Assembly: GCA_038840695.1 (NCBI GenBank)
Contig: JAWBVE010000002.1
Span: forward strand, 28,170 to 92,169
Direction of reading: 5' to 3'
Length of the DNA stretch: 64,000 nucleotides
Origin: Candidatus Pacearchaeota archaeon
GTDB lineage: Archaea > Nanobdellota > Nanobdellia > Pacearchaeales > JAPDKA01
Positions 1 to 64,000 of this stretch are shown one piece after another. Under the pieces are notes generated by a model, which was not told the origin of the DNA, did not search any database, and saw only the letters and a program-made list of their open reading frames with translations. The position numbers and the translations under genes are program-made. Every line of letters begins with the position of its first letter. Within the stretch, counting starts at the first letter, position 1.

Positions 1-1757
1 TAATTTCAACGACAAGGCCAGAACTTTTGCCTAGTTGCGTTGCAGTCTTTTATCATCCCAACGATACAAGATATAAGGGGCTAAAAGGAAAAAAAGCAAG
101 AGTGCCTCTCTTTAATTTTGAAGTTCCGATTTTAGAGGATGAAGGTGCTGATCCTAACAAGGGAACAGGTATTGTTATGTGCTGTACTTTTGGTGATGTC
201 ATGGACATAGAATGGTGGTATAAGCACAAGTTGCCACTAAAGATAAGCATTGATAAGGATGGAAGGCTCAATGCTAGGGCTGAAAAATATGCTGGACTTA
301 CTGTGAGTGAGGCTAGAAAGGCAATAATAGAGGATCTAAAAAAGGAGGGACTGCTAAGAGGACAGAAAAAGATAGTGCATACGGTTAATGTGCATGAACG
401 CTGTGAAACGCCGATTGAGTTTATTGTAACAAAACAATGGTTCATAAAATATCTTGATCTAAAGGAAAGATGGCTTAAATTAGGAAAGCAGCTTAAGTGG
501 TGGCCAGAATTTATGCGTGTAAGATATGAAAATTGGATTAAAGGGCTTAAATGGGATTGGTGCATCTCAAGACAACGCTATTTTGGAATTCCTTTCCCTG
601 TCTGGTATTGCAAAAGCTGTGATGCTGTCATTCTTGCAAATGAAAGCGAGCTTCCTGTAGATCCTCTTATTGATAAACCACCTATAGAAGCTTGCCCAAA
701 GTGCAAGGCAAAAGAGTTCATTCCTGAGCAAGATGTGCTGGATACATGGGCAACCTCTTCACTAACTCCGATTATTGCTATCGAGCTGATTAATAAAAGG
801 CATAAGCTCTGGAAAAAGCTTTTTCCGATGAGCTTAAGGCCGCAGGCTCAAGACATAATTACATTTTGGCTTTTTAACACAATAGTCAAAAGCTGGCTTC
901 ATTATAAAAGTCTGCCTTGGAAGGAGGCAATGATAACTGGTTATGTGCTTAGTCCTGAACGAGAGAAAATGTCAAAGAGTAAAGGCAATGTCGTCGAGCC
1001 TCAAGCGCTAATAGAAAAATATAGTGCTGATTCGCTTCGATTTTGGGCATGCTCTGTTAAGCTTGGCGAGGATCTTGCGGTTGACGAGAAAGAATTTGTT
1101 TTAGGGCAAAGACTGATTACAAAGCTCTGGAATGCTGCAAGCTTTTTAAAGTTAATTGACAAGCCAGAGCCCACGCCATCAAAATTAAAGCTAATCGATG
1201 CCTGGCTTCTCAGCAAATTAAATTCCTTGATTAAGGAATGTACAGCCTATTATGAAAGCTATGAAATAGCTAAAGCCAGAAATTTATTGCTTAACTTTTT
1301 TTGGCATTCATTTTGTGATAATTGGCTTGAAATAGCTAAGCATAGACTTTATGCAAGAGACAAGAGTGCTTTATGGACTCTTTACACTGCTTTCCTTGCT
1401 ATTCTAAAAATGTTTGCTCCAATAATTCCATTTATCACTGAACATCTCTATCAGCTTTACTTTAGGCGTTTTGAAAAAGTAAAGAGCATTCATATAAGTA
1501 GGTGGCCTCTTGCGAATAAAAAATTCAAAAACAAGAGCGCTGAGGGCTTGGGTGATATTATGCTCGATATAGTAGGTAAAGTAAGAAAGGAAAAGGCAAG
1601 ACAAAAGAGATCACTTAAGTCAGAAATAATTTTAGTGGTGGAAAAAGAAAAAATAAAAAGGCTTAGTAGGCATAGCGATGCTATGGATGATTTGAGAAGT
1701 GTGACGGCGGCTAAAGAAATAAGGAAAGGAGAAAATTTTGAAATTAAATTCTTGTAG
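1..1757 (+). CDS. valS: Valyl-tRNA synthetase, 5'-truncated by window edge
   Basis: Frame open from base 3 (ISTTRPELL); GTGIVMCCTFGD, DWCISRQRYFG, DTWATSS and KMSKS motifs; C-terminal anticodon-binding domain. Confidence 0.95.
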   Translation, partial: ISTTRPELLPSCVAVFYHPNDTRYKGLKGKKARVPLFNFEVPILEDEGADPNKGTGIVMCCTFGDVMDIEWWYKHKLPLKISIDKDGRLNARAEKYAGLTVSEARKAIIEDLKKEGLLRGQKKIVHTVNVHERCETPIEFIVTKQWFIKYLDLKERWLKLGKQLKWWPEFMRVRYENWIKGLKWDWCISRQRYFGIPFPVWYCKSCDAVILANESELPVDPLIDKPPIEACPKCKAKEFIPEQDVLDTWATSSLTPIIAIELINKRHKLWKKLFPMSLRPQAQDIITFWLFNTIVKSWLHYKSLPWKEAMITGYVLSPEREKMSKSKGNVVEPQALIEKYSADSLRFWACSVKLGEDLAVDEKEFVLGQRLITKLWNAASFLKLIDKPEPTPSKLKLIDAWLLSKLNSLIKECTAYYESYEIAKARNLLLNFFWHSFCDNWLEIAKHRLYARDKSALWTLYTAFLAILKMFAPIIPFITEHLYQLYFRRFEKVKSIHISRWPLANKKFKNKSAEGLGDIMLDIVGKVRKEKARQKRSLKSEIILVVEKEKIKRLSRHSDAMDDLRSVTAAKEIRKGENFEIKFL

Positions 1758-1770
1758 TTTTCTTTGTTCT

Positions 1771-2883
1771 ATGGAGGAGAAGCTCTTTAAATTTAAAAAG
1801 CTCGTCGAAGAACTTCAAGGCTATAGAGGCAGACACACAGAACTTATTAGTGTTTATATTGCTGCTGGCTCGAATATATATGCTATAGCTAATCAACTTG
1901 AGTATGAAAAATCGATGGCAGAAAATATAAAGAGTAAAACAACAAGACAAAATGTGATAGCTGCCATTGAAATGATTTTAAGACAGCTCAAGTTTTACAA
2001 AAAGACGCCTGAAAATGGGCTTGCAATTTTTGCAGGTAATGTAAGTAGAGAGGAAGGCAAGCCTGATTTGAGAGTATGGGCTATAGAGCCTCCATTCCCT
2101 CTCTCCACTAAGCTCTATCATTGTGATCAGAACTTTTTTCTCGAGCCACTTAAAGAAATGCTCGAGCAAAGAAAGGAGCGAATTGGCTTGCTTGTTATTG
2201 ATAAAAAAGAGGCTACTCTCGGCTTACTTGAAGGAAAAAATATAAAAAGGCTTCTTTATTTGAGTAGTGGCATACCAAGCAAGATCAGAGCTGGAGGCCA
2301 AAGTGCAGCTCGTTTCGAGAGACTTAGGGAAGAAGCAACAAAGGAATTTTACAGAAGAGTTGCTGAACATTGCAAGGAGTTTTTTCTTGACAAAAAGATT
2401 AAGGCCTTACTCATCGGAGGGCCTGGCCCAACAAAGGAGGAATTTCTTAAAGAGAGTGAACTTATAACAGAGATTAGAGAAAAAATAATTGGAATTAGGG
2501 ATATAGGCTATGCTGATGAGCATGGTCTCAAGCTTCTCGTCGATGAGAGCCAGGATTTGTTAGAGAGTTTAGAGATAATGGAAGAGAAAAGGCTCCTAAA
2601 TGAGTTTTTTACTGCTCTCACAAAAGAGCTTGCTTGCTATGGAATGGCAAATGTGAAAAAAGCTCTCGAATATGGTGCTGCTGCAAAAGTGATTATTAGT
2701 GAGGATTTTGAGGGTTTTAAGGAAAGCAAGGAAAGCATGCAAGAAATAGAGCAACTTGCAAAAAGCTCTGGCGCAGAGCTGCATTTTGTCTCAAGCCAGA
2801 CACAAGAAGGCCTTCAATTTAAAAATATTGCTGGTATCGGCGCTATTTTAAGATTCAGATTAAATGAATTTAAAGAAAGTTAA
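1771..2883 (+). CDS. prf1: Peptide chain release factor aRF1
   Basis: NIKS, YxCxxxF and GGQ motifs; ATG at 1771 preferred over the overlapping 1738 start. Confidence 0.95.
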   Translation: MEEKLFKFKKLVEELQGYRGRHTELISVYIAAGSNIYAIANQLEYEKSMAENIKSKTTRQNVIAAIEMILRQLKFYKKTPENGLAIFAGNVSREEGKPDLRVWAIEPPFPLSTKLYHCDQNFFLEPLKEMLEQRKERIGLLVIDKKEATLGLLEGKNIKRLLYLSSGIPSKIRAGGQSAARFERLREEATKEFYRRVAEHCKEFFLDKKIKALLIGGPGPTKEEFLKESELITEIREKIIGIRDIGYADEHGLKLLVDESQDLLESLEIMEEKRLLNEFFTALTKELACYGMANVKKALEYGAAAKVIISEDFEGFKESKESMQEIEQLAKSSGAELHFVSSQTQEGLQFKNIAGIGAILRFRLNEFKES

Positions 2884-2955
2884 TGAAGAAAATTAAGGAA
2901 GTGAACAGCTAAAAATTTAAGGCAAAAAATTTAAACTAAGGAGAGATTTCTTTTT

Positions 2956-3456
2956 ATGGATGAAAAAACAAGGAAAATAGAAGCACTTCTTTTTATTGCT
3001 GGGCGCTTTTTGAATGAGGCTGATATTGTAAGGCTTACAGGCATTGATCCGCTAAGCTTGCGTGAAGCAATTAATGAGTTAAGAGAAAGATACAAGGAAT
3101 CAGCACTTGGCTTGACTGAAATTGAAATAGACGGAATAAAGCATTATAGAATGGAAGTTAAGGATGAATATAAACAACTAGCCTTAGGCCTTGCCACAAA
3201 GCAGGAATTCAGTAAGGCTGAACAAGCTACTTTAGCTTTAATAGCCTATAAACAACCAATTAAGCAGAGTGTAGTGGTTAAAATAAGAGGAAACAAGGCT
3301 TATGAGCATATAAAAAAATTTCTTGCCTATGGACTTATTAATGCAAAGCCGCATGGCCACACAGCAATCCTGAGCCTAAGCCAGAGGTTTTATGAATATT
3401 TTGAGCTGAAAGGCAAAGAAAAAGGCGAAGAGAAAGAGCAGAAATTAAAAGAATGA
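2956..3456 (+). CDS. scpB: SMC-Scp complex subunit ScpB
   Basis: IEALLF, TLALIAYKQPI...IRG and FYEYF motifs. Confidence 0.9.
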   Translation: MDEKTRKIEALLFIAGRFLNEADIVRLTGIDPLSLREAINELRERYKESALGLTEIEIDGIKHYRMEVKDEYKQLALGLATKQEFSKAEQATLALIAYKQPIKQSVVVKIRGNKAYEHIKKFLAYGLINAKPHGHTAILSLSQRFYEYFELKGKEKGEEKEQKLKE

Positions 3457-4937
3457 AAAAAAGGGAGAAAAAAGAAAAAAGGGAAAAAGAAAGGAGAAAG
3501 AGCGACAAAAAAGAAAAAAACAAAATTCAGAAAATAATTTTAGCTTTTTTGTTTTTATTTGCGCTATCATTTTTCATTTGGCAACATTCAACCTGGGTAG
3601 GTTGGGATTTTCAGGCTTATGTTTTAAATGCAAAATACTGGTTTAATGATGGAAATTATTTTGAGTGGGCAAGACCACCATTAGTTCCTCTGTTAATAGG
3701 CCTGTTCTCACTTTTTGGATTAATAAGCTTGAAGGCCTCGGAATATATTTTTATAATTTTTGTTGTATCGTTGCATTTTTTCTCATCTCTGAAATTTGCA
3801 GAAAGATTTAAATTAAACAAACTAATTTTTTATGCAATTTCACTCTCGCCTTTTCTTCTAATTTTTGGGATTATAGAAGGGACTGAATTACTTTCTCTAG
3901 CTCTCTTACAACTTTTTCTTGCATTCATAAATACAAAAAAAGCTCCTCTCTTCCTTGGACTAGCTTTTTTAACTAGATATCAGAACTTAGCCTTTTTACC
4001 TTTACTTCTTTTCACCTCAACAAAAAATTTGAAAGAAAGCTTGAAAGAATTTTTAAAGAGCGCTTTTATATTTTTGCTTGTAATTTTTCCTTGGTTTCTC
4101 TTTAATTTTCTCGCAACAGGAAATCTATTCACAAGTTTTATGGACAGCTATGCACTAAACATCAAATTCAGAAAATATGCCTATCAACCTTTCAGCATAA
4201 AAGATTTTATTATTGTAGCGAACTATCTTTTGCCATTTTTTATTCTTGGCCTAGTTGTTAAAGGCAAGGAAACGTTTGGCAAAAAACAAGAAAGCAAGGA
4301 AAAACATAAAAAACGAGAATATTTGCTTATGTTAATTTTTTTTGCTTTGGCACTGTTTAGTTATGCAGGCATACCTATAAAATTGCCGAGATATCTTTTT
4401 ACTGCTCTATTACCGATTTTTTATTTTTCAACCAGTGTTTTTGAAAAAAAGCCTTGGCTTACTATCTTAATTTTATTTTTGAGCTTTTTTCCAGCAATAG
4501 CAATTCAGCTTGAAATAAATAAACATCTTATACCAAAGGAGGCCTATCTTAACATTATTAATGAGATTGGACCTTACATCTCTGACTGCGCTCTTTTATC
4601 AAATGGTTATATTATGCTAAATTATTTAGATATCAAAACAGGAATACATCCAAGAAAAGAGTTGATAAAAAGAAAGCTAGATGAAGGGTATAGAATCCTG
4701 CTTTTAAAAAATGTAGCAGAGCCTGATTATGTAAAAAATGAAACTTTCTTGCACCAATTTCCTATATTAAAGAAAGGAAAGGATTATATTTTGCTCGGAA
4801 ATGAATCACTATGTGCGCCTACAAAAAAAGTTAACCAAAGCTATCTTGAATCAATAAGCGAGTTTTATAAAGTTGTTTATAATGAGACTTTCTCTGTCTC
4901 TTTTTATGAATTGCTTTTTACAAATAAGAGTGGTTAA
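3453..4937 (+). CDS. Multi-pass membrane glycosyltransferase (GT-C, ArnT/PMT-like)
   Basis: WD...Y...A and RPPL motifs after the first TM helix; LAFLTRY; RYL; many TM helices; next to a GT2 gene. Confidence 0.7.
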   Translation: MKKREKKEKREKERRKSDKKEKNKIQKIILAFLFLFALSFFIWQHSTWVGWDFQAYVLNAKYWFNDGNYFEWARPPLVPLLIGLFSLFGLISLKASEYIFIIFVVSLHFFSSLKFAERFKLNKLIFYAISLSPFLLIFGIIEGTELLSLALLQLFLAFINTKKAPLFLGLAFLTRYQNLAFLPLLLFTSTKNLKESLKEFLKSAFIFLLVIFPWFLFNFLATGNLFTSFMDSYALNIKFRKYAYQPFSIKDFIIVANYLLPFFILGLVVKGKETFGKKQESKEKHKKREYLLMLIFFALALFSYAGIPIKLPRYLFTALLPIFYFSTSVFEKKPWLTILILFLSFFPAIAIQLEINKHLIPKEAYLNIINEIGPYISDCALLSNGYIMLNYLDIKTGIHPRKELIKRKLDEGYRILLLKNVAEPDYVKNETFLHQFPILKKGKDYILLGNESLCAPTKKVNQSYLESISEFYKVVYNETFSVSFYELLFTNKSG

Positions 4938-4975
4938 AAAAGAAAATAATTTAAATTCACTAGCTATTTATTCAA

Positions 4976-5320
4976 ATGCAAACACCAATCCATATTATTT
5001 TGCTTGTACTATTTTGCGCCTTACTAGCTGCTACGGGGCAGCTCTTTTTTAAGTTGGCAGCAGCTAAATTTTCATTAAATCCGCTAACATGGATAAAAAA
5101 TCCTTTCTTTATTTTTGGCATAATTATTTATGCTGTCTCTGCCGTCCTTTTTGTTTGGAGCTTAAAAAATGGAAATCTCTCTATTCTGTATCCGCTTATT
5201 GCAACAAGTTACATTTGGACAATAATCCTTGCAGCAAAAATATTGCATGAGCCTTTCCCTCCTTTGAAGTGGCTTGGGATAGCGTTAATAATTATCGGAA
5301 TAATCATAATAACAAGATAA
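4976..5320 (+). CDS. Small 4-TM EamA/SMR-family transporter (ArnE/F-like flippase candidate)
   Basis: GQLFFK, LSILYP and L.E...KW.GI.LI pattern; 114 aa. Confidence 0.75.
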   Translation: MQTPIHIILLVLFCALLAATGQLFFKLAAAKFSLNPLTWIKNPFFIFGIIIYAVSAVLFVWSLKNGNLSILYPLIATSYIWTIILAAKILHEPFPPLKWLGIALIIIGIIIITR

Positions 5321-5321
5321 A

Positions 5322-6011
5322 ATGAATGAAAAAATTTCAATTATTGTTCCTGTTTATAATGAAGAAAAAACAATCAAAGAAATAATTATGAAATTAGTTA
5401 ATGTAAAATTTCCTATAGAAAGAGAGATAATCATAGTCAATGATGGGTCTAGTGATAAAACTGAGGAAATATTGCGAGAATTAAAAACTCTAAAACTAGA
5501 AAAGATAAAGATTGTTTCTTACAAGAGTAATAGAGGCAAGGGATATGCTGTAAGAGCAGGATTAAAATACGCTACTGGAAGTATAATTGGGATTCAAGAT
5601 GCAGATTTAGAATATGATCCTAATGAATATCCTAAGCTTCTTGAACCAATTCTAAAAAAAGAATGCAAAGTTGTCTATGGCACGAGATTTAATAAAAAAA
5701 GTAAAAAAAATATTTTTTATTATGGAAACAAGTTTTTATCCTTAATTACCTCTTTACTTTACTTTTCATGGGTAAGTGATATGGAAACATGCTATAAAGT
5801 GTTTCGACGTGAAATTCTTGATGGGATAAAATTAAACTCTAACGGATTTGAGTTTGAGCCAGAAATAACTGCAAAAATATTAAAAAAGTATAAAATTAAA
5901 GAAATTCCAATTAATTATTCCCCTAGATCAAAAAAAGAAGGAAAAAAGATAAGGATAAGGGATGGAATAAAAGCGCTTTTTACTTTAATCAAATATAGAT
6001 TTATTGATTAA
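5322..6011 (+). CDS. GT2 polyprenol-phosphate glycosyltransferase (DPM1-like)
   Basis: IIVPVYNE, NDGSSD, NRGKG, QDADLEY, DMETCYK and FEPEIT motifs. Confidence 0.9.
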   Translation: MNEKISIIVPVYNEEKTIKEIIMKLVNVKFPIEREIIIVNDGSSDKTEEILRELKTLKLEKIKIVSYKSNRGKGYAVRAGLKYATGSIIGIQDADLEYDPNEYPKLLEPILKKECKVVYGTRFNKKSKKNIFYYGNKFLSLITSLLYFSWVSDMETCYKVFRREILDGIKLNSNGFEFEPEITAKILKKYKIKEIPINYSPRSKKEGKKIRIRDGIKALFTLIKYRFID

Positions 6012-6013
6012 AA

Positions 6014-6652
6014 TTACTTCAGAAGCTCTTTAATGTTCTGCTTTTCCTGATAACCTTCAAGAACAACATCATCTACAACAAGTGAGGGAACTTGTTTTAT
6101 TCCATATTTTGCTCGCAAAAATCTCGAAGCTGGATTTTTTGATTCAAAGCTAAATGCAAAAACATAAACAGGACTTCCTTTTTTCCTTTCATTATATTCA
6201 TAAACTATCGTATCAAGAATTTTTCCTTGATCCTCCGAAGCTGAACTATTTTCCCTATTTGAGTAAAAAAACAAAATTATGCTAAAATTCTTGTTGCATT
6301 CATCTTTTATTTTCTCGAGGAACATCATTGTCTTTATTTCGATGATTTCATAAATCTCTTTAGTCCTTAAAACCTCTTTATCATTTTTACCCTTTTTTCT
6401 TTCTAAGGCTGTTAATTTTCTTCCTAGCTCAACTTTTTCTTTCCATAACTCATCCTCATTTATTTCACATAGATCGCTTAGCATTCTTTCCCTAACCTCT
6501 AAACCAATTATGTTATAGAGCAGCATTTCTTCCGATTCCTTAAAACTTTCCAGCCTTAAGCTGGCAATATAATTGCCCAGCAAAAAGCCTAGCAAGAGTA
6601 TAATGATAGCTAGAATTAGTGAAAATATAATTAAGTTTCTATCGCTGCTCAT
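6014..6652 (-). CDS. Membrane-anchored hypothetical protein with thioredoxin-like C-terminus
   Basis: N-terminal TM helix; C-terminal ILFFYS...YGIKQVPSLVVD pattern; no CxxC. Confidence 0.55.
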   Translation of the reverse strand: MSSDRNLIIFSLILAIIILLLGFLLGNYIASLRLESFKESEEMLLYNIIGLEVRERMLSDLCEINEDELWKEKVELGRKLTALERKKGKNDKEVLRTKEIYEIIEIKTMMFLEKIKDECNKNFSIILFFYSNRENSSASEDQGKILDTIVYEYNERKKGSPVYVFAFSFESKNPASRFLRAKYGIKQVPSLVVDDVVLEGYQEKQNIKELLK

Positions 6653-6701
6653 TAAAAAGTTAGCCTAGATAAAAATAAAAAGGTTTCGACAATCCTATAC
6701 T

Positions 6702-7952
6702 ATGAAACTTCCTGCGTTACCGCCAGCCATAATTTATTTTATCTTTTTTGTAGGATTCTTTTTGGCATTTTTGTTTATTTTTCTAATATTAAGAAAAAAA
6801 GAAAAAATAGAAGTAGAAGCAATAAGTGATGATGTCAGCTTTATTATTCCTGCAAAGAATGTACAACATTGGATAAGAAAATGCCTTTACAGTGTAATAA
6901 ATCAGGATTATCCTGGAAAAATAAATATTGTTGTTGTAAATGATGGCTCAACGGATAACACGCAGAAAATTGTTGAAGAAGTCTCGAAAAAGATAAGAAA
7001 AAACAAAAGCAGAAGAATTTTTTTGCTTAGCAGAGAAAGCCAAGGCAGGAAGGTTTTTGCTGTTAATCATGGCCTAAAATTTGTGCTTGAAAAGCTAAAA
7101 ACAAAGTACACTGCGGTTCTTGATGCTGACTCATTCATAGATAAAAATGCACTAAAAGATATGCTGCCAAGACTAAAGGGCAAAACAATGTGTGCTATAT
7201 GCCCTATTGCTATATACAATCGAAACAAACTTCTCACGAAGCTGCAATCTATCGAGTATACAATGTCATACTTCTTCAAAGAACTTCTAGGAAAAATAGA
7301 TTCACTATGCATAACCCCTGCATTTTCAATTTTCAGAACAGAATTTTTTATAAAGCATGGAATGTATGACATAAATACCATCACAGAAGATTTTGAGATT
7401 GCACTCCGCATTAAGGCAGCAGGATATAATATTGCTATATCAAACTTAAAAGTTTACACAATTGCGCCAGAAAAAATTAGCTCGTTAAGAAAACAGCGCG
7501 TAAGATGGGGCTATGGAGAAATTCAAAATTTTTTTAAATATAGCCATTTATTATTCTCAAGAAAGCATGGAATGTTTGGGATTTTCTTTTTTCCTGTAAT
7601 CTTTGCTCTTGGCATAATAACTCTTATACTAGGTTTTTTAACTTTAGTATATATAATCATTAGTCAAATAGTAAATTTGGCGCATTATATAAGCTTAGGG
7701 TGGAGCCCTAATCTGGCTTTTAAGATAAATTTGTTCTCATTAAGTCTTTTTTTTGCTGACCAAAAACTTATATTTATCCTATTTTCTTTAATAATTACCT
7801 CATTCTTTTTTATTTATTCATACCAATACCGGAAAGAAAAAATAAATTTTTTTTATTTTTTAGTATATGTATTTGTTTATTCTTTTTTTCTTGCGCTTGT
7901 TAGGCTCGAAGGAATTGTAAGATATATTTTTAAAATTAAGACAGGATGGTAG
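6702..7952 (+). CDS. Processive GT2 polysaccharide synthase (PgaC/cellulose-synthase-like)
   Basis: D,D,D,QxxRW signature (NDGSTD, DAD, TEDF, QRVRW); N- and C-terminal TM helices. Confidence 0.85.
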   Translation: MKLPALPPAIIYFIFFVGFFLAFLFIFLILRKKEKIEVEAISDDVSFIIPAKNVQHWIRKCLYSVINQDYPGKINIVVVNDGSTDNTQKIVEEVSKKIRKNKSRRIFLLSRESQGRKVFAVNHGLKFVLEKLKTKYTAVLDADSFIDKNALKDMLPRLKGKTMCAICPIAIYNRNKLLTKLQSIEYTMSYFFKELLGKIDSLCITPAFSIFRTEFFIKHGMYDINTITEDFEIALRIKAAGYNIAISNLKVYTIAPEKISSLRKQRVRWGYGEIQNFFKYSHLLFSRKHGMFGIFFFPVIFALGIITLILGFLTLVYIIISQIVNLAHYISLGWSPNLAFKINLFSLSLFFADQKLIFILFSLIITSFFFIYSYQYRKEKINFFYFLVYVFVYSFFLALVRLEGIVRYIFKIKTGW

Positions 7953-7999
7953 TAAAATCAAACAAAAAAAATTTATAAACCAGAAAGGCATAGCTTTTC

Positions 8000-8524
8000 A
8001 TGGCATTTATTTGTGATGATTGCGGACTTGAAAGGCTTGATGAGGATAGGCATGAAGTGATTGATGGCATAAAAATAAAATCTGTCTGCTCAGCATGCCT
8101 TAAGCCAAATCAATTACTCCTTAGCCAGCCAGACAAAGATGAGATCGATAGAAAGTTGCTACTTGCTTATAGGCCAAAACGCTTTGGTGAGCCTAAGCTA
8201 AGCTTAAAGCCAAAAACGCCAGAGGATGAATTTAGAAGGAGATTAAGGCAAGCGAGAATTGAGCAAGGGCTAACAGTGCAACGACTTGGTGAACTTATTA
8301 ATATAAATCCTCGAGATCTAGAGTTGTTTGAGAAGGGTTTTAAGGAAGATATTTACATAAGAAAAAAGCTGATGGATTTTTTTGGAATTTATCCGGCAGG
8401 AGTAGTAAAAAAGGTTGAAAGATCTGCAGAACAATTGCTAAAAGAAAGTGAAAGCGAGGAAATTGATATAGAAAAAGAATTTGAGGAATTTGAGAAATTT
8501 GAAAATGAAGGCAAAGCTTATTAA
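8000..8524 (+). CDS. aMBF1-like protein (Zn ribbon plus XRE HTH)
   Basis: CDDCG...VCSAC Zn ribbon; LRQARIEQGLTVQRLG...LFEKG HTH. Confidence 0.7.
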   Translation: MAFICDDCGLERLDEDRHEVIDGIKIKSVCSACLKPNQLLLSQPDKDEIDRKLLLAYRPKRFGEPKLSLKPKTPEDEFRRRLRQARIEQGLTVQRLGELININPRDLELFEKGFKEDIYIRKKLMDFFGIYPAGVVKKVERSAEQLLKESESEEIDIEKEFEEFEKFENEGKAY

Positions 8525-8771
8525 AGAGGAAAAGGACTTGCTCGAAATAGAGACTGATAATTTGACTATTGCTGAATTGATTAGAAAGCAACTTTGGAAA
8601 AATAAAGCCACTATCATTGCTGGCTGGAAACAGTCCCATCCAACAAAGCCGGCTGTGCTGACAATAAAGACTAAAGGAGATGCAAAAAAAGTTCTCAAAG
8701 AAAGCATTAAAGAAATTCAGGACGAGCTCGAAAAAATAAAGACTGCTGTAAAGAAAGCTAAAGAGGATTAG
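8505..8771 (+). CDS. rpoL: RNA polymerase subunit L (Rpo11)
   Basis: NLTIAELIRKQLW...AGWKQSHP...LTIKT pattern; ~88 aa. Confidence 0.8.
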   Translation: MKAKLIKEEKDLLEIETDNLTIAELIRKQLWKNKATIIAGWKQSHPTKPAVLTIKTKGDAKKVLKESIKEIQDELEKIKTAVKKAKED

Positions 8772-8887
8772 AAAAAAGAAAAAGCAAGATTACTGGGCCA
8801 GAAATTCTAAAAGTTCAACAAAGTTAAATTTAAAAAATTTAAAAATAAAAAAGGAAAAAGAGAAAAAATTAATGGCATCCATCTAAA

Positions 8888-9004
8888 ATGAAGCGCTCAA
8901 GTCGAAGATGGAAAAAGAAAGGCCAAATGAGGTGGAAGTGGCAAAGAAAAAGACTTAAAGAAGAAAAGCGAAGAAGAAAGCAGATGAAAGAGAGAGTGAA
9001 GTAA
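8888..9004 (+). CDS. rpl41e: 50S ribosomal protein L41e (not in ORF track)
   Basis: Manual translation MKRSSRRWKKKGQMRWKWQRKRLKEEKRRRKQMKERVK matches the archaeal L41e pattern KRSSRRWKKKG.MRWKW. Confidence 0.85.
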   Translation: MKRSSRRWKKKGQMRWKWQRKRLKEEKRRRKQMKERVK

Positions 9005-9163
9005 AAAAATAAAAGGCTTGAGCTTTATATGACTCTTGATCTTTTTTTGCTTAGCCTCAAAGGCTATACTATAAGTCCTTCTCTTTGTCTTACTCTCCTT
9101 TTCTTCTAAGTTTAAAGATTTTTAAAGTATACAGGGCTTTTTAAATTGTGGATTGCGAAGTAT

Positions 9164-9237
9164 GGGGCGGTAGCTCAGCCCGGGAGAGCACTCGGCTGAA
9201 GACCGAGGTGTCGTGGGTTCAAATCCCACCCGCCCCA
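9164..9237 (+). tRNA. tRNA-Phe(GAA)
   Basis: GGGGCGG/CCGCCCC acceptor stem; CTCGG-CTGAAGA-CCGAG anticodon arm; GTTCAAATC T-loop; CCA not encoded. Confidence 0.95.
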
Positions 9238-9269
9238 CTGCCTTTATTCAAGCCGCTTAAAATGCTAAA

Positions 9270-9773
9270 ATGTTGCTCGATGCTTTGCTTATTCTAATTT
9301 CAGCCTTTTTACTTTATTTTTTGTGGCTTTCATATACAAGAGCCTTTGGGGCAGAATATGTAAGAACACCGCCAAGCCAAAGACGCCTTGCAATAAAAAT
9401 GCTAAAACTAAATAAAAATGATGTTTTCTATGATCTTGGTGCAGGAACTGGCTCAATGCTTATTGAAGCATCGCGGCGAGTTAAACTTGCTATAGGTATA
9501 GAAATTGATCCGATAAGGGCTTTAATAGCTTATCTAAGAATAAAAATGAAAAAAATAAAAAATGCAAAGCTAATTTACGGCAATCTTTTTAAAATTCATT
9601 TCAGCAAAGCGACAAAGCTCTTTGTCTTTCTCTCAAGAGAAGCGAACGAAAAACTTGGGAATAAGCTAAAGCAAGAGCTAAGTGAAAATGCCATCGTTGT
9701 TTCATATAAGTGGCCAATAAAAGGCCTAAGGCTGATTGAAAGAAGGGGCCGCCTCTATTGCCACAAGGTTTAA
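9270..9773 (+). CDS. Membrane-anchored class I SAM-dependent methyltransferase
   Basis: YDLGAGTG motif I, GIEID motif, N-terminal TM helix. Confidence 0.85.
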   Translation: MLLDALLILISAFLLYFLWLSYTRAFGAEYVRTPPSQRRLAIKMLKLNKNDVFYDLGAGTGSMLIEASRRVKLAIGIEIDPIRALIAYLRIKMKKIKNAKLIYGNLFKIHFSKATKLFVFLSREANEKLGNKLKQELSENAIVVSYKWPIKGLRLIERRGRLYCHKV

Positions 9774-9782
9774 AAATGTTTA

Positions 9783-10391
9783 ATGCTTAAAGATAAAATG
9801 AAAAAAAGAGGGAGCAAAAAAAGCAAAAATAAGAAAGCTGCCTTCGAAATGTCGATTACGACGATAGTTATTCTCGTCATAGCCATGATAATGCTAATTC
9901 TCGGTATAATGCTTGTTAGGAAAATTATGTGCGGTGGCATGAATATTGCTGAAGAAACATTGCAGGGAGCAAAGAGCCAGATTAGCAAATTATTTTCAGA
10001 GCAAACAGGAGAGATAAGATGCGCTGGCAGTGCCGGATCAACAATTGTAACAATAGTTCCAGATAGACCAAATGTTGTTGGATGTTTATATTCCCCTGAT
10101 GTAACTACTACATATACATTAAACATTCAAGATGCTAACTTTAAGCCTAAACTTGGAAATCCTCAAAAAGCTGACCTTTGGTTCGTAACAAAAACAAATA
10201 CAAAAACTGTAGTTGCAGGAAGTTCTGATGTTGGAGGAGTTATAGTAAGGCCTCCGAAAGGAACTCCTGCTGGTGATTTGATTGTTACAGTCGAAATAAC
10301 GAAAAGCACGTCGCAACCAGGGGAAAAATATACAGATACATTAACATTTGAAGTTAAAAGCCTTGGCTTCTTGAGAGAAACTGCTTGTTAA
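9783..10391 (+). CDS. Archaeal pilin-like protein with class III signal peptide
   Basis: Basic leader, then KKAA/FEMSITTIVILVIA hydrophobic helix. Confidence 0.7.
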   Translation: MLKDKMKKRGSKKSKNKKAAFEMSITTIVILVIAMIMLILGIMLVRKIMCGGMNIAEETLQGAKSQISKLFSEQTGEIRCAGSAGSTIVTIVPDRPNVVGCLYSPDVTTTYTLNIQDANFKPKLGNPQKADLWFVTKTNTKTVVAGSSDVGGVIVRPPKGTPAGDLIVTVEITKSTSQPGEKYTDTLTFEVKSLGFLRETAC

Positions 10392-10432
10392 TGCTTTGAT
10401 TAAATTTTTAACTTCTTAAATTTTCTTGAATA

Positions 10433-11911
10433 ATGCTAAAGCTCTATAACACGCTCAGCAAGAGGCTTGAAATATTTAAGCCACTTAGAGATAAAGAGGT
10501 TAGAATTTATTCTTGTGGCCCGACTGTTTATGATCACCCGCATATAGGCAACTATAGAGCTTTTGTTTTTGTTGATTTGTTAAAGCGTTATTTGCTTTGG
10601 AAAGGCTATCGAGTTAGGCATGTAATGAATATAACTGATGTCGATGATAAGATAATAAAGAAAGTCAATGAAAGTGGAAAAAGTCTGAAAGAAATAACGC
10701 GCTTTTACGAGGCAGAATTTAAAAGAGGCCTTAAAGAGCTTAATTGTATTCTTGCTGATTTTTATCCTAGAGCTACAGAGCATATAGCTGAGATGCAGGC
10801 CTTAATACAAAAATTACTCGATAGAGGCTATGCATACTTGAGTGAGGATGGTATCTATTATGATATCTCAAAGTTTAAGGACTATGGTAAGCTTTCTGGG
10901 CTAGATATTGCTAAGCTAAAAGCTGGCGCGCGAGTTGCTGTGCAAGAATATAGCAAAGAGCAGGCATCTGATTTTGTGCTTTGGAAGGCTTGGCGTGAAG
11001 AGGATGGCTCTATATTTTGGCAGCCCGAATTTGTGATTGATGGCAAAAAAATAAAAATAAAAGGCAGGCCAGGATGGCATATTGAATGTAGTGCGATGAG
11101 CATGAAATATCTCGGAGAAAGCTTTGATATTCATAGCGGTGGCATTGATTTAATTTTCCCACATCACGAGAATGAAATTGCTCAGAGCGAGGCTGCAACC
11201 GGCAAACGGTTTGTCAAGTACTGGCTTCACAATGCCCATTTGATTGTTGAAGGCAAAAAGATGTCAAAAAGCCTTGGCAACTATTATACATTAAAGGATT
11301 TGTTGGAGAAAGGCTATAATGGGGCTGAAATAAGATATGTGCTGCTTGCCTGCCATTATCGTGAGGAGCTCAATTTCAAATTTTCTGAGCTCGAGGCTGC
11401 AAGAAGAAGTATTGGCCATATAATTGAAACACTTGAAAGACTTGGCCAGGTTGGGAAGAAAGAAGTTAGAAAAAAAGGCAAAAAGAAAAATGAAGGACAA
11501 GGTGCGGAAGGTGTGGCAGATCTTATAAAGAAAGCGAGAGAAGAATTTGAAAAGGCTTTTGATGTCGATTTAAATGCTCCTAAGGCATTAAGCGTTTTCT
11601 TTAGCTTTATTAGAGAAACAAATAAGCTAATCGATGCAGGCTTGTTAAATAAAAAAGAGGCAAAGTTGTTGATGAAATTTATTTATGAAATTGATAGGGT
11701 ATTTGGGATTGGTTTTGAGAAGTTATATAAAAGTAAAAAAAAGCTTAGGATTCCGAGAAAGATAAGAGAGCTTGTAGAGAAAAGAGAAAAAGCAAGAAAG
11801 GCTAGAAATTTTGAATTAGCTGATAGGCTAAGGCAGGAGATAAAGGAGCTTGGCTGGTGGGTTGATGATACGCCCATCGGGCCAAAAATAAAAAAGCTAA
11901 GCGAGAATTGA
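10433..11911 (+). CDS. cysS: Cysteinyl-tRNA synthetase
   Basis: CGPTVYD, HIGN, GRPGWHIECSAM, FPHHENE and KMSKS motifs. Confidence 0.97.
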   Translation: MLKLYNTLSKRLEIFKPLRDKEVRIYSCGPTVYDHPHIGNYRAFVFVDLLKRYLLWKGYRVRHVMNITDVDDKIIKKVNESGKSLKEITRFYEAEFKRGLKELNCILADFYPRATEHIAEMQALIQKLLDRGYAYLSEDGIYYDISKFKDYGKLSGLDIAKLKAGARVAVQEYSKEQASDFVLWKAWREEDGSIFWQPEFVIDGKKIKIKGRPGWHIECSAMSMKYLGESFDIHSGGIDLIFPHHENEIAQSEAATGKRFVKYWLHNAHLIVEGKKMSKSLGNYYTLKDLLEKGYNGAEIRYVLLACHYREELNFKFSELEAARRSIGHIIETLERLGQVGKKEVRKKGKKKNEGQGAEGVADLIKKAREEFEKAFDVDLNAPKALSVFFSFIRETNKLIDAGLLNKKEAKLLMKFIYEIDRVFGIGFEKLYKSKKKLRIPRKIRELVEKREKARKARNFELADRLRQEIKELGWWVDDTPIGPKIKKLSEN

Positions 11912-11921
11912 ATAATATGAA

Positions 11922-12620
11922 ATGATATGCCCAAACTGTAAAAAACAAACTTTAACTTCTGATCTAGGAGCAATAAGTGGTAAGTGGATATGCAAGAATT
12001 GTGGCTATAGCGGACCAATTGCACTAGAGCCAGAACAAAAGTTCAGGCGCTTTCTTACAAGCAATGGAGTTGTTGTGCTTTGTGGCAAGAGTGCTGAGCA
12101 AAATGAGTTACTAATAAAAGATTTTACAGCGCCGAATGAGCTAGTAGTTCATACTGCCCTGCCAGGAAGCCCATTTTGTGTGCTAAAGACGGAAAAGCCA
12201 AGGCTCAAAGATATAAAGGAAGCTGCAAGCATTTGTGCATGCTTTAGCAAACAATGGAAAGCAAAAAAAAGCTCTGCTTGCGTGCATGTCTTTTATGGCA
12301 GAGATATTTATAAAGAGAAGGGCATGCCACTCGGCACATTTGGTGTAAAAAAAATTGCAAAAGAGATGAATGTAAAACTAGAGCTCTATGTTAATGTTAA
12401 TAAAAGCAATAAGCTATTTGTGGCACCATACAAAAGCAAAGTTATTGCTATACTAAAGCCTGGAAAACTTACGAGGGAACAAGTAGTTAAGGAAATATTA
12501 AGGTTTTCTGGGCTCGAGATTGAGAATCCAGAGCTGATTCCGAATAATGCGGCTATAATTAAGAAAGGAGAAAAGAAAGAGGAAAAGAAAAAGGAGAAAA
12601 GGAAAAATAGCAAGAAATGA
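11922..12620 (+). CDS. Zn ribbon plus NFACT-R (DUF814) RNA-binding domain protein
   Basis: CPNC...CKNCG; GKSAEQNE..., HTALPGSPF and EAASICACFSKQWK motifs. Confidence 0.75.
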   Translation: MICPNCKKQTLTSDLGAISGKWICKNCGYSGPIALEPEQKFRRFLTSNGVVVLCGKSAEQNELLIKDFTAPNELVVHTALPGSPFCVLKTEKPRLKDIKEAASICACFSKQWKAKKSSACVHVFYGRDIYKEKGMPLGTFGVKKIAKEMNVKLELYVNVNKSNKLFVAPYKSKVIAILKPGKLTREQVVKEILRFSGLEIENPELIPNNAAIIKKGEKKEEKKKEKRKNSKK

Positions 12621-12868
12621 GAAAATTTGTGAAAGCTGTGAAATTTCAGTTAGGAAAAGCAGGATTGAGCAGTGGATTTATTGAAAATCTAGCAAAAAGC
12701 TTTAAAAAAAGAGATCTCGTTAGGATTAATGTCCTTAGAAGCCATTCGAGGGATAGAGAAGAAATAAAAAAAGAAGCAAATAAAATTTGTTCAGAGCTTA
12801 GGGCAATAATAGGAAAGGACTTTAAAGCAAGAATAATTGGCTTCACAATCATAATAAAAAAACAATAA
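12617..12868 (+). CDS. YhbY/CRM-domain RNA-binding protein
   Basis: FQLGKAGL...DLVRINVL...IIGFTII pattern; upstream of S19e. Confidence 0.75.
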   Translation: MRKFVKAVKFQLGKAGLSSGFIENLAKSFKKRDLVRINVLRSHSRDREEIKKEANKICSELRAIIGKDFKARIIGFTIIIKKQ

Positions 12869-12955
12869 AACAAAAAAAGAAAAAAAGGAAGGAAGAAAAA
12901 AAGAAGAAAAAATAAAAAAGAAAAAAATAAGAAAAAAAGAAAAGAAAAAAGTAAA

Positions 12956-13384
12956 ATGGCAAAGGTGCTTGATGTTGAACCACAAAAATTTATAACTGAG
13001 TTAGCAACAAAGCTAAAAGGCATAAAAGAGTTTGAAATGCCCCAATGGGCAATGTTTGTAAAAACAAGCTCTGGAGCTGAAAGGCCGCCATTAAGTAAGG
13101 ATTGGTGGTATTATAGAGCTGCGAGCATCTTAAGAAAACTCTATCTAAAGGGCACTATAGGAGTTTCAAGATTGAGAAGATGTTATAAAAGGAAGAAAAA
13201 AGGAAAGGCGTGGCCTGCTAGGCCCTATCTTGGAAGTGGCAAGATAATTAGAGAAATATTAAAGCAGGCTGAAAAGGCTGGACTTGTGGAAAAGCTAGAA
13301 AAGCCAAAAAAAGGTCGAGCACTAACAAAAAAAGGTGTAAGCTTTCTTGAAGGCCTGGCAACTGAAATAGTAAAGAAAAAATAA
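12956..13384 (+). CDS. rps19e: 30S ribosomal protein S19e
   Basis: PQWAMFVKT, WWYYRAASILRKLY and GRALT motifs. Confidence 0.95.
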   Translation: MAKVLDVEPQKFITELATKLKGIKEFEMPQWAMFVKTSSGAERPPLSKDWWYYRAASILRKLYLKGTIGVSRLRRCYKRKKKGKAWPARPYLGSGKIIREILKQAEKAGLVEKLEKPKKGRALTKKGVSFLEGLATEIVKKK

Positions 13385-13389
13385 TTAAA

Positions 13390-13620
13390 ATGAGCAAACA
13401 AAAAAGTTTTGAGCTAAAAATAAGGCTTTCAAAGTTAGGCAAGAGAACAAGATGGGCACCTATTTTCTCTATATTAAGAAAGCATGGTCTTGGCAAGAGA
13501 ATTCATCCAAGCCAGCTCACAAGAGTAAAGAGGCATTGGAGAAGAAAAAAAATAGAAGAAAAACAAAAGAGATTTGAAAAGAGAAAAATAAAATCTGGAA
13601 AAAAGCAGAAAAAATATTAA
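13390..13620 (+). CDS. rpl39e: 50S ribosomal protein L39e
   Basis: K.RL.K..K...WAP and RHWRR motifs; lies between S19e and L31e. Confidence 0.85.
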   Translation: MSKQKSFELKIRLSKLGKRTRWAPIFSILRKHGLGKRIHPSQLTRVKRHWRRKKIEEKQKRFEKRKIKSGKKQKKY

Positions 13621-13645
13621 GTAAAATATAAAAATAAAAAATAGA

Positions 13646-14101
13646 ATGGAGGAGAAAATTTTTGTTGTAAATCTTGCAAAAGGATGGAAAAAAGCGCCTT
13701 ATTGGAAAAGAGCAAAGAAAAGCATTGCATGGCTTAGAGAGTTCGTTGCAAAACAAATGAAAATTAAGGCTTCGGATGTTAAAATTGATGGCTGGCTAAA
13801 TTCTGAGATCTGGAAAAGAGGCATCTCCAATCCGCCGAGAAAAATTAGAGTTAAAGTAATAAAAGACGAAAAAGGAATTCGTGTTGAGTTATTTGAAAAG
13901 CCAAAAAAAGCAATTAAGGCTGAGAAGAAGGCTATAGAAAAGGCAAAGAAAAAAGTTGAAAAAGAAAAAAAGGAGAAAAAGGAAGAAGAAAAGGAGGAAA
14001 AAAAGGAAGCTGAAGAAAAAGCGAAAACTGAAAAGAGAGAGGAGGAAAAAATTGAGATTGAAGATGATGCTAAGGAAGCGAGGGAAAAAGTAAAAAGATG
14101 A
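13646..14101 (+). CDS. rpl31e: 50S ribosomal protein L31e with K/E-rich tail
   Basis: KRAKK...LREFV, LNSEIWKRG..NPPRKIRV motifs. Confidence 0.92.
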   Translation: MEEKIFVVNLAKGWKKAPYWKRAKKSIAWLREFVAKQMKIKASDVKIDGWLNSEIWKRGISNPPRKIRVKVIKDEKGIRVELFEKPKKAIKAEKKAIEKAKKKVEKEKKEKKEEEKEEKKEAEEKAKTEKREEEKIEIEDDAKEAREKVKR

Positions 14102-14886
14102 ATGAACAAGTAGTTGAAAAAAGCGGGATTGTTTTCTTGGATAAGCCGTATGGCATAAGTAGCCATCATGCTACTCAGCTAGTAAAAAAAATTCTCAATG
14201 CAAAAAAAGCTGGCCACACAGGAACTTTAGATGAGAAAGTGACTGGGCTATTGATTGTGCTCATAAATAAAGCAACACGGCTTGCATGGCTCTTCAATCT
14301 TGACAAAAGCTATGTCGGAGTTGCAAGGCTTCATGCTGATGTAAGCTTAAATAAGCTAAGAGCTTCTTGCAAGAGATTTATTGGCAAAATAGAGCAACTT
14401 CCGCCGCGACGTTCTGTTGTTGCAAGAAAATTGAGGCAGAGAGAGATTTATGAATTTAAAATTGTTGAAAAAGCTGGAAGAGATTTTCTTTTTAAAGTTA
14501 GGTGCCAGGCCGGTACATACATAAGAAAGCTTATTCACGATCTTGGTCAAGATCTTGGCGGGGCTCATATGCTCGAGCTAAGGCGAATTGCTATTGGGCC
14601 ATTCAAAGAAAGCTCTGCTGTTACACTTTATGAGCTAGAAAAAAATCCTAAGCTAATACCTGCAGAAAAAGTTCTGTCGAGGATTTATAAAAGCGTAGCT
14701 CTAAGCAAGGCCCAAGCAAAAAGATTTTGCAATGGTAGCTGGATTTGGCTAAATGATTTAAAAGTTAAAAATGTGAAAAGCTTAAAGGAAGGGGAGATTA
14801 TTCTTACATTTTATAAAAAAAAGTTTCTTGGAATTGGAATAGTTCAGGCTAGCCAAATCCGGCCAAAAACTATACTCTCTATCTAA
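14098..14886 (+). CDS. cbf5: Pseudouridine synthase Cbf5/TruB family
   Basis: LDKP.G.SSH, GHTGTLD, GTYIRKL.HDLG and ELRR motifs; PUA-like C-terminus. Confidence 0.9.
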   Translation: MNEQVVEKSGIVFLDKPYGISSHHATQLVKKILNAKKAGHTGTLDEKVTGLLIVLINKATRLAWLFNLDKSYVGVARLHADVSLNKLRASCKRFIGKIEQLPPRRSVVARKLRQREIYEFKIVEKAGRDFLFKVRCQAGTYIRKLIHDLGQDLGGAHMLELRRIAIGPFKESSAVTLYELEKNPKLIPAEKVLSRIYKSVALSKAQAKRFCNGSWIWLNDLKVKNVKSLKEGEIILTFYKKKFLGIGIVQASQIRPKTILSI

Positions 14887-15082
14887 TTTTTATAATCTCA
14901 TACGAGTCAGAATAAACTGCTATCTGTGCCACTGGTACTTCCTCACCTTTTAAAGGATCCTTTTTATATACTACTGGCAAGCGATTGCCCTCAATTTTTT
15001 TCAATTTTGCTTCATCCCCAAAATATTCTCTTACTATTTCTGTAAGCTTCTCTTCGAGGGAACTGAATTTTTTTCTGTCCAT
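14879..15082 (-). CDS. Small hypothetical protein
   Basis: 67-aa ORF with a TTTATAAA box about 25 nt upstream on the minus strand. Confidence 0.55.
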   Translation of the reverse strand: MDRKKFSSLEEKLTEIVREYFGDEAKLKKIEGNRLPVVYKKDPLKGEEVPVAQIAVYSDSYEIIKIR

Positions 15083-15217
15083 TAAAAAAATACGAATTTT
15101 TTGTAATTTATAAACTTTTTCAAATAAGAAAAATAATAAAAAAATAAAAAAGAAGAAAAAAAATTCTGCGAAAAACTAGTAACTTAGCCTCAACTTGATA
15201 ACTTGACAACTTGACAT

Positions 15218-15382
15218 TTACCACTCCTCATCAAAGCTTTCTTCTTCGCTCTCCTCCTCTATATCAAAATCCTCTTCCTCGTTTTCTTCTTCCTCTTCTT
15301 CCTCTTCTTCCTCGTTTTCTTCTTCAGCCTCTTCTTCTTCCCCTTCTTCCCAGATATCTTCCTCAAAATTCTTTTTTGCCAT
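15218..15382 (-). CDS. Very acidic 54-aa protein (not in ORF track)
   Basis: Manual translation MAKKNFEEDIWEEGEEEE...SFDEEW; TTTAAA box about 25 nt upstream. Confidence 0.6.
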   Translation of the reverse strand: MAKKNFEEDIWEEGEEEEAEEENEEEEEEEEEENEEEDFDIEEESEEESFDEEW

Positions 15383-15462
15383 AGCCTAACTTAAAAAAAG
15401 CCTTTTTAAACTTTACGGCAGCTTTTAACTAACTTGTTGGCTAAGTTGTTTGGGCTAGCCCT

Positions 15463-15699
15463 TTAACTTCTCTTTTCACTTTCAGGCTCTTTCTGCTCTT
15501 TTCCTATTTTAGCTTGCTTTTCTTCCTTTTCTCCTCCCAACTTTATTCCTTTCTCTTCAAAAAAGCAAGATTTGCACAACACTCTCATTCCTTCTCTTGG
15601 CTTAAACGGAACTTTTCCCGGTTTACCGCACTTCGAACAAGTTATTTTGTACATTTGCCGAGCAAATTTTTTTCCAAAACCTTTTCTTTTAGGCTCCAT
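15463..15699 (-). CDS. CxxC-x17-CxxC zinc-ribbon protein
   Basis: MYKITCSKCGKPGKVPFKPREGMRVLCKSCF. Confidence 0.85.
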   Translation of the reverse strand: MEPKRKGFGKKFARQMYKITCSKCGKPGKVPFKPREGMRVLCKSCFFEEKGIKLGGEKEEKQAKIGKEQKEPESEKRS

Positions 15700-15922
15700 A
15701 TTATTTTTCTATTATTTGTCATTTATTTGCAAAGAATTCTTCAGAAAACCCAAAGAATTCTTTTTTGTCTTTTTTATCTTTTTTTATTGCTAGTGGCTTT
15801 ATAAATCTATCTTTATAAATCTATTTATGCTTGCTTATTGCTACTTTGCTGCTCTGCCTATACTTCAAACTTTGCTTATATTTCAAAATAACATTTTTAA
15901 AAAAAGCATTTTTTTGTTATTT

Positions 15923-16495
15923 ATGAAAGAATTAATAGCTCTCTTCGATTTAGATGATACGCTTGTTGATTATGCAAAAGTTCTGCGCAAAGATTTAGAG
16001 AAAATGAGATGTCCTAGTGAGCCTAAAATTAAATATGTGCATGGCAAACTTCCACGCTATATTAAGAAAAGAATAAATTTTATCAAGAGCTCTGAGGACT
16101 GGTGGGCAAATCTCCCAAAAAGAAAGCTTGGTTGGGATATTTTGAAAGTAGTCAAAAAAATGGGATTTCGTGTGATTATTTTATCTAAGACCCCTGAAGT
16201 TGGTCCGCCGGGCTTTGGTGGTAAAAAGCGATGGATAGAAAAAAATCTAGGCAAGGAGACTGAAGTAATTTTAGCTTCAGATAAAGGACTAGTTTATGGA
16301 AAAGTATTAGTTGATGATAGCCCAATATTTATAAAAAGATGGCTTGCGCATAGGCCGCGCGGGCTTGTTATAATGCCTGCCACTTCTGAAAATAAAGGAT
16401 TTACTCATCCACAAGTGATAAGATATAATGGAAAAAATCTCGAGCAAATAAAAAAGGCTCTGAAAAAAGTTAAATTAGTTGCTTTAAAGCGATAG
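15923..16495 (+). CDS. HAD-family 5'(3')-deoxyribonucleotidase-like protein
   Basis: FDLDDTLVD motif I, KKRWIEK and DK...GKVLVDD motifs; ATG at 15923 preferred. Confidence 0.75.
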   Translation: MKELIALFDLDDTLVDYAKVLRKDLEKMRCPSEPKIKYVHGKLPRYIKKRINFIKSSEDWWANLPKRKLGWDILKVVKKMGFRVIILSKTPEVGPPGFGGKKRWIEKNLGKETEVILASDKGLVYGKVLVDDSPIFIKRWLAHRPRGLVIMPATSENKGFTHPQVIRYNGKNLEQIKKALKKVKLVALKR

Positions 16496-16519
16496 GCAAT
16501 TGCTAAGTTTTAATCTAAC

Positions 16520-17341
16520 ATGCTAGACTTTAAGCTTGCTGAATTCATTAATCAAATTAGTCCATCGATGAGCAGTGAAAGGCTAATTGAGCTAACTCTA
16601 GAATTTATTTATAAAAAATTTGGACTTGCTGGCTATAGCTTTAATTCAATGCTGAAGGGAAAAGCAACAAGCAAAAAAGCAATTTTCCTATTTAGTAATT
16701 TAATGCTTGAGTTATTCTTTAATAAAAAACCATCACACAAAGTGACTAAAGAGATTGAGCTCATTCTTGCGCTTGCAGAAAAATTTGTTGCTTATGCTGA
16801 AAGCCTTCAACGCTCGAAGAGCTTTGCAACAACAGATAGGCTGACTGGGCTTTTTAATAAGGCTTATTTTATGGGCATCTTAAAAAATATGAAAGCAAGG
16901 CGTGAGCACTTCTGCCTTGCTCTTCTCGATCTTGACAATTTTAAGCGATTTAATGATAGATTTGGTCATCAACAAGGAGATGCATTCTTGCAAGAGCTTG
17001 GCAAGATAATAAAAGAGAATCTAAAGCATGGCGAATTTGCATGTCGTTATGGTGGGGAGGAATTTTGCATAATTTTAAAAAGTAATCTAAAAGAGGCTTA
17101 TTTAAGAATTGATGCACTAAGAAAAAGGATAGCCAACATAAATGGAATTATAACTGCATCAATAGGCTTGGTTGAATCAAGTGATAGCTATGACTTTACT
17201 GAGATTGTGAGAAAAGCTGATGAATTAATGTATAGGGCAAAGAAAACTGGTAAAAATAAAGTTTGTATCGAAAGTAAGAAAGAGGGCTTTTTTTCGAGAA
17301 TAATTAGATTAATAAAAAATAAAAACTTAAAACAAACCTAA
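16520..17341 (+). CDS. GGDEF-domain diguanylate cyclase
   Basis: TDRLTGLFN, DLDNFKRFNDRFGH..GD, RYGGEEF, TASIG and AD..MY.AK..GKN motifs. Confidence 0.92.
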   Translation: MLDFKLAEFINQISPSMSSERLIELTLEFIYKKFGLAGYSFNSMLKGKATSKKAIFLFSNLMLELFFNKKPSHKVTKEIELILALAEKFVAYAESLQRSKSFATTDRLTGLFNKAYFMGILKNMKARREHFCLALLDLDNFKRFNDRFGHQQGDAFLQELGKIIKENLKHGEFACRYGGEEFCIILKSNLKEAYLRIDALRKRIANINGIITASIGLVESSDSYDFTEIVRKADELMYRAKKTGKNKVCIESKKEGFFSRIIRLIKNKNLKQT

Positions 17342-17919
17342 AAATTAAAACTTAGCTGTCTTTGTCGCTGGGCCTCTAGACTTTCTAAAATCTTATTAAT
17401 CAAATTGTAGAGATTCTTTTTTGTCTTTTCCATTTCTCCAGCTAGTAATTTGTACATTACATTATGAAGATCTTCTCTTATTCCTTTGTTGCATGTTGTT
17501 GGGCTAAATTCTGAGAATATCACACTGTATTTTGCCTCGTAAAGAATTGCCTTCTCGTGTAAAGGTAAACGACTATTCTTTGAACACTTTGGTGAGCAGA
17601 AGACATAATCAGTTGATACTCCTATATCTGCGATTGGCTTAGCCTTTCCACGGCTGCGACTACCATAGCCGCTATACCCATAGCTATACTCAACAACTAT
17701 GCTTAAATATTCTGCAGGATTGCAACAATTGGGATTTTGGCATTTTATCTTGCTTTCAAAATTATCTAAAGCATAAATTATCTTTTCCATTCGTGCCTTC
17801 CATCTATCTGGAAGATTTCCATTTTCATAAAGCCACCTAAAGCTTGGATAGTCAGTAACTGCGAGTTGCTCGAGAGATTTTCCTCGCCACTTACCAGATC
17901 TAAATTCTAAAATATCCAT
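17338..17919 (-). CDS. Hypothetical protein with N-terminal F..GKW.GK motif and Cys cluster
   Basis: 193-aa ORF; FRSGKWRGKSLEQL...SFRWL; CQNPNCC...FCSPKC. Confidence 0.6.
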   Translation of the reverse strand: MDILEFRSGKWRGKSLEQLAVTDYPSFRWLYENGNLPDRWKARMEKIIYALDNFESKIKCQNPNCCNPAEYLSIVVEYSYGYSGYGSRSRGKAKPIADIGVSTDYVFCSPKCSKNSRLPLHEKAILYEAKYSVIFSEFSPTTCNKGIREDLHNVMYKLLAGEMEKTKKNLYNLINKILESLEAQRQRQLSFNF

Positions 17920-17991
17920 AATAAAAAATAGTTTTAAGATTTATAAATTTATCTTCTTTTAAGTGGCAAAAGCGAAAGCTGCAAATAAAGG

Positions 17992-18807
17992 CTATAGCTC
18001 AAGCTCATCAAGCTTTGTTCTGACTTTTTTATAGAGCTCATCAGTAATATGAGTATAAATCTGTGTTGTATCAAGGCTTTTATGGCCAAGCAGTACTTGG
18101 ATTGTTCTTATGTCAAGGCCAGATTCAAGCAAATGGGTTGCATAGCTATGCCTAAGCTTATGAGGAGTTACTTTTTTCCTTAGCCCCAGGCTTTTTGCAA
18201 GCTTGCTTAATATTTTTTGTATATTTCTTGCTGTTAGTGGCTTTTCCTTTGAAAATACATAAGCCCAGCCCTGTCTTGCTGAAAGCCATTCCTTAAGCTC
18301 CTCTCTAAGCTTTGAGGGCAAAAAAATACGCCTTTCTTTATTCCCCTTTCCTATAATGACTGCTTCACCCTTTTCAAGATCTAGTGCAGAAGGCTTCATG
18401 TTGACAAGTTCACTAACACGCATTCCAGTATAATAAAGCATCTTAATAATTAGTGCTGACTTCTTTGTTTTTGCAGCACTAATCATTTTGCTAATTTCAT
18501 CTCTGCTTAGCACTTCTGGAAGCCTTTCTGGCTTTTTTGGCCTTGCTATATTAGCCATTAGCTCCTTGCCAACAAGTCTTGAAGCAAAACGAACTGCTGC
18601 CATTGCCAAAATCATGGATGAATTTGACTTATCAGCCATACTTGCAAGCCATGCCTTAACATCATCCTCACTTATTTGCTCTGGCTCCTTTTTGCAAAAA
18701 TCGAGCAGCTTTGAAACAAAGTAAAGATAGTTTTTTATTGTAAGCTGGCTTTTCTTCTGTAGCTTAAGCTCTGTCTCAAGCTTTCTTAGGAATTCCTCTT
18801 TTTGCAT
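17992..18807 (-). CDS. xerA: XerA-like tyrosine recombinase
   Basis: N-terminal SAM-like domain; catalytic residues intact in TGMRVSEL, GKGNKER, HKLRHSYATH, LLGH and TTQIYT. Confidence 0.9.
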   Translation of the reverse strand: MQKEEFLRKLETELKLQKKSQLTIKNYLYFVSKLLDFCKKEPEQISEDDVKAWLASMADKSNSSMILAMAAVRFASRLVGKELMANIARPKKPERLPEVLSRDEISKMISAAKTKKSALIIKMLYYTGMRVSELVNMKPSALDLEKGEAVIIGKGNKERRIFLPSKLREELKEWLSARQGWAYVFSKEKPLTARNIQKILSKLAKSLGLRKKVTPHKLRHSYATHLLESGLDIRTIQVLLGHKSLDTTQIYTHITDELYKKVRTKLDELEL

Positions 18808-18870
18808 TCAATATAAAGCGAACTCTTTTTAAATTTTTTGAAAAGCCAAAACAAACATCAAGAACTTTCA

Positions 18871-18898
18871 TGTTCGTCTAATCTTTCTTATACGAACT
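18871..18898. other. dif-like Xer recombination site (11-6-11)
   Basis: TGTTCGTCTAA-TCTTTC-TTATACGAACT: inverted arms match at 9 of 11 positions, with TAA/TTA flanking a 6-bp spacer; about 65 bp upstream of xerA. Confidence 0.7.
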
Positions 18899-19477
18899 TT
18901 TCAAGCTCTTTTTACAGCTTCTTGCGGCTTGTTTTGGTATTTGCATGCTCGTCGTGCTCTGCTTGCAAAAATTTTTCAGCAAAAATTAAAAGTTTTAGCC
19001 TCTTTTAGCGACTTTGCTTGATTTTAGCTCTGCAATATGGCACTCTTCAAGATATTTTACTTGCTTGCCAATCACAAGGCCATGCTGCCACTCACTTTTT
19101 TCCGGCTACTTTCTAGCTACTGCTAGACTTCGTTTGTAGAGCTTTAGACCTACTACCAAACTTTTATTTCCAACTTCTTAAACCTTGGATCTTTCTTAAT
19201 TTCACTCACATCTAAACCTTGCGGCGCTATCCTTGCCTTACCTTGCCTTACATTGCAAACAAGAAATGTTGAGCTAGTTAAGTCAGTCATAGGGAGTGAT
19301 GTTATAATGAATAGATTTGCTGATTATTGACAAGGCAGGATAGCTTGCCGTTTAAGTCACTAGTAAGTGATAAAAAGGCTTTTTTCTTTATGTTAAAAGT
19401 TTTAAGCAAAGATTAAAAGTTTTTGCATCAACCGAAAAATTTTTATTCTTTTAAAATGAATATAATTATGTAAGAGG

Positions 19478-20653
19478 ATGGGCTTGAATATGGAAAAAGG
19501 ACTGGAAAAAGAGCTTGATAGAAGTGAACTTGAAAAAATACTTGAAAGCTATAGAAGGCTAGGAAGTATAAATAAAACTGTAAAGGAAGTTAGACACAGT
19601 TATCATACCCTTCAGAAATATTTTAAAGATGAGCTTGAAAAAATAAGAAAAGAAAGGCAGGAGGAAAAAGAGCAAAAAATTATTAATGCTTATAAAGAGC
19701 TTGGACAGATTAAGAAAGTAGCTAAATTGCTTAAAGTAGATAGGAAAACTGTAAGGAAAGTATTAAGAAAGCATGGAATTAAGATAAAGCGTTGGAGTGG
19801 TGCGCGTTCTCTAAGTAAGGAGGAGGTTGAAAAGATAATAAAAACCTATGCTGAATTAGGGAATACTAAAAAAACTGCTAAGGCCTTAGGCCATGCTCAA
19901 ATTACTGTAGCCAAATACTGTAGAGAGCACTTTGAGTTAAACAAGATAAATAAAGTGAGAAGAAAATATGATTGGGAAAAAATAAGGGAGCTATATTATA
20001 AATATGACAGGCCTAAGGATGCTGCAAGAGAAATTGGTTGCTCACCAAAAACTGTAAGAGAAGTTTGGCACAAGTTTGGGCTACATGTACAGAGAAAAAA
20101 GCCAAAAATTAATGAAACTGAAATTTATAATATAAAGAAAAGATATTTTAATGGAGAAGGCATAGTAAATATATCGCGTGATCTAAAAAGAAGGACAGAT
20201 GTAATTATGAAGTACCTTAATTGGACTCCTTTGAGTGAAGGTTTGATCTTTTGTTTTTATGATAATGGAGATAAAGTAAAGAAAAGCATAGAAACAGTCA
20301 CAAACATAATAGAAAAATATGCTGAATGCACAGAAAAAATTTATTCGGATAGGCCTGAGTATGAAAAATATTACAAGATTGCTAACGAGATTTTTCCAGG
20401 AAAATTTAAGGAAATACTAATCATTTCATTCAAAAAAAGAAGCGATGAGGGCTTGGAGGAAAGGATTGAGAGCTATATAAAATTCAGACAATTGTGCTCA
20501 GAAGTAATCAATTTTTTTGCACGAAACAACATACAACTTGAGCTTTTTACACAGGAAATTTCTAAAGCAACTTACTATACTCTCTTTCCTGAAGCATCTA
20601 AAACCTTTTATGAATTTGATCAAAAAGGTGAAGGTGTTGAGCAGAGCATTTAA
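19478..20653 (+). CDS. Tandem multi-HTH DNA-binding protein
   Basis: About five repeats of I...Y..LG.....A..L.....TV; unassigned C-terminal domain. Confidence 0.7.
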   Translation: MGLNMEKGLEKELDRSELEKILESYRRLGSINKTVKEVRHSYHTLQKYFKDELEKIRKERQEEKEQKIINAYKELGQIKKVAKLLKVDRKTVRKVLRKHGIKIKRWSGARSLSKEEVEKIIKTYAELGNTKKTAKALGHAQITVAKYCREHFELNKINKVRRKYDWEKIRELYYKYDRPKDAAREIGCSPKTVREVWHKFGLHVQRKKPKINETEIYNIKKRYFNGEGIVNISRDLKRRTDVIMKYLNWTPLSEGLIFCFYDNGDKVKKSIETVTNIIEKYAECTEKIYSDRPEYEKYYKIANEIFPGKFKEILIISFKKRSDEGLEERIESYIKFRQLCSEVINFFARNNIQLELFTQEISKATYYTLFPEASKTFYEFDQKGEGVEQSI

Positions 20654-20725
20654 ATTGCATTAAAAAGCATAAAAAATCATAAAAATTTTTAGTAAAATTT
20701 ATAAACAGAGATAATTTTTTATGTT

Positions 20726-21352
20726 ATGTTTTTTAATTTTTTCAAAAAAAGAAAACTTGAAAGCGAGATTGAAAAATTAAAGGAAGTAATGAAGAATTCT
20801 TTTTCAAATGTAAAGGATGATTTAAATAAAATTTCCAGTTGGATTTTTTATTTGAATGAAAAAGATAAAGATCTCGACGAGAAAATTAGCAAATTACAGG
20901 AAGAAATTGAAGAAATAAAAGAGCTGCTAGCCTTTTCGTCAGGGGCGTTTAAACAGGTGTTTAAACAGGTGTTTAAACACCAAACAGCTGTTGAAGGTGT
21001 TCAAACAGCTGTTCAAACAGGTGTTCAAACACCAAAAATTAATAAAAAATTAACAAAGTTAGCAACAAAAAATATAATTTTGGAAGGCTTAACATTAATG
21101 GAAAGAGCAATTTTGTGGGTATTGGCAAACACTGACTTAAAGCTAAGTTGTGAAGATATCGCAAGAGTGCTTGGAAAAAGTGAAAACACAATAAGAGGAC
21201 AACTAAATAGCCTTAAGTCAAAGTGGCCACAGCTAATAAATGAAATAATTGAAAAAAATGGAAAAAAGAGATATTATATTGATGAAAGAACAAAAGAGCT
21301 TATTTTTAAAATAACAAAGACAAAAATTAAAGCTAAAATAAAATTACGTTAA
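20726..21352 (+). CDS. Coiled-coil / repeat linker / C-terminal winged-helix protein
   Basis: N-terminal SF..VK.D coiled coil; C-terminal LT..ER.IL...LS..DIA..LGKS..TIRGQLN.L wHTH. Confidence 0.75.
   Translation: MFFNFFKKRKLESEIEKLKEVMKNSFSNVKDDLNKISSWIFYLNEKDKDLDEKISKLQEEIEEIKELLAFSSGAFKQVFKQVFKHQTAVEGVQTAVQTGVQTPKINKKLTKLATKNIILEGLTLMERAILWVLANTDLKLSCEDIARVLGKSENTIRGQLNSLKSKWPQLINEIIEKNGKKRYYIDERTKELIFKITKTKIKAKIKLR
20947..21034 (+). repeat. Two blocks of three 12-bp tandem repeats (consensus GTTYAAACAGST) with palindromic core
   Basis: Copies start at 20947, 20959, 20971 and 20999, 21011, 21023. Confidence 0.9.
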
Positions 21353-21705
21353 GCTAAGAGCCAAGAAGTCAAAAAAGTTAAAAAGCTAAGAACAAAAAAG
21401 TAAATTAAAGCGAATTTTTTAATGCAAAAAACAAAAAAGTGAGAGTTAAGTTTTAGAAGCTAAAAATAAAGAGCTAGAGAGCTAAATTAAAAAATAAATT
21501 TAAAACGAACTTTTTTGAATAAAAAATTAAAGCTACAAAGAGTAAGGCTGAGAGCAATGTCTACAAACTATGTAATTAAACGAACTTTTTGAGAGAAAAA
21601 AGCAAAAAGTGAGAATTAAGCAATTTGAAATGCTGAAAGAATTTTGAAGTATAAAGCAAGTTAAAATTTATTCGGTTAAAGGAAAAAATAGATACTAAGC
21701 ATTCT

Positions 21706-21807
21706 TTAGGCATTCTTTAAGCATCCATATTCTTCCATGTCCGCTTCTATTTTCTTATATCTTCTCTCTAGCTCTTGCTCAATTTTTTCATAGTCTGGCT
21801 TGCTCAT
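21706..21807 (-). CDS. Possible 33-aa peptide downstream of the wHTH gene
   Basis: Manual translation MSKPDYEKIEQELERRYKKIEADMEEYGCLKNA; starts 21 nt after the stop of 21829..22722. Confidence 0.35.
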   Translation of the reverse strand: MSKPDYEKIEQELERRYKKIEADMEEYGCLKNA

Positions 21808-21828
21808 TTTAGAGGCTGATTTATGAAT

Positions 21829-22722
21829 TTAGTCGAGCTGCTCAAGGGCTTCGAGGCTTGATATCTTTAATATTTCTCTCGGAATTGAAAGAAAAACTTC
21901 CTTGCTATGATAGCATTCTTTCTGAATTGGAATGCCTTTAAGAATTAGCCTATTTACAAGGTCTCTAACAGAACTTGGAGCAAGGCCTGTTTTCTCTGCA
22001 AGGGTTTTGTAGCTTATCTTTAAGCCTGCCTGCTGCATAGAATAGATAAGCACAAATATCTCAAATTCTTTCTTTGTTAAAGATTTAAAACGCCTTGCAA
22101 GGATTTTTTTATAATTATTAACCATATGCTCGATTTTTTCGAGCTCAGCTTTGTTTTCTTGCTCTTGTTGCTGAAGAGGGCCAAGGCTTTGTAAATGCTC
22201 TTGTTGTTCTTGTGACTGTTGCCCTCGCTGTTGTTGCTGCTGTGGCTGCTGTAGTTGTTGTGGTTGCAGCTGTTTCAATTGCTGTGACTCTTGCATTTCT
22301 TTAAAGGTTTTGGCTTGAATTTCAGAGTTTTGTTGGTTTTGTTGTATAGTGGAGATTGGCGAAAGGTTCGTTTTAATTTGACGTAGGATTGACGTAGATC
22401 TGTTGGAAATGTGTTGGAAATGTGTTGGAACCCCTTCATTTCCTTTGGAACGGCTGAAATAAGGCTTATTTCCTTCAATTTTTTCTTTATTTTGCATAGG
22501 AAATAAAGGTGTGTTGGAAATGTGTTGGAAATGTGTTGGAAATGTGTTGGAATTTTCCAACACATGTTTATACGAACTTTTCAGCATATTCTTAGCAATT
22601 TCTAGTTCCTTCTTTATAGTTTCTAAATCCCTTCGCATCATAAGAAGTTCATTAAAAATAAAATTAATATCTTGCTTCACAGCCGCAAAAGCTTTCTTTA
22701 TTTTTTCTTCTTCCTTTTCCAT
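21829..22722 (-). CDS. Coiled-coil / repeat and poly-Q linker / C-terminal winged-helix protein (candidate origin-associated factor)
   Basis: N-terminal AF..VKQD coiled coil; C-terminal LT.KE..IF..IY...SYK.LA.K..L..SSVRD.V..L..KG wHTH. Confidence 0.75.
   Translation of the reverse strand: MEKEEEKIKKAFAAVKQDINFIFNELLMMRRDLETIKKELEIAKNMLKSSYKHVLENSNTFPTHFQHISNTPLFPMQNKEKIEGNKPYFSRSKGNEGVPTHFQHISNRSTSILRQIKTNLSPISTIQQNQQNSEIQAKTFKEMQESQQLKQLQPQQLQQPQQQQQRGQQSQEQQEHLQSLGPLQQQEQENKAELEKIEHMVNNYKKILARRFKSLTKKEFEIFVLIYSMQQAGLKISYKTLAEKTGLAPSSVRDLVNRLILKGIPIQKECYHSKEVFLSIPREILKISSLEALEQLD
22378..22565. repeat. 11-bp iteron-like repeats (TGTTGGAAATG x3 and x4 plus one inverted copy; TTGACGTAG x2) flanking an inverted ORB-like pair
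   Basis: Copies at 22401, 22412, 22423; 22512, 22523, 22534, 22545; inverted TTCCAACACAT at 22555-22565. Confidence 0.9.
22430..22512. promoter_or_regulatory. Inverted ORB-like pair around a T-rich spacer (intragenic origin candidate)
   Basis: Minus strand 22430-22451 reads GTTCCAAAGGAAATGAAGGGGT; plus strand 22492-22512 reads TTGCATAGGAAATAAAGGTGT. Confidence 0.65.
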
Positions 22723-22787
22723 CTATTCTTTAGATTGCTTGATTTTATAAAGCTTGCTCTGAGGCTTGGCTTAACCAAAAGAAAAAG

Positions 22788-23006
22788 TAAGGGCCACTGG
22801 ACTCGGTAAAAGAGTGCCTCAAACAAATTGACCCAACTTAGCCTGTCAATTTGTTTTGAGGTTATCTCTTTTGCGCCATACTTAAGCTTAATAGGTGCAG
22901 GCTTCGTATGGTGAGTCGCAGTCCAGTCACCATACTGCTGGTGGTCACCTATCAGAGGCTGTATGGTCGCGCTCTTTTCCAGAGCACCCGATATGCCTGG
23001 CCCTTA
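22788..23006 (-). ncRNA. Unassigned structured non-coding RNA, ~220 nt
   Basis: GC-richer island; ends pair (TAAGGGCCA/TGGCCCTTA); several nested long helices; TTTAAA box about 25 nt upstream and T-run downstream on the minus strand. Confidence 0.7.
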
Positions 23007-23100
23007 TTTCTTTTAACAAAAAAGAATTTAAATCCTTTTGCAATCACTACAAAAAGACAGACTTAAAGCACCTAAAACCATGCAAAAAAAGACTAGCTAG

Positions 23101-23367
23101 CTATGCTAAACTACTTGCACTTAGCTTTTTGTATGCAAAATAGGCTTTTTCTGAGAGAGTCCATTTAATCTTTCTAGTAAAATTGCTACTTCTCTTAACA
23201 ATGGCAGCCTTTTCAAGCTCAAGAAGCAAGGCCTTGATGAATTCTTCATCTCTTGCAAGCTCTCTGGCTATTTCTGCTGTAAAAAGGGAGTGTGGAAATT
23301 TTTCAAAAAGTAAAGAAATGATTGCCTCTTTAATTTTAGTTATTTTTTCTTGGCTTATTTTAGGCAT
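23101..23367 (-). CDS. Small winged-helix DNA-binding protein
   Basis: LFTAEIARELARDEEFIKALLLELEK..IV...RKIKWTL. Confidence 0.75.
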   Translation of the reverse strand: MPKISQEKITKIKEAIISLLFEKFPHSLFTAEIARELARDEEFIKALLLELEKAAIVKRSSNFTRKIKWTLSEKAYFAYKKLSASSLA

Positions 23368-23424
23368 GAAAAATTGATATTGATCTTTTTAAAATTTTTA
23401 TTCACTTTTTCAGTTTTTTATTTT

Positions 23425-24399
23425 TCATTTTTTCTCAATAGCCATTGTGACGAGAGGGCTTCCAGGGAAAGCGATAGAGGTATCGGCAAGAGCAATGATA
23501 TAGCCTGAACACTTACTATAAAGAACTTCTTCAACATCACCCAATACATTTGTTATTTCAACGAGTGGTGTACCTTCTTTGACAAAATCGCCGGGCTTCA
23601 CAAGAAATTTTACAATTCCACTCTTATTACTACTCAGCTCTTCTAGTAGCTCTAGTCTATGCTCTGTCCTTATCTTTGTCTCAGAGCACCATTCTTCCTC
23701 AATTTCTAACATGTCAAAAGCAGCAAGCATGTTTTTAATCCCTTTAACTCCTATTCTAACAAAACTTTCATGAATTACGGTAGGACCCCCAAGCTCAACT
23801 GAAAAAGCCGGAATCTTGGCTCGATTAACAAGAGCCGCTGTTAAGCTTTTATCAAGTAAGTATTTTGTATAGCCAGGCACTTCTATGTCATAAACAACTG
23901 TTACACCAAATCTTTCAGCAAGCCTCCAGCTTTTTTCAACTATTCGCCTTGCCTTTAAGCCAATGCCCAAAGCGCGATCAATTATAATATAAGGGATCGA
24001 ATTGAGTGTATCAGAATGTAAATCGATAACAAGACTTGGTTTTGTTTCAGTGATTGTCTTAAAAATCATCGCAGCTATACGCTCTGTTGTACTACCATTA
24101 AGGTCTCCAGGAAAAGCTCTATTCAAGTCATTTTCGTCATAAGGATTTTCACGCCATTTCATTTCAAAGCCAAGAGGATTAGTAATTGGGAGTGCATAAA
24201 CAGTTCCTCTCTTTAGCTTTTTGGTTTTAAATGAATTAAAAAGTCTATGAATTACTTCTATGCCAGTTACTTCATTGCCATGAATGGCTGAGGTGATCCA
24301 AATAACTGGGCCTGGCTTGCGTGCTTGTTCATATAGTAAAGGCAATCTCCGCATCGATGAATCGGCTCCTCTAAAAAGCCTAATAAATGCCTTTTTCAT
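23425..24399 (-). CDS. Succinylglutamate desuccinylase/aspartoacylase family (M14) deacylase
   Basis: HGNE, DLNRAFPG, IDLHS and VELGG motifs; C-terminal barrel-sandwich domain. Confidence 0.9.
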   Translation of the reverse strand: MKKAFIRLFRGADSSMRRLPLLYEQARKPGPVIWITSAIHGNEVTGIEVIHRLFNSFKTKKLKRGTVYALPITNPLGFEMKWRENPYDENDLNRAFPGDLNGSTTERIAAMIFKTITETKPSLVIDLHSDTLNSIPYIIIDRALGIGLKARRIVEKSWRLAERFGVTVVYDIEVPGYTKYLLDKSLTAALVNRAKIPAFSVELGGPTVIHESFVRIGVKGIKNMLAAFDMLEIEEEWCSETKIRTEHRLELLEELSSNKSGIVKFLVKPGDFVKEGTPLVEITNVLGDVEEVLYSKCSGYIIALADTSIAFPGSPLVTMAIEKK

Positions 24400-24509
24400 A
24401 GCCTCTGAAAATTTTTTTAAAATATAAATTTTTCCCTAAAATTTCTTTGTTTTTCTCTATTTTTTGAAACTTATTAAAATTTTTTAACTCTAAAGTTCTA
24501 GCTTTTTTC

Positions 24510-27188
24510 ATGCCAAACGAAAACATAAAGCTGATAGAAAAGCCGAGTAGTAAGGAAGAATTACTTAGCATATTACATCCTCTAGTTAAAGAGTGGTTTT
24601 TTTCCAGATTCAAAGAATTTAGTTTGCCTCAACTTTATGGGGTGTTGCCAATATGGAAAAGACAAAATATACTCATAAGTGCTCCGACTGGAGGCACGAA
24701 AACACTAACTGCCTTTCTTGCCATAATAAATTATCTTGTTGGCCTTGCAGAAAAACATGAGTTGGAAGATAAAATCTATGCACTCTATGTTAGTCCTCTT
24801 AGAGCCTTAAACAATGACATTCTTGTCAATCTTAAAATACCCCTCACCGAAATAGCACAGCTTGCAAGAAAAAAAGGAATTAAGCTGCAAGAAATAAGAA
24901 TTGGTTTGAGAACAAGTGATACGAGCATAGATGAAAAAGCGAAACAGCTAAAGAGGCCACCGCATATTTTAATAACAACTCCAGAGAGTCTTGCAATAAT
25001 CTTAAGTAGCAAAAGATTTATTGAAAGACTAAAAGCTGTTGAATTTGTTGTTGTAGATGAAATACATGCATTAGCAAACAAGCGAGGGGCCCATCTAAGC
25101 TTGAGCCTTGAACGGCTTAGTAATATTTCAGCAATAGAGCCTGTAAGGATTGGCCTAAGTGCAACAATAGCTCCTCTCGAGGAAGTTGCAAAGTTTTTAG
25201 TTGGCTATCACTGGAATCCTGCCAGCAATAGCTTTGAACAAAGGCCTTGCTTAATAGCTGATGCAAGATTTGCTAAGCCGATTGAAGTTAGTGTTTTAAT
25301 GCCGACAGGCTTTTTTGAAAATGCTGAAATACAAAGTACAAAGCTATATAGCTTAATGAATGAGCTCATTCAGAAGCATAGCACAACGCTTATTTTTACA
25401 AATACAAGAAGTGGAACAGAAAGGGTTATAGAGCATTTAAAAGAACGCTTTCCAAGACAATATGAAGCAATTGATGGAAGTGGTAGTAGCATTGGTGCAC
25501 ACCACTCAAGCCTTAGCAGAAGGCTTCGCTTTGAAATAGAAAAAAGGTTAAGAGAGGGAAAGTTAAAGGCGATTGTGAGCAGCACTAGCCTTGAGCTTGG
25601 CATCGACATAGGCTTTATTGATCTAGTGCTTTTGCTTGGAAGTCCGAAAAGTATTGCAAGAGCAAGTCAAAGAATCGGAAGAAGTGGTCATAAGCTTCAT
25701 GAAAAAGCTCGTGGCATTTTCTTAGTTCTTGATAGAGACGATTTGATTGAATGCAGCATAATGGCTAAAAAAATTATTGAAGGAGAAATTGATAAAGTGC
25801 AAATTCCAAAAAATTGCCTTGATGTGCTATGCCAGCATGTTTATGGAGAAGCTATAAATAAAGTATGGCACGTCGATGATTTTTATAGGCTTGTGAGGCA
25901 AAGTTATTGCTTTAATGGCCTAAGCAAAGAACAGCTTCTAAATGTGATTTCATATCTTAGCGGGCAATATTTTGGTTTAGAGCAGAAAGGAATTTATGCT
26001 AAAATATGGTATGATGAAAACACAAGACAATTTGGCAGGCGTTCAAAGCTTGCAAGAATGCTTTATATGACTAATCTTGGTGTTATTCCTGAAGAAAGCT
26101 ATGTGAATGTTATCATAGCAGTGCCAAGAGAAAGAAAGGATGAAAAAATAGGGGTTATTGATGAGGCTTTCCTAGAAAGACTTAAGCCGGGCGATGTTTT
26201 TGTGCTTGGTGGAGAAAAATATATGTTCATGCATGCAAGGGGCATGAATGCCTATGTTAATGCTTCAGTAAAACAGCCTCCAACTATTCCTAGCTGGTTT
26301 AGTGAAATGCTACCTTTAAGCTTTGATTTGGCAAGAGCCATAGCACAATTTAGAGCTTTAATGGAACAAAAGCTAAGACAACTAAACAAAAAAGAAACAA
26401 AGGCATCAATAATAGAATGGATAAAAGCTTATTGTCATTGCAATGAAAATGTAGCTAGAGAAATTTATGATTATTTTTATGAGCAGTTTTGCTATGCTGA
26501 AATACCTCACTCAAGAAAACTTTTGATAGAGCTTTATAAAGCTGTAGATGGCAAAAAATATTGGATTTTTCATAGCTTATATGGCCGACGTGTTAACGAT
26601 GCATTAAGCCGAGCTCTCGCTTTTTTAACAGCAAAGCTAAGCCATCGCGATATTGAGATAGGAATAAATGATAACGGCTTTTATCTAGCTAGCTATGATC
26701 AAATCCAGGTTGAAAGAGCTCTCGAGGCTTTAATAAAAAATTGGCAAAAGCTTGAGATGATTTTAAATGAAGCTATAGAAAAAACTGAAGTCTTTAAAAG
26801 AAGATTTAGGCATAATGCTGTTAGAAGCTTTTTAATTTTAAAAAGCTATATGGGAAAAACAAAGAGTGCTGGAAAACTACAACTTCAATCTGACATGCTT
26901 TACAGCTCTGTAAAAGCCATAAGCCCAAATTTTCCTGTAATAGCTGAAACTCGACGTGAGGTTCTTGAGGATGTTATGGATATAGCGAATGCAAAGCTTG
27001 TTCTTGAACAAATAGCAAGCAAAAAAATTGAAATAAAAAAGATAACAACAGACCTCCCAAGCCCCTTTGCCCTTAACTTAGTTGCGCAGGGCTATCTTGA
27101 TTTGTTAAAGATAGAGGACAGAATTGAATTTTTGAGAAGAATGCATGAAAAAATCTTGGAAAGAATAGAAAAGAAAAAGGGCAATTAA
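24510..27188 (+). CDS. lhr: Lhr-family ATP-dependent helicase
   Basis: APTGGTKT (variant Walker A), ITTPESL, DEIH, LSAT, SLELGIDIG, QRIGRSGH and PSPFA motifs. Confidence 0.93.
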   Translation: MPNENIKLIEKPSSKEELLSILHPLVKEWFFSRFKEFSLPQLYGVLPIWKRQNILISAPTGGTKTLTAFLAIINYLVGLAEKHELEDKIYALYVSPLRALNNDILVNLKIPLTEIAQLARKKGIKLQEIRIGLRTSDTSIDEKAKQLKRPPHILITTPESLAIILSSKRFIERLKAVEFVVVDEIHALANKRGAHLSLSLERLSNISAIEPVRIGLSATIAPLEEVAKFLVGYHWNPASNSFEQRPCLIADARFAKPIEVSVLMPTGFFENAEIQSTKLYSLMNELIQKHSTTLIFTNTRSGTERVIEHLKERFPRQYEAIDGSGSSIGAHHSSLSRRLRFEIEKRLREGKLKAIVSSTSLELGIDIGFIDLVLLLGSPKSIARASQRIGRSGHKLHEKARGIFLVLDRDDLIECSIMAKKIIEGEIDKVQIPKNCLDVLCQHVYGEAINKVWHVDDFYRLVRQSYCFNGLSKEQLLNVISYLSGQYFGLEQKGIYAKIWYDENTRQFGRRSKLARMLYMTNLGVIPEESYVNVIIAVPRERKDEKIGVIDEAFLERLKPGDVFVLGGEKYMFMHARGMNAYVNASVKQPPTIPSWFSEMLPLSFDLARAIAQFRALMEQKLRQLNKKETKASIIEWIKAYCHCNENVAREIYDYFYEQFCYAEIPHSRKLLIELYKAVDGKKYWIFHSLYGRRVNDALSRALAFLTAKLSHRDIEIGINDNGFYLASYDQIQVERALEALIKNWQKLEMILNEAIEKTEVFKRRFRHNAVRSFLILKSYMGKTKSAGKLQLQSDMLYSSVKAISPNFPVIAETRREVLEDVMDIANAKLVLEQIASKKIEIKKITTDLPSPFALNLVAQGYLDLLKIEDRIEFLRRMHEKILERIEKKKGN

Positions 27189-27259
27189 AGAATTAAAGCA
27201 ATCAAAACAATTAAAATAATCAAAAAATCAAAAATCGAACTGAAAAAAGAAAGATAAAA

Positions 27260-28267
27260 TTAAAGATTTCTAAACTCAGCTTTAGCTCCTTTACCTTCTG
27301 TCAAGTATCGATATGCTTGTAAAGCTGCTATAGCGCCTTGGCCAGCAGAGATTATTGCCTGCTTAAATGGCACATTTGTACAATCCCCAGCAGCAAAAAC
27401 GCCTTTTTGAGATGTTTGGCATAGATTATCAATAACAATTTGGCCAAGAGCATCGAGCTTAACAAAGCCTCTGAGCCATTCACTTTTCATCTCAAAGCCG
27501 AGCTCAAGGAAAAGGCCATCAACGCTTAACTTACTTTCCTTATTACTTTTAACATCTCTCACAGCAATGCTCTCAACAACATTTTTTCCCTCTATTTTAG
27601 TAATTTCACTATTCAACAAAAATTCAACATTCGCTTTTTGTTTTAATTTTTTTAAACTTGCTTCATCAGCTCTAAAGAGCTCTCGCCTATGAATTAGATA
27701 AACTTTTTTTGCTATCTGTGAAAGCTCGAGAGCAGCGTCAATAGCACTATTGCCACCACCAACAACGGCAACTACTTTATTTTTATAAAGAGGTGCATCG
27801 CAAATAATACAAGTACTAACACCTTTTCCTATAAAAGGCTCTTCGCCTATGCCAAGCTTCCTAGGACTCTTGCCAAAAGCAAGAATAATCGCTCTTGCCT
27901 TAACTTTATCGCCACTGCCACTAGCCAATTTTAATCCAAATATGTCTTTTATTTTCTCTATTCCTACAACCTCATCAAGTATAAAATCTGGGCCTAAAGA
28001 GATTACTTTATTATAGATATTTTTTATAAGTTCACTTCCTTTTATTTTCTCAAAACCGGGATAATTCTCAATTGTGCCTGCCGCATTTAATTGCCCACCA
28101 ATGTCGCTAGCAATTATAACAACTTTAAGCTCTTTTCTTCTTGCATAAATTGCTGCTGTCAGGCCTGCAATGCCCCCGCCAACAATTGCTATATCATAAA
28201 CTTGATCAACTAGGCTGCCCCTCTCCGCCTCCTTCTCCGTCTTCACCGTCTTTGCCATCTTTACCAT
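27260..28267 (-). CDS. trxB: Thioredoxin reductase
   Basis: GGGIAG, IENYPG, CIICD, GGGNSA and FAAGD motifs. Confidence 0.92.
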   Translation of the reverse strand: MVKMAKTVKTEKEAERGSLVDQVYDIAIVGGGIAGLTAAIYARRKELKVVIIASDIGGQLNAAGTIENYPGFEKIKGSELIKNIYNKVISLGPDFILDEVVGIEKIKDIFGLKLASGSGDKVKARAIILAFGKSPRKLGIGEEPFIGKGVSTCIICDAPLYKNKVVAVVGGGNSAIDAALELSQIAKKVYLIHRRELFRADEASLKKLKQKANVEFLLNSEITKIEGKNVVESIAVRDVKSNKESKLSVDGLFLELGFEMKSEWLRGFVKLDALGQIVIDNLCQTSQKGVFAAGDCTNVPFKQAIISAGQGAIAALQAYRYLTEGKGAKAEFRNL

Positions 28268-28385
28268 AAAAAATAAATAAAACCTCTTATTAAAAAGTTT
28301 TAGAATTTTTATTTTTTAGTCTGTTTTTAATTATTACAAAGTAGCTAAACCAAAAGATTTATAATATACTTTAACATTTTATACT

Positions 28386-28808
28386 ATGGACTGGTTATCA
28401 CTTGGCTTACTTGGAATTTTTTTAGGCGTTTTCCTTTCTTACTCATTTCTACCTATATCGAGTGAGCTGGCACTAATTCCTGCAACAAAGCTTTATCATC
28501 CTATCAGCATTTTTATTATTGCCTTTCTTGCTGCGAGTATTGGAAGCTTGATTAATTATTTTATTGGAAAGCATGGAATAAGAAAATTGTTGCCAAAACA
28601 AAAAAAGCTAATGAAAGCTGAAAAAATCTATGCAAAATATGGCATACTTGCTGTGGCACTTTTATCCTGGCTGCCATGGATAGGAGATCCAATAATAATT
28701 GTTTCCGGCATGCTAAGAATGCCTTTCTTGAGATTTTTTCTCGCTTCTTCTTTTTCTAAATTTTTATATCTTGGCATGTTAATACTGATAGGAATAAGCT
28801 TGTTATGA
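28386..28808 (+). CDS. YqaA/DedA (VTT) family membrane protein
   Basis: LP.SSE, GSLINY..G and WLPWIGD motifs. Confidence 0.85.
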   Translation: MDWLSLGLLGIFLGVFLSYSFLPISSELALIPATKLYHPISIFIIAFLAASIGSLINYFIGKHGIRKLLPKQKKLMKAEKIYAKYGILAVALLSWLPWIGDPIIIVSGMLRMPFLRFFLASSFSKFLYLGMLILIGISLL

Positions 28809-28831
28809 GTGTTTAAAATGGAAGCTTTAAG

Positions 28832-29560
28832 ATGGAAATTCAAATTAGATTAGAAAAGCCTGAAAAGTTTAAAATTCTTGAAGGAATTTATTTAGTAAAT
28901 AAAGCATTGTGGCTTGAAAAGCTAAAACTTCTTGCGATTGCTGATTTACATATTGGCTATGAAGAATATCTCAATGAGCAAGGAATAGCAATACCGAGAC
29001 AACAGCTTAGCATAATGAAAAAAGAACTAGCGCTACTTCTCGATTCGTTAAGGCCAAGGCAAGTAGTAATTAATGGTGATCTTAAACATGAATTTGGCGA
29101 GATAAGTAAGCAGGAATGGAAAGAGACAAATGAAATTCTTGATTTAATTTTGGCTAGAGCTAATGTTATTCTTGTTAAGGGCAATCATGATACAATCCTT
29201 GAGCCAATAGCAAGAAAAAAGGGCTTAGAAATTTTTGATTATTTTTGTGCCGATAGCATTTGTTTCATGCATGGGCACAGGATTTTTGACGAGCCTCTAA
29301 AAAAATCCAAAACTTTAATACTAGCACATATTCATCCTGCAATAAAGCTAAGAGAAGGGATAAGAAGTGAAAAATACAAGTGCTGGCTCGTCGGGGCCTG
29401 GAAAAAAAGGAATGTCATAATTATGCCGAGCTTCCTTTTTTATATTGAAGGGGCTGAAATTTTAAGCTCTGAGCTTCCACTGCCAATTAGCCCAAAAAAC
29501 TTTTCTGTTTTTGCTATCGAGGATAAAATTTATAAACTTGGAAAACTAGAAAAATTATGA
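28832..29560 (+). CDS. Metallophosphoesterase (type commonly linked to Lhr)
   Basis: ADLHIG, NGDLKH, GNHD, HGH, HIHP and MPSF motifs. Confidence 0.88.
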   Translation: MEIQIRLEKPEKFKILEGIYLVNKALWLEKLKLLAIADLHIGYEEYLNEQGIAIPRQQLSIMKKELALLLDSLRPRQVVINGDLKHEFGEISKQEWKETNEILDLILARANVILVKGNHDTILEPIARKKGLEIFDYFCADSICFMHGHRIFDEPLKKSKTLILAHIHPAIKLREGIRSEKYKCWLVGAWKKRNVIIMPSFLFYIEGAEILSSELPLPISPKNFSVFAIEDKIYKLGKLEKL

Positions 29561-29874
29561 GTAGTAAAGAAGAGCGAGAAAAAGAAGAAAGAGCGAGAAC
29601 ACGACAACTAATAAAAGAGGCAGAAAAATTCTTAGAGGAAAAAGTAGGTCCTCTTGTAGGAGGAAAATTTCATGGGATTGTCAATGAAAAGGTATTAAAA
29701 GAATATAAAAAAAATGCTGACAGTAGAGACTACAGAGAAACCACACAACTTGCTGCTCGATATTTTAATGAAATAGATCAATACATTACCCCTGAAGTAT
29801 TAAAGTTAGAACCTAATTTTTATGATCGGTTAATAAAAACAAAAAAAATTTTAGGAAAAATAGCTGTTTGTTGA
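29557..29874 (+). CDS. Hypothetical protein
   Basis: 105-aa ORF with ATGA overlap to the upstream gene. Confidence 0.55.
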   Translation: MSSKEEREKEERARTRQLIKEAEKFLEEKVGPLVGGKFHGIVNEKVLKEYKKNADSRDYRETTQLAARYFNEIDQYITPEVLKLEPNFYDRLIKTKKILGKIAVC

Positions 29875-29891
29875 AAAGAAAGGATTTATTT

Positions 29892-30458
29892 CTAAAAAAC
29901 ATAACAAATACACTCTTGCTCGTTAGCTAATTCTTTTATAAAAATTTTTTTATTACCTTCTACATGAGTTATAGTCCAATCATCGAATAAAAGGCTTGAA
30001 GGTAATACTTCCTCTTTAAAAATATAGCATTTATGCTTCATTCTTTTTTTAATTAATTCATTTACAAAATATCTTCTGTGGGAATCACCTATATGAATTA
30101 TACTTGTGTTTTTTTTATTATACTTATTTTCAAAATTTTCATAAAAAGGTTTATCAATCCCGAATGAAACACCTTTTTGAGGCAATATACCAATTACCTC
30201 TATATTTTTATTTTCTTTATATTTTCTTATGACTTCGAGTACTTCTTCATAGCAGCCACAACATTTTTTCTGCAAAAAGTCTTTCAGTTTTTGTTCGTCT
30301 TTTAGAATTTCATCTGCATTCTCATCAGGCTTAAATACTTCAGTAAAAAAATCAATTTTTTCATTAAGATCAGCAGTTATTAGTTGATATAGTTTAAGTG
30401 CAATTACTTTCTGGATTTTTTTACTAAAGTGATTTGTATCTGACAATATATATATCAT
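29892..30458 (-). CDS. Hypothetical protein
   Basis: 188-aa AT-rich ORF; D..H, E and HIGDSH residues hint at a metal site. Confidence 0.55.
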   Translation of the reverse strand: MIYILSDTNHFSKKIQKVIALKLYQLITADLNEKIDFFTEVFKPDENADEILKDEQKLKDFLQKKCCGCYEEVLEVIRKYKENKNIEVIGILPQKGVSFGIDKPFYENFENKYNKKNTSIIHIGDSHRRYFVNELIKKRMKHKCYIFKEEVLPSSLLFDDWTITHVEGNKKIFIKELANEQECICYVF

Positions 30459-30549
30459 ACAGTAATATGATTAAAGGGTTTTTAAATTTTATCATTTTAA
30501 AATAAAAACAAAAAAATCTTTAAAGCTATTTCTCTTTTATTTTATTTAT

Positions 30550-30631
30550 GCCGGCGTGGCGGAATGGTAACGCGCGCGCCTCGAGAGCGCGTGCCCGAAA
30601 GGGCTTCTAGGTTCGAATCCTAGCGCCGGCG
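30550..30631 (+). tRNA. tRNA-Ser(CGA)
   Basis: GCCGGCG/CGCCGGC acceptor stem; CGCGC-CTCGAGA-GCGCG anticodon arm; long variable arm GCCCGAAAGGGC; discriminator G. Confidence 0.95.
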
Positions 30632-30687
30632 CTTTTAGTTTTTTATAGAACACAATTTGACGTAGATTATAATAATATCTTATATTT

Positions 30688-31065
30688 TTACTTCAGTTTT
30701 GGCATAGGTAAATGATAAGGCAGCCCAAGTTGATCTTCAATAAGAAGAGCCTTCAAATTGCATTTAGTCAAGATAAAATTAAAAATTAATTTTGAAAGCT
30801 CTTTCTCTTTTTTCCATCCTTTTAAAATTTCTTCTGCTCTCTTCTTCTCTTCAGCATAATTAAGATAACCAGCAAGAATTATCTTCGCATTTTTTTCATA
30901 ATCTAATTCGAATTCAAAAGGAAAAACTAAAACCTTTTTATTCTCAATTTTTAACTCAGATTCTTCCGGATCTTTTAAATTAAGTCGTGCTGAAACTTTC
31001 ACATTCCCTATTCTTTGTTCTCGCTCTGCAGAAATTTTTGTAAAAAATATATTCAATATAGGCAT
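30688..31065 (-). CDS. Hypothetical protein
   Basis: 125-aa beta-rich ORF (FTKISAER...FEFELDY...LP..LPMP). Confidence 0.65.
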   Translation of the reverse strand: MPILNIFFTKISAEREQRIGNVKVSARLNLKDPEESELKIENKKVLVFPFEFELDYEKNAKIILAGYLNYAEEKKRAEEILKGWKKEKELSKLIFNFILTKCNLKALLIEDQLGLPYHLPMPKLK

Positions 31066-31251
31066 TTTGTTTGTTTTTTGTTTTGTTTTTTTATTTTGTT
31101 TTTTATTTTGTTTGTTTTTTGTCTTTTGTTTATTCTTTGTTTTTATATCTTATGATTTTTATGTATTTTTAAATTTATTCAATTCGATTTTCCTTGCCAC
31201 TTAAACGAATTGTGTCAGCCTTTTGTGTTAGCTTTCTTGGTTTAATCTAGT

Positions 31252-31509
31252 CTATATCAAATCCTGTTCATCTACGACAACGAAATCGCTTATTGCCATA
31301 ACAGAACTCCATGAAATGAGAAGTTCTTTATTTTTTGTCTGTTCAAGATTTAAATTTAAAGCATATGAAGTAGGGTTTGTAATAACCATCTGTACAATTT
31401 CTCCTGTTCTAGTCTCAAAAATTAAATCTTTAATTGTTCCTAGCTTTTTACCTTCTTTTGTCACAACTAACTTGTTTAGAATTTCGTCTGGCTTAACTTT
31501 TCCTGCCAT
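31252..31509 (-). CDS. PRC-barrel domain protein (CdpB-like)
   Basis: K.VVT.EG..LG.IKDL.F...TG.I and I.W..V.AI.DFVVV patterns. Confidence 0.85.
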   Translation of the reverse strand: MAGKVKPDEILNKLVVTKEGKKLGTIKDLIFETRTGEIVQMVITNPTSYALNLNLEQTKNKELLISWSSVMAISDFVVVDEQDLI

Positions 31510-31610
31510 GATTTTTCTATTTTTCAGTCTTTAAAAAGTTTTCTATCCTCCTTTGATATTCTTTTTTTACATATTTTTTGTTAAAGTGATAAAAATTTTC
31601 TTTGCTTTAG

Positions 31611-31910
31611 CATCCCCTTTATTTCTTTTGGAGAAAAATTTAAAAATGGGTTAAATTTTTCTGTAGGCTTGATAGAAAAAATTTAAAAATTTTATTGTTT
31701 TATAATATATATTTCAACGATGTACATAATTAAACATTATTTTTTATAATACTATTTTTTTATCCACACTTTTACTATTTATAACATTATGTTGCAGCTA
31801 TTCAAAAGAAAAATAAGGGTTTTTTTAATTTCTTATGGAAAAAAGATCTCAGCTTTATGAATAAAAAATTTCGACGTAACTTTAAAGGAGTTTCCACAGG
31901 AAATATAGCA
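31611..31910. promoter_or_regulatory. Candidate replication origin upstream of cdc6
   Basis: ORB-like TCCAAAAGAAATAAAGGGG (minus, 31614-31632), TTCAAAAGAAAAATAAGGGT (31801-31820) and TTCCACAGGAAATATAG (31892-31908) around a very AT-rich stretch. Confidence 0.7.
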
Positions 31911-31969
31911 GGCAGATACTAATATTAAATTTCAATAATCTTTAAAAAGCCTAGAATTTGTATGGCATT

Positions 31970-33166
31970 ATGAATTTTAAACTTGACAAGATATTTGACA
32001 ATGTAATAAAAAAAAGCATTTTCCAAAACAAGTCAGTTTTACTTTCAGATCATACACCTACTACAATTTTGCATAGAGAGCAACAAATAAAACAGGTAGC
32101 AAAAATACTTTCATGTGCGCTTAGATTAGAGAAGCCAAGCAATCTTTTTATTTATGGCAAAACAGGAACCGGCAAAACACTAGTCATAAAATATATCATT
32201 AACGAATTATTAAAAAAAACTAAAGAGCTTAATTTGGCTTTAAATATAATTTATACGAATTGCAAATTAAAAAAAGTTTCAGATACTGAGTATAGAATAA
32301 TAGCAGAACTTATAAATTTGCTTGGTAGCAAAGTTCCAGCGACAGGCTTGCCTACAGACCAAGTTTATAAAAAATTTATTGAGCTAGTAGATGAAAAGCA
32401 GCAACTTTTGATTATAGTACTAGATGAGATAGATGAAGCTGTAAAGAAGATTGGTGATGCTTTCCTATATAATTTAACAAGGCTTAATTCAGAGCTCATA
32501 AATTCCCAAATAAGCCTTGTTGGGATAAGCAATGATTTAACTTTTCTTGATTCGCTTGATCCTCGTGTTAAATCAAGTTTAAGTGAGGAGGAACTAGTTT
32601 TTCCACCATACAATGCATTACAACTTCAAGATATATTGAGAGAAAGGGCAAAAAGAGCTTTCAAGAGAGGAGCAATAAGTAAAGGAGTTATTGAAAAAAT
32701 AGCAGCGCTGGCAGCAAAAGAGCATGGTGACGCAAGAAGAGCTATCGATTTACTTAGAGTAGCTGGAGAGCTTGCTGAGCGAGAAGGAAAGCTAAAATTA
32801 ACTCTTGACCTTATTGATAAGGCTATCGAGAAGATAGAGAGAGATAAAATTATTGATTTAGTAGAGACACAACCAAGGCATCATCAGCTAATACTTTTTG
32901 CTATAATCGAGATGGCAGAAAAAAAGGAAAAGGAAAAAATTTACACAGGAGATATTTATAATAAGTACGTCGAGCTTTGTCAAGAGCAAAGGCTTGAGCC
33001 CCTAACTCAAAGAAGAGTAAGTGATATAGTGGCTGAACTTGATATGTTAGGCATAATCAATGCCCAAGTTATAAGCAAAGGCAGATATGGCAGAACGCGA
33101 GAAATAAAAATAAACTTACCTCAAAGCCTAATTCTTAAAATTAAATCAATAATAAACCAGGCATAA
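31970..33166 (+). CDS. cdc6: Orc1/Cdc6 replication initiator
   Basis: GKTGTGKT, LDEID, LDPRVKS, FPPYN, GDARRAIDLLR motifs and C-terminal wHTH with GRYGRT. Confidence 0.96.
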   Translation: MNFKLDKIFDNVIKKSIFQNKSVLLSDHTPTTILHREQQIKQVAKILSCALRLEKPSNLFIYGKTGTGKTLVIKYIINELLKKTKELNLALNIIYTNCKLKKVSDTEYRIIAELINLLGSKVPATGLPTDQVYKKFIELVDEKQQLLIIVLDEIDEAVKKIGDAFLYNLTRLNSELINSQISLVGISNDLTFLDSLDPRVKSSLSEEELVFPPYNALQLQDILRERAKRAFKRGAISKGVIEKIAALAAKEHGDARRAIDLLRVAGELAEREGKLKLTLDLIDKAIEKIERDKIIDLVETQPRHHQLILFAIIEMAEKKEKEKIYTGDIYNKYVELCQEQRLEPLTQRRVSDIVAELDMLGIINAQVISKGRYGRTREIKINLPQSLILKIKSIINQA

Positions 33167-34719
33167 TGGGGGTGGTCAATATTTTTTTGCGGGAAGGTTT
33201 CTTGCTTCAGCCAGATTTAGTGAATTTTATTGATGAGCGCGAAGCATCCGTTATTTTAGAACTTTTAAAAGCAATAAAAGCACCAAGAGTTATTTCGATG
33301 GCATTTCTCAAACAAAATCTAGCTTCATTGATAGTTACTCTTAATTCTTTTCTCGAACTAGGAAAATTTGATAAGGATATGATCTATAATATAAGGCAAA
33401 AACTAAATAAAATAAAACGGGCAAGCAACGAAGAAAAAAAAGATAGAGAAGAAAGCGAAGAAAAAGAAAAAAGAGAGCAAGTTAGCTCTGAAAAAGATTG
33501 TCTCCTAACAACAAAGATTAATGAAGAGATAATAAAACCAAAGAAAATTGAAGTAAAGCATTTTCTTGCCTTTTTTAAGCATAGATATGAATGGTTTAAA
33601 GAACTTCTTCGAGATAGGAGAGAATTAACAAACTTAACATCAATTGATAAATTGCCAATAAACAATCAAAACGTTTCGATAATTGGGATAGTTGCTGAAA
33701 AAAGAGAAACGAAAAATAGAAATGTAATCTTAACACTAGAAGATGGAAAAGGAATAGTAAATGTTCTCATAAATAGAGATAGGGCTGTTTATGAAAAAAG
33801 CAATGAAATTGTGGAAGACGAAGTAATCGGAGTGAAGGGTTTTGGAAATCGAGATATTATTTTTGCTTCGGACATCATTTTTCCCGAGGCAATAAATGTC
33901 AATAATAAAAGTTGTGCTTTAGATAGCAACATACTTTTCATTTCAGATACACATGTTGGAAGTGATAAATTTCTTGAGCCGAATTTAAGAAAAGCGATTA
34001 GGTGGATTAACTGTGAGGAAGGAAGTGAGAAGCAAAAAGAAAAAGCAAAAAAAATAAGCCATATTTTTTTTGTAGGAGATATTGTTGACGGCGTTGGTGT
34101 TTATCCTGGTCAAGAGAATGAACTTGAAATAAAAGATATTATTGAACAATATAAGGCAGCTTATGAGATATTTGATGAGATAAGAAAAGATATAAAATTA
34201 ATATTCATTCCTGGCAATCATGATGCAACAAGATTAACAGAGCCGCAAGTTTTTAATAGCTTCTCTAAACCACTTCAAAAACTTGAGAATGCAGAGTTTT
34301 TGCCCAACCCAACTTATTATAGCATTTATAATTATAAGCTCTTGCTTTATCATGGCTATAGCTTTGATTATTATGCAAATAGTGTTTATAGTCTAAAAGC
34401 AGCCAATGCTTATGCAAATCCAGAGCATTTGTTAAAGTTTTTTCTGAGAAAAAGGCATTTAGCGCCAACACACGGCTCAACAACGTATTCGCCAGCAGAC
34501 GAAGATTTTTTCATAATAAAAAAAATCCCAGATGTTTTTGTTACTGCACATATTCATAAGTCAGCAGTAGGTTACTATAATAACATAGCTTTAATTTCCG
34601 GCTCTTGTTGGCAATCGAAAACCCCTTATCAGGAAAAGTTCGGCCATGTTCCAGATCCCTGTAAGATTCCGATTTTTAATACAAAAACAAAAAAAATCCA
34701 AATCATTGATTTTAGCTAA
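33166..34719 (+). CDS. DNA polymerase D small subunit DP1
   Basis: OB fold; SDTHVGS, GDIVDG.GVYPGQ, PGNHD, YHG, RHLAP.HG and AHIH motifs. Confidence 0.95.
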   Translation: MGVVNIFLREGFLLQPDLVNFIDEREASVILELLKAIKAPRVISMAFLKQNLASLIVTLNSFLELGKFDKDMIYNIRQKLNKIKRASNEEKKDREESEEKEKREQVSSEKDCLLTTKINEEIIKPKKIEVKHFLAFFKHRYEWFKELLRDRRELTNLTSIDKLPINNQNVSIIGIVAEKRETKNRNVILTLEDGKGIVNVLINRDRAVYEKSNEIVEDEVIGVKGFGNRDIIFASDIIFPEAINVNNKSCALDSNILFISDTHVGSDKFLEPNLRKAIRWINCEEGSEKQKEKAKKISHIFFVGDIVDGVGVYPGQENELEIKDIIEQYKAAYEIFDEIRKDIKLIFIPGNHDATRLTEPQVFNSFSKPLQKLENAEFLPNPTYYSIYNYKLLLYHGYSFDYYANSVYSLKAANAYANPEHLLKFFLRKRHLAPTHGSTTYSPADEDFFIIKKIPDVFVTAHIHKSAVGYYNNIALISGSCWQSKTPYQEKFGHVPDPCKIPIFNTKTKKIQIIDFS

Positions 34720-34739
34720 AATGCAAACTGCAAAGTAAA

Positions 34740-35492
34740 ATGGCAACAAATATTGCAATTTTTGACGGCGATGGTACACTTTGGAAATTTCCGAATGAAT
34801 TTGGAAGTTCATGGAGCTTAGTAGAAAAGATATTAAGTGACGAAGAACTTAGACTATGGAAAAAGCGAAGTAGAGAATTCCACGATAATTTTGAGCGGAG
34901 AAATGATAAAGAATATGAATCCTTTTTAGAAATTCAAGTTAAATTATTGCAAGGAAAGCCGTGCTTAGATTTAGAAAATGTAAAAATACCTTACAGAGAA
35001 GGTGCTAAGGAGCTCGTAGAAAGACTAAAGCCAAGTTATGATATCTACATCGTTAGTGCAGGATTTTATGATGTTGTTGAAAAAGCGGCAAGAGAACTTG
35101 GGGTAAAGCATATCTCAAATGAGATAGAAAGAAAAAATGGCTTTTATACTGGAAAAATAAAAAAAGTTGTAAGTCCTTTTAATAAATCATCTTTAATAAG
35201 ACAATTAATAACTAGTTATTCTAGTCAGACGAGCCAGCTCCTTCTTTTCTATGATGAATATGACTTTGATATTCAAAATTTTGAAGCTAACATTGGCAGC
35301 GTTGAGAGTATAAAAAAATTTTTGATTGTTGAGGATGAAAAAAGCAAACAAGAAAAGCAAGAAAGCAAGCAAGAGAAGCAAGAGCTTAGCAAACATAAAA
35401 AGATTCAAAGCCCCTCAAACTCCTTAAGCAGTTCTTGCTTTACTTTTGTAATAAATAAATTCAGCCAAGCATATGGCCATATATTTAGCTAA
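34740..35492 (+). CDS. HAD-IB phosphatase (SerB-like)
   Basis: FDGDGTL, IVSAGF and SNEIE...YTG.I...K motifs; motif IV degenerate. Confidence 0.7.
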   Translation: MATNIAIFDGDGTLWKFPNEFGSSWSLVEKILSDEELRLWKKRSREFHDNFERRNDKEYESFLEIQVKLLQGKPCLDLENVKIPYREGAKELVERLKPSYDIYIVSAGFYDVVEKAARELGVKHISNEIERKNGFYTGKIKKVVSPFNKSSLIRQLITSYSSQTSQLLLFYDEYDFDIQNFEANIGSVESIKKFLIVEDEKSKQEKQESKQEKQELSKHKKIQSPSNSLSSSCFTFVINKFSQAYGHIFS

Positions 35493-38400
35493 AATGAAAA
35501 AAATTGAGGAGCAATTTCAGAGCTATTTCCAAAGTATTAGAGAGAAAACAGAGATAGCATATGCTATAGCAAACGAGGCAAGAAAACAAGGCAAAGATCC
35601 TATGAAAAAAGTTGAGATACCTTTAACAGGTGATCTTGCAGAGAGAGCTTGTGGTCTTGTTTCTATTTTACATCCTCAACTTAAAGATGAGAAAATCGAA
35701 AAAAGAATTAGAGAGCTTGAAGCACAATATGGCTTTCTTGAGCTTGGAACAGCATTAAAGATAGCCGAAGAGATTGCAAAACAAAAGCATTGTAGATTTT
35801 CTTCTCATCTAGAAGCACTCGAGGCAGCCATAAGGTTAGGGATAGCTTATCTAACTCTTGGCGTTGTTTCAAGTCCAATCGAAGGCTTCATTAAGCTGGA
35901 GATAAAAAAGACTAAAAGTAATCAAGATTATCTTGCAGCTTATTTTGCAGGACCCATTAGGAGTGCAGGAGGCACCACAGCAGCTCTCTCAGTAATTATT
36001 ATAGATTATCTTAGGCAACTTTTTGGTTATGCTAGTTATGATGCCACAGAACAAGAAATTAAGAGAGCTATTACTGAAATTTATGATTATCATGAACGTG
36101 TTACAAATTTGCAATATTTACCATCAGAGACTGAAATCGCAACTATTATTGCAGGCTTACCTGTTCAGGTTGACGGTGAGCCAAGCGAAGAGATTGAAGT
36201 AAGTAATTACAAAGATCTTGAGCGAATAGGAACGAACAGAATTAGGAGTGGTTTTTGTTTAGTAATAGCGGAGGGCATAGCTGCTAAAGCAATGAAGCTA
36301 ATTAAAAAAATTTCTAAAGTGAGAGAGCAAGGGATAAAGCTCGATGGCTGGGATTTTTTGGCAAAGCTTCAAAGAAAAAAATTGAAGCAAGAGAAGCATG
36401 AAAAGCAAGAAAAACAAGCGAGAGAGGAACAAGCAAAGCAAGAAGAAAAACAAGAAGTAGAAGAGAAAATAGCACCTTCCTTTACTTACATTGAAGATAT
36501 CGTCGCAGGTAGGCCAATCTTTAGTTATCCTTCGAGGCCTGGAGGCTTTAGACTTCGTTATGGTAGAACACGAACAAGTGGCTATAGTGCAATGGCTATA
36601 AATCCAGCATTGATGTTTTGCATAGAGGATTTTCTAGCTATTGGAACACAACTAAGAACAGAGAGGCCAGGAAAATCGTGCAGTCTCGCAACATCAGATG
36701 TTCTCGAAGGACCGATTGTTAAACTTAAAGATGGAAGCGTCATAAAAATAAACGATGTTGAGACAGCTTTAAAGTATAAAGATAAAATTGAGCAAATAAT
36801 TTATTTAGGCGACTTACTTGTCAGCTATGGAGATTTTTTTAATAGAAATCATCCACTGATGCCTTCAGGCTATGTTGAGGAATGGTGGTGGTCAGAACTT
36901 AAAGAGAAGCTGGAAGAAATAATAAATAAAGAGAAAAAACTTGAAGAAATAAAAAAGGCACAGGAGTTACTTCAAATAGAAAAGTATTTTGGCTATTTTA
37001 ATATTTCTTTTAAACAAGCCGTCGAGCTTTCTTTACAATACAAGGTTCCTCTTTATCCTAAATTTATTTTTTTCTGGTCACAAATCGATTTAAAAAAATT
37101 GAATGAATTATTGAAGTGGATTAGCAGCAGTCATTTTACTCAAGAGCTCAACTTTGTTTTGCCTTATTTAAAGTCAAGGCGAGAGGAGCTTCAAGAAGCT
37201 AAGCAAGCTCTTGAACTTTTAGGAGTGGAGCATTTTGTTGGCATTGAAAGTATAGTGATTAAGGAAATAGAAGCGAAAGCATTTCTTCTAAATCTCGGCC
37301 TCTTGAGAGCGAGAGAGCTAGAAAAACTAGGAAGAGAAACAAGTGAAGAAACTGAAGAAACCAAAGGAAATGGAAAAATCAATATGATAGAAGAAGTGAA
37401 TAAGCTTATCAAGGAAAGGGCAAAGGAAACAGTAAAAATATTAGCAGAAATGTTAGCAGAAAAATCCAAGCCATCAGCAAAAGAAGTTCTTAAAATTATC
37501 AACAAGTTTTCAGAATTTGAGATTAGAGATAAAGCTGGCACATGGATTGGAGCAAGAATGGGAAGGCCAGAAAAAGCCAAGCCAAGAGTGCTTACGGGCC
37601 AGCCAAACGTGCTTTTTCCTGTTGGCGAAGAAGGAGGAAGGCTAAGAAGCTTTGAATCAGCAATCGAAAAGAAATTTATCAAGGCAGAGTTTTCTGTCTT
37701 TTATTGTCCAAAGTGCAAATCAGAGACCATTTACTTTATTTGTGAGAATTGTGGTAGTGAGACAGAGCAACGTTATTGGTGCAATGAATGCAATAAAAGC
37801 TATCAAAGCAATGTTTGTTCAGCACATGGTCTTCTAAAGCCTTATCGAAAGTGGAAAATAGATATTAATCATTATTTAGAAAAAGCCATAGAAATGCTCG
37901 GCCTAAGTAAGCAGGAGCTTCCTGCAATTATGAAAGGAGTCAGAGGCACGAGCTCGGAAAGCCATGTTCCAGAACATCTTGCAAAAGGCTTGCTTAGAGC
38001 AATATATAATTTGAATGTAAATAAGGATGGAACGATTAGATATGATGCAACAGAACTTCCTTTAACTCAATTTAGACCACGAGAAATTGGAACTTCTGTA
38101 GAAAAGCTAAGAGAACTCGGCTATAGCACAGATATTTATGGCAACGAATTAGTTAATGATGATCAACTAGTTGATATCATGCCTCAAGACATAATCTTGC
38201 CGGCATCAAGTCAAAGTCTTGATGAACCAGCAGACCAATTTTTGATGAGAGTTTCTAAGTTTATTGATGCATTATTAGTTAAATTTTATAAGTTAAAGCC
38301 TTTTTATAATGTAGAAAAAAGAGAAGATCTTATTGGGCATTTAGTTGTTTTTATAGCCCCACACAATGCAGCAGGAACTGTGGCGAGAATAATCGGCTTT

Positions 38401-39204
38401 AGCAATACGCAAGCCATTCTTGCTAGTCCTTTTTTACATGCAGCTGTTAGACGCGATTGTGATGGTGATGAGGCTGGCTTTATGTTATTGCTGGATGCCC
38501 TCTTAAATTTTTCTTTTAGTTATTTACCATCCCATCGCGGCTCTACACAGGATGTTCCAATAATAATAAACTCAACAATAAAACAAAATGAAGTTGATGA
38601 TATGGTCTTTGATATGGAAAGCACTTATCTTTTCCCGAGTCAATTTTATCACGCCACTTTAAGCTATAGTAGTCCTGAAAAAGTTAAAATCCCGCAGGTA
38701 AAGGATAAGCTCTCTCGTAAGGAGTCTTTTATAATTCCTTTCACTCATCCTACAAGTAGCATTGATATTGGCAATAAATGCTCAGCCTATAAAACTCTCT
38801 CAACTATGGAAGAAAAAGTGCAAAAGCAGATGGAAGTTGGAGAGAAAATAAGAGCTGTCGACGAGAGTGATCTTGCAACACTCATAATCACAAGACATTT
38901 TATTCGCGACATACGAGGCAATTTAAGAAAATTTTCTTCTCAGCAATTTAGATGTTCAAAATGTAATGAAAAATATAGAAGGCCTCCTCTTGCAGGAAAG
39001 TGCCTAAAGTGTAGCGGCCCAATTATTTTTACAATAGCCGAAGGCACAATTAGAAAATATCTTGAACCAGCAATTTCTTTAGCCAAAAAATATAATATAG
39101 CCCCTTATGTCAAGCAAAGTCTCGAGCTAATTGAGTCGAGCATTGATAGCATTTTTGGCAAGGAGCAAAGCAAACAAGAAAGCCTGCAAAAGTGGTTTAA
39201 ATAA
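35473..39204 (+). CDS. polC: DNA polymerase D large subunit DP2
   Basis: FAGPIRSAGGT, GGFRLRYGR, GARMGRPEKA, RRDCDGDE catalytic motif and Zn fingers; no intein evident. Confidence 0.97.
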   Translation: MAIYLAKMKKIEEQFQSYFQSIREKTEIAYAIANEARKQGKDPMKKVEIPLTGDLAERACGLVSILHPQLKDEKIEKRIRELEAQYGFLELGTALKIAEEIAKQKHCRFSSHLEALEAAIRLGIAYLTLGVVSSPIEGFIKLEIKKTKSNQDYLAAYFAGPIRSAGGTTAALSVIIIDYLRQLFGYASYDATEQEIKRAITEIYDYHERVTNLQYLPSETEIATIIAGLPVQVDGEPSEEIEVSNYKDLERIGTNRIRSGFCLVIAEGIAAKAMKLIKKISKVREQGIKLDGWDFLAKLQRKKLKQEKHEKQEKQAREEQAKQEEKQEVEEKIAPSFTYIEDIVAGRPIFSYPSRPGGFRLRYGRTRTSGYSAMAINPALMFCIEDFLAIGTQLRTERPGKSCSLATSDVLEGPIVKLKDGSVIKINDVETALKYKDKIEQIIYLGDLLVSYGDFFNRNHPLMPSGYVEEWWWSELKEKLEEIINKEKKLEEIKKAQELLQIEKYFGYFNISFKQAVELSLQYKVPLYPKFIFFWSQIDLKKLNELLKWISSSHFTQELNFVLPYLKSRREELQEAKQALELLGVEHFVGIESIVIKEIEAKAFLLNLGLLRARELEKLGRETSEETEETKGNGKINMIEEVNKLIKERAKETVKILAEMLAEKSKPSAKEVLKIINKFSEFEIRDKAGTWIGARMGRPEKAKPRVLTGQPNVLFPVGEEGGRLRSFESAIEKKFIKAEFSVFYCPKCKSETIYFICENCGSETEQRYWCNECNKSYQSNVCSAHGLLKPYRKWKIDINHYLEKAIEMLGLSKQELPAIMKGVRGTSSESHVPEHLAKGLLRAIYNLNVNKDGTIRYDATELPLTQFRPREIGTSVEKLRELGYSTDIYGNELVNDDQLVDIMPQDIILPASSQSLDEPADQFLMRVSKFIDALLVKFYKLKPFYNVEKREDLIGHLVVFIAPHNAAGTVARIIGFSNTQAILASPFLHAAVRRDCDGDEAGFMLLLDALLNFSFSYLPSHRGSTQDVPIIINSTIKQNEVDDMVFDMESTYLFPSQFYHATLSYSSPEKVKIPQVKDKLSRKESFIIPFTHPTSSIDIGNKCSAYKTLSTMEEKVQKQMEVGEKIRAVDESDLATLIITRHFIRDIRGNLRKFSSQQFRCSKCNEKYRRPPLAGKCLKCSGPIIFTIAEGTIRKYLEPAISLAKKYNIAPYVKQSLELIESSIDSIFGKEQSKQESLQKWFK

Positions 39205-39295
39205 AACTCGATGAAACTCGTCTTCCCTCTTCTTTCCAAGCGAAAAGTTTTTAAATAGTTGTTACTTTTAAATAGTATCCTTATTTTTTATTAAA

Positions 39296-40423
39296 ATGGG
39301 AGAAAAAATATTCAAAAAAATTGGCAAATATCTTGTACCTTATTTAGTTGCCTCTATGATTAATGGCGCCATTGTTAGCGATACTTATGCAAAACGAGCA
39401 AAAAACACAAAATTTGCAGAACAAGTGATGAAGGAAGCTAACACTTGGTACAACTTAAATCAAGATTATGTAGAGAAGTATCGTCTAAACTCATTTTTTC
39501 CAGCCTTTAGAAGAATGGAGGAATATCGTTCTTACATAGAGCGTGCAGCAAAGGAAAGTGGTTTAGATAAGTGCATATTGATGGGGCTAATAGCTGTTGA
39601 GTCTCAAGGAATATTACGTGCAAATTCATATGCTAAAGCTGGGGGGCCTATGCAATTGTTAGTAGGTTTTGCAAGAAAGCTCCGTATACCAATGACTAAA
39701 TGGGAAGACCGTAGGTATAGTGTAGATTCAATACCCCCAGCAGCAAAAAAGTTAGCAGAGCTTATTGAGGAATATGGCTTAGTTGACGCATTAATAGCTT
39801 ATAATGCCGGGGAAGATGATGCACAAGAAGTTGATAATATTGAAAAATGGAAACACAAGCGAAAATATATCCCTCGCCAAACAAAGGATTATGTTCCGAA
39901 AGTTATGGCAGCTATAAAAGCATGCAGGATTTATGAAGAGCAACGCAACAATAGCATAGTAAAAGTAAAGCCAGGAGATAATTTATTAAAAATTGTGGAA
40001 GAATGTGAAGAGAGAGGATTCGACGTGAATTTGCGTAAAATAAAGCAAATAAATCATATAGACAATCAAAACAAAATCTATGTTGGCCAGACAATTTATT
40101 GCAGTGGTGAATATAATAAAGACATATATGCTAATGCAAGAAATTATCGTGTTGCACGGGGTGACAATCTAGAAACGATAGCAAGGAAATTTGGAGTAAG
40201 TACTTATGATATAGTGAAGTTAAATCCACAGGTGATAGATTGGTCAATGCTTAAGCCAGGAATGGTTCTGAGAGTTCCAAAACAAAGAATCCAGGAGGCA
40301 AGTCAAATAAGGAATAAGCCAAGCACCAAAACAATCAAAAAATCAGCGCTAAATCAAAACCAACCCAAAAAAATCAAAACGCCACCTAGGCAAAGGCGCA
40401 GCGCGGCCTACTACAGAAGATAA
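39296..40423 (+). CDS. Lytic transglycosylase (SLT) with two LysM domains, MltD-like
   Basis: IAVES (catalytic Glu), AGGPMQL, AYNAG and TKDYVPK motifs; LysM VKPGDNL...IYVGQTI and YRVARGDNL...LKPGMVLRVP; N-terminal hydrophobic signal. Confidence 0.9.
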   Translation: MGEKIFKKIGKYLVPYLVASMINGAIVSDTYAKRAKNTKFAEQVMKEANTWYNLNQDYVEKYRLNSFFPAFRRMEEYRSYIERAAKESGLDKCILMGLIAVESQGILRANSYAKAGGPMQLLVGFARKLRIPMTKWEDRRYSVDSIPPAAKKLAELIEEYGLVDALIAYNAGEDDAQEVDNIEKWKHKRKYIPRQTKDYVPKVMAAIKACRIYEEQRNNSIVKVKPGDNLLKIVEECEERGFDVNLRKIKQINHIDNQNKIYVGQTIYCSGEYNKDIYANARNYRVARGDNLETIARKFGVSTYDIVKLNPQVIDWSMLKPGMVLRVPKQRIQEASQIRNKPSTKTIKKSALNQNQPKKIKTPPRQRRSAAYYRR

Positions 40424-41607
40424 TAGCCAAGCACAGGAAGCACTAGGCAGCCCATTAAATGTATTCTTCTGATCTCTTTAATGTTTGGTATTAAACCTAT
40501 AGCAAACGCTGTGGCAAGTACAAAAAGGCTGAACAAGCCAGAAATAGCTATGTTCATTGCCAAGACAAAACTAATTACGAAGAAGCATAGGAGAGAATAG
40601 TTTATTTTTGTTATGTATTTTGAGAAGAGCTTTGTTAATGCTAAGCAAAGAGGAACGCAAAGGCAACAAACAATTAATGAAACTGCAATCAGTAGCACTA
40701 AATCATTTAAGCTTATTTCTTTTAGGATTTGCTGGATTGCTACTCCCACACCACTTCTTGGCTTTGATATGAGTGTTGCTGTAACAAAACTAAAGAGCAT
40801 CACAATTGTATTAATACTGCCGACAAGAATAAGAAATTCTTTTGTATTTAGTCTGCCGAGCAAATCAGAGCCTATGATAGCTGCTTGGCCGGGTCCGACG
40901 GCTGGATAAAAAGAGACAAAGCTACTAGCAATGAGGCCTGCAGCTAAAGGCCTTACCTTTTCTCTAAACTTCAAAGGAATTTCTCTTGTATGTTGTGCTC
41001 GTAGTTTTACTTTATTTTTTATACTCAAAAATAAAAGTGGTAAACCAAAAAGACCAGAAAAAAGAGGTAAGAGGGGCTGGGAAATCACTTTGAGATTGAA
41101 TGTAAGAATGCCAAGTGAGCCAGACAATAAAAAGACAAGCAATGCTAAAAATATTTGCCTTTCTTTTAAAATTAATAAAGTGGAAAAAGCAAGAAGCACA
41201 AAAGGAACAGAAATCTTAATGCTAGGCCATGCAAGCGGAATAAGCAAAAACATTAAAGGCAAGAGTGCTAATGCAAGAAAAAAGCCATAGAAAGAGCCAA
41301 TAAGCGTTAGCTTTACTGCATAAAAGCCATAGCCTTTAAGCAGCAATCTATGACCTGGAAGCATTCCTAACGCACTATCATCATTTGGCGCGCCGAGAAA
41401 AATGCTTGGGATAAAATCAAGGAATGTATGAGTTATTGCCATTGCAGCAAGAAAGCAAGCAACTAGGAGAGGATTCTTTACACTTATGCTCATTGCAAGA
41501 GCAGCTATGAGATTTATATGTAAGCCAGGAATTAGTCCAGTAAAAATTCCTGCAAGAATGCCAAGAAAAGTGGCAAGCAGCAAAGTTAAAAATGAGCTTA
41601 GTAGCAT
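40411..41607 (-). CDS. TctA-family tripartite tricarboxylate transporter permease
   Basis: GIFTGLIPGLHIN, FIPSIFLGAP, LPGH and SGLFG motifs. Confidence 0.88.
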   Translation of the reverse strand: MLLSSFLTLLLATFLGILAGIFTGLIPGLHINLIAALAMSISVKNPLLVACFLAAMAITHTFLDFIPSIFLGAPNDDSALGMLPGHRLLLKGYGFYAVKLTLIGSFYGFFLALALLPLMFLLIPLAWPSIKISVPFVLLAFSTLLILKERQIFLALLVFLLSGSLGILTFNLKVISQPLLPLFSGLFGLPLLFLSIKNKVKLRAQHTREIPLKFREKVRPLAAGLIASSFVSFYPAVGPGQAAIIGSDLLGRLNTKEFLILVGSINTIVMLFSFVTATLISKPRSGVGVAIQQILKEISLNDLVLLIAVSLIVCCLCVPLCLALTKLFSKYITKINYSLLCFFVISFVLAMNIAISGLFSLFVLATAFAIGLIPNIKEIRRIHLMGCLVLPVLGYYLL

Positions 41608-41621
41608 GTTGAGCTTACTAA

Positions 41622-41954
41622 CTAAGCCAAGACTTTTTCAGCCTGAATTTCTTTTTTTCCTTTATAAAGCTTTATTTTTCCTAAAACTTCAATGCTTTGA
41701 TTTTCTCTTAAGCCAAGCTTCTCAAGCCTTTCATTTACAACCACGTTAATACACTCACTGCCATCACAAAGCTCAAACAAAGTAAGCTCATCATAGCCTT
41801 TTATCCAAGCTATCTTGCCCCTAACATCAACCCAATCATCTATACCCTTGCTTAGGGCTTCTCTGATGGAAATCCTTTCTGGATTTAAGCTATTACTTAA
41901 CAAAAAAAGCACAACAAGCCCTGCAAAAGCTCCAATTAGTGCTGCCTTTAGCAT
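41622..41954 (-). CDS. Membrane-anchored OB-fold protein
   Basis: N-terminal TM helix; V.GKI...DGS..I.VV...IEV.GKI..YKGK.EI.A pattern. Confidence 0.75.
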   Translation of the reverse strand: MLKAALIGAFAGLVVLFLLSNSLNPERISIREALSKGIDDWVDVRGKIAWIKGYDELTLFELCDGSECINVVVNERLEKLGLRENQSIEVLGKIKLYKGKKEIQAEKVLA

Positions 41955-42715
41955 AGTGGCAATTTGAAAAATTTAATTGCATTTTCATCTGTTGCTCTTT
42001 CGATTTCTTCAATGTTCAATTTTTTTATTTTTGCTATTTCTTCTGCGACAAGAAAAACATTTGTTGGCAGGCCAAAAGCCTGGCCCTGCTGTGCAAACCA
42101 TGGCGAGTCTGTCTCGAGCAAAATTTTGTTTAGCGGCATATCTCGAGCTATTTTCTTTATATCTTTAGATCTTGCTATTCCTGGCCCTATCGAAATCCAC
42201 CAGCCATTTTCTATGACCCTCTTTAGTAGCTTTCTTTCTGAGAAAAGATGTAGAAGAACAGCCCTATTTGACATTTGTTCTTGCTCAAGTAGATTTATTA
42301 CTTCCTCACTTGCATTCCTTGAATGAATAACAAGCGGCTTGTCAAGCTCTCTTGCCAATACAATAAATTTTCTAAAAAGCCAGGCTTGCTTTTCTCTTAG
42401 CTCAGTCTCTTTTATCCAATAAAAATCAAGGCCAGTCTCGCCAATAGCAGCAATCGAATCTCTATTAACTTTAATTTTTTCTATGAAGCTTTCTATTTCA
42501 CTAGGACTTAGTTCTTTGATATACTCTGGATGTATGGCGGCAGAACAAAAAACAAAACCTGGCCAGCTCTTAGTTAGCTTTAAACTAAGTTCAAAATCGC
42601 GAGGATGTGAACAGCAAGTTATGACAGCTTTTAACTTGCTTTGTAACTCTTTTATTATCTCATCTCTACTTTGATCAAATTCTGGCTGCTCAAGATGGCA
42701 ATGACAATCTATCAT
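41948..42715 (-). CDS. tatD: TatD-family hydrolase/nuclease
   Basis: DCHCHL, IHP, IGETGLD, IHSR and ETDSP motifs. Confidence 0.93.
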   Translation of the reverse strand: MIDCHCHLEQPEFDQSRDEIIKELQSKLKAVITCCSHPRDFELSLKLTKSWPGFVFCSAAIHPEYIKELSPSEIESFIEKIKVNRDSIAAIGETGLDFYWIKETELREKQAWLFRKFIVLARELDKPLVIHSRNASEEVINLLEQEQMSNRAVLLHLFSERKLLKRVIENGWWISIGPGIARSKDIKKIARDMPLNKILLETDSPWFAQQGQAFGLPTNVFLVAEEIAKIKKLNIEEIERATDENAIKFFKLPLC

Positions 42716-42836
42716 TTCAAGGAAAAAGCAGAAAAATTTAATAATTTAATTGTGTTTTAACAAAAATGAAAAAACGAACAAAAACAAAAGCAAAACAAAA
42801 AATCAAAGGAACTGATGAAAGAATGATGAAAGAAAA

Positions 42837-43244
42837 ATGATGAAAGAAATATTTATGCTTTGCCTTATTATTTTATCAATTCTTTATGCAAGTTTTTTTC
42901 TAAAGCGAGAATGCAGAGAAGAGATTAAAAATTTTAAGAAAAAAATAAATGCAAAGAAATTAATGATTGTCATTCAAATTTTATTTTTTTTGTTTGGCGC
43001 GACAATATTAATTTTTAATGTAAAATTTTTTTGGCTTATTGCTTTTCTCCTTCTTTCTGTTATAGGAGAATTTTTTAATAGCTACCAGAGTTACTCAAGT
43101 TACTCGAGCTCGAGCTTAAGTTATTTAAAATTTTCTTTCTTACTCTTTTCTTTTCTTGCGCTATTTTTTTTATCTCAAAGTCTAAAGCCAATTTTGACTT
43201 TGATTACAATAATTTTTAATTTAATTTATTTTTCACTTTCTTAA
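42837..43244 (+). CDS. Hypothetical membrane protein
   Basis: 135 aa, very hydrophobic, low complexity. Confidence 0.45.
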   Translation: MMKEIFMLCLIILSILYASFFLKRECREEIKNFKKKINAKKLMIVIQILFFLFGATILIFNVKFFWLIAFLLLSVIGEFFNSYQSYSSYSSSSLSYLKFSFLLFSFLALFFLSQSLKPILTLITIIFNLIYFSLS

Positions 43245-43312
43245 ATTAAACCTTCTCAAAATCAAAACTCAAACTTTCAAAACCTCTCAATTAATTTAGT
43301 CTGAGCTAAATC

Positions 43313-44929
43313 CTAAATCCTTTCAAGCCCATGTAAGCCTAAAATTTTGAAGCAGCTTTTGATTATTTCAATGCTGAGCAGAAGTAGTGCAATCCTTCTT
43401 GTTTTCTCATCTTTTTTAGCTTTTATTATTGAGCAATTTTCATAGAAATCGTTAAAAGTCCTACAAAGAGAATAGAGATAATGTGCAATTAATACAATGT
43501 TAAGGCCTTCTTTTGCCTTCTCTAAAGTGAAAGGAAATGCAAAGAGTGCATGAAGAAGTCGTGCTTCTTTTTCTTCTAAGCTATCCAGTTTTATTTTTTT
43601 TGGCTTTTTTTTCAGCTTCAATTTTTTTAAAATAGAAAGAGCTCTTGCAAGAGTATAGTTAAGATATACAGCCGTATCTCCTTCTAGCTTTATTGCTCTT
43701 GCTATATCAAAAAGAACATTCTTGTTATAGTCTATTCTCGCTATTGTGTAGCGAATTATGTTTGATGCAAGCATTTCAATTTGCTTCTTGCTTAATCTTG
43801 CTTTCCTTTTTTCGCTTTCTTCTTTCAGCTTTTTAGTTAATTCATTAAAAAACTCATCAAGCAAAATGAGAGTGCCAGCACGAGTTGACATTTTTGAAAT
43901 TCCTTCAGCACTTTGAAGCAGCACCATACTGTAATGAATTGCTCTAGGAGGCTCGTAGCCAAGCTTTCTTAAAATAAAACTTAGCTCACTAAAGTAAAGT
44001 TTTTGATCCTCGCCAAGAACAATTATATTCTTACTTGCTCTAGAAATTTTCCAGATAGTGTAAGCTAGATCTCTCGTTAAGTAAAGAGTAGTGCCATTTG
44101 GCCTTGTCAATGCAACAAAAGGCTCTTTCATTCCTTTTTCCAAGCCACTCCCTCTCAAATCAAAAACAATTTTTCCTTCGCTATCTTTCATACCCAGTCC
44201 TTTCTTATAAATTTCATCAACCAATTGCTTTGCCCTGTTTAGAAAATCAGACTCATAGTCAAAGTAATCAAAGGTTACACCAATTTTTTCTAAAATTGCT
44301 TTTTGGCCAGTCACAGCATTTTTAACAATCTTTTTTATTTTTTTCAAAACTTGCCAATTTCCAGCCTCGATTTTTTCCAGTATTTTAAAAACTTCTTTTT
44401 CAAATTCCTTATCTTTTTCTATTTTCTCAGCAGCCATTTGATAAATCTTGAGCAAGTCAGCAAATTTTTCATTGCCTTTACAAAGCAAAGCAAGCATTGC
44501 TATCTGTTTTCCTATGTCATTTACATAATAGTGCCTCTCAACATCATAGCCACAAAATGTTAAGAGCCTCGCTAAACAATCTCCAATTATTGCATTTCTT
44601 GCTCTGCCAATATGAGGACTTGCGTTCGGGTTTATGCTGGTATGCTCTATTAGAATTTTTTCTTTCTTTTCTTTTCCTTTATCGCCTTTTCCCTTTATGT
44701 TTTCCTCTATAAACTTTAGTTTTTGATCATTTTTTATAGTTAAGTTAACAAAACCTCCTACTTCCTCTATTTTTTCAATGCCCTCTATTTTTCTTAACTT
44801 CTCCTTTAATTTTTCAATCTTTTCTTTATCCAGCCTGAATATAGGAATTGACAAATCACCAAATTCAAAGGCAGGAACTTCGAGGCTAAGGCCGAATGAA
44901 TTAACTATCCCGACTATCTGCTTTAGCAT
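43313..44929 (-). CDS. argS: Arginyl-tRNA synthetase
   Basis: EHTSINPN..PHIG..RNA, Y.TRDLAY, KMSTR.G and DALR-type C-terminus. Confidence 0.95.
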   Translation of the reverse strand: MLKQIVGIVNSFGLSLEVPAFEFGDLSIPIFRLDKEKIEKLKEKLRKIEGIEKIEEVGGFVNLTIKNDQKLKFIEENIKGKGDKGKEKKEKILIEHTSINPNASPHIGRARNAIIGDCLARLLTFCGYDVERHYYVNDIGKQIAMLALLCKGNEKFADLLKIYQMAAEKIEKDKEFEKEVFKILEKIEAGNWQVLKKIKKIVKNAVTGQKAILEKIGVTFDYFDYESDFLNRAKQLVDEIYKKGLGMKDSEGKIVFDLRGSGLEKGMKEPFVALTRPNGTTLYLTRDLAYTIWKISRASKNIIVLGEDQKLYFSELSFILRKLGYEPPRAIHYSMVLLQSAEGISKMSTRAGTLILLDEFFNELTKKLKEESEKRKARLSKKQIEMLASNIIRYTIARIDYNKNVLFDIARAIKLEGDTAVYLNYTLARALSILKKLKLKKKPKKIKLDSLEEKEARLLHALFAFPFTLEKAKEGLNIVLIAHYLYSLCRTFNDFYENCSIIKAKKDEKTRRIALLLLSIEIIKSCFKILGLHGLERI

Positions 44930-45009
44930 TAAAAATAAAATTTAAATGCTTTAAAATGTTTTTTGGCATTTTAGGGATAAATTTTAATAACTAGAAGTTT
45001 AGTATTTTT

Positions 45010-46851
45010 ATGTGCGGTATAATTGGATATATAGGAAATAAGCAAGCCCTGCCTATTTTGCTTGAAGGGCTAAGAAGAGAAATTTATAGAGGGTATGACT
45101 CGTGCGGGCTTGTAGTTTTTGATGGCAAGCAAGTAAGTTGCATAAAAGCTGTTGGCGATATTATAAATTTAGAAAAAAAAGTCGATGAGGAGAATAAAAA
45201 TAAAAAAATAAAAGGAAATGTTGGTCTTGGCCATTGCAGATGGGCAACTCATGGCGGAGTTACAGAAATTAATGCGCATCCACATTTTGATTGTAAAAAA
45301 GAAATCTATGTTGTTCATAATGGTATAATAGAAAATTATGCTCAGTTAAAAGAAAAGTTAATTGCTGCAGGGCATAAGTTTGTTAGCGAGACAGATACAG
45401 AGGTTATAGCGCATTTGATAGAAAGTTATTTTGATAATTCTGATAAAAGCTTAGAGGATAGTGTTAGAAAAGCACTGAGAGAGATCAAGGGCACGTATGG
45501 CTTAGCAGTAATCTCGACTAGAGAGCCGGCTAAGATGGTTGTTGCTCGACTTTCTTCTCCTTTAATGCTCGGTATTGGTCAAAATGAAATTGTTGTGGCA
45601 TCAGATCCAGCAGCAATTCTAACTTGCACAAGGCAAGTAATAAACTTGGATGATAATGAGATAGGCGTAATAATAAGGAATAGAGATGGCAGCATTGATT
45701 TTAGCATACTTAAAGAAAAGAAGATTGAAACACTTGATTTGAGCCTTGAGTCCATAGAAAAAGGACATTTTGAGCATTTTATGTTGAAAGAAATTTTTGA
45801 AGAGCCAGAGGCTATTGAAAATGCGATTCGTGGGAGAATTATTGTTGATGAGGGCAATGTTAAGCTTGGAGGCCTCGACTCTGTGCAAGATAAGTTAAGA
45901 GAAATTGACAGCTTTATCTTAGTTGCGTGTGGCACTTCATTTTTTGCTGCTAAGCTTGCTGAGCTTATTTTTACAGAGTTTGGAATAAATGCGAGAGCAG
46001 AGCTTGCATCAGAGCTACGCTATAAAAGCATTCCTTACAGCAAGAGCACTGCAGCTATTTTTATTTCACAGTCTGGCGAGACAGCAGATGTGCTTGCTTG
46101 TTTGCGCGAATTTAAGAAGAAAGGTATATTAACACTTGGTATTACAAATGTGGTTGGCTCAAGCCAGGCAAGAGAAACAGATGCAGGAATTTATATAAGG
46201 GCTGGTCCAGAAATTGCAGTAGCTTCTACTAAAGCATTCATAGGACAAGTTGTCGTTTTATTGTTACTTGGCCTTTATCTTGCTAGATCTCGAGGAATGG
46301 ATATAATTAAGGGAAGAGAAATCCTCACAGAGCTTTTAAAAATTCCAAATTTGGCAAGACAGGTTTTAAGTCAAGCAGAAAAAATAAAAAAGCTTGCTAA
46401 AAAATATAAGAAATTTAAAAACTTCTGGTTTATTGGAAGAAAATATAGCTTACCGATAGCTTTAGAGGGAGCGTTAAAGTTAAAAGAAATCTCCTATTTG
46501 CATGCAGAAGGCATTGCGGGCGGCGAACTTAAGCATGGCTCTCTGGCTTTAATTAATCAAGATTTTCCAACAATCGCCATAGCACCTTACGATTCAGTCT
46601 ATGATAAAATTCTCGCCAATATAGAAGAAATAAAAGCAAGGCATGGACCTATAATCGCGATAGCCACTGAAGGTAATGAAGAAATTAAGAAAATCGTGGA
46701 TGATGTGATATACATTCCAAAAACGCTAGAGCTATTAACTCCTATTCTTGCAGTTATACCATTGCATTTATTTGCTTATTATATGGCTAGAGAGCTTGGC
46801 AAAAACGTCGATAAGCCGCGAAATCTTGCGAAGTCGGTTACCGTTGAATAA
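45010..46851 (+). CDS. glmS: Glutamine-fructose-6-phosphate aminotransferase
   Basis: MCGIIG, RWATHG, SQSGETAD, VASTK, ELKHG and PRNLAKSVTVE motifs. Confidence 0.97.
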   Translation: MCGIIGYIGNKQALPILLEGLRREIYRGYDSCGLVVFDGKQVSCIKAVGDIINLEKKVDEENKNKKIKGNVGLGHCRWATHGGVTEINAHPHFDCKKEIYVVHNGIIENYAQLKEKLIAAGHKFVSETDTEVIAHLIESYFDNSDKSLEDSVRKALREIKGTYGLAVISTREPAKMVVARLSSPLMLGIGQNEIVVASDPAAILTCTRQVINLDDNEIGVIIRNRDGSIDFSILKEKKIETLDLSLESIEKGHFEHFMLKEIFEEPEAIENAIRGRIIVDEGNVKLGGLDSVQDKLREIDSFILVACGTSFFAAKLAELIFTEFGINARAELASELRYKSIPYSKSTAAIFISQSGETADVLACLREFKKKGILTLGITNVVGSSQARETDAGIYIRAGPEIAVASTKAFIGQVVVLLLLGLYLARSRGMDIIKGREILTELLKIPNLARQVLSQAEKIKKLAKKYKKFKNFWFIGRKYSLPIALEGALKLKEISYLHAEGIAGGELKHGSLALINQDFPTIAIAPYDSVYDKILANIEEIKARHGPIIAIATEGNEEIKKIVDDVIYIPKTLELLTPILAVIPLHLFAYYMARELGKNVDKPRNLAKSVTVE

Positions 46852-46853
46852 AA

Positions 46854-47234
46854 ATGAAAGTAACGAAAGAGCGCAAAAAATTAATTTTTGATACAAATTG
46901 GCTTGTTTACTGTGCAAAAGAAAAAAATTTTGAAAGAGTTGATTGGCTCCTGCATTTATATGAATGCTATATTTTAAAAAAAACCTTTGATGAAATGAAA
47001 AGCATTCATAGCTGGTATAAAAAGAGGATTGAATTAATGATAGACTATTTAGAACAAAAGATAAAGAAGCACGAGCTCCTATTAATTAAAAGTGAAAGAG
47101 ATGTTGATAGCTCAATACTTGCCCTCGTCAAAAAAAAGTTTGCAGACGCTGTTGCAACCTTCGATTCAGAGCTAATAGAAAAAATAAAAGCTGTTAATCC
47201 AAAAATAGAAATTATTGAGAAAATAAAAGTTTAG
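46854..47234 (+). CDS. PIN-domain protein (Fcf1/Utp24-like)
   Basis: FDTN, DE, VD..I and AT.D..L motifs; usual position upstream of rpoE. Confidence 0.75.
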   Translation: MKVTKERKKLIFDTNWLVYCAKEKNFERVDWLLHLYECYILKKTFDEMKSIHSWYKKRIELMIDYLEQKIKKHELLLIKSERDVDSSILALVKKKFADAVATFDSELIEKIKAVNPKIEIIEKIKV

Positions 47235-47278
47235 TCTAAGCCAAAAAAATTTAAAAAAGGTATTTTTCTTAAAATAAA

Positions 47279-47890
47279 ATGTTCTATATAATTGATGTCG
47301 ATGATTATGTAAGGGTAGCTCCGGAAAATTTTGGTTTGCCAGTAAAAGAGGCAGTACTCAAAGAGTTGGAAAAGGCATATAAAGATTGGATTGATGAAGA
47401 GATAGGAACAGTGATAAAGGTAATCGATGTAACAAGAATAGGAGAGGGAATAATCATTCCTGAGGATGGAGCTATTTACTATGATACTAGTTTTAAGTTA
47501 CTTGTTTTTAAACCAATTCTTAATGAACTTGTCTATGGCAAGATAGAACAAATAACTAACTTTGGCGCATTTATGAGCTTAGGCCCACAGAGCGGGCTAT
47601 TACATATAAGCCAGGCAATGGATGATCAAGTTAGTTTTAGCAAAGCTAATAGCTTACTTGGAAGAAATACTAAAAAAAGTTTAAGGAAAGGCGATTTGTG
47701 CTTAGCAAGAATTGTTGCGATAAGTTATAAAGCAATGCCACCAAAAATAGGCCTAACAATGCGCCAGCCAGGACTTGGAAAACTTGAGTGGATTGAAAAG
47801 GAGAGAAAAGAAAGAAAAACAGAAGCAAAAGCTGAAGTAAAGAAAGGAGAAAAAGAAAAAAAAGAGAAGGAAAAAGAAAAAAAGAAATAA
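47279..47890 (+). CDS. rpoE1: RNA polymerase subunit E' (Rpo7)
   Basis: FGAF..LGP..GLLHISQ and IGLTMRQPGLGK.EWI motifs. Confidence 0.95.
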   Translation: MFYIIDVDDYVRVAPENFGLPVKEAVLKELEKAYKDWIDEEIGTVIKVIDVTRIGEGIIIPEDGAIYYDTSFKLLVFKPILNELVYGKIEQITNFGAFMSLGPQSGLLHISQAMDDQVSFSKANSLLGRNTKKSLRKGDLCLARIVAISYKAMPPKIGLTMRQPGLGKLEWIEKERKERKTEAKAEVKKGEKEKKEKEKEKKK

Positions 47891-47927
47891 AAGAGAAAAT
47901 TAAAATAAAACAAAACGAAAATAAAAA

Positions 47928-48110
47928 ATGAAAAAGGGCTGTAAAAAATGTAAGCAGGTTTTTGAAAATCTAGAGGTATGCCCAGAATGTGGTGAAAAAT
48001 TAACGCAATCATGGAAAGGTTTGCTTATTGTTGTTGATCCAGAACAATCAGAAATAGCAAAGAAGCTAAACATAAAAAAAGAGGGCAAATATGCAATTTT
48101 AATTAGATAA
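47928..48110 (+). CDS. spt4: Transcription elongation factor Spt4 (RpoE'')
   Basis: CKKC...CPECG...W.G...DPE.SEIAK.L.I...G.YA. Confidence 0.93.
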   Translation: MKKGCKKCKQVFENLEVCPECGEKLTQSWKGLLIVVDPEQSEIAKKLNIKKEGKYAILIR

Positions 48111-48128
48111 AATAGTTGATTAGATGAA

Positions 48129-48479
48129 ATGGAAATTTTAAAAAAGCAAGTGGCTGAGAATAAACTAATGCATAGGAATGATGTTTATTTATTAATTAAA
48201 TCAAATGTAACTCCAAGCAAAAAAGAGCTAATTGAGGAAATTAAGAAAATATTTGGTGTAGAGGAAAGAAGGATTGATCTTAATAGGATTGAAACAAAAT
48301 TTGGCAGTCACGAGGTTGTTGTTTATGCCTCTATCTATGATAGCGAGGAATGGCTAAAGCGATTTAAGAGAGGAAAAAAGAAAGAAAAGGGTGAAGAGAG
48401 CAAGGGAGGCAAGGAAGGTGAGGCTAAAAGTGGAGAAGGAGGAGAAGGAAAAGAAGGAGAAAGGCAAGAGAAAAAATAA
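48129..48479 (+). CDS. rps24e: 30S ribosomal protein S24e
   Basis: N.L..R, TPS and I.TKFG...YA.IY motifs; operon context. Confidence 0.88.
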   Translation: MEILKKQVAENKLMHRNDVYLLIKSNVTPSKKELIEEIKKIFGVEERRIDLNRIETKFGSHEVVVYASIYDSEEWLKRFKRGKKKEKGEESKGGKEGEAKSGEGGEGKEGERQEKK

Positions 48480-48503
48480 AAAAGCCAAAAGTTAAAGTAA
48501 AAA

Positions 48504-48689
48504 ATGGCAAAAGAGGGCAAAAAAAAGAAAAAGAATAAGCCGTCAAGCAAAAGATGGGAGAAATATCAAGGCGGGAAGCCAAGATTTTGTCCGAGATGTG
48601 GACCAGGAATAATTCTTGGAAAACATAAGGATAGGCTTTATTGTGGCAAATGCCATTATACAGAATTTGTAAAGGGCGAAAAGAGCTAA
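48504..48689 (+). CDS. rps27ae: 30S ribosomal protein S27ae
   Basis: CPRCGPG....[12 protein letters not shown]. Confidence 0.93.
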
Positions 48690-48733
48690 GCTCATAAGAA
48701 ATTGAGCTGATTGGCTATGAGTATTTTTTAAAA

Positions 48734-48784
48734 CCCTGCCAGAGGTTCAAGCCAAACAAAGACTCGGCCGAACCTCTGGTGGGG
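48734..48784 (+). other. Stable intergenic hairpin after the rpoE-S27ae operon
   Basis: CCCTGCCAGAGGTTC pairs with GAACCTCTGGTGGGG (15 bp, two G-U pairs on the plus strand). Confidence 0.6.
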
Positions 48785-48961
48785 AAAAAGAGGTGATATT
48801 ATTTTAAAGTAATTAATATTTAAAAATTTTTCGGTTACTTCAAAGTAACAATAAGAAGTGGATAGAATAGAAAAGCAATAAGCGGTATGTAGTAGTATAT
48901 TTTTTTCAAAAATAGCAATTTTGTATAGAAATACTTTTAAATTTGCTGGCTAAGGAGTATA

Positions 48962-49612
48962 ATGGTAGAGATGAATGTGACGAGCGATATTATGCTTGAA
49001 ATAAATAAGAAGCTTAATCATTTCTTGAGTGATGAAAGAAGAATAGAATTTCTCGAAAGCTTATTAAAAAAACAACTCGACAAAGAAACTAAAAAGGCTA
49101 TTTGTTTAAAGATTTCAGAGCTTTATGAAAGAAAAAATCTTGTTAATTCTTCACTTCAATACCTTATACAGGCTGAAATTTTGACTGATAAGTGGGCTGA
49201 AAAACTTCCTCTATTGATGAGAATTGCCAAAATATTTGTTAAGCTTTTTGATTTTATGAAGGCAGAGGAATACTTTAAGCAAGCTATTGAGATAGCGCCT
49301 CTTGGTGAGGTGGATGCCTTAAGACAGGAGTATATTAATTATTATATTCAGGAAGCTCAGGCATATGAAGAAAAAGGCCGCCCTCGAAAAGCAATAAAAT
49401 TCTATGAATTTTTAGCCAATAAAGGAATTAGGAGGCATGAAATGTTTCTTAAGATTGCAGATCTTTATGATATTGCAGCAATGCCCCTCGAAGCAGGAAG
49501 ATTAAGAAGACAGGCACAGCTAGAGCTCGAGGCTGAGAGAGAAAAAAGTCTCAAGACTATTGAAAAGCAAAGAGAAGAAGAAAAGCGTGCAGATAGGTTG
49601 TTATCTGACTAA
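48962..49612 (+). CDS. TPR-like helical repeat protein
   Basis: Repeated IA..Y.......A..Y...A helices. Confidence 0.7.
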   Translation: MVEMNVTSDIMLEINKKLNHFLSDERRIEFLESLLKKQLDKETKKAICLKISELYERKNLVNSSLQYLIQAEILTDKWAEKLPLLMRIAKIFVKLFDFMKAEEYFKQAIEIAPLGEVDALRQEYINYYIQEAQAYEEKGRPRKAIKFYEFLANKGIRRHEMFLKIADLYDIAAMPLEAGRLRRQAQLELEAEREKSLKTIEKQREEEKRADRLLSD

Positions 49613-49629
49613 AAATTTATAAAGCCTAA

Positions 49630-50202
49630 GTGGAGTACACTCCAAAACCTAAAAAATTAGTAATAGTGTCCGAAAAACCAACAGATCTCGTCAATCCAAA
49701 TATTAGATTTGAATATGTTAAAATAGAAGGCCCATATGTATGGTTTAAAATAAATGAACTGCCTGAGCATATACGCAATGCAACTGACCTGGCTAAAGAT
49801 TTTAATTATTTAGACAAAAAATCTGAAGATAGATATAAAGAAGTAGGGTCCTCAGATATATATAGATGCAAAGGGAGGTGTGAACGAGTAGGAAATTTAA
49901 TTAGAAAGAAAGAGAGCTTATTTGTTAAGGCCACAAGGAGAGGCTTTGGAAATGAAAACACATATTTCACATTTGCGGGAAAAAGCAACGGATATGATGT
50001 TTTTGAAATAAGAATACCACCACACGTGGATAGTTTGACAGAACTCGTAAAAGAATTTAATTATCTTGATGTTGTTGAAAATAATGATAAATATTACCGT
50101 ATAAAATTTGAAGATGTGTTGAATCCAAAAACTGGCAAACCAGTTGGAGCACGAATTTTTAAAAATCAGCGCGTTTATATATTAGCCAAACCCAGAAAAT
50201 AA
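49630..50202 (+). CDS. Hypothetical protein with internal two-fold repeat
   Basis: PEHIRNATDLAKDFNYLD versus PPHVDSLTELVKEFNYLD; GTG start uncertain. Confidence 0.6.
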   Translation: MEYTPKPKKLVIVSEKPTDLVNPNIRFEYVKIEGPYVWFKINELPEHIRNATDLAKDFNYLDKKSEDRYKEVGSSDIYRCKGRCERVGNLIRKKESLFVKATRRGFGNENTYFTFAGKSNGYDVFEIRIPPHVDSLTELVKEFNYLDVVENNDKYYRIKFEDVLNPKTGKPVGARIFKNQRVYILAKPRK

Positions 50203-50344
50203 TTAGATGCTAGTTTTGTTTTATGCTTATTCGATTTTAAATTATAAGCATAAAAATTTAAATTTAAAGAACAAATTTATGTAATTTAATTGTGCAAAAT
50301 ATTTACAAATATCAATCTCTTAAATAAAAATCGTTAAAAAAAAA

Positions 50345-53341
50345 ATGAACATTGAGGAATTAAAAAAAATTCAATTTGAGCATGAGGAATGGCTCAGGGA
50401 GAGAGAGATCTATAAAAGGCTTTTTGCACGAGAAGGAAAGAAGTTTTATTTTCTTGATGGCCCACCATATGCAAATGATGTGCCTCATATAGGCCATATA
50501 AAAAATTTTATTATAAAGGACTTAGTTTTAAGACAAAAAGCAATGCAGGGCTATAAGATTTTTTTTAAGCCAGGCTTTGATACGCATGGCTTACCAATAG
50601 AGAATGCTGTCGAGAAGAAGCTAGGGTTAAAAAGCAAGAAAGATATTGAAAACCTTGGCGTTGATAGATTCTTAAAAATATGCAGAGAGAATGCAACTCT
50701 TAACAAAGATTTATGGCTTATTGTCTATAAGCTCTATGGCTTTGTTTTTCACAACATCGAGCCATATCTAACTTATAATAATTCCTACATTGAAAGTGCA
50801 TGGTGGACTTTTAAGAGACTTTGGGAGAAAGGACTTGTTTATAAAGGCACAAGACCTGTTCATTTCTGTTCTCATTGCGGAACAAGCCTGGCAGGCTATG
50901 AAGTTACAGATAGCTATATAACATTGAAGGATCCAAGTATCTATGTTCTTTTTAAGTTAAAGGAGAAAGTAAGAGGAAAAGAGGCTTATATGCTTGTCTG
51001 GACAACTACTCCCTGGACTCTTGCAGCTAATGTTGCACTAGCTATAAGAGAAGATGCAGATTATGCTCTTGTTCAGCTGAGTGATGGCAGGCATATCATT
51101 TTAGCCGAATCACGACTTGAGCTTTTATCTGAGCTCGGCTATGCTTTCACGCTTATAGAAAAGTTAAAGGGAAAAGAGCTTGTTGGCTTGAGTTATGAGC
51201 CTATCCTTGACTTGCCAATCCAAGCAGAGCTCGAAGAGATGAAAGCAAAAAATCCAGCAATTCATACAATCATTGCAAGCATAAAAATGTTGAAGGAAAG
51301 AATAGCTAGCAAGACTGCTGCAAAAAAAGGCATAGCGACTAGCGAACTTTATGAGGATTTTGTAAATCTTAATGAGGGAACTGGCATAGTTCATACTGCG
51401 GGTGGCCATGGCAAAACAGACTATGAAATAAGCTGCCACTACAATCTGCCTTCTGTAAGTCCTCTCGATGATGAATGTAAATTTGATGAGAGGGCAGGAA
51501 AGCTTAGAGGAAGCTATGTTAAGGATGCAGATAAGATAATTATAGCTGAGCTCGAAAAAGAAGGCAAGCTACTTTTTGCTACAGAAATAAGCCATACCTA
51601 TCCAATATGCTGGCGTTGTAAAACACCTTTAATTGTTAAGCTAAGTGAACAATATTTCATTAGTATAGGCCCTATAAAGCAAAAAATGCTCGACGAGATA
51701 GAGCGAGTTAGATGGCTTCCAGAATTTGCTAAAGAAAGAATGTTTAATTGGGTAATCAATGCAAGTGATTGGAATATAAGTAGGCAACGCTATTGGGGAA
51801 TCCCAATGCCGATATGGCAATGCAGCAATCCTGCTTGCAAAGCTACAAAAGTAATTGCTTCATTCAAAGAGCTTGATGAAGAGATGCGCAAAATTAACAA
51901 GAGTTTAAGCGAGAGTTTTGATTTGCATAATGCTATAAAGATAAAGCTTAGTTGTGATGAGTGTGGCTCTGAGATGGAAAAGGTGCCTTATATTTTTGAT
52001 GTTTGGTTTGATTCGAGTATTGCGGCATGGGCGAGTCTTGGCTATCCTTATTATGATGATGATCTTTTTGATACTTTATGGCCTGCCGACAGAATAAATG
52101 AAGGCCAAGATCAAATCAGAGGATGGTTTTATGCTTTGCTTTTTTCAGGAGTTGCATGCTTTGGTAGGGCCCCTTATAAAGAAGTAAGCATGGTAGGCTG
52201 GATCGTTGATGAAAAAGGCGAAAAAATGTCAAAAAGTTTAGGAAATGTTGTTTATGCAAAATCAGCTGTTGAGCAATTTGGAGCAGATTTGCTTAGATTT
52301 TATCTTCTTTATGATGCCCCACCGTCAGGCATTCAAGCAATAAATTTGGAAAATGTAACAAAGGAGCCACTAAAATTTTTTAATACACTCCATAACATAT
52401 GGAATTTTTATGCTCAAATAGGCCCTGCTGAGAGAGCGAGTGAGGAGATAGAGGATAGGTTATTTTTATCAAAGTTAAACAGCCTAATAAAAAATTACAC
52501 AGAAGCCATAGATAATTTTGAATTAAATACAGCATTAAAATTGCTTTATGATTTTGTATTGAATGATTTTAGCAGGACTTATATAAAACTTGTTAGAGAA
52601 AAAGCAGCAAGGAAAAAGCTGCTAATAAAAAAAGCTCTGAAAGAGATATGCAAGCTGCTATGCATTGTAAGCCCTTTTTATGCGGATTGGCTCTGGCAAA
52701 AGCTAAGAGAAGAGAGCGATGAGGAAAGCGTTGTTCTCGAAAAATGGCCAAAGTATAATGAAAAGCTAATCGATTCTGCGCTCGAAGAAAATTTTAAGTT
52801 GATTGAAAAAATTATTGAGGCAGGGCTTGCAATTAGGGCAAGCTCGAAGCTAAATCTTAGATGGCCACTCAATGCAGCTTTTATTTTTACTGATGATGAA
52901 AAAGCAATAAATGCGGTTAAGCAATTCGAGGAACTTTTAAAGGCTCAGTTGAATGTTAAGAGGCTTGTTCTTGCAAGAACAAAGGATTTAAGGAGCAAAG
53001 ATGAAAGCGTCCAGGTCTTAGTTGGCCTTTTCATAGCTTTAAGCAAAGAAATCAGCAAAGAACTTCTTGCAGAGGGTTTTGCGAGGGAAATAGCAAGACA
53101 TGTTCAGGATGCAAGGAAAAGATTAAATTTAAAAAAAGAAAATGAAATTGAATTAGAGCTAGTTATGGATAACGAGCTTCTTGCTCTCTTGAGAGAGTAT
53201 AAAGGAGATAGCTGGATAAAACAAAAAGTAAATGCAAGAAGCTTTAGCATTGCTCTAGAAAAAAGCCCAAAGAAGTTTGATTTTGAAGAAGATATTGGAG
53301 TGAGGGAAAAAGTGATTGGAATAAGAATCAATAAGATCTAG
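50345..53341 (+). CDS. ileS: Isoleucyl-tRNA synthetase
   Basis: DGPPYAN..HIGH, WTTTPWTL, DWNISRQRYWG, EGQDQ.RGWF and KMSKS motifs. Confidence 0.97.
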   Translation: MNIEELKKIQFEHEEWLREREIYKRLFAREGKKFYFLDGPPYANDVPHIGHIKNFIIKDLVLRQKAMQGYKIFFKPGFDTHGLPIENAVEKKLGLKSKKDIENLGVDRFLKICRENATLNKDLWLIVYKLYGFVFHNIEPYLTYNNSYIESAWWTFKRLWEKGLVYKGTRPVHFCSHCGTSLAGYEVTDSYITLKDPSIYVLFKLKEKVRGKEAYMLVWTTTPWTLAANVALAIREDADYALVQLSDGRHIILAESRLELLSELGYAFTLIEKLKGKELVGLSYEPILDLPIQAELEEMKAKNPAIHTIIASIKMLKERIASKTAAKKGIATSELYEDFVNLNEGTGIVHTAGGHGKTDYEISCHYNLPSVSPLDDECKFDERAGKLRGSYVKDADKIIIAELEKEGKLLFATEISHTYPICWRCKTPLIVKLSEQYFISIGPIKQKMLDEIERVRWLPEFAKERMFNWVINASDWNISRQRYWGIPMPIWQCSNPACKATKVIASFKELDEEMRKINKSLSESFDLHNAIKIKLSCDECGSEMEKVPYIFDVWFDSSIAAWASLGYPYYDDDLFDTLWPADRINEGQDQIRGWFYALLFSGVACFGRAPYKEVSMVGWIVDEKGEKMSKSLGNVVYAKSAVEQFGADLLRFYLLYDAPPSGIQAINLENVTKEPLKFFNTLHNIWNFYAQIGPAERASEEIEDRLFLSKLNSLIKNYTEAIDNFELNTALKLLYDFVLNDFSRTYIKLVREKAARKKLLIKKALKEICKLLCIVSPFYADWLWQKLREESDEESVVLEKWPKYNEKLIDSALEENFKLIEKIIEAGLAIRASSKLNLRWPLNAAFIFTDDEKAINAVKQFEELLKAQLNVKRLVLARTKDLRSKDESVQVLVGLFIALSKEISKELLAEGFAREIARHVQDARKRLNLKKENEIELELVMDNELLALLREYKGDSWIKQKVNARSFSIALEKSPKKFDFEEDIGVREKVIGIRINKI

Positions 53342-53370
53342 CATCAGTAACATCTAGTAGCATCTAGTGT

Positions 53371-54288
53371 TTAGCTTAGTTTAATTCCTGCCTCATTCTT
53401 TAATACATCGCCAAAGCCACTACCAATGCCATAGCCAAAACTATAAAAGCCAAAGCTGAAAAGCTTTTTTATTTGTTCAATCAAGGAGCTTGGCTTTGTA
53501 AGCTCGATCAGTTCTATGCTTTTATTTAACTCTTGCTCTAGCTCAGCTTTAATCTCATCAAAATAAGCAATCTTATCTATAAGCCCTTTCTCGAGTGCTT
53601 CCTCAGCAATAAAAAATTCACCGTTTGCAAGTTCAAGAGCCCTTTCTTTACTTATATTTCTATTTTCTGCAACTTCATTAATGAAAGCATCATAAATTAG
53701 TTGAAGCTTTTTTTCTAAAAGTGCCCTTTCGCTTTCAGTTATATGCTTTAAAGGATTGGCCATTTCTTTGTAAGCCCCTTTTGTTAAATTGATATAGCTT
53801 ATATTATAGCGCTCAAGTAAGCCTGCAAACTCAAGATAGCTTGCTGTCACACCAATGCTACCAACAAGAGCCATGCTACTTGCATAAATTCTATCAGCAG
53901 CACTCGCCACAAGATAAGCCCCACTTAGGCCTTCTTCATCAATATAAGCTACTACTGGCTTTGTTGAATTTGTCTTAAAATTTTTTATTGCACGCTCTAT
54001 TTTAAAGCTCGATACAGCAGAACCGCCTGGCGAGTCAATATAAAGCAGCACTCCATCATAGCTTTGAGCTTTTTTTATTGCACTAATTATTTCGTCAGGA
54101 TTTGATGTTTTTGTAAAATAAAAGCCCTCTTTAGCTATTGGCCCTTCAAGCCTTATCACAGCAATGCGCGCTTTTCCATGCCTGCCTTGCCCGCCTGCTA
54201 AGTTTGAAGAGGAAAGAATAATTAAGACAATCAGCGCTATAACTAAAATAAAAACCAAAACAGCTAAAAGTCTTTTTTTCTTCTTCAT
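53371..54288 (-). CDS. sppA: Signal peptide peptidase SppA (S49)
   Basis: IDSPGGS, SGAY..AS.AD, GSIGV and GLID motifs. Confidence 0.92.
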   Translation of the reverse strand: MKKKKRLLAVLVFILVIALIVLIILSSSNLAGGQGRHGKARIAVIRLEGPIAKEGFYFTKTSNPDEIISAIKKAQSYDGVLLYIDSPGGSAVSSFKIERAIKNFKTNSTKPVVAYIDEEGLSGAYLVASAADRIYASSMALVGSIGVTASYLEFAGLLERYNISYINLTKGAYKEMANPLKHITESERALLEKKLQLIYDAFINEVAENRNISKERALELANGEFFIAEEALEKGLIDKIAYFDEIKAELEQELNKSIELIELTKPSSLIEQIKKLFSFGFYSFGYGIGSGFGDVLKNEAGIKLS

Positions 54289-54411
54289 TAAATCTTAAAG
54301 TTGCCTGTTTTTAAATCTTGTTCCATGTTATTGCAATTATTGCTATTATTGCAATTATTACCACTATTGCTGTCAAACATCTTTAATAATTATTTAATTC
54401 TGCTAGCTTTC

Positions 54412-54705
54412 TTATGCTATAGCCTTTTTTGCATATTTTTCTATTATTTTATCAAACTTGCCTTGCTTGTATTTTCTTATTGCTATGTACTCCCCGAAGT
54501 CAAAGAACTTGTCGATGATTGGCTTATACTCTTTTTCTTCTTCTTCGATTTGCTTTAAGACATATTCCTTACCTCTCTTAATTGTAGTATTTATTAAATA
54601 CTGTTTCTTGTAGTAGTAAGGAAGAATAGTTGAGCCAATCACAATCCCTGCACCCATACCACCAACTATTCCTAAGAGCACATTTTCAAGCATTTTTTCA
54701 AGCAT
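54412..54705 (-). CDS. Small membrane-anchored hypothetical protein
   Basis: 97 aa with an N-terminal Gly-rich TM helix. Confidence 0.5.
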   Translation of the reverse strand: MLEKMLENVLLGIVGGMGAGIVIGSTILPYYYKKQYLINTTIKRGKEYVLKQIEEEEKEYKPIIDKFFDFGEYIAIRKYKQGKFDKIIEKYAKKAIA

Positions 54706-54797
54706 TTTCTCTTGTTTTTATTTTATTTTTTTTATTTTTTTTATTTTATTTTTTATTTTATTTCCTGTTTTTTTGTTTTTTTGCGTGCCAGAGTGAG

Positions 54798-54879
54798 CGC
54801 CAGGGGTGGGACTCGAACCCACAAGTCCTTTCGGACGCAGGATTAGCAATCCTGTGCCATACCATTAGGCGACCCTGGC
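54798..54879 (-). tRNA. tRNA-Ser(GCT)
   Basis: Minus strand GCCAGGG/CCCTGGC acceptor stem; CAGGA-TTGCTAA-TCCTG anticodon arm; variable arm GTCCGAAAGGAC. Confidence 0.95.
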
Positions 54880-54988
54880 ATTAAGAATAAAGCTTTATAT
54901 TTTTTTAAGTTTATCTATTCAAAAAATTTAAAAATCTTTAAAAACAATACAAAATATTAGCAAAATATATAAAAATTAAAAATAAATT

Positions 54989-57619
54989 ATGAAAAAAGCT
55001 ATGAAAAAAGAGGTGAAAATTGAATTTTTTTTATTTTTATTAGCTGTTGTAATCCTCTTTATTTTTACAAGCTCATTAATATATGCTGAGATATGCGAGT
55101 GTGATAGCTGTGGAAGTTGCAAGAATGCATTGAATAATGCCAGTTGTACAGAGGTAAGATTAACAGCAAACATAACAAATTTTGCAGGAACTTGCATTGA
55201 TAATCCTGAAAATTTTAACAACAAAATTTTTGATTGCCAAGGAAATACTATTGATGGTGTCGGGAATGGTTATGGAATTTATTTGGATAACAAACAAAAC
55301 AACACAATAAAAAATTGTATAATTACTGACTTCCAATTTGGAATCTATTTAAAATCTTCCTCATCAAACAACACCCTGACAAACAACACTGCAAGCTCAA
55401 ATAGTTATGGAATTTATTTAGATTCTTCATCAAACAACACCCTGACAAACAACACTGCAAATTCAAATATTCAAAGTGGAATTTATTTATCTTCCTCATC
55501 AAACAACACATTAATAAATAACACTGCCAATTCTAACGTTAATTATCATGGGATTTATTTATATAACTCATCAAACAACAATAACTTAATAAATAACACT
55601 ATTAATTTAAATAATCAAAGCGGAATCTATTTAGGATTTTCACATAACAATATATTAACAAACAACAATGCAAGCTTAAATAATCAGTATGGAATTTATT
55701 TATATTCTTCATCAAACAACATCTTAACAGATAATGTAGTCATCAATTCAACTACCAAGGATGGAATTGAGTTATATAACTCATCAAACAACATCCTGAC
55801 AAACAACATTGCAAGCTTAAATAATCAGACAGGAATTTATTTATCCTATTCATCAAACAACATCCTAACAAATAACACTGTAAACTCGAATCGTAATATT
55901 GGGATTGCTTTGGGTTATTCCTCAAATAATAATACTTTAGTAAATAACAACGTAAGCGGAAATGCCTATAGAGGAATTTCTTTATACGATTCCTCAAATA
56001 ATACTTTAGTAAACAATACTGCTAATTCAAACGGGTATGGAATTTATTTATCTTCTTCAAACAACATCCTGACAAATAACACTGCAAACTCAAATTATGA
56101 TGGAATTTATTTATCTTCTTCATCAAACAACATCCTAGCAAACAACAATGCAAGCTCAAATAGTCATGATGGAATTTCTTTATATTCTTCATCCTACAAC
56201 ACTTTAACGAATAACACTGCAAGCTCAAATAGCGAGAATGGAATTTATTTATATAACTCATCAAACAACACCCTGACAAACAACACTGCAAGCTTAAATA
56301 ATTATGGAATTTTTTTATATTCTTCATTAAACAATAATTTGACAGATAACATTGTTAGTTCAAATACTCTATATGGAATTCGTTTAGATTCTTCATCAAA
56401 CAATAACATTTATAATAACTTCTTTAACAACACAAATAACTTTTATTTTGAGGGAACAAATATAAATAACTGGAATATAACAAAGACGCCTGGAACAAAT
56501 ATAGTAGGAGGGCCTTATATTGGCGGAAATTTTTGGGTAGGATTTAGTGAAACTTGCACAGATGCTGATGAAGATGGGATTTGCGACTCAAATTATACTC
56601 TTACTCAAGACAATGTCGATTACTTGCCTTTGACATTCTATTTTAACAAAGCGCCACAAATAATTTTGAATGAGCCAGCAAATGGTACACAATTCAATAC
56701 TCAAAGCATTAACTTTAACTTTACTGCTATAGATGATTTAAACGCCATGCTTAGCTGTTCAATTTACTTAGATGACACGTTAAGACAAACAAACTCAAGC
56801 GTACAAAACAATACTTTAACTAATTTCTTAATTAGCGGAATTTCATATGGTGCTCATAGCTGGTTCATTAATTGCTCTGATGGAAGCCTAAGCAATGTAA
56901 GCGAGGTAAGATACTTTACAATAGCCACGAGTGGTGGTGGAGGCAGTGGCGCAGGCGGAGGAGGCGGCGGTGGTGGTGGTGGAGGCAGTGGCGCAGGCGG
57001 AGGAGGCGGAGGAGGAGCTGGCAGCGGAGCAGCAGGCGGAGCTGGCGGAGGAATGCCCCCTGTTTGCGGAGATGGAATATGTGATTTAAGTGAGAATTAC
57101 TTGAATTGCCCACAGGACTGTGCTGCTCCTAGTGAGCCGCCTGAAAATGTGAGCGAGGATTTAGGGGATATTGGAGAAGGCAAGGAATGTGGAGGAAGTA
57201 GAGGATATGTTTTTAGGTTTAGGGTGAAAGGGCAAGAGCATATAGGGCAGATAGGTGAAATAAAATCAAATAGAGCAATCTTGTTTATCTGGAGCAGTCC
57301 TATAAGAATAGATTTAGTTATGGGCCAAGCAGAGCAAATTGATTTAGATGGCAATAATCTTGCTGAGCTTGAAATTTTGCTAGAAAAGATTGAAAATGGT
57401 AAAGTGCTCTTGCTATTGAAAGAATTGAAAGAAGGAGAGGAACAGGAAAGAGAGGAACAGCCTAGTGTAGAGCCTCAACCAGTGCAGCCACCACAACCAA
57501 GAGCATCTGCATGGGTATTAATAATCATAGCCGCTATAATTCTAGTTGTAATAATTGTAGCAATAATCATTCGCAGCACACACAAGAAAAAGCAAAAGCC
57601 TAAAAGCAATCAACATTAA
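54989..57619 (+). CDS. Cell-surface right-handed beta-helix (NosD/CASH) protein with Gly-rich linker and C-terminal TM anchor
   Basis: Signal/TM helix; many GIYL.SSSNN.L.NN.A..N repeats; GGNFW; Ig-like domain; poly-Gly; CGDG.C...E....CP.DC; C-terminal TM helix plus basic tail. Confidence 0.9.
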   Translation: MKKAMKKEVKIEFFLFLLAVVILFIFTSSLIYAEICECDSCGSCKNALNNASCTEVRLTANITNFAGTCIDNPENFNNKIFDCQGNTIDGVGNGYGIYLDNKQNNTIKNCIITDFQFGIYLKSSSSNNTLTNNTASSNSYGIYLDSSSNNTLTNNTANSNIQSGIYLSSSSNNTLINNTANSNVNYHGIYLYNSSNNNNLINNTINLNNQSGIYLGFSHNNILTNNNASLNNQYGIYLYSSSNNILTDNVVINSTTKDGIELYNSSNNILTNNIASLNNQTGIYLSYSSNNILTNNTVNSNRNIGIALGYSSNNNTLVNNNVSGNAYRGISLYDSSNNTLVNNTANSNGYGIYLSSSNNILTNNTANSNYDGIYLSSSSNNILANNNASSNSHDGISLYSSSYNTLTNNTASSNSENGIYLYNSSNNTLTNNTASLNNYGIFLYSSLNNNLTDNIVSSNTLYGIRLDSSSNNNIYNNFFNNTNNFYFEGTNINNWNITKTPGTNIVGGPYIGGNFWVGFSETCTDADEDGICDSNYTLTQDNVDYLPLTFYFNKAPQIILNEPANGTQFNTQSINFNFTAIDDLNAMLSCSIYLDDTLRQTNSSVQNNTLTNFLISGISYGAHSWFINCSDGSLSNVSEVRYFTIATSGGGGSGAGGGGGGGGGGGSGAGGGGGGGAGSGAAGGAGGGMPPVCGDGICDLSENYLNCPQDCAAPSEPPENVSEDLGDIGEGKECGGSRGYVFRFRVKGQEHIGQIGEIKSNRAILFIWSSPIRIDLVMGQAEQIDLDGNNLAELEILLEKIENGKVLLLLKELKEGEEQEREEQPSVEPQPVQPPQPRASAWVLIIIAAIILVVIIVAIIIRSTHKKKQKPKSNQH

Positions 57620-57709
57620 AATAATTGCAATAGTGGAGAAAGAGTCAGCAAAGAATTCGGGAAGGCAAAGCTTGGCTTTTGCATTTAGTTTTTCTGTTTT
57701 TCCGATTGC

Positions 57710-58789
57710 ATGCTTAAACTTAAAAAATCAAAACAGAATTTAATTAAGATGAGGTTTATCCTTACTTGCGATCCAGGCTTAGAGGATATAGTTGGGCGAG
57801 AGCTAAAGGAAAAAATAAAAAGTGCAAAAATTTTAGGTAAGCTTTTGAGCTTGCCAGGAAAATTGTTAGTGGAAACTAGATTCAGTCAGATCAAAAAACT
57901 TTTTTCTTTAAGGTCTATTCATCATATAGCAAAGCTCATATCTTCTTTTCAAATTTCAACTTTTGATAGGAGTGCATTGGAAGAAATAGCTTTGGAGCTT
58001 AAAAAAATAAATTTTTCAGAAATTTTTAAGAATAAAAAGAGTTTTAGAATTACTTCACAAAGGGTAGGTTTACATTCTTTCACTTCCATTGAAGTTCAAA
58101 GAGTTGCCGGCCAGGTCATTCAGGAAAAATATAAACTTAAAGTTGATCTCAAAAATTTTGATGTTAACTTAAGAGTTGATGTTTTTGGAAGAGATGTTTT
58201 GATTTCTTTACACTTAACAAAAGAATCTTTGTACAAAAGATTTAAGCTTCCATTTGTGCATCCAGCAGCGATAAAGTCAACCATAGCTTATGGTCTAATA
58301 AGGATTGCAGATGTAAAAGAAGGCGAAGTTGTTCTTGATCCAATGTGTGGGGGGGGTACAATTCTTTTGGAGCTAGCCGATATATTTAAAAACAAGATAA
58401 AAATTTTTGGAAGTGATATAAATGAAAAGTTTGTTGAAGGCGCTATTAAAAATGCAAAAGCAAACAATTTGGAAAAATTCATAAATTTTAAGGTTTTGGA
58501 CGCAACAAAACTTGAGCAAGCCTTTGAAAAAAATTCAATTGATAAAATTATTACTGACTTGCCCTATGGAGTAAGGATGAAGAGAAAAAACTTAAAATCT
58601 ATCTATGAGAAGTTCTTAGTTTCTTCCTATGAAGTATTGAAGGATTACGGAAGGATTGTGGCTTCAACTTTAAGAGCAGACTCTTTCAGAATTTTTGTGC
58701 TAAGAACAAAAAAATTTAAAATTGTAGAAGAAAAAGTCGTAGAATCTGGTGGTTTATATCCACATATTTTTGTTCTAGAAAAACTCTAG
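57710..58789 (+). CDS. THUMP-domain tRNA guanine-N2 methyltransferase (Trm14/TrmN-like)
   Basis: THUMP domain; HPAA, LDPMCGGGTI, GSDI and DLPYG motifs. Confidence 0.85.
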   Translation: MLKLKKSKQNLIKMRFILTCDPGLEDIVGRELKEKIKSAKILGKLLSLPGKLLVETRFSQIKKLFSLRSIHHIAKLISSFQISTFDRSALEEIALELKKINFSEIFKNKKSFRITSQRVGLHSFTSIEVQRVAGQVIQEKYKLKVDLKNFDVNLRVDVFGRDVLISLHLTKESLYKRFKLPFVHPAAIKSTIAYGLIRIADVKEGEVVLDPMCGGGTILLELADIFKNKIKIFGSDINEKFVEGAIKNAKANNLEKFINFKVLDATKLEQAFEKNSIDKIITDLPYGVRMKRKNLKSIYEKFLVSSYEVLKDYGRIVASTLRADSFRIFVLRTKKFKIVEEKVVESGGLYPHIFVLEKL

Positions 58790-58807
58790 TTCATGAAAGG
58801 CTCTAGT

Positions 58808-59878
58808 TTATTTTAAATTAAGCCTACTTTCTACTGCATCAAGAATTTTTTTTAGCACACGAGAATAGCCCTTTATATCTGGAATTTTGTAGTTAGAAAA
58901 AGCTTTTACAAGATGGCCATCTATGCACCAGCCACAATTCGGATTTGCTTCCATAAAATAAGGCCTATCATCTTTAAATCTAAAATCAAATCTTGCATAA
59001 TCTCTACATCCAAGCTTATTGAAAAGATAGGCTGAATAATCCTCGAGTTCTTTTCTTAGCTTCTTTGATATTTGTGCCTTTCTTGATGATGTTTTTTTCC
59101 AGTCCTCTGACTCAGGATCCCATTTTGCACTAGCTGTATTAAAACTTGTTGCACCAAAGACCTCTTCTATGAGTTTAATTTCTAAGTTATCACCATTTCC
59201 AATTATTGCAGCGCTAATTTCTTTGCCAGGCAAATACTCCTCTATGAGCAAGGTTTCATCTCTTCCTAGAGCGCGGCATTTTTGCCTAATATTTTCAACT
59301 TGCTTAACTAATTCGTCAAAATTTTTTACTAGGCTTTTCTCATCTATGCAAAAACTTCCATCACCATAATTCGGTTTTACAAAGGCGGGAAAATCAAAAG
59401 GCAAAGCCTTAATCTCTTGTCCTGGCGTGAGTAAAAGGTGTTTTGTAACAGGAATATTAGCATATCTAGCTATAGCCTTAACAGCCCACTTATTGTAACA
59501 AAGCAATAAGCATCTTGGGCCAGCACCGCTATAGCGCAAGCCATAACTTTCAAGCAATTCTGGAATGAATGCCTCTTTCTCAGGATCATTTTTCAAGCCC
59601 TCATCACAAAAATTTAACACAAAATCACAATTTGTCTTAGCTTCATCAAGCTTTTTTTCTAACTCATCGTGCCTTCCTTTTTGATAAAACCCATTTCCTT
59701 CTTTGATATAATCAGGAAAATATTCAAAGTTATAACCTTGCAAGAGGCTAAGAGCTTGCTTTAGTTGCCAAATCACTTCGAAGTCCTCTGGATTAAATTT
59801 GTTTCCTTTTTTTACAGGATCAGGGTAGCTAGCATCTCCTAGCAGCACTAAAACATTTTTTATTTTTTTCTTTCCCAT
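58808..59878 (-). CDS. D-Ala-D-Ala ligase-like ATP-grasp enzyme
   Basis: YSGA, NK, FVKP..GDGS, IEEYLPGKE, RDYARFDFR and EANPN motifs. Confidence 0.85.
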   Translation of the reverse strand: MGKKKIKNVLVLLGDASYPDPVKKGNKFNPEDFEVIWQLKQALSLLQGYNFEYFPDYIKEGNGFYQKGRHDELEKKLDEAKTNCDFVLNFCDEGLKNDPEKEAFIPELLESYGLRYSGAGPRCLLLCYNKWAVKAIARYANIPVTKHLLLTPGQEIKALPFDFPAFVKPNYGDGSFCIDEKSLVKNFDELVKQVENIRQKCRALGRDETLLIEEYLPGKEISAAIIGNGDNLEIKLIEEVFGATSFNTASAKWDPESEDWKKTSSRKAQISKKLRKELEDYSAYLFNKLGCRDYARFDFRFKDDRPYFMEANPNCGWCIDGHLVKAFSNYKIPDIKGYSRVLKKILDAVESRLNLK

Positions 59879-60011
59879 TTTGCTATAAAGTAGCCGAAAT
59901 TTATAAATTTTATTTTTTTACTACTCAAAAATTAAGTAACAATTAAAAAGCCAAGAATTGGTTTAAGCAAGAGCATCATTATATTTATAATCTAAAAAAG
60001 CAAAAATAATC

Positions 60012-60581
60012 ATGCGAGAGTTTGTTTATTTTAGCAGAACAGCATGGACTACTGGCAATTTCAAAGATTTGATGAAAGCTGGAAGGCTTGATATAGCTTG
60101 TCACACAGTCATTATGGCTTTTTTTATTTCGAGAGCAAGAAGACAAGATGTAAGGTTGCATTTATTTTTTTATGGCCCTCCTGATCCGCCAAAGCATATT
60201 ATAATTGGCCCAAGAGCACCAATAAGTAAAAAAGATATTGGAAGTTTATTTAAAATTATACTCTATAAATATAAGCCGGGCAAGCTTACAGAAGCTCTTG
60301 AGGATTGCTTCATTGAAAAGCGGAGCCTCATAGACTTTATCGAGTCACTTGCACAAGAAGGTAGGCATATTTATATTTTAGATGAGAGAGGCCAGGACAT
60401 AAGGCAGGTTGAGATAGCGGAAAGCCCTGTCTTTATTTTTGGTGATCATCGTGGCTTGCCGCTTAAAGAAAAAAAGAGACTAAGCAAGAAAGCAAAAAAA
60501 GTTTCACTCGGAAAAGTAACTTACATGGCTAGTCAGGCTCTAGCTATCTTGCAAAACGAGCTAGATAGGAGGGGGCTTTGA
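60012..60581 (+). CDS. trmY: tRNA (pseudouridine54-N1) methyltransferase TrmY-like (SPOUT)
   Basis: AGRLD, R.DV, GPP.PP, F.FGDH.G, VSLG and ELDR motifs. Confidence 0.85.
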   Translation: MREFVYFSRTAWTTGNFKDLMKAGRLDIACHTVIMAFFISRARRQDVRLHLFFYGPPDPPKHIIIGPRAPISKKDIGSLFKIILYKYKPGKLTEALEDCFIEKRSLIDFIESLAQEGRHIYILDERGQDIRQVEIAESPVFIFGDHRGLPLKEKKRLSKKAKKVSLGKVTYMASQALAILQNELDRRGL

Positions 60582-60827
60582 TAGAAACAAAGGAAAAAAG
60601 AATAAAGGAAAAACAAAGGGAAAAAGAAAAAGAATTTAATAACAAAAAGTATCTAAAGGGATAAGAGAGATAAGTTGGCACATAATGAAAAATAAAAAAG
60701 CAAAATAAAAAAGTAAAATAAAAAAAGAGAAGGAAAAAGGATAAAAAAGCGACAAAACAAAGCAAATAAAAAATAAAAAACAGCAACAAAAAACAAAAAG
60801 TAAAAAGCAAAAAAGACAAAAGTAAAG

Positions 60828-62315
60828 ATGGCGAGAATTGATGAGATAATAAAAGAAAGACTAAGAAAGATTGAAGAACTTAAAAAGCTTAATATAGCCC
60901 TTTATCCATACTCTTTTACTAGAACTAATTTTGCCTCAGAGCTTCAACAGAGCTTTTCAAAGCTAAAGCCTGGCGAGAAATCGAGCGTGAGAGCCAGTAT
61001 TGCGGGCAGAGTTATGGCAATTAGGCTTATGGGCAAAATAAACTTTGCAACTTTGCAGGATGGAAGTGGAAAAATTCAAGCAGTTATTCAGGAAGATGCA
61101 ATTGGAAAAGAGCAACTTAATTTTTTTATTAAATATATTGATGTTGGGGATATCATTGGTGTGAGCGGCTATGTTATTAGAACGCAGCGAGGAGAGCTAA
61201 GTATTTTGGCAGATAGAATAGAGATCCTAAGTAAGGCACTTTTACCTCTTCCTGAAAAATGGCATGGCTTAAAGGATGTAGAAGAGCGCTATCGAAAGCG
61301 TTATCTTGACTTGATAATGAATACTAATGTGAGAGAAGTTTTTATTCAGAGAGCAGAAATAATAAATGCTATTCGAGAGTTTCTTAATGCAAGGGGCTTT
61401 GTTGAGGTAGAAACCCCTCTTTTGCAGCCAATTTATGGCGGAGCTCGTGCAAGACCATTCATAACAGAGCTTCACGAGCTGCATATGAAGATGTATCTTT
61501 CAATTTCGCCAGAGCTTTATCTTAAAAGGCTTGTTGTTGGGGGCTTTGAGAAAGTCTATACTATATGCAAGAATTTTAGAAATGAGGGCATTGACAGAAG
61601 CCACAATCCTGAATTTACGATGCTAGAGGCCTATTGTGCTTATTCAGATTATAATGATATGATGGCACTCTTTGAGGAAATATGGGTGCATGTGTTAAGA
61701 AAGCTTGGAAAAGAAGAAAAGGAAAAGCTTGAATATCAGGGCAATTTGCTTAATTTCAGAAGGCCATGGCAAAGGCTAACAGTATATGATGCATTGAAGA
61801 AATATGCAGGGCTCGACGTAAAAAGCATGACTGATAAAGAGCTTTTAGAGAAAGCCAATGAGCTAAGAAAAGAAGCAAAACTCGAGCCAATTCCTAGAGG
61901 CACTCCTCGAGGCTTAATTATAGAAGAACTTTTTAAGGAAGTAGAAGACAAGCTTATCCAGCCAACACACATAATTGATCATCCAAAGGAAACAACGCCA
62001 CTTTGCAAGGAAAAGCGAGGTGATCCAGAGCTCATCGAGAGAAGTGAGCCTTATGTTGCAGGTCTCGAAGTAGGCAATATATATTCAGAGCTTAATGATC
62101 CGATATTACAAAAAAAACTTCTTGAAGAACAGGCAGCATTCCTGAAAAAGCAAGGCTTTGTGCATCCTATCGATAAAGACTTTATTGAAGCTATAAGCTA
62201 TGGCATGCCGCCTTGCGGGGGCCTAGGGCTTGGCATTGATAGAATGGTAATGATCCTAACAAATCAGCCATCAATAAGAGATGTTATTTTGTTTCCTTTT
62301 ATGAAGCAACTTTAG
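60828..62315 (+). CDS. lysS: Lysyl-tRNA synthetase, class II
   Basis: OB fold; RYRKRYLDL, GGARARPF, FRNEG....HNPEF, YSELND and GLGIDR motifs. Confidence 0.97.
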   Translation: MARIDEIIKERLRKIEELKKLNIALYPYSFTRTNFASELQQSFSKLKPGEKSSVRASIAGRVMAIRLMGKINFATLQDGSGKIQAVIQEDAIGKEQLNFFIKYIDVGDIIGVSGYVIRTQRGELSILADRIEILSKALLPLPEKWHGLKDVEERYRKRYLDLIMNTNVREVFIQRAEIINAIREFLNARGFVEVETPLLQPIYGGARARPFITELHELHMKMYLSISPELYLKRLVVGGFEKVYTICKNFRNEGIDRSHNPEFTMLEAYCAYSDYNDMMALFEEIWVHVLRKLGKEEKEKLEYQGNLLNFRRPWQRLTVYDALKKYAGLDVKSMTDKELLEKANELRKEAKLEPIPRGTPRGLIIEELFKEVEDKLIQPTHIIDHPKETTPLCKEKRGDPELIERSEPYVAGLEVGNIYSELNDPILQKKLLEEQAAFLKKQGFVHPIDKDFIEAISYGMPPCGGLGLGIDRMVMILTNQPSIRDVILFPFMKQL

Positions 62316-62362
62316 TTACTTTAAAATAGTTAAATTTTTAAAATATTAAACTATAAAAATTT

Positions 62363-62983
62363 ATGAAAAAAATAAAAAAAACTATAAGAAAGGCAACAGC
62401 AATTTTTGCAACTCTTTATATGCTTCTTATGCCTGTCTATGCCTATTCAAAAAACGAGACAAAATCAAAGGAAGAAAAAGTAGAAATAATGCCAGATCTC
62501 TGTTTATATTGTGCCTTTATCTTAGGAAGAAACTGGAATCAACTCTATGAAGAAAAACAAGATAAAGATAAAAGCGAGAACATAAAATTTCTTTATAATT
62601 ATTTTAACGAGCATCCATTAACTAGAAAATCCTTGCTTGCTGGCATGTTATTTGGTAAGGAAGATAAAGAAAGTTACAAGAAAGGATTGTCGATGATAGA
62701 AGACATTATTAATGAAATTAAGCGATATAAAAATGATGATTGGTTTTGGGAAAAAGAAATGATATTTTTTTTAAAGCAAGAAGCAAATGCATACTTAAAC
62801 TTAGAAAATCCTGATAATGCAAAAAAAGCTATAGAGGAAGCATTGAAATTGGCTGAAAGAATGGGAGATAGCAATAGATATGAAGCATCCTTTCGCGATG
62901 CAATTAAAAGAGAATTAGAACTTCTCTTAGAGTTAATTAAACTAATTAAGAAATCAAAAAATCCAATAAAAAATAATTTTTAA
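62363..62983 (+). CDS. Secreted helical (TPR-like) hypothetical protein
   Basis: Signal peptide; A.AY..L.....A...IEEAL helix pair. Confidence 0.6.
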   Translation: MKKIKKTIRKATAIFATLYMLLMPVYAYSKNETKSKEEKVEIMPDLCLYCAFILGRNWNQLYEEKQDKDKSENIKFLYNYFNEHPLTRKSLLAGMLFGKEDKESYKKGLSMIEDIINEIKRYKNDDWFWEKEMIFFLKQEANAYLNLENPDNAKKAIEEALKLAERMGDSNRYEASFRDAIKRELELLLELIKLIKKSKNPIKNNF

Positions 62984-63090
62984 TTTTTTGTTTTAGTATT
63001 TTTCTCTCGATGCCTTTTTGATTAAGTTCTTCATTTTGAGTTGACATTATATAATAGTAAACTTTTTAAAGTCATAAAATACTTCATCTC

Positions 63091-63735
63091 ATGAAAAAAA
63101 TACTAAGAATACCAGTTATTTCAGCTATTGTTTACTCACTTTTATTTAGCCCACAATTTAACGCAATAGCGCAAGAAAAAGCAGAAAAATTAAATGATGC
63201 ACGGGCTCCTGGATTTGCTTGTGATACAGCATTTATGTATTATGGAAAAAAGAGAATGGCGAAAGAGGAAGAAAATTATATTAGAAAAAAGCTAAAAGAA
63301 TGGAATGAAATTGAGAAAGAAGCCTTTAATGTGTGCTCTCTTCTTGCACAAGAGAAATATGTTGAAGGAATAAAAAAGTTAGATGAATTCATTGAAAAAT
63401 ATGAAAAAAATTATAAAAAAGATGGGTGGTTTTTCCCAATAACAATGATGTATTTCCTTAATCAAAAGATTAATGCAACTTTAATGCTAGGAAAGAAAGA
63501 TGAGTGCCTAAAAACAGTTGAAAAAATGAATCAAACAATGCGAGCCATGAACCCAGAAGAGATAATTGAAGAAACGAATCAAACACCGCAAGCCACAGGC
63601 CAAGAAGAGATAACTCTCGATTTAATAAAGGGATTTAAGGAAATCGCTTATTCATTTAAAAATCTATTAGAGTCAATTGTTGATTTATCAAAAGTTCAGT
63701 GCGAAACGCTTTTTATTTCTGAAACTGCTGAGTGA
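63091..63735 (+). CDS. Secreted helical hypothetical protein, probable paralog of the upstream gene
   Basis: Signal peptide; shares the YK.D.WF....M..FL.Q..NA.L.L motif. Confidence 0.6.
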   Translation: MKKILRIPVISAIVYSLLFSPQFNAIAQEKAEKLNDARAPGFACDTAFMYYGKKRMAKEEENYIRKKLKEWNEIEKEAFNVCSLLAQEKYVEGIKKLDEFIEKYEKNYKKDGWFFPITMMYFLNQKINATLMLGKKDECLKTVEKMNQTMRAMNPEEIIEETNQTPQATGQEEITLDLIKGFKEIAYSFKNLLESIVDLSKVQCETLFISETAE

Positions 63736-63779
63736 AAGATTTTACTTCTTTGCGAAATTTTTATAGCAGAAACATAAAA

Positions 63780-64000
63780 CTAAATAGAAATAGTATCTTT
63801 AATTTCTTTTATATTAGTTAATAAAAGCGCCCTAGTATTTTTTCTTTCTACAATCGTGTTAGTTTTAGTCCATGTCAGTTCACCAACTTGCTTTCCTGCC
63901 AATATTTCTGCAATCATCTTTCTTACTTGATTAAGTTCTTCATTTAGAACAGGATATGTTGTGACTTTGATATTCTCTTTTTTTATTTCAATTTCACATG
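63780..64000 (-). CDS. 3' end of an unidentified CDS (window-truncated)
   Basis: Open frame of 72 codons ending in TAG at 63780-63782. Confidence 0.5.
   Translation of the reverse strand, partial: CEIEIKKENIKVTTYPVLNEELNQVRKMIAEILAGKQVGELTWTKTNTIVERKNTRALLLTNIKEIKDTISI

Follow-up and report, generated by a model that had tools for sequence, protein, structure and literature searches.

Until 2026, c-di-GMP was regarded as a bacterial messenger, and a gene for an apparent diguanylate cyclase in the genome of a tiny, symbiotic-type Candidatus Pacearchaeota archaeon raises the question of whether the gene belongs to the archaeon and whether its product makes c-di-GMP there. According to a 2023 review, c-di-GMP was still undetected in any archaeon. 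Sidorov et al. (Mol Microbiol, September 2026; PMC13725321) describe archaeal GGDEF proteins, including proteins from DPANN MAGs, that were cyclase-active in bacterial reporter assays, and DPANN GGDEF proteins were scored as active in a riboswitch reporter. A sequence-only reading of the locus had called c-di-GMP signalling not well established in archaea, a statement that has been out of date since that paper appeared, and the gene described below adds to the archaeal (including DPANN) GGDEF cyclases already published in September 2026. A literature search found no paper pairing Pacearchaeota with c-di-GMP. The whole stretch of DNA that was analysed, 64 kb long, is referred to as the window.

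The GGDEF protein, its fold and its active site

The gene is an ORF of 273 aa whose coordinates include the stop codon. Its parts, in window coordinates, are as follows.

16520..17341, + strand: predicted GGDEF diguanylate cyclase gene (ORF, PF00990, TIGR00254, structural model and fold matches)
16520..16717, + strand: lineage-specific N-terminal helical module, aa 1-66 (modelled helices 4-12, 19-33 and 52-66)
16736..16831, + strand: long stalk helix, aa 73-104, running into the GGDEF domain (model)
16826..17269, + strand: GGDEF catalytic domain, aa 103-250 (Pfam stretch 103-247; pLDDT 96-98)
17024..17035, + strand: KHGE in place of the RxxD inhibitory (I) site, aa 169-172 (translation, alignment)
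17051..17065, + strand: GGEEF active-site motif, aa 178-182 (translation; invariant in the orthogroup)
17288..17329, + strand: C-terminal amphipathic helix, aa 257-270 (model)

The PF00990 (GGDEF) profile was matched with an E value of 4.5e-36 (124.5 bits; cut-off, 23.8) and was covered over its whole length (1-161 of 161) by aa 103-247. TIGR00254 was matched with an E value of 2.1e-38 (131.7 bits against a cut-off of 37.4), and as sequence matches both scores are far above chance. The AF2 model had a pLDDT of 89.5 overall and of 96-98 across the GGDEF domain. A fold search with this model retrieved 129 PDB chains at E ≤0.001, and the best among the matches listed were diguanylate cyclases. 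The best was the coiled-coil GGDEF protein DgcB of Caulobacter (6ttr; E 2.9e-15, TM 0.85 on the target), and SiaD (7e6g), a GCN4-WspR fusion (3i5c), WspR (3bre) and PleD (2wb4), all stalk or coiled-coil cyclases, were also alike in fold. The archaeal protein shares with these bacterial enzymes a long helix continuous with a canonical GGDEF domain, and the motif RYGGEEF; its identity to solved bacterial cyclases is 23-34%. The stalk helix and this resemblance to coiled-coil cyclases are what point to a homodimer, the arrangement in which two GTP-loaded domains meet.

The ends of the protein are less familiar. The input domains of bacterial stalk cyclases are known ones (REC, transmembrane and others), whereas a 66-residue helical module found in few proteins occupies this position here. 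The module had no Pfam match, full-length relatives of the cyclase were limited to P0002-P0006, and the pLDDT was just 53-68 at aa 41-70. A C-terminal tail resembling F-[LF]-x-[RK]-[LI] is common to six of the seven orthogroup rows; that the helix at aa 257-270 binds membranes would be a guess.

Window positions 17024-17065 encode KHGEFACRYGGEEF, in which RYGGEEF corresponds to aa 176-182. In an alignment of 46 sequences, D137, D139, N145, G153, R176, G179, E181, K241 and G244 were invariant, and D146, H150, D154, G178 and E180 were nearly so. These conserved residues presumably have the metal-, phosphate- and guanine-binding roles known from the PleD/WspR literature. The complete GGEEF site with metal- and GTP-binding residues that had been read from the sequence thus lies within a full-length GGDEF domain. 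GGEEF was kept throughout the orthogroup at overall identities of 36-60%, and the invariance of active-site positions despite this divergence points to selection on catalysis. An Asp in the GD motif marks GTP-specific enzymes and a Ser the cGAMP-making variants, as stated in PMC13725321; the protein has the Asp (D154) and not the Ser.

The I-site is a different matter. The product-inhibited subclass is defined by RxxD five residues ahead of GG(D/E)EF, and this cyclase falls outside it. In HMMER alignments K169-H-G-E172 occupied the same four columns as RDGD of SadC (4wxo; sequence match 8.3e-24) and RQSD of 3ign, so the earlier statement that KHGE replaces RxxD is correct. Members of the orthogroup have KHGE, GHGE, VPGE, GYGE or PINA at this position and none has R..D; in contrast, an alignment of 38 GGDEF ORFs taken from related genomes shows RxxD in 24. 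Since the RxxD I-site is absent, shut-off by the product is not expected for this enzyme, and it may fairly be taken to be product-insensitive. The GAF-GGDEF proteins of the order (340-347 aa; for example in G013, G039, G035, G006, G023 and G002) likewise have GGEEF without RxxD, in the context ACRYGGEEF, but they differ from the cyclase in having a GAF sensor, in belonging to a separate supported clade and in not being syntenic with it.

Archaeal setting and neighbourhood

Bacterial-type signalling genes on archaeal contigs have raised a worry about contamination (Galperin et al., 2018), and the genome is a metagenome assembly of 10 contigs (0.64 Mb, 84.8% complete, contamination estimate 0.86%), so that a bacterial contaminant or a chimeric contig had to be considered. 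Against this, archaeal 16S/23S rRNA genes lie 17-21 kb upstream of the cyclase on the same 104-kb contig (C2), and archaeal informational genes occur on both flanks, with eRF1, L31e, S19e, S24e, Cdc6, PolD, Rpb7 and RpoL encoded within the 64-kb window. Fifteen window ORFs, including Cbf5, the cyclase, a Cys-rich gene and a Xer gene, are colinear with the locus of the sister species (G001), which lies on a 486-kb contig of an independently assembled genome labelled Candidatus Pacearchaeota archaeon. The composition of the cyclase gene is ordinary (GC z-score -0.70 and GC3 z-score -0.24 relative to 32 window ORFs), and 38-46% of the relatives whose genomes were sampled carry GGDEF genes. The rRNA and marker genes on the contig, the synteny with the sister species and the ordinary GC content together identify the cyclase gene as resident, as the sequence-only reading had supposed in placing it in an archaeal genome, and we give contamination next to no chance. 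Sequence words of window positions 14000-19000 occurred in eight runs, two of them a possible source of the assembly, from two studies that carry the label hot springs metagenome.

The immediate neighbours of the gene are listed below.

15463..15699, - strand: treble-clef zinc-finger gene, oriented away from the region of the cyclase promoter (zf_Tbcl_2, 6e-14)
15797..15824, + strand: two tandem copies of CTTTATAAATCTAT, TATA-box-like, a predicted promoter motif also present in the cyclase promoter of the sister species
15923..16495, + strand: HAD-superfamily, NT5C-like gene, 190 aa from its likely start at 15923 (the longest ORF begins at 15827)
17338..17919, - strand: convergent Cys-rich gene, 193 aa (ORF; its stop overlaps the cyclase stop)
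17992..18807, - strand: Xer-type tyrosine recombinase gene, resident in the chromosome (Phage_integrase 1.1e-44 and a SAM-like N-terminal domain)

A tyrosine recombinase 650 bp downstream of the cyclase and a multi-HTH gene at 19478-20653 could mark the recent import of a bacterial cyclase on a mobile element with integrase and helix-turn-helix genes. Consistent with a bacterial source, the closest matches listed outside the orthogroup covered the GGDEF domain only, at no more than about 40% identity, and the named ones were bacterial, e.g., Omnitrophota. However, the locus of the sister species has the recombinase (58% identity), the Cys-rich gene and the cyclase in matching positions, flanked by the same housekeeping genes. 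This makes the recombinase a resident Xer-type gene, and the mobile-island explanation was rejected on this synteny. GC and GC3 are ordinary, no tRNA gene was found within 7 kb of the cyclase, and only the HAD-like and multi-HTH genes are strain-specific. Recent import is therefore very unlikely. The Cys-rich gene adjoins the cyclase in G001 as well (49% identity), although not in G003; Pfam, NCBIfam and PADLOC searches with its product gave no match, and the protein atlas returned "hypothetical" clusters only. A homologue of the zinc-finger gene, judged by eye, lies directly upstream of the G001 cyclase (L015, 6664-6930, - strand).

Phylogeny bears on an older origin. The domain tree comprised 88 rows (33 ORFs of the order, P0002-P0006 and 50 other database matches); even-numbered matches, those past the first 50 and five degenerate SAGDEF rows were left out. 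The cyclase orthogroup formed a supported clade (SH-aLRT 99) and the GGDEF domains of the order fell into at least four supported clades with an unresolved backbone. The tree does not discriminate between vertical descent and an old bacterial transfer, and the "other" matches are not proven to be bacterial since most are unnamed metagenome proteins. Any bacterial transfer of the cyclase would be old. A search of genome contigs for related loci gave, among the matches listed, only distant and mostly bacterial GGDEF loci. Within the genus, the cyclase is 54% identical between the two species as compared with 57-92% for its neighbours, which shows that it evolves fast.

Because GGDEF and the Cas10 palm are homologous domains and Cas10 models were weakly matched (Pfam 0.0033; PADLOC 9.2e-05), the cyclase could belong to Cas10- or CBASS-like anti-virus signalling. 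Matches this weak come from any GGDEF domain, however, and the seven neighbourhood proteins scanned with PADLOC matched no defence system as a set. Neither CRISPR nor effector genes lie beside the cyclase, and its housekeeping synteny is unlike a defence island. With the weak Cas10-palm match as the sole PADLOC result, the defence explanation was rejected and we regard it as scarcely credible.

The gene upstream of the cyclase had been read as a HAD nucleotidase that may be co-transcribed with it. The 24-bp gap was confirmed (the ORF ends at 16495 and the cyclase begins at 16520), and 15923, probably the true start, is the site of a DxDxT motif. The nucleotidase label is weak, as the NT5C match (E 0.002-0.003; 0.0021 in one scan) was below the cut-off. 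The HAD-like gene is missing from the cyclase locus of the sister species, was present in just 3 of 41 related genomes and elsewhere never adjoined a GGDEF gene. Because the pairing is not conserved, the HAD-like protein and the cyclase were rejected as a functional pair. The tandem CTTTATAAATCTAT pair represents the sole two matches in the window at one mismatch or fewer, a copy of the motif lies about 35 bp ahead of the G001 cyclase start, and the intergenic regions of both species align at 76% column identity. The pair at 15797..15824 is thus a putative promoter, and comparison of the two loci identifies the HAD-like gene as a strain-specific insertion between this predicted ancestral promoter and the cyclase. 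Since the orthologous promoter region is now upstream of the HAD-like gene, co-transcription of the two genes is plausible in this strain, although it does not reflect a conserved link.

Candidate partners in the genome and among related archaea

The sequence-only reading had proposed a genome search for EAL, HD-GYP, PilZ and MshEN domains. Profile searches of the 84.8%-complete genome found no EAL, PilZ or MshEN domain and no HD_5 match at the Pfam threshold. A scan of all 10 contigs at Rfam gathering scores likewise gave no c-di-GMP riboswitch, which leaves the pathway with no output that is recognised. Also encoded in the genome are a sub-threshold HD-GYP-like protein and a second GGDEF gene, for a total of two. 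The second gene (G000:C4:36348-37385) is a KGDEF paralogue that reads RTTD...RRYKGDEF. Degenerate-GGDEF receptors that bind c-di-GMP through the I-site combine an altered GGDEF motif with an intact, canonically spaced RxxD; in the paralogue the RxxD-like site is one residue farther from KGDEF than in the canonical spacing. It is syntenic in the sister species (72% identity), where the motifs are RSID...RRYRGDEF, and it may still be an enzyme since other catalytic residues are kept.

The divergent HD-GYP-like protein is encoded at G000:C3:48833-49639 and is present in both species of the genus. It matched the first half of HD_5 (PF13487) at E 0.0077 (16.4 bits; cut-off, 27.2) and the generic HD profile at 26.4 bits against a cut-off of 22. 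Residues H79, H111, D112, H135, H173, H174 and D206 were invariant with 52 relatives; HD_5 was matched by 49 of the 53 sequences in this alignment, and the protein weakly matched the best HD_5 protein of the order (2.4e-7). All His/Asp metal ligands of the HD-GYP phosphodiesterases PmGH (4mcw), PA4781 (4r8z) and DvhD (9rbz) are present; unlike these enzymes, the protein is sub-threshold on HD_5, reads HHQ...CYP instead of the HHE...GYP of the canonical HHExxDGxxGYP motif and has a three-residue insert. A PDB sequence search gave no match at E ≤1, and the eight best PDB fold matches were all HD-GYP c-di-GMP phosphodiesterases, with modest scores (E 1.5e-4 to 8.2e-4, TM 0.5-0.7). We consider it a candidate c-di-GMP phosphodiesterase that may hydrolyse another substrate.

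GGDEF genes were detected in 22 of 41 related genomes, with up to four per genome; at the level of the order they were present in 153 of 401 genomes, and in the phylum sample in 184 of 401. HD-GYP occurred in about one of six genomes sampled, and PilZ (4 of 301 genomes) and EAL (5 of 301) were rare. These counts suggest that GGDEF is common in this archaeal phylum, that its usual partner is HD-GYP and that known receptors are nearly missing. PMC13725321 describes archaeal occurrence as sporadic and turnover proteins as seemingly not multi-copy per chromosome. In contrast to that picture, two GGDEF genes and an HD-GYP-like gene are present in this genome, relatives have as many as four GGDEF genes, and 38-46% of the related genomes in the samples carry the domain. 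By their description in the same source, the assayed archaeal proteins resemble the present one in their GG(D/E)EF motif, archaeal flanks, GD-motif Asp and a fold nearest to active bacterial cyclases.

An intact GGDEF motif is no guarantee of activity. Among the archaeal MAG proteins assayed, as given in PMC13725321, none of seven was consistent across three assays and three of seven were positive in the riboswitch assay; several of the archaeal GGDEF proteins had phenotypes that were independent of the catalytic motif. The protein might therefore have the cyclase fold and yet make no c-di-GMP in the cell, either acting as a scaffold that binds GTP or nucleotides or yielding a different product (another cyclic dinucleotide or linear pppGpG). 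The lack of a classical receptor or riboswitch among those searched for in the genome and the fast evolution of the gene favor this explanation. It is opposed by the retention of all conserved active-site positions, including GGEEF and the GD-motif Asp, by their invariance within so divergent an orthogroup, and by the finding that both species of the genus also encode a candidate degrading enzyme of the HD-GYP type. We judge it unlikely.

Proposed function and meaning

The explanation that we prefer, with a probability of roughly 0.7 for the whole, is that the gene encodes a resident, Pacearchaeota-type (DPANN) diguanylate cyclase that is soluble, stalk-dimerised and product-insensitive and acts with the partners proposed above. 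Transcription would probably start at the ancestral promoter and include the inserted HAD-like gene. Two GGDEF domains would be kept as a pair by the small helical module and the long stalk helix, each would bind GTP-Mg, and the pair would condense two GTP to c-di-GMP, as expected from the known mechanism of the family. Without an RxxD I-site, the c-di-GMP level would depend on expression, on input received by the N-terminal module and on degradation, for which the HD-GYP-like protein is the best candidate phosphodiesterase. The target of c-di-GMP would be internal and not among the classical receptors; the KGDEF paralogue is the best candidate for binding or for a second cyclase component. 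The sequence-only reading had proposed either an internal target or a bacterial partner; none of the present results supports action on such a partner.

A broader proposal is that c-di-GMP signalling is widespread and vertically kept in this phylum of small-genome archaea rather than imported sporadically, with almost all receptors novel. The genus would then have a three-gene system consisting of the I-site-less cyclase, an "HD-CYP" phosphodiesterase, and the KGDEF paralogue, whose RxxD-like site would let it sense c-di-GMP or act as its effector; the system might govern attachment to, or release from, host cells. This is speculative, and we think it rather doubtful.

The locus provides a clean, contamination-proof archaeal example on an rRNA-bearing contig. 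Phosphodiesterases, receptors and commonness are questions left open in PMC13725321, and the census of genomes bears on how common the genes are and on how the signal is degraded and read. Only two genes for GGDEF proteins and a single one for an HD-GYP-like protein are present in the 0.64-Mb genome, which offers a small search space of about 700 proteins for the first archaeal c-di-GMP receptor.

The cyclase gene and its predicted product

The GGDEF gene in the window is genuine and resident in an archaeal genome; the most likely product is an active diguanylate cyclase that dimerises through its stalk and has no I-site. The gene is intact, as the sequence-only reading had held; the Pfam GGDEF profile was matched over its full length (profile positions 1-161 of 161, cyclase residues 103-247, E 4.5e-36), the active-site residues are kept, and TIGR00254 was matched with an E of 2.1e-38. 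The AlphaFold2 model, built on a 46-row alignment, had a pLDDT of 89.5 and a pTM of 0.76 and gave the following parts.

Cyclase gene and modelled parts of its product
16520..17341, + strand: cyclase ORF, 273 aa
aa 4-66: three short helices, low confidence at 41-70
aa 73-104: long helix
GGDEF domain: pLDDT 96-98
aa 257-270 (window 17288-17329): C-terminal helix

Residues D137, D139, N145, G153, R176, G179, E181, K241, and G244 were invariant across the 46-sequence alignment, and D146, H150, D154, G178, and E180 were nearly so. In the GD motif the Asp is D154; Ser at this position is described as the mark of cGAMP-making variants (PMC13725321). Window bases 17024-17065 translate as KHGEFACRYGGEEF. 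The earlier claim that the inhibitory RxxD site is replaced by KHGE proved correct because, in HMMER alignments to solved cyclases, K169-H-G-E172 lies exactly under RDGD of SadC (4wxo) and RQSD of 3ign. In the orthogroup of the cyclase, the I-site position reads KHGE, GHGE, VPGE, GYGE, or PINA, and R..D in none. Full-length database relatives were few (P0002-P0006, 60-36% identity) and the remaining matches covered the GGDEF domain only.

The top Foldseek match of the model in the PDB was the coiled coil and GGDEF domain of DgcB (6ttr; E 2.9e-15, TM 0.85 on the target), followed by SiaD, a GCN4-WspR fusion, PadC-type cyclases, PleD, and WspR. The C-terminal helix (GFFSRIIRLIKNK...) is short, basic, and amphipathic, is common to six of the seven orthogroup rows, and might act as a membrane tether.

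Archaeal residence of the locus and the upstream HAD gene

Contamination and recent import were both considered as origins of the cyclase locus and both are very unlikely. The window belongs to C2, a contig of 103,959 b. The assembly comprises 10 contigs (644,521 b in all), with completeness put at 84.8% and contamination at 0.86%. When all contigs were scanned with Rfam, archaeal SSU and LSU rRNA were placed on C2, 17-21 kb upstream of the cyclase, in this operon:

C2 about 23000-27470 (locus L146 3201-7669), just before the window start: archaeal 16S-tRNA-23S operon

Archaeal RNase P and SRP RNAs came up in the same scan on contigs other than C2, and the 5S rRNA is on a different contig from the operon (L137). 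Two long tRNA matches, L150 16584-16692 (109 bases) and L143 14993-15135 (143 bases), probably carry introns. Genes in the window include those for eRF1, L31e, S19e, S24e, Cdc6/Orc1, both PolD subunits, Rpb7, and RpoL. The GC (0.331) and GC3 (0.281) of the cyclase gene are less than one standard deviation from those of 32 window ORFs. In G001, the sister species of the genus, the 8-24 kb part of the window has a colinear counterpart of 15 ORFs, in the order Cbf5, a zinc-finger gene, the cyclase (54% identity), a convergent Cys-rich gene (49%), and a Xer-type recombinase (58%); NCBI labels the G001 proteins Candidatus Pacearchaeota archaeon. The recombinase is colinear in G001 and is therefore a resident gene rather than the mark of an island. 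The rRNA operon, the archaeal gene content, the GC values, and the synteny all place the cyclase in an archaeal genome, and the contaminant reading was not upheld.

Two other genes of the window were noted. The gene at 19478-20653 (+) encodes a 391-aa protein of repeated helix-turn-helix units that matched the PADLOC model mad1 (1.4e-9); it has no counterpart at the otherwise colinear G001 locus, is probably strain-specific, and is perhaps mobile or viral in origin. The gene at 39296-40423 (+) gives this archaeon a murein-cutting enzyme, an SLT lytic transglycosylase that carries two LysM domains. Such an enzyme suits a way of life in contact with bacterial cell walls; of the features noticed, no other has a possible bearing on a bacterial partner.

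The ORF upstream of the cyclase ends at 16495, which confirms the 24-bp gap between the HAD gene and the cyclase. The HAD gene likely starts at 15923 (MKELIALFDLDDT...), and its match to NT5C (E 0.0021) was under threshold. In G001, CCTTTATAAATCTAT lies about 35 bp ahead of the cyclase start, and the zinc-finger gene diverges from there. This 14-mer was found twice in the window, in tandem at 15797-15824 upstream of the HAD ORF, with no third copy at one mismatch or fewer. The two copies of the 14-mer (CTTTATAAATCTAT), which G001 has once in front of its cyclase gene, form an exact tandem duplication on the left border of the presumed HAD insertion and may be an insertion scar. The aligned intergenic regions of the two species share 76% column identity. 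The simplest reading of these sequences is an insertion of about 0.7 kb with the HAD gene, which would have separated the cyclase from its old promoter. Insertion downstream of the old promoter would make the proposed co-transcription of the HAD gene and the cyclase plausible in this genome. A conserved functional link between the two was unsupported, as the HAD gene was found in just 3 of 41 related genomes and adjoins no GGDEF gene in the other two.

Other candidate c-di-GMP components of the genome

The genome contains two GGDEF genes. EAL, PilZ, MshEN, and, at Pfam level, HD_5 domains were not found in the 84.8%-complete genome, and no c-di-GMP riboswitch was detected at gathering scores across all 10 contigs. 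Because the genome is incomplete, the missing components are read as not found rather than absent. The search did yield one divergent HD-GYP-like candidate.

C4:36348-37385 (L001 1438-2475), - strand: second GGDEF gene, 345 aa, adjoins RadA
C3:48833-49639 (L131 1321-2133; L132 1498-2310), - strand: sole HD-domain protein of the genome, 269 aa

The second GGDEF protein reads RTTD...RRYKGDEF, with RTTD one residue farther from the motif than usual; its syntenic G001 orthologue (72% identity) reads RSID...RRYRGDEF. The KGDEF paralogue may be an unusual cyclase, or it may bind c-di-GMP.

The HD protein scored 16.4 bits on HD_5, below the Pfam threshold, and has HHQ...CYP where HD-GYP proteins have HHE...GYP. 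When set against bona fide HD-GYP proteins from the order, it aligns along H...HDLGK...H...HHQ...CYP...ADTYDAM. HMMER, run in full against 1.84 billion representatives, returned 111 matches. In an alignment of 53 rows (51 shorter matches, P0129, and the query), 49 of which match HD_5, residues H79, H111, D112, G114, K115, H135, H173, H174, D206, and Y217 were invariant, and the protein keeps all invariant metal ligands. The eight best PDB matches of its model (pLDDT 90.3) were all HD-GYP c-di-GMP phosphodiesterases, DvhD, PA4781, and PmGH (E 1.5e-4 to 8.2e-4), followed by PgpH and Bd1817. G001 has the protein too (49% identity); searched with this query, the 39 remaining relatives gave none, apart from a weak match to a G035 protein with HD_5. 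The HD protein is a reasonable phosphodiesterase candidate.

Distribution, relationships and meaning of archaeal GGDEF genes

GGDEF domains were detected in 22 of 41 genomes of the order, this one included, with up to four per genome. In the larger order sample they were present in 153 of 401 genomes (37/86 of high quality; 66/153 genera), and in the phylum sample in 184 of 401 at E up to 1e-10 (149/281 genera). The phylum sample is almost all high-quality genomes, every listed row coming from one class, and its tally takes in four unpublished, positive genomes (G707, G768, G636, and G637); without them it is 180/397. HD_5 exceeded the cut-off in 13 of the 41 order genomes, none in the family of the genome under study, and in 48/301 of the phylum sample; EAL exceeded its cut-off in 0/41 and was found in 5/301, and PilZ was found in 0/41 and 4/301, respectively. 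Counted by hand, GGDEF was also present in 28 of the 48 genomes positive for HD_5, assuming that the 301-genome sample is nested in the 401. Related genomes are not independent, so all of these counts are descriptive. In a genome of the same class, G440:C3:44413-45384 lies in one 632-aa frame with GGDEF followed directly by HD_5 (HD-GYP). Such a GGDEF-HD_5 fusion has also been reported from Methanocella arvoryzae.

GGDEF groups among the 38 of 40 places from the 41-genome search that were aligned (two had no usable ORF)
Cyclase orthogroup: 3 ORFs; GGEEF; no RxxD
GAF-GGDEF proteins: 6 ORFs; GGEEF; no RxxD
KGDEF/RGDEF pair: 2 ORFs; KGDEF or RGDEF; RxxD-like
Short GGDEF-only proteins: 22 ORFs; GG[ED]E[FL] (20 GGEEF, one GGDEF, one GGEEL); RxxD
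Degenerate GGDEF with insert: 5 ORFs; SAGDEF; no RxxD

A quick maximum-likelihood tree, which took in the 33 ORFs of the first four groups, recovered these as separate supported clades on an unresolved backbone. The SAGDEF proteins (about 212 aa) lack the guanine-binding GD motif, and an insert of 10-17 residues precedes SAGDEF. Five genomes, all from a single family within the order, carry them (L033 1308-1952, L039 11510-12148, L041 1273-1908, L042 1321-2046, and L043 1269-1913), and in G039, G006, and G013 the gene is 5-10 kb from a GAF-GGDEF gene.

A 2018 census gave a single archaeal GGDEF as known and warned of contamination (PMC5847659), and a 2023 review states that c-di-GMP was not detected in archaea (PMC10249747). 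Sidorov et al. (Mol Microbiol, September 2026; PMC13725321) selected 20 GGDEF proteins encoded on archaeal contigs, mostly of DPANN, with GG(D/E)EF conserved in the majority; they describe the occurrence as sporadic and the turnover proteins as seemingly not multi-copy per chromosome and leave phosphodiesterases, receptors, and origin open. Archaeal GGDEF proteins are thus in print as a kind, to which the gene studied here adds a member. Beyond print, circumstantial evidence points to a high frequency of GGDEF in the phylum, to a near lack of known receptors there, and to a candidate module of three genes in a genome of 0.64 Mb.

Follow-up and report, generated by a model that had tools for sequence, protein, structure and literature searches.

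Putative origin-associated DNA sites in the linker-coding DNA of two paralogous winged-helix genes near orc1/cdc6 in a Candidatus Pacearchaeota archaeon

Introduction

In the O gene of phage lambda, the iterons of ori-lambda lie in the DNA that codes for the linker of the protein, the O product binds its own iterons, and this site is the origin. Archaeal origins of the canonical kind, as outlined in PMC4010727, consist of inverted origin recognition boxes (ORBs) around an AT-rich element, adjoining orc1/cdc6. In the Thermococcales, Matsunaga et al. (2007, PMC1904270) describe the binding of Cdc6/Orc1 to a cluster of ORBs and mini-ORBs inside dp1, the gene for the small subunit of PolD. For Haloarcula hispanica, Wu et al. 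(2014, PMC3936714) describe oriC2D, an ORB-rich element downstream of cdc6E that acts negatively on oriC2, likely by titrating Cdc6E, and liken it to E. coli datA. Long GT stretches following some ORBs are described for Haloferax (PMC1868953).

The DNA analyzed here, referred to as the window, is a stretch of 64,000 nt from a 644.5-kb assembly of a Candidatus Pacearchaeota archaeon, and all coordinates are those of the whole window. To our knowledge, replication origins have not been the subject of experiments in these archaea, which are very small and uncultivated. Among the papers listed by our literature search, none combined the term "origin recognition box" with the names of these lineages, and a search on ORBs within coding genes found no closely matching paper.

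Results

Two genes, which we call A and B, form the center of the locus:

20726..21352, + strand: gene A, 208 aa; long N-terminal helix, disordered center, C-terminal winged helix (open reading frame and AlphaFold2)
21829..22722, - strand: gene B, 297 aa; paralog of A; architecture as in A, with an additional Q-rich insert (open reading frame, AlphaFold2 and hhalign)

The stop codons of A and B face each other across a 476-bp spacer in the list of open reading frames, and the genes are thus convergent. The original prediction, made from the letters of the window, had seen an N-terminal coiled coil with a common motif and a C-terminal winged helix-turn-helix in both proteins, and this is borne out by sequence and AlphaFold2 alike. 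The N-terminus reads SFSNVKDD in A and AFAAVKQD in B, and the winged helix starts with LTLMERAI and LTKKEFEI, respectively. AlphaFold2 predicts one long helix (residues 2-83 of A, 2-58 of B), and a center with pLDDT <50 (71-114 of A, 60-174 of B); at the C-terminus, both proteins have a winged helix of the order helix-helix-helix-strand-strand with pLDDT ≥90. The further claim that the two are distant paralogs is upheld by profile comparison. The BLASTP match of A to B (E 0.17) is not significant, so profiles are needed to show the kinship, and hhalign gives 98% probability and an E of 1.4e-13 over 134 aligned columns spanning the N-terminal motif, the center and the winged helix. A profile of B run on the source genome retrieves gene A with an E of 2.5e-4.

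Foldseek matches the winged helices of A and B to MarR/ArsR/Lrs14-type folds with a probability of 1.00, the best E being 6e-5 in the case of A and 1.5e-3 in that of B. This C-terminal fold is what the two proteins have in common with such regulators, whereas those families lack the long N-terminal helix and the DNA-constrained linker. The best helix-turn-helix family of Pfam for A, HTH_11, scores 18.6 bits and is below its cut-off of 25, while HTH_24 scores 21.9 bits for B, exactly at the curated cut-off of 21.9. Searches of Pfam, NCBIfam, PDB sequences and the ESM Atlas for a family name returned only generic helix-turn-helix and coiled-coil matches, and domain searches found no ATPase or helicase-loading domain in either protein. 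A complex prediction for A(1-85) with B(1-62) scored 0.02, a value that informs neither for nor against a heterodimer.

A has 929 homologs at E≤1e-3, and B, mostly single-copy, is present in 279 of the 301 genomes of the source organism's order. At the level of the phylum, 168 of 251 genomes have a match, a tally that includes two genomes flagged as unpublished (G536 and G537) and is the sole count to draw on them. A and B are convergent neighbors in 49 of the 53 genomes examined, so that co-occurrence and convergent synteny extend to the relatives, and the homologs also carry repeats at corresponding places.

The open reading frames and Tandem Repeats Finder agree that each gene of the pair carries its own intragenic arrays. 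Those of A are as follows:

20947..20979, + strand: A array 1, GTTTAAACAGGT x2.8, 100% match (Tandem Repeats Finder); read as VFKQVFKQVFK
20981..21031, + strand: A array 2, CAAACAGCTGTT GAAGGT GTTCAAACAG[C/G]T units, which are AAACASSTGTT palindromes with a 12-bp period; read as QTAVEGVQTAVQTGVQT

The final unit of array 1, GTGTTTAAACAC, is a perfect 12-bp palindrome, and Tandem Repeats Finder reports array 2 as TGTTCAAACAGC x2.8 at 20998-21031 with a 95% match. All seven matches to the A motif in the window are inside A (0.47 expected; seven reached in 0 of 100 shuffles), and AAACASSTGTT is found in the 644.5-kb assembly seven times in A and once elsewhere. Among relatives, 28 of 49 genomes also have the palindrome in the non-coding DNA that precedes A, at a distance of up to about 340 bp, and this region accounts for 39 of the 40 palindrome matches outside the genes; a search for the strict palindrome upstream of A in the source genome found none. 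The palindrome, AAACAGCTGTTT, is a candidate site for A and/or B, its presence upstream of A being the one indirect hint of such binding.

The arrays of B are built from a different unit, 11 bp in length, as had been predicted for the pair:

22510..22564, - strand: B array 1, TTCCAACACAT x3.9 plus one inverted copy (22554-22564)
22401..22430, - strand: B array 2, TTCCAACACAT x2.7, directly 3′ of the G-string of an ORB; read in three frames as PTHFQHISN

Tandem Repeats Finder gives TGTGTTGGAAA x3.9 at 22510-22552 and x2.7 at 22401-22430, both with a 100% match. Allowing ≤1 mismatch, the window contains the 11-mer 10 times, with eight of these matches inside B (1.46 expected; 10 reached in 0 of 100 shuffles), and in tandem form it is found in B only in the whole 644.5-kb assembly. 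Array 2 abuts the 3′ side of the G-string and can thus be described as a tandem copy of the ORB flank. This arrangement is that of the source genome's family, and in most relatives of the order the AC-rich repeat 3′ of the box is instead (ACAG)n, with n of about 7-10. Units of 11 and 4 bp are not multiples of three and are read through three frames, and they are kept among homologs of 45-60% identity.

The site that these repeats follow is the most conserved in B, and a weaker box lies close to it:

22431..22449, - strand: ORB of canonical sequence in the coding strand of B (putative Orc1/Cdc6 site), TCCAAAGGAAATGAAGGGG, with T before and TT after; read as S-K-G-N-E-G-V
22493..22511, + strand: second, weaker ORB-like box, TGCATAGGAAATAAAGGTG, 2 mismatches; back to back with the first

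TTCCA..GGAAATGAAGGGGT, the core that is conserved in B, agrees with the archaeal ORB of the literature, which is the binding site of Orc1/Cdc6. Table 2 of PMC4153887 lists the "Archaea consensus ORB CTTCCAGTGGAAACGAAAGGGGT", and the ORBs presented there, for example GTTCCAGTGGAAATGA-AGGGGT of the Methanomassiliicoccales, end in AGGGGT; for Pyrococcus, the "TTCC" and "GAA" cores are described as the invariant parts (PMC1904270). Both elements are present in B. The dyad (TTCCA-NN-GGAAA, with its invariant "TTCC" and "GAA") reads (T)TCCAAAGGAAA at 22431-22449 (- strand) and is invariant over 53 B genes at 2.0 bits/position, and the G-string (GGGGT, three to four bases past the dyad) reads ...GGAAATGAAGGGGTT, at 1.9-2.0 bits/position over the same 53 genes, for which the consensus of the box is TTTCCAcaGGAAATgaAGGGGTTcCAACAgACAgACAg. 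The box is perfect in 47 of the 53 genomes, has one mismatch in five and two mismatches in one. The query TCCANNGGAAANNNNGGGG has a single match at 0 mismatch in the 644.5-kb source genome, the box in B. Only three perfect boxes outside B were found in the 243 kb scanned, all just upstream of A, and in a relative with a single contig of 535 kb the three matches at ≤1 mismatch all lie within 1.6 kb at the A-B locus. The second box has one mismatch in a genome of the same genus (L055); usually B has one or two ORBs and no cluster. By its match to the consensus, the best-conserved site in B would be an initiator (Orc1/Cdc6) box, and not evidently a site of B itself.

The original prediction had taken the center of each protein for a low-complexity linker, and on this point it has to be corrected, since the center is predicted to be disordered and yet is the best-conserved part of both families. 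In the center of B, compared over 31 genes, nearly every conserved residue has one codon: TCC 31/31, GGA 30/30, GGG 30/31, GTT 31/31, CCA 26/27, ACA 30/30 and GAC 26/26. The invariant residues of the B winged helix are encoded by 3-6 codons each. The mean pairwise codon difference in B is 0.092 in the center versus 0.522 elsewhere (permutation P<1e-5), and that in A is 0.092 versus 0.385 (P=2e-5), with the codons GTT/CAA/ACA nearly invariant in the center over 29 genes. Because the compared genomes are mutually related, genome counts overstate independence, and the control is the codon contrast within each gene. What is constrained in the linker-coding parts of A and B is the DNA, not the protein. 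Some selection could act on the peptide, since all 53 B genes keep the reading frame. The same letters serve as protein code and, probably, as docking sites for replication proteins.

In principle, conservation at the level of the protein could produce frozen motifs, with VQTx, TDRQ, PTHFQHISNT and STGNEGV acting as functional linker motifs, for example in interaction or modification, and the DNA repeats being only their historical origin. The frame is indeed always kept, the peptide motifs are invariant in the alignments, and QT-type dipeptides recur in both families. We regard this explanation as distinctly unlikely because the frozen synonymous sites are confined to the center of the genes, and because the residues found at position x of VQTx (A, G, P and R) correspond to every GC/GG/CC/CG palindrome center, a pattern that fits a constraint on DNA rather than on peptide. 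It is also difficult to reconcile with the presence of the palindrome and the ORB in non-coding DNA upstream of A, or with an agreement between the B box and the ORB consensus that runs over 20 nt.

Phase variation, in which hypermutable microsatellites would switch A and B by slipped-strand frameshifting and the variability itself would be selected, is another explanation that repeats of this kind bring to mind. The coding (ACAG)n tract, with the n given above, and the 11-bp units have lengths not divisible by three, their copy number varies from genome to genome, and the unit variants common to all copies within a gene are a sign of ongoing slippage or conversion. It is highly improbable here, however, because all 53 B genes are in frame without a stop, no internal stops occur among the 150 matches listed, and no out-of-frame alleles of an on/off switch were found among them. 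The sequence of the unit, beyond its repetitiveness, is kept across the order; B is near-universal and mostly single-copy; and the non-repeated ORB beside the tract is as frozen as the repeats, its codons being invariant. The locus was recovered from eight sequencing runs of two hot-spring metagenome studies, which include no RNA run and are silent on expression. Contigs from four runs contain no indel or length variant in the arrays, copy-number variation not being resolvable in such contigs.

The surroundings of the pair contain the following features:

21353..21828, no strand: A-rich spacer in which AAACGAACTTTTT(T)GA and AAAAAGTGAGAGTTAAG recur as oligo-T tracts on either strand
30691..31065, - strand: gene X, 125 aa; between B and the origin in most relatives
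31614..31911, no strand: predicted oriC; ORB-like boxes at 31614-31632 (- strand, 1 mismatch) and 31893-31911 (+ strand, 2 mismatches) around an AT-rich stretch with a GC of 0.21
31970..33163, + strand: orc1/cdc6 initiator gene (TIGR02928, E 3.9e-127)

The orc1/cdc6 gene is the sole copy found in the assembly (one PF09079 match in the genome), and neither Pfam nor NCBIfam gave a family for gene X. In 20 of 21 loci, the DNA immediately upstream of cdc6 has inverted ORB-like boxes that enclose 130-490 bp. B and cdc6 are on one contig in 62 of the 75 genomes listed for both genes, and in all 62 they are divergent and 2.4-15.9 kb apart. The box in B is therefore always near cdc6 in the same-contig cases, yet it does not itself flank an AT-rich element: its distance to the inverted pair at oriC is 1.5 kb in most relatives and 9-12 kb in the source genome and its family. 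At the latter distance it can hardly be a flanking box of the unwinding region, and still it is perfect.

The spacer between A and B has a GC of 0.23-0.27 and an AT skew of up to +0.44. Its length in relatives ranges from 36 to 609 bp, and within the genus its conservation is limited to short pieces that bear oligo-T. It seems to resemble two oligo-T terminators placed back to back more than an unwinding element. A role as unwinding element was rejected on the grounds of its variable length, the canonical origin upstream of cdc6 and the orientation of the ORB.

A model close to that of the original prediction is that the A-B locus is the replication origin, with the spacer unwinding, the inverted arrays serving as iterons, and A and B acting as initiators or co-initiators, an arrangement that would resemble the lambda O gene. 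Several observations are consistent with it, as the repeats lie in linker-coding DNA, the arrays of both genes point together across the AT-rich spacer, B holds a real match to the ORB, the motifs are unique to the locus in the genome, and cdc6 is near. We nevertheless consider it very unlikely. A complete canonical origin is found directly upstream of cdc6 in nearly all loci compared, and the G-string of the box in B is turned to the spacer, opposite to the boxes at the predicted oriC, with the box about 600 bp from the spacer. The variable, poorly kept spacer and the lack of an ATPase or helicase-loading domain in A and B also argue against this model. 

In the 535-kb relative, the cumulative G-C curve has its minimum at 49 kb and its maximum at 337 kb, with the locus at 300 kb, and neither GC skew nor gene-strand bias marks the locus as the origin; because the skew follows the gene strand, it is taken as uninformative and not as contrary. 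The composition profile at the scale of the window also follows the gene strand. An Rfam search of 20600-23450 at E≤1 returned only chance-level rows, so a known RNA embedded in this interval is not supported.

The broader proposal of a replication or segregation module fared differently in its two parts. A link to replication is retained, given the ORB in B and the position of the pair beside orc1/cdc6, but segregation finds no counterpart in the loci. If the arrays were a centromere-like site and A and B centromere-binding segregation proteins near the origin, one could point to arrays that are unique in the genome and near the origin, and to DNA-binding proteins that are small and dimeric and have a coiled coil. 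We judge this to be extremely improbable, as no partition ATPase was found beside the pair in 21 extended loci (by ORF sizes and A/B profiles, and by gene families in the source window) and what is conserved at the core of B is a box of the initiator.

Discussion

Our preferred reading, which we hold with moderate confidence, is that origin-associated sites are overprinted on the linkers of two regulators. It is likewise reasonably probable that these two paralogous DNA-binding proteins, with a dimerizing helix, a disordered linker and a winged helix, form an ancient pair that belongs to the neighborhood of the origin and orc1/cdc6 and whose linker DNA carries such sites. The similarity to the lambda O gene is that repeats lie in DNA coding for the linker between the domains of a DNA-binding protein, which is the case in both A and B. 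Unlike lambda O, the clearest site in B is putatively for another protein, Orc1/Cdc6, and the origin proper seems to be elsewhere.

The dp1 cluster of the Thermococcales, as described in the cited account, resembles the case of B in that boxes lie in a coding gene beside oriC and cdc6 and the arrangement is order-wide. In contrast to dp1, B is a winged-helix gene with a paralogous partner, its box belongs to a disordered linker and is translated into a conserved peptide, a microsatellite or 11-mer array follows, and one or two putative boxes take the place of a cluster. What is described for oriC2D of Haloarcula hispanica is similar in having boxes outside the unwinding region and near the initiator gene, with a regulatory role proposed. 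However, oriC2D is intergenic with 11 boxes whereas B is coding DNA, and because B usually has only one or two ORBs, a titration role like that of oriC2D would be a stretch. With the canonical oriC, as it is outlined in the source cited, the B box has in common the dyad and G-string sequence and the cdc6 neighborhood, and an origin of this type is predicted at about 31614-31911; the B box differs in being inside a gene and 1.5 kb (most relatives) to 9 kb (source genome) away. The palindromes of A, for their part, are not ORBs.

In the mechanism that we propose, Orc1/Cdc6 would dock on the B box as an outlying site of oriC, and this docking may adjust initiation or the amount of available initiator, or keep B from being transcribed. 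The palindrome arrays would be bound by a dimeric winged-helix protein, in the simplest case A itself or B, which would thereby autoregulate the pair. The protein linker would then be frozen because its DNA is a putative binding site, and the conserved peptides (STGNEGVPT, VQTxVQT and PTHFQHISNT) could be largely by-products of in-frame sites in a tolerant linker. A bolder version, which we think rather unlikely, is that A and B are lineage-specific accessory initiation factors whose genes form a feedback device with the linker DNA as docking site (Orc1/Cdc6 box plus AC-rich tract in one, palindromes in the other). If it were true, occupancy by the initiator and A/B would physically gate transcription of both regulators, and transcription through the sites would clear them, so that the supply of regulators would be tied to the replication cycle inside some 2 kb of convergent DNA. 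Across a whole archaeal class, the same DNA would then encode both a replicator element and a protein linker, and the two would co-evolve.

The preferred reading, that of origin-associated sites overprinted on the linkers, would tie the probable origin region of an entire order to a recognizable gene set (A, B, X, oriC and cdc6), and makes two uncharacterized, near-universal DNA-binding proteins candidates for origin-associated factors. The linkers of A and B would also be a clean natural example of dual coding, one in which annotation and methods based on evolutionary rates would mistakenly see a conserved peptide motif.

The finding also explains why many assemblies are interrupted at a distance of about 1-1.5 kb from either B or cdc6. 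Unitig-like contigs of the four runs end at the arrays themselves, at 20939-20986, 22400-22427 and 22512-22552.

Two convergent paralogs with repeat arrays

The genes and arrays described in the original prediction, which had joined the two winged-helix genes A and B in a chromosome replication or segregation module, were recovered by open reading frame analysis and Tandem Repeats Finder as follows.

20726-21352, plus strand: gene A, open reading frame of 208 aa
20947-20979, plus strand: first 12-bp array of A, perfect or near-perfect
20998-21031 (inside 20981-21031), plus strand: second 12-bp array of A, perfect or near-perfect
21829-22722, minus strand: gene B, open reading frame of 297 aa, convergent with A
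22401-22430 and 22510-22552, minus strand: perfect 11-bp arrays of B; an inverted copy is also present

The two genes are separated by an A-rich spacer of 476 bp. Shuffling bore out the description as well, since the observed counts of the A motif and of the B motif were each reached in 0 of 100 dinucleotide-preserving shuffles. Across the whole assembly that contains the window (644.5 kb, 10 contigs, 84.8% complete), which has a single copy each of A and B, both motifs are restricted to these genes save for one or two single copies elsewhere. The B of this genome also carries a glutamine-rich insert (QQLQQPQQQQQRGQQSQEQQ..., 22160-22300, minus strand) made of imperfect CAG/CAA repeats, which is shorter or missing in aligned homologs.

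AlphaFold2 models built on the family alignments have a single long N-terminal helix (residues 2-83 of A, 2-58 of B), a centre with pLDDT <50 (71-114 and 60-174, respectively) and a confidently predicted C-terminal winged helix, which Foldseek groups with MarR, ArsR and Lrs14-type regulators. Although pairwise BLASTP detects no relation between A and B (E 0.17), their family profiles align by hhalign with 98% probability (E 1.4e-13) over the SF..VK.D helix, the centre (VEGVQT vs NEGVPT) and the winged helix, so that by their profiles A and B are paralogs, the distant kinship that had been proposed. No curated family claims either protein, and the matching Atlas clusters, from Nanobdellota, have either no name or the generic label 'HTH type 11'. 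The database holds 929 homologs of A at E<=1e-3, Pacearchaeota wherever named, and a word-based search finds only 14 of B. The B profile matches 279 of the 301 genomes sampled from the order (78/82 of the high-quality ones) and 168 of 251 sampled across the phylum, a tally that includes two genomes flagged unpublished and in which the match is often to the winged helix only.

The expected co-occurrence was found in a sample of loci from 53 genomes, our own included and all related to each other: A and B are adjacent and convergent in 49, in tandem in one genome from another order, and A was not found in the available DNA of three (contig end; none within the flanks; a weak A-like gene only). 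Directly upstream of A in the window lies a 391-aa protein of repeated helix-turn-helix units (19478-20653, plus strand), which is not conserved beside A elsewhere among the loci examined; its best NCBIfam match is Cbp1, known as the CRISPR repeat-binding protein (E 1.2e-14, but 54 bits against a cut-off of 140).

The gene centres are constrained as DNA

The supposed low-complexity linker does contain the tandem DNA repeats, but it is the best-conserved part of both protein alignments, reading QT.V.GVQT.VQT.VQT in A and S.GN.GVPT plus PTHFQHISNT or TDRQTDRQ in B. Because unit length is 11 bp or 4 bp, the peptide is a single DNA word translated in all three frames, and this word is retained in homologs with only 45-60% protein identity. 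Across 31 B genes each central residue has essentially a single codon (TCC 31/31, GGA 30/30, GGG 30/31, GTT 31/31, CCA 26/27, ACA 30/30, GAC 26/26), whereas 3-6 codons serve each invariant winged-helix residue of these genes; codon use in the centre of A is likewise fixed (GTT, CAA, ACA). At conserved residues, pairs of B genes differ in codon by 0.092 on average in the centre and by 0.522 in the rest of the gene (permutation P<1e-5); for A the corresponding means are 0.092 and 0.385 (P=2e-5). Relatedness cannot yield this contrast, since the centre and the other sites share the same genes and tree. The sole variable residue of the A unit, the x of VQTx, is A, G, P or R, which correspond to AAACA-SS-TGTT palindromes centred on GC, GG, CC and CG. 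Read at the sequence level, the word in three frames, the codon use and the VQTx pattern show that the constraint acts on nucleotides, and the linker-coding DNA is in dual use. Selection on the peptide alone is contradicted by the codon data and by non-coding copies of the motifs. Unit variants (GTC or GAC for GTT) are common to all copies within one gene, so the arrays evolve in concert too. Phase variation of A and B through their repeats is disfavoured, as 53/53 B genes are in frame.

An origin recognition box sequence within gene B

The frozen core of B has the consensus TTTCCAcaGGAAATgaAGGGGTTcCAACAgACAgACAg over 53 genes and in the window reads TTCCAAAGGAAATGAAGGGGTTCCAACACATTTCCAACACAT... 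on the minus strand. Table 2 of PMC4153887 gives the 'Archaea consensus ORB CTTCCAGTGGAAACGAAAGGGGT' for the origin recognition box, with individual boxes such as GTTCCAGTGGAAATGA-AGGGGT and TTTCCACTGGAAACAG-AGGGGT, and a passage of PMC1904270 describes the 'TTCC' and 'GAA' cores of Pyrococcus ORBs as invariant; the B core has these same cores. From these matches the B core is, in sequence, a canonical ORB with dyad and G-string, and it translates as the peptide S-T/K-G-N-E-G-V. The degenerate pattern TCCANNGGAAANNNNGGGG has one 0-mismatch match in our genome, within B, and on the B coding strand of the 53 genomes it matches with no mismatch in 47, one in 5 and two in 1. The perfect box is also found in B of two genomes of other orders (STGNEGV, STGNGGV), which indicates that the feature is old. 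Next to the first box, in back-to-back arrangement, is a weaker second one.

22493-22511: ORB-like box in B, with 2 mismatches here and 1 in a same-genus genome

Over the 243 kb scanned, the only other perfect boxes are three, each immediately upstream of A in a relative's locus (L035:3012-3030, L040:1419-1437, L052:5032-5050) and followed by CTTCGACA/CTCCGACA, a flank of the B kind. In B itself TTCCAACA comes next 3' of the G-string, and most of the order then has (ACAG)n, n being about 7-10; in the loci scanned, (ACAG)3 occurs 117 times, always within B. Our genome and its family have tandem 11-bp copies of the flank, TTCCAACACAT, in place of this tract. Haloferax has, in the part of PMC1868953 concerned, 'long GT-stretches' after some ORBs, the opposite-strand form of the AC-rich tract that follows the ORB of B.

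The palindromes of gene A

The A arrays are not ORBs but runs of the palindrome AAACASSTGTT, whose half-sites, AAACA and TGTTT, alternate every 6 bp in a 12-bp period. The A unit GGTGTTCAAACA and the G-string-plus-flank of B GGGGTTCCAACA are alike at 10 of 12 positions, as would be expected for paralogs. The palindrome, often as TTTAAACAGCTGTTTAAAC, also occurs in the non-coding DNA ahead of A, no more than about 340 bp away, in 28 of the 49 genomes with enough sequence there, and this region has 39 of its 40 matches outside the two genes; our own genome has no strict copy upstream. A palindrome found within a gene whose product is a dimeric winged-helix protein, and again in that gene's promoter region, looks like an operator.

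Linkage to the predicted origin

The initiator gene and the predicted origin, oriC, lie on the far side of B from A, with gene X, a protein gene of no known family, next to them.

30691-31065, minus strand: gene X
31614-31632, minus strand: left ORB-like box of oriC, directly upstream of orc1/cdc6
31893-31911, plus strand: right ORB-like box of oriC, directly upstream of orc1/cdc6
31970-33163, plus strand: orc1/cdc6, the only copy found (TIGR02928, E 3.9e-127)

The stretch between the two origin boxes has a GC content of 0.21. Of 21 loci, 20 have an inverted pair of ORB-like boxes upstream of cdc6, 130-490 bp apart, with the dyads facing an AT-rich stretch. A 535-kb single-contig relative has three matches to TCCANNGGAAANNNNGGGG at <=1 mismatch, one in B and two around the AT-rich stretch upstream of cdc6; GC skew in this relative was uninformative on the origin. 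The usual order is A, B (convergent with A), X, oriC, cdc6, with the B box oriented like the nearer of the origin boxes and some 1.5 kb away from it. B and cdc6 share a contig in 62 of the 75 genomes listed for both genes, the other 13 being fragmented assemblies, and the linkage is fixed: the two are divergent in 62/62, 2.4-15.9 kb apart (33 at <=3.7 kb). In many fragmented assemblies a contig ends about 1.3-1.7 kb from B and about 1.0-1.5 kb from the Cdc6 C-domain, which suggests that the intergenic region of the origin is a common breakpoint in assembly.

The A-B spacer is unlikely to be a second origin, as the B box points the wrong way, spacer length varies from 36 to 609 bp, and conservation within the genus is confined to oligo-T-bearing pieces, which would fit bidirectional terminators. 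The ORB in B and its fixed linkage to cdc6 and oriC favour the proposed tie to chromosome replication. The arrays are unlikely to mark a segregation site instead; no partner ATPase is in view at the loci examined, which weighs against that half of the proposal.

On sequence grounds we consider it very probable that the B core is an ORB and that both gene centres are constrained as DNA. Orc1/Cdc6 would bind within B. The palindromes may be bound by a dimer of a winged-helix protein, for which A or B is the simplest candidate. Initiator boxes outside the unwinding region have precedents in the sections of two papers that describe an ORB cluster inside dp1, bound by Cdc6 in vivo and in vitro (PMC1904270), and a region rich in ORBs that holds oriC2 in check, likely through titration (PMC3936714). 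By analogy with these, the A-B locus is somewhat more plausibly than otherwise read as a satellite of the origin, accessory and probably regulatory, in which proteins and sites are co-encoded.

Other features of the region

Gene X is a third uncharacterised origin-proximal gene, with no family in Pfam or NCBIfam. It encodes 125-142 aa across relatives and keeps its position between B and oriC across the order; the copy in the window and that at a relative's locus (L037:3746-4171, minus strand) are 38% identical (E 2e-22). An 84-aa PRC-barrel protein (31258-31509, minus strand; PF05239, E 3.8e-10) lies between gene X and the left origin box. In the family of our genome some 9-12 kb separate B from X; the 9-kb insertion that splits B from X and oriC holds a large Lhr-type helicase (24510-27188, plus strand; DEAD, Helicase_C, WH_Lhr, DEAD_assoc) and other housekeeping genes.

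Upstream of B, a GC-rich (0.42) intergenic stretch (22790-23006) has a plus-strand fold with an MFE of -92.7 kcal/mol (z -6.7, 0/200 shuffles equally stable), in which the ends GGGCCA... and ...TGGCCC pair. It has no Rfam match at E<=1, contains no tRNA and is missing from the syntenic gap of a same-genus genome (G013); it may be a structured RNA of no known class, or a mobile insert.

Follow-up and report, generated by a model that had tools for sequence, protein, structure and literature searches.

An array of short repeats read in more than one frame within a Pacearchaeota winged-helix gene is kept as DNA and is a candidate protein-binding site

Why would a gene use nearly the same stretch of DNA in two different reading frames? 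The question is raised by gene A, which lies in a window of 64,000 nucleotides (the whole stretch of DNA that was analysed) from a Candidatus Pacearchaeota archaeon. An earlier note on this DNA had claimed that near-identical 12-bp repeats with a perfectly palindromic core are read in two frames, 52 bp apart, and that selection acts on the DNA and not on the peptide. The features concerned are the following.

20726..21352, plus strand: gene A, 208 aa, with an N-terminal helix (residues 2-83), a linker (71-115) and a C-terminal winged helix-turn-helix (112-184)
20947..20982, no strand assigned: block 1, GTTTAAACAGGT twice, then GTTTAAACACCA, phase 0, read as FKQV FKQV FKH
20981..20998, no strand assigned: junction, the full unit CAAACAGCTGTT (20981-20992) followed by the degenerate unit GAAGGT
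20999..21034, no strand assigned: block 2, GTTCAAACAGCT, GTTCAAACAGGT and GTTCAAACACCA, phase 1, read as VQTA VQTG VQTP

Coordinates and translation bear out the two frames. Within gene A (20726-21352, plus strand), three 12-bp units are read as FKQV, and 52 bp further on three near-identical units are read as VQTx, the offset of 52 bp being 1 modulo 3 (frame +1). The units of block 1 start at 20947 and 20959 (GTTTAAACAGGT) and at 20971 (GTTTAAACACCA), those of block 2 at 20999 (GTTCAAACAGCT), 21011 (GTTCAAACAGGT) and 21023 (GTTCAAACACCA); the open reading frame at 20726-21352 (plus strand) translates across the array as ...GAFKQVFKQVFKHQTAVEGVQTAVQTGVQTPK..., with block 1 parsed as G|TTT|AAA|CAG|GT and block 2 as GTT|CAA|ACA|GST. 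The two blocks are joined by the junction unit CAAACAGCTGTT, a seventh unit whose offset of 7 bp from block 1 is the source of the frame shift. Tandem Repeats Finder reports period 12 for both blocks, with 2.8 copies and 100% matches at 20947-20979 and 2.8 copies and 95% matches at 20998-21031. The pattern TGTTYAAACA has seven matches, corresponding to five sites since two palindromic ones are counted on both strands, compared with a mean of 0.37 in shuffled sequences, none of which (0/100) reached at least seven.

The palindromic core was found to be perfect in two units only, where TGTTTAAACA starts at 20958 and 20970; the first unit begins with CGTTT. Judged by sequence, what is conserved is the half-site AAACA/TGTYY, spaced by S-S (ACA-SS-TGT), and not a 10-bp palindrome. 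The half-sites of the array alternate every 6 bp and the units are mostly 12 bp apart. In block 2 the C is obligatory, since TAA would terminate its frame, and the change from T to C between the blocks may represent the one concession to coding.

Two other explanations for a second frame were considered and rejected. An overlapping gene was dismissed because, across the 88 bp, no alternative frame is part of a listed open reading frame of at least 50 aa. A -1 slippery site has the arrangement X-XXY-YYZ, and programmed frameshifting was discarded since the heptamer in the frame of the gene is G|UUU|AAA|C; it is further disfavoured by the shifted reading of block 1, which hits TAA at once.

The earlier note had allowed that the repeat might be specific to this assembly, through slippage or misassembly. 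The probability of such an artefact is negligible. Logan contigs do break inside the repeat, as short-word graphs will, but in 4/4 runs from two studies they match positions 20600-20968, 20939-20986 and 20957-21250 with no other letters and no indels, although one of these runs may be the source of the window itself. The matching sequencing runs number eight, all of them hot-spring metagenomes from two studies, with no RNA run listed among them. An identical protein A is present on six contigs, and the same array occurs in 73 other species-level genomes. The array is also the only one of its kind in the assembly of 644,521 bases: the genome scan proposed in the earlier note yields one further exact TGTTYAAACA site (C1:143422) and no other cluster of half-sites, the array packing 12 into 150 bp, against four at the runner-up position.

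Selection on nucleotides and selection on the peptide predict different codon use, which was compared in 74 orthologous genes (from 73 of 80 related loci, plus the window; protein identity 43-70%), seven of the 80 loci having been left out because they failed the pattern or the start-codon rule. A strict-pattern set comprises 65 sequences (64 of the 80 loci plus the window). In this set, the Gln of the three VQT units is CAA in 65/65 sequences at each position (background 66%) and the Thr is ACA in 59-65 of 65 (background 43%), while for Val GTT and GTC are the sole codons, GTA (background 32%) being absent. The variable residue is encoded by GCT, GGT, CCT or CGT; GCA, the top background Ala codon (47%), is never found there. 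Among all 74 orthologs, CAA and ACA account for 92-100% in the repeat stretch and GTA is absent from it, and in columns 91, 95 and 99 the majority residue (A/G/P/R) reaches only 36-49%, whereas the third base is T in 99-100% of the genes. Codons that are rare elsewhere prevail in the upstream part of the array, with CAG at 97% (background 29%) and GTG at 100% (background 21%) of the 74 genes. By comparison, the invariant winged-helix residues T155, G158 and Q159 have a commonest codon in only 46%, 30% and 68% of them, respectively. Mean third-base conservation is 0.852 over the 26 array columns versus 0.598 over the 164 others (Mann-Whitney p = 1e-9, uncorrected for relatedness), and codon entropy at conserved residues is 0.33 versus 1.04 bits (p = 5e-5, with related sequences taken as independent). 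The junction columns are likewise kept as DNA among the 74 orthologs. The word AAACASS is read in two phases in 54 genes and in three phases in seven, that is, in 61 of the 74.

Codon use across these orthologs therefore supports selection on the nucleotides of the array and not on the peptide, as had been proposed: codons are nearly fixed in the array and third positions are free elsewhere, the opposite of a peptide conserved through divergent codons. Such selection leads to the same DNA being read in two frames, and the peptide (FKQV, VQTx) would be largely a by-product of fixed nucleotides that happen to stand in the ribosome's frame. It is highly improbable that the FKQV and VQTx peptide is itself the object of selection and that codon bias together with tandem-repeat homogenisation made its codons uniform. 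Residues Q86, T87, V89, T94, V96 and T98 are indeed invariant in 32 aligned proteins, and an A+T-rich genome favours CAA and ACA. However, codons are far more varied in the rest of the same genes, the rare CAG and GTG are fixed at the positions required by the motif, and three columns differ in residue while keeping their third base. The motif is moreover found in non-coding DNA, and distant relatives differ in the peptide while keeping the layout.

The non-coding copies lie upstream of gene A in the relatives, around the following features of the window.

20690..20707, plus strand: TATA-like box aaaatttataaaca, some 20-35 bp upstream of the ATG, the putative promoter of gene A
19478..20653, plus strand: open reading frame of 391 aa with multiple helix-turn-helix motifs, in the place of most relatives' upstream array

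The aaaatttataaaca box is presumed to be a promoter element on the basis of the archaeal TATA consensus, and relatives carry 'aaagatttaaata' at the same place. The density of half-sites is 58/kb in the array, 16/kb in the region from -400 to -40 and 1.2/kb in the rest of the loci, and at least four half-sites are found upstream, beyond the conserved TATA-like box, in 53 of 73 loci. These upstream half-sites occur in both orientations among relatives; of the asymmetric variants, TGTCCAAACA is found three times forward and 17 times in reverse, TGTTCAAACA six times forward and four times in reverse. The T form prevails in non-coding DNA (TGTTTAAACA in 59/89), whereas the C forms prevail in the gene (181/205). 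The genome studied here has 0 half-sites in the 360 bp upstream and no upstream array in 18780-20725, so that a looping or promoter-occlusion model is inapplicable to it, unlike possibly in most relatives. The 391-aa reading frame which occupies this place (19478..20653) was found in 0/80 related loci.

These upstream copies also bear on a constraint at the level of the mRNA, in which the inverted repeats would form hairpins that act through ribosome pausing, mRNA stability or an RNA-bound protein. The RNA of the window array folds at -40.4 kcal/mol, compared with -19.7 +/- 2.95 for shuffles (z = -7.0, 0/200 as good), and its half-sites alternate as complements. Nevertheless, RNAalifold on the 74 ortholog sequences finds no conserved structure (-1.07 kcal/mol, six pairs, covariation term +0.07), the central S-S is often GG or CC and thus not self-complementary, and in 53 of 73 relatives half-sites of either orientation precede the TATA-like box. 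Searched with Rfam at gathering thresholds, the window contains three tRNAs only and no RNA family at the array. An mRNA-level constraint as the reason for the array is improbable.

What, then, would read the array as DNA? We consider it rather likely that the 88-bp stretch is a double-stranded DNA binding array for the coiled-coil/winged-helix product of gene A itself. It would comprise about seven half-sites, AAACA on one strand and TGTYY on the other, separated by G/C-G/C spacers and placed in the linker-coding part of gene A. In the AlphaFold2 model, protein A consists of a single 82-residue N-terminal helix, a 45-residue low-confidence linker and a C-terminal domain, with pLDDT <50 for residues 71-115 and >90 for residues 121-190. 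The low-confidence linker (71-115) is the part coded by the array, and since it is predicted to be disordered, a peptide imposed by the DNA would be tolerable there. Foldseek returned 19 PDB matches for the model at E <= 0.001, with MepR, AbfR2, PerR and SmtB at the top (including MepR 3eco_A, E = 8e-5, and AbfR2 6cmv). A Pfam scan of protein A assigned no family at the gathering score (best HTH_11, 18.6 bits, cut-off 25) and found neither a ParBc or ParB/Srx domain nor a replication initiator domain. The 929 homologs of protein A are from Pacearchaeota wherever a name is given.

Winged-helix domains of the gene A product, held on long flexible tethers, would fill neighbouring half-sites, and the bound array could serve as a roadblock or a loop anchor that controls gene A. 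Some points weigh against this reading. A spacing of 6 bp between half-sites would leave too little room for a rigid winged-helix dimer of the classical kind, a limit which follows from the general behaviour of MarR-type dimers, and the strong fold of the window RNA would leave room for an RNA effect in this lineage. Prediction of a complex of two copies of residues 1-85 of protein A gave a score of 0.05 (mark 0.42), which speaks neither for nor against such pairing.

Self-recognition by the protein is favoured by what is seen in distant relatives, where the motif and the recognition helix both differ. L081 and L082 have CGTTCATGAACG four times at the place of the array, read as SFMNV and VHER; L087 has GTTCAAAC with a period of 8, read in three frames; in L089 and L099, five copies of CGTTTAGACG or CGTTTAAACG lie upstream. 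In such relatives the peptide changes and the layout stays. The recognition helices differ by class (RGQ(I/L)N, RRH(I/V)N and K(N/T)I(I/L)C), although this covariation of motif and helix covers three clades only, and the motifs of all three still have a GTTYAAAC-like or GTTCA core. A 13- to 39-mer is common to the upstream DNA and the linker-coding part in five of 20 distant loci, compared with at most 12 for the other two gene parts.

The neighbourhood of gene A suggests further candidates for a binder as well as a second possible role.

21829..22722, minus strand: gene B, 297 aa, convergent with gene A, with a helix, a repeat-rich linker and a winged helix
22401..22430, minus strand: perfect 11-bp repeats, TTCCAACACAT-type on the coding strand, 2.7 copies, three frames, directly after the box
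22431..22450, minus strand: initiator-box-like TTCCAAAGGAAATGAAGGGG inside gene B, coding for S-K-G-N-E-G
22510..22552, minus strand: perfect 11-bp repeats, 3.9 copies, three frames (PTHFQHISNT), preceded by the inverted copy TGTGTTGGAAAATTCCAACACA
23101..23367, minus strand: gene C, 88-aa small winged-helix protein (HTH_69 24.8 bits, cut-off 27)
31614..31903, no strand assigned: likely oriC, inverted initiator-box-like sequences around an A+T-rich stretch

Gene B is present in 78 of the 80 related loci, and gene C, the third member of the conserved cluster, in 74 of them. BLASTP detects no significant similarity between proteins A and B (E = 0.17); their description as paralogs is based on common architecture, N-terminal profile matches and synteny. 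The sequence TTCCANNGGAAA occurs only twice in 644 kb, once in gene B (22450-22439) and once 67 bp upstream of cdc6 (31892-31903), and the gene B box is kept as DNA in 40 of 79 gene B orthologs, those caught by the pattern. By its sequence the box in gene B is of the same kind as the cdc6-adjacent boxes (origin recognition box, ORB) and is a candidate Orc1 site. The region 31614..31903 is likely oriC, with a relaxed box at 31632-31614 (minus strand) and another at 31892-31903 (plus strand); it is followed by cdc6/orc1 (31970-33163) and then by the genes for PolD DP1 and DP2. An ORB-DUE-ORB origin layout is described in PMC12141716.

The array and gene A lie 10.6 kb from cdc6, which is the one Cdc6/Orc1 gene detected in the window. 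In each of five other genomes the sole Cdc6_C match is located about 4-17 kb from gene A, and the relative orientation is the same in 6/6; these six genomes are related, and the cases are non-independent. The cumulative GC skew of contig C2 turns neither at cdc6 nor at the A/B locus and is therefore uninformative on the origin. No ParA/CbiA-type gene turned up in the 37 window reading frames scanned (of 62), and the single CbiA match above the cut-off lies on another contig (C5).

Together with the initiator box of gene B, the array could form a fixed nucleoprotein landmark next to the origin. A choice between a centromere-like and an autoregulatory role, both raised in the earlier note, would be a matter of inference, as would the dimer binding that the note proposed: the array may serve control of its own gene, an origin landmark, or both. 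It is also conceivable, if unlikely, that a genuine double-stranded DNA array is bound by protein B, protein C, Orc1/Cdc6 or an unidentified partner and acts as an origin-proximal, centromere-like or origin-organising site instead of an operator. Genes A, B and C co-occur (B in 78 and C in 74 of the 80 loci), the core of the gene B box is otherwise found only upstream of cdc6, and the array, the sole one in its assembly, is cdc6-linked in all six genomes looked at. Bacterial parS sites, too, are located near oriC and mostly in coding sequences, according to PMC4368675. On the other hand, protein A has no ParB-like domain, none of the 37 scanned reading frames (of 62) is a ParA/CbiA-type gene, and linkage in six kindred genomes may be inherited gene order. 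Each paralog also seems to have its own motif in its own gene, which fits self-recognition better.

A broader proposal, which we put forward tentatively and ourselves hold to be doubtful, is that A, B and C constitute an unrecognised origin-proximal nucleoprotein system in Pacearchaeota and their relatives. Two coiled-coil winged-helix proteins, as well as Orc1, would then have their sites in the linker-coding parts of the binders' own genes. The locus would be both factory and landmark, acting as a centromere or an origin organiser, and disordered linkers throughout the superfamily would be by-products of DNA sites.

Returning to the array as a probable binding site for the product of its own gene, it would show how, in nature, a single stretch of DNA can carry two codes, with a candidate binding array dictating part of a protein. 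The array persists across a divergence (protein identity of 43% and beyond) that would normally randomise synonymous positions. Should the binder indeed be the gene's own product, such loci would offer ready-made pairs of winged-helix domain and DNA site for uncultured DPANN archaea, for which the literature yielded no regulator-operator pair or segregation system defined by experiment. The origin link and the gene B initiator box would make chromosome organisation in tiny cells testable with purified proteins. For annotators, conserved "low-complexity linkers" may be kept for reasons other than the peptide. Nothing was found in the literature on the protein A family or on embedded sites; passages of a 2026 Nanobdellota preprint likewise mention neither, a winged-helix regulator figuring there solely among marker genes, while its supplements might list the family.

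Several known systems share some of these properties. Short repeats about one helical turn apart, direct or inverted, are bound cooperatively by small dimeric proteins in ParR/parC, TubR/tubC and the omega heptads. Those arrays differ in being intergenic and plasmid-borne, with mostly ribbon-helix-helix binders and an adjacent motor partner; none of this is seen here.

In B. subtilis, parS is found inside spo0J itself. ParB-parS and the present array both consist of short palindrome-like sites near an origin and inside coding DNA, with similar outer letters (TGTT...AACA). In P. aeruginosa, nine of ten parS sites (16-bp palindromes) lie in coding sequences and eight in the ori domain, as given in PMC4368675. 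In contrast to ParB, protein A has no ParB/Srx domain, and the conserved neighbours are two winged-helix genes, with no adjoining ParA among the 37 window reading frames scanned (of 62). Single 16-bp sites there are matched here by a dense array of about seven half-sites with another core and an archaeal coiled-coil/winged-helix protein as candidate binder.

The origin of phage lambda lies in gene O, where repeated sites for the O protein are found mid-gene, in the linker-coding part. The array resembles it in having repeated sites within the linker-coding part of its own gene, but differs in lacking a conserved A+T-rich unwinding element: the A-rich stretch 21034-21057 after the array is an insertion that few orthologs share, its columns occurring in no more than 1-29 of the 74. 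Moreover, a canonical origin-like region next to Cdc6 lies 10.6 kb away, and protein A has no initiator domain.

Autoregulated MarR/ArsR-type repressors have the same winged-helix fold as the protein A model. They form compact dimers with an interface built from the helices on either side of the winged helix, and their palindromic operators have half-sites about one turn apart. The protein A model has an 82-residue helix and a linker, the half-sites of the array alternate every 6 bp, and the order of a long N-terminal helix, a 45-residue disordered linker and a C-terminal winged helix in protein A differs from that of MarR. Intragenic auxiliary operators are known from lac (O2 in lacZ) and gal (OI in galE), and most relatives here similarly have sites both upstream of the promoter and within the transcribed region, which would allow looping or a roadblock; this genome has no upstream partner array. 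Unlike either of these classes, the sites of gene A are present in about seven copies, are kept across an order and beyond, and lie in the regulator's own gene, where they shape its own linker peptide.

The array fills positions 20947-21034 and consists of two blocks of near-identical units inside gene A, the first of a conserved trio of genes A, B and C.

20726-21352 (+): gene A, a 208-aa open reading frame holding both blocks
20947, 20959, 20971: block 1, three 12-bp units of the GTTTAAACAGGT type
20999, 21011, 21023: block 2, three 12-bp units of the GTTCAAACAGST type

The offset between the blocks is 52 bp (1 mod 3), which confirms at 20947-21034 the claim of an earlier note that near-identical 12-bp units are read in two frames within one gene (translation ...AFKQVFKQVFKHQTAVEGVQTAVQTGVQTP...). 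Tandem Repeats Finder assigns both blocks a period of 12 and 2.8 copies each, with matches of 100% and 95%. The motif TGTTYAAACA gives seven matches, corresponding to five sites, against an expectation of 0.37, and seven were reached in none of 100 shuffles. The whole-genome scan suggested in the earlier note recovered one further exact site elsewhere in the assembly (644,521 bases, 10 contigs, 34-36% G+C) and no second half-site cluster, the array holding 12 half-sites in 150 bp vs. at most four at any other place. The closest named relatives of the window's proteins are ‘Candidatus Pacearchaeota archaeon’ MAGs. An assembly artefact can be ruled out and the array regarded as real, since the stretch is identical in contigs of each of the four public runs compared (hot-spring metagenomes from two studies) and an identical protein A is recorded from six contigs.

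Codon usage was compared across orthologs in related loci from other genomes. A strict peptide pattern retained 65 sequences (64 of the 80 loci plus the window), with the rest of the same genes serving as background.

Codon usage in the VQT units of the 65 sequences
Gln, three positions: CAA in 65/65 at each; background CAA 66%
Thr: ACA in 65, 59 and 63 of 65; background ACA 43%
Val: GTT or GTC, rarely GTG, never GTA; background GTA 32%
Variable residue: GCT, GGT, CCT or CGT, never GCA; background GCA 47% of Ala

A looser rule retained 74 genes (73 of the 80 loci plus the window; seven loci were dropped because the pattern or start rule failed), which share 43-70% protein identity with the window's protein A (median 47%). 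In these genes, the majority residue at columns 91, 95 and 99 reaches 49%, 36% and 45%, and third-base T is found in 100%, 99% and 99%, respectively. The rare codons CAG and GTG just upstream are used in 97% and 100% (background 29% and 21%), whereas T155, G158 and Q159, which do not vary in the winged helix, use their commonest codon in 46%, 30% and 68%. Ignoring relatedness, mean third-base conservation is 0.852 in the 26 array columns vs. 0.598 in the 164 others (p = 1e-9), and conserved residues have a codon entropy of 0.33 bits in the array vs. 1.04 bits elsewhere (p = 5e-5). The word AAACASS occurs 76 times in phase 0 (K-Q/H-x), 276 times in phase 1 (Q/K-T-x) and 13 times in phase 2 (x-N-x). 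Comparing repeat and frame in orthologs, as the earlier note proposed, revealed that 61 of the 74 genes read it in two or three phases; multi-frame reading of a single DNA word thus characterizes the family and is not peculiar to this genome. The same peptide encoded by divergent codons is absent from both the 65- and the 74-sequence sets, in line with the note's claim that selection acts on the DNA and not on the peptide, and the array is almost certainly under nucleotide-level selection.

As RNA, the window's array has a predicted fold of -40.4 kcal/mol (z = -7.0), as would be expected because any run of alternating complementary half-sites would give a strong one. RNAalifold finds no conserved structure across the 74 orthologs (six pairs, -1.07 kcal/mol, covariation term +0.07). 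Most relatives carry a second half-site cluster in non-coding DNA, 50-300 bp before the start codon and beyond a conserved TATA-like ‘aaagatttaaata’. Half-site density is 58 per kb in the array, 16 in the upstream region and 1.2 in the remainder of the loci. In upstream DNA, the asymmetric variants are found in either orientation, TGTCCAAACA three times forward and 17 times reverse, TGTTCAAACA six times forward and four times reverse, and the commonest spacings are 10, 12, 13 and 21 bp. The perfect palindrome emphasized in the earlier note is the commonest upstream form in relatives (TGTTTAAACA, 59/89), but what is conserved is the half-site and not the 10-bp palindrome as such. Inside gene A, C forms prevail (181/205): a T would give the block-2 frame the stop GTT-TAA, and C is the site's concession to the code, while block 1 keeps the preferred T since both TTT and TTC encode Phe in that frame. 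This accounts for the one-letter difference between blocks 1 and 2. The conserved unit thus pairs the half-site AAACA/TGTYY with a spacer of two G/C letters (ACA-SS-TGT).

At least four upstream half-sites are present in 53 of 73 loci and at most one in 14, including the window, which has none. Its intragenic array has 12 half-sites, the highest count among the 74 genes; the window thus adds a lineage that lost the upstream array and still has the intragenic one at full strength. The place of the relatives' upstream array is here occupied by another ORF.

17995-18807: Xer-like tyrosine recombinase
19478-20653 (+): 391-aa ORF with several HTH modules (HTH_23, HTH_28 and Tc3-transposase-like HTH matches), between the recombinase and gene A

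Nothing in the 80 related loci matches this ORF, which may have been inserted in this lineage specifically and have displaced the upstream motif array. On the same strand, 16520-17338 of this DPANN archaeon encodes a protein whose GGDEF diguanylate-cyclase domain (E = 4.5e-36) is of a type unusual in archaea; one of the 80 related loci has a match. Another protein (39296-40420, +) combines an SLT lytic transglycosylase domain with two LysM domains. By these domains it is an enzyme that cuts peptidoglycan, here encoded by an archaeon, and it could be relevant to a relationship with a host or prey, or to gene transfer.

Protein A, the product of gene A, was modeled with AlphaFold2 from an alignment of 32 rows.

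Residues 2-83: long helix
Residues 71-115: stretch with pLDDT <50, the part encoded by the array
Residues 112-184: confident winged helix-turn-helix

Pfam returned nothing above threshold for protein A, the HTH matches being sub-threshold. Foldseek matches its C-terminal domain to 19 chains at E <= 0.001, grouping it with MepR, AbfR2, PerR and SmtB; the DNA-binding domain has a MarR/ArsR-like fold, yet passes no family threshold. The family comprises 929 proteins at E <= 0.001 out of 1557 candidates, and a relative is encoded in 456 of 512 candidate stretches from species-representative genomes. Its profile finds a match in 27 of the 29 genomes sampled from the same order and in 213 of the 401 in a phylum sample, the latter a count that takes in four genomes flagged unpublished (G249, G327, G365 and G401) and used for it only; many of the weaker matches span the N-terminal part alone.

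The array is predicted with good confidence to be a protein-binding DNA array. In the reading with the best support, a coiled-coil/winged-helix protein would bind it as double-stranded DNA, with gene A's own product, protein A, somewhat favored as the most likely binder. Self-binding is indicated because the sites sit within gene A and, in relatives, before it, and because the genome has no other such array. Furthermore, in distant relatives from 20 other genomes another repeat takes the corresponding position, and the recognition helices differ as well: L081 and L082 carry CGTTCATGAACG x4, translated as SFMNV and VHER, L087 has GTTCAAAC, of period 8 and in three frames, and L089 and L099 have CGTTTAGACG or CGTTTAAACG x5 upstream, the helices falling into the classes RGQ(I/L)N, RRH(I/V)N and K(N/T)I(I/L)C. 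Judged by sequence, such co-change of motif and helix is consistent with self-binding and no proof of it, since three clades are a small sample and the motif cores are still similar. A further indication of self-binding is that in five of the 20 distant loci a word of 13 to 39 letters recurs between upstream DNA and the part coding for the linker; with the parts coding for the N-terminus or the winged helix, the upstream DNA shares at most 12 letters.

Gene B exhibits the same phenomenon with DNA words of its own.

21829-22722 (-): gene B, convergent with gene A, encoding a helix, a repeat-rich linker and a winged helix; in 78/80 loci
22401-22552 (-): two runs of a perfect 11-bp repeat inside gene B, read in all three frames (PTHFQHISNT)
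22450-22431 (-): initiator-box-like TTCCAAAGGAAATGAAGGGG inside gene B, adjoining the 11-bp repeats
23101-23367: gene C, a small winged-helix gene; in 74/80 loci

The box TTCCAAAGGAAATGAAGGGG is fixed as DNA with a variable middle codon (40 of 79 orthologs caught by the pattern) and is followed in orthologs by (ACAG)n, read as TDRQ repeats. Among distant gene-B-like relatives, L093, L094, L098 and L091 have the same 16-39-letter word upstream and in the linker-coding part, a box GTTCCAnnGGAAATAAAGGGG followed by TCAACAAT repeats. The gene-A-like L096, from a G+C-richer genome, has the 13-mer TCTCACTTTTTAC in both places, another motif in the same layout. Elsewhere in the window, a 95-base run of nearly all A (12856-12950, period-8 AAAAAAAG) overlaps both an ORF (12649-13023) and the beginning of the region of the S19e gene.

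The core of the gene B box, TTCCANNGGAAA, occurs twice in the assembly, in gene B and 67 bp upstream of cdc6/orc1.

31614-31969: candidate chromosomal origin, directly upstream of cdc6/orc1
31970-33163: cdc6/orc1, followed by the PolD DP1 and DP2 genes

Inverted initiator-box-like sequences at 31632-31614 (-; relaxed) and 31892-31903 (+) flank an A+T-rich stretch, so that the region upstream of cdc6 shares the ORB-DUE-ORB layout described for archaeal origins in PMC12141716. On these sequence features, 31614-31969 is likely the chromosomal origin, which GC skew neither supports nor contradicts. A T-rich repeat lies nearby at 31064-31144. The end of gene A is 10.6 kb from cdc6, and in each of five other genomes gene A lies ~4-17 kb from the sole Cdc6_C match in the same relative orientation; as these genomes are kin, the linkage may reflect inherited order.

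It is proposed that the DNA-binding domains of protein A would hang on long flexible linkers and could fill neighboring half-sites in either orientation, which would also account for the loose upstream spacing. Once bound, the array could act as a roadblock in autorepression, could in relatives form a loop with the upstream array, and might, combined with gene B's initiator box, serve as an origin-side landmark.

The array resembles chromosomal parS sites, which lie near oriC and mostly within coding sequences according to PMC4368675, in being near the origin and inside coding DNA. Membership in ParB-parS was rejected despite this location, as protein A has no ParB domain and no neighboring ParA was found among the 37 of 62 window ORFs scanned. 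A description of the array design was found neither in literature searches nor in passages of a preprint from 2026 that covers 208 complete Nanobdellota genomes. A lambda-type origin was likewise rejected because the array has no conserved unwinding element and protein A no initiator domain. The nearest known designs include intragenic auxiliary operators and origins inside initiator genes.
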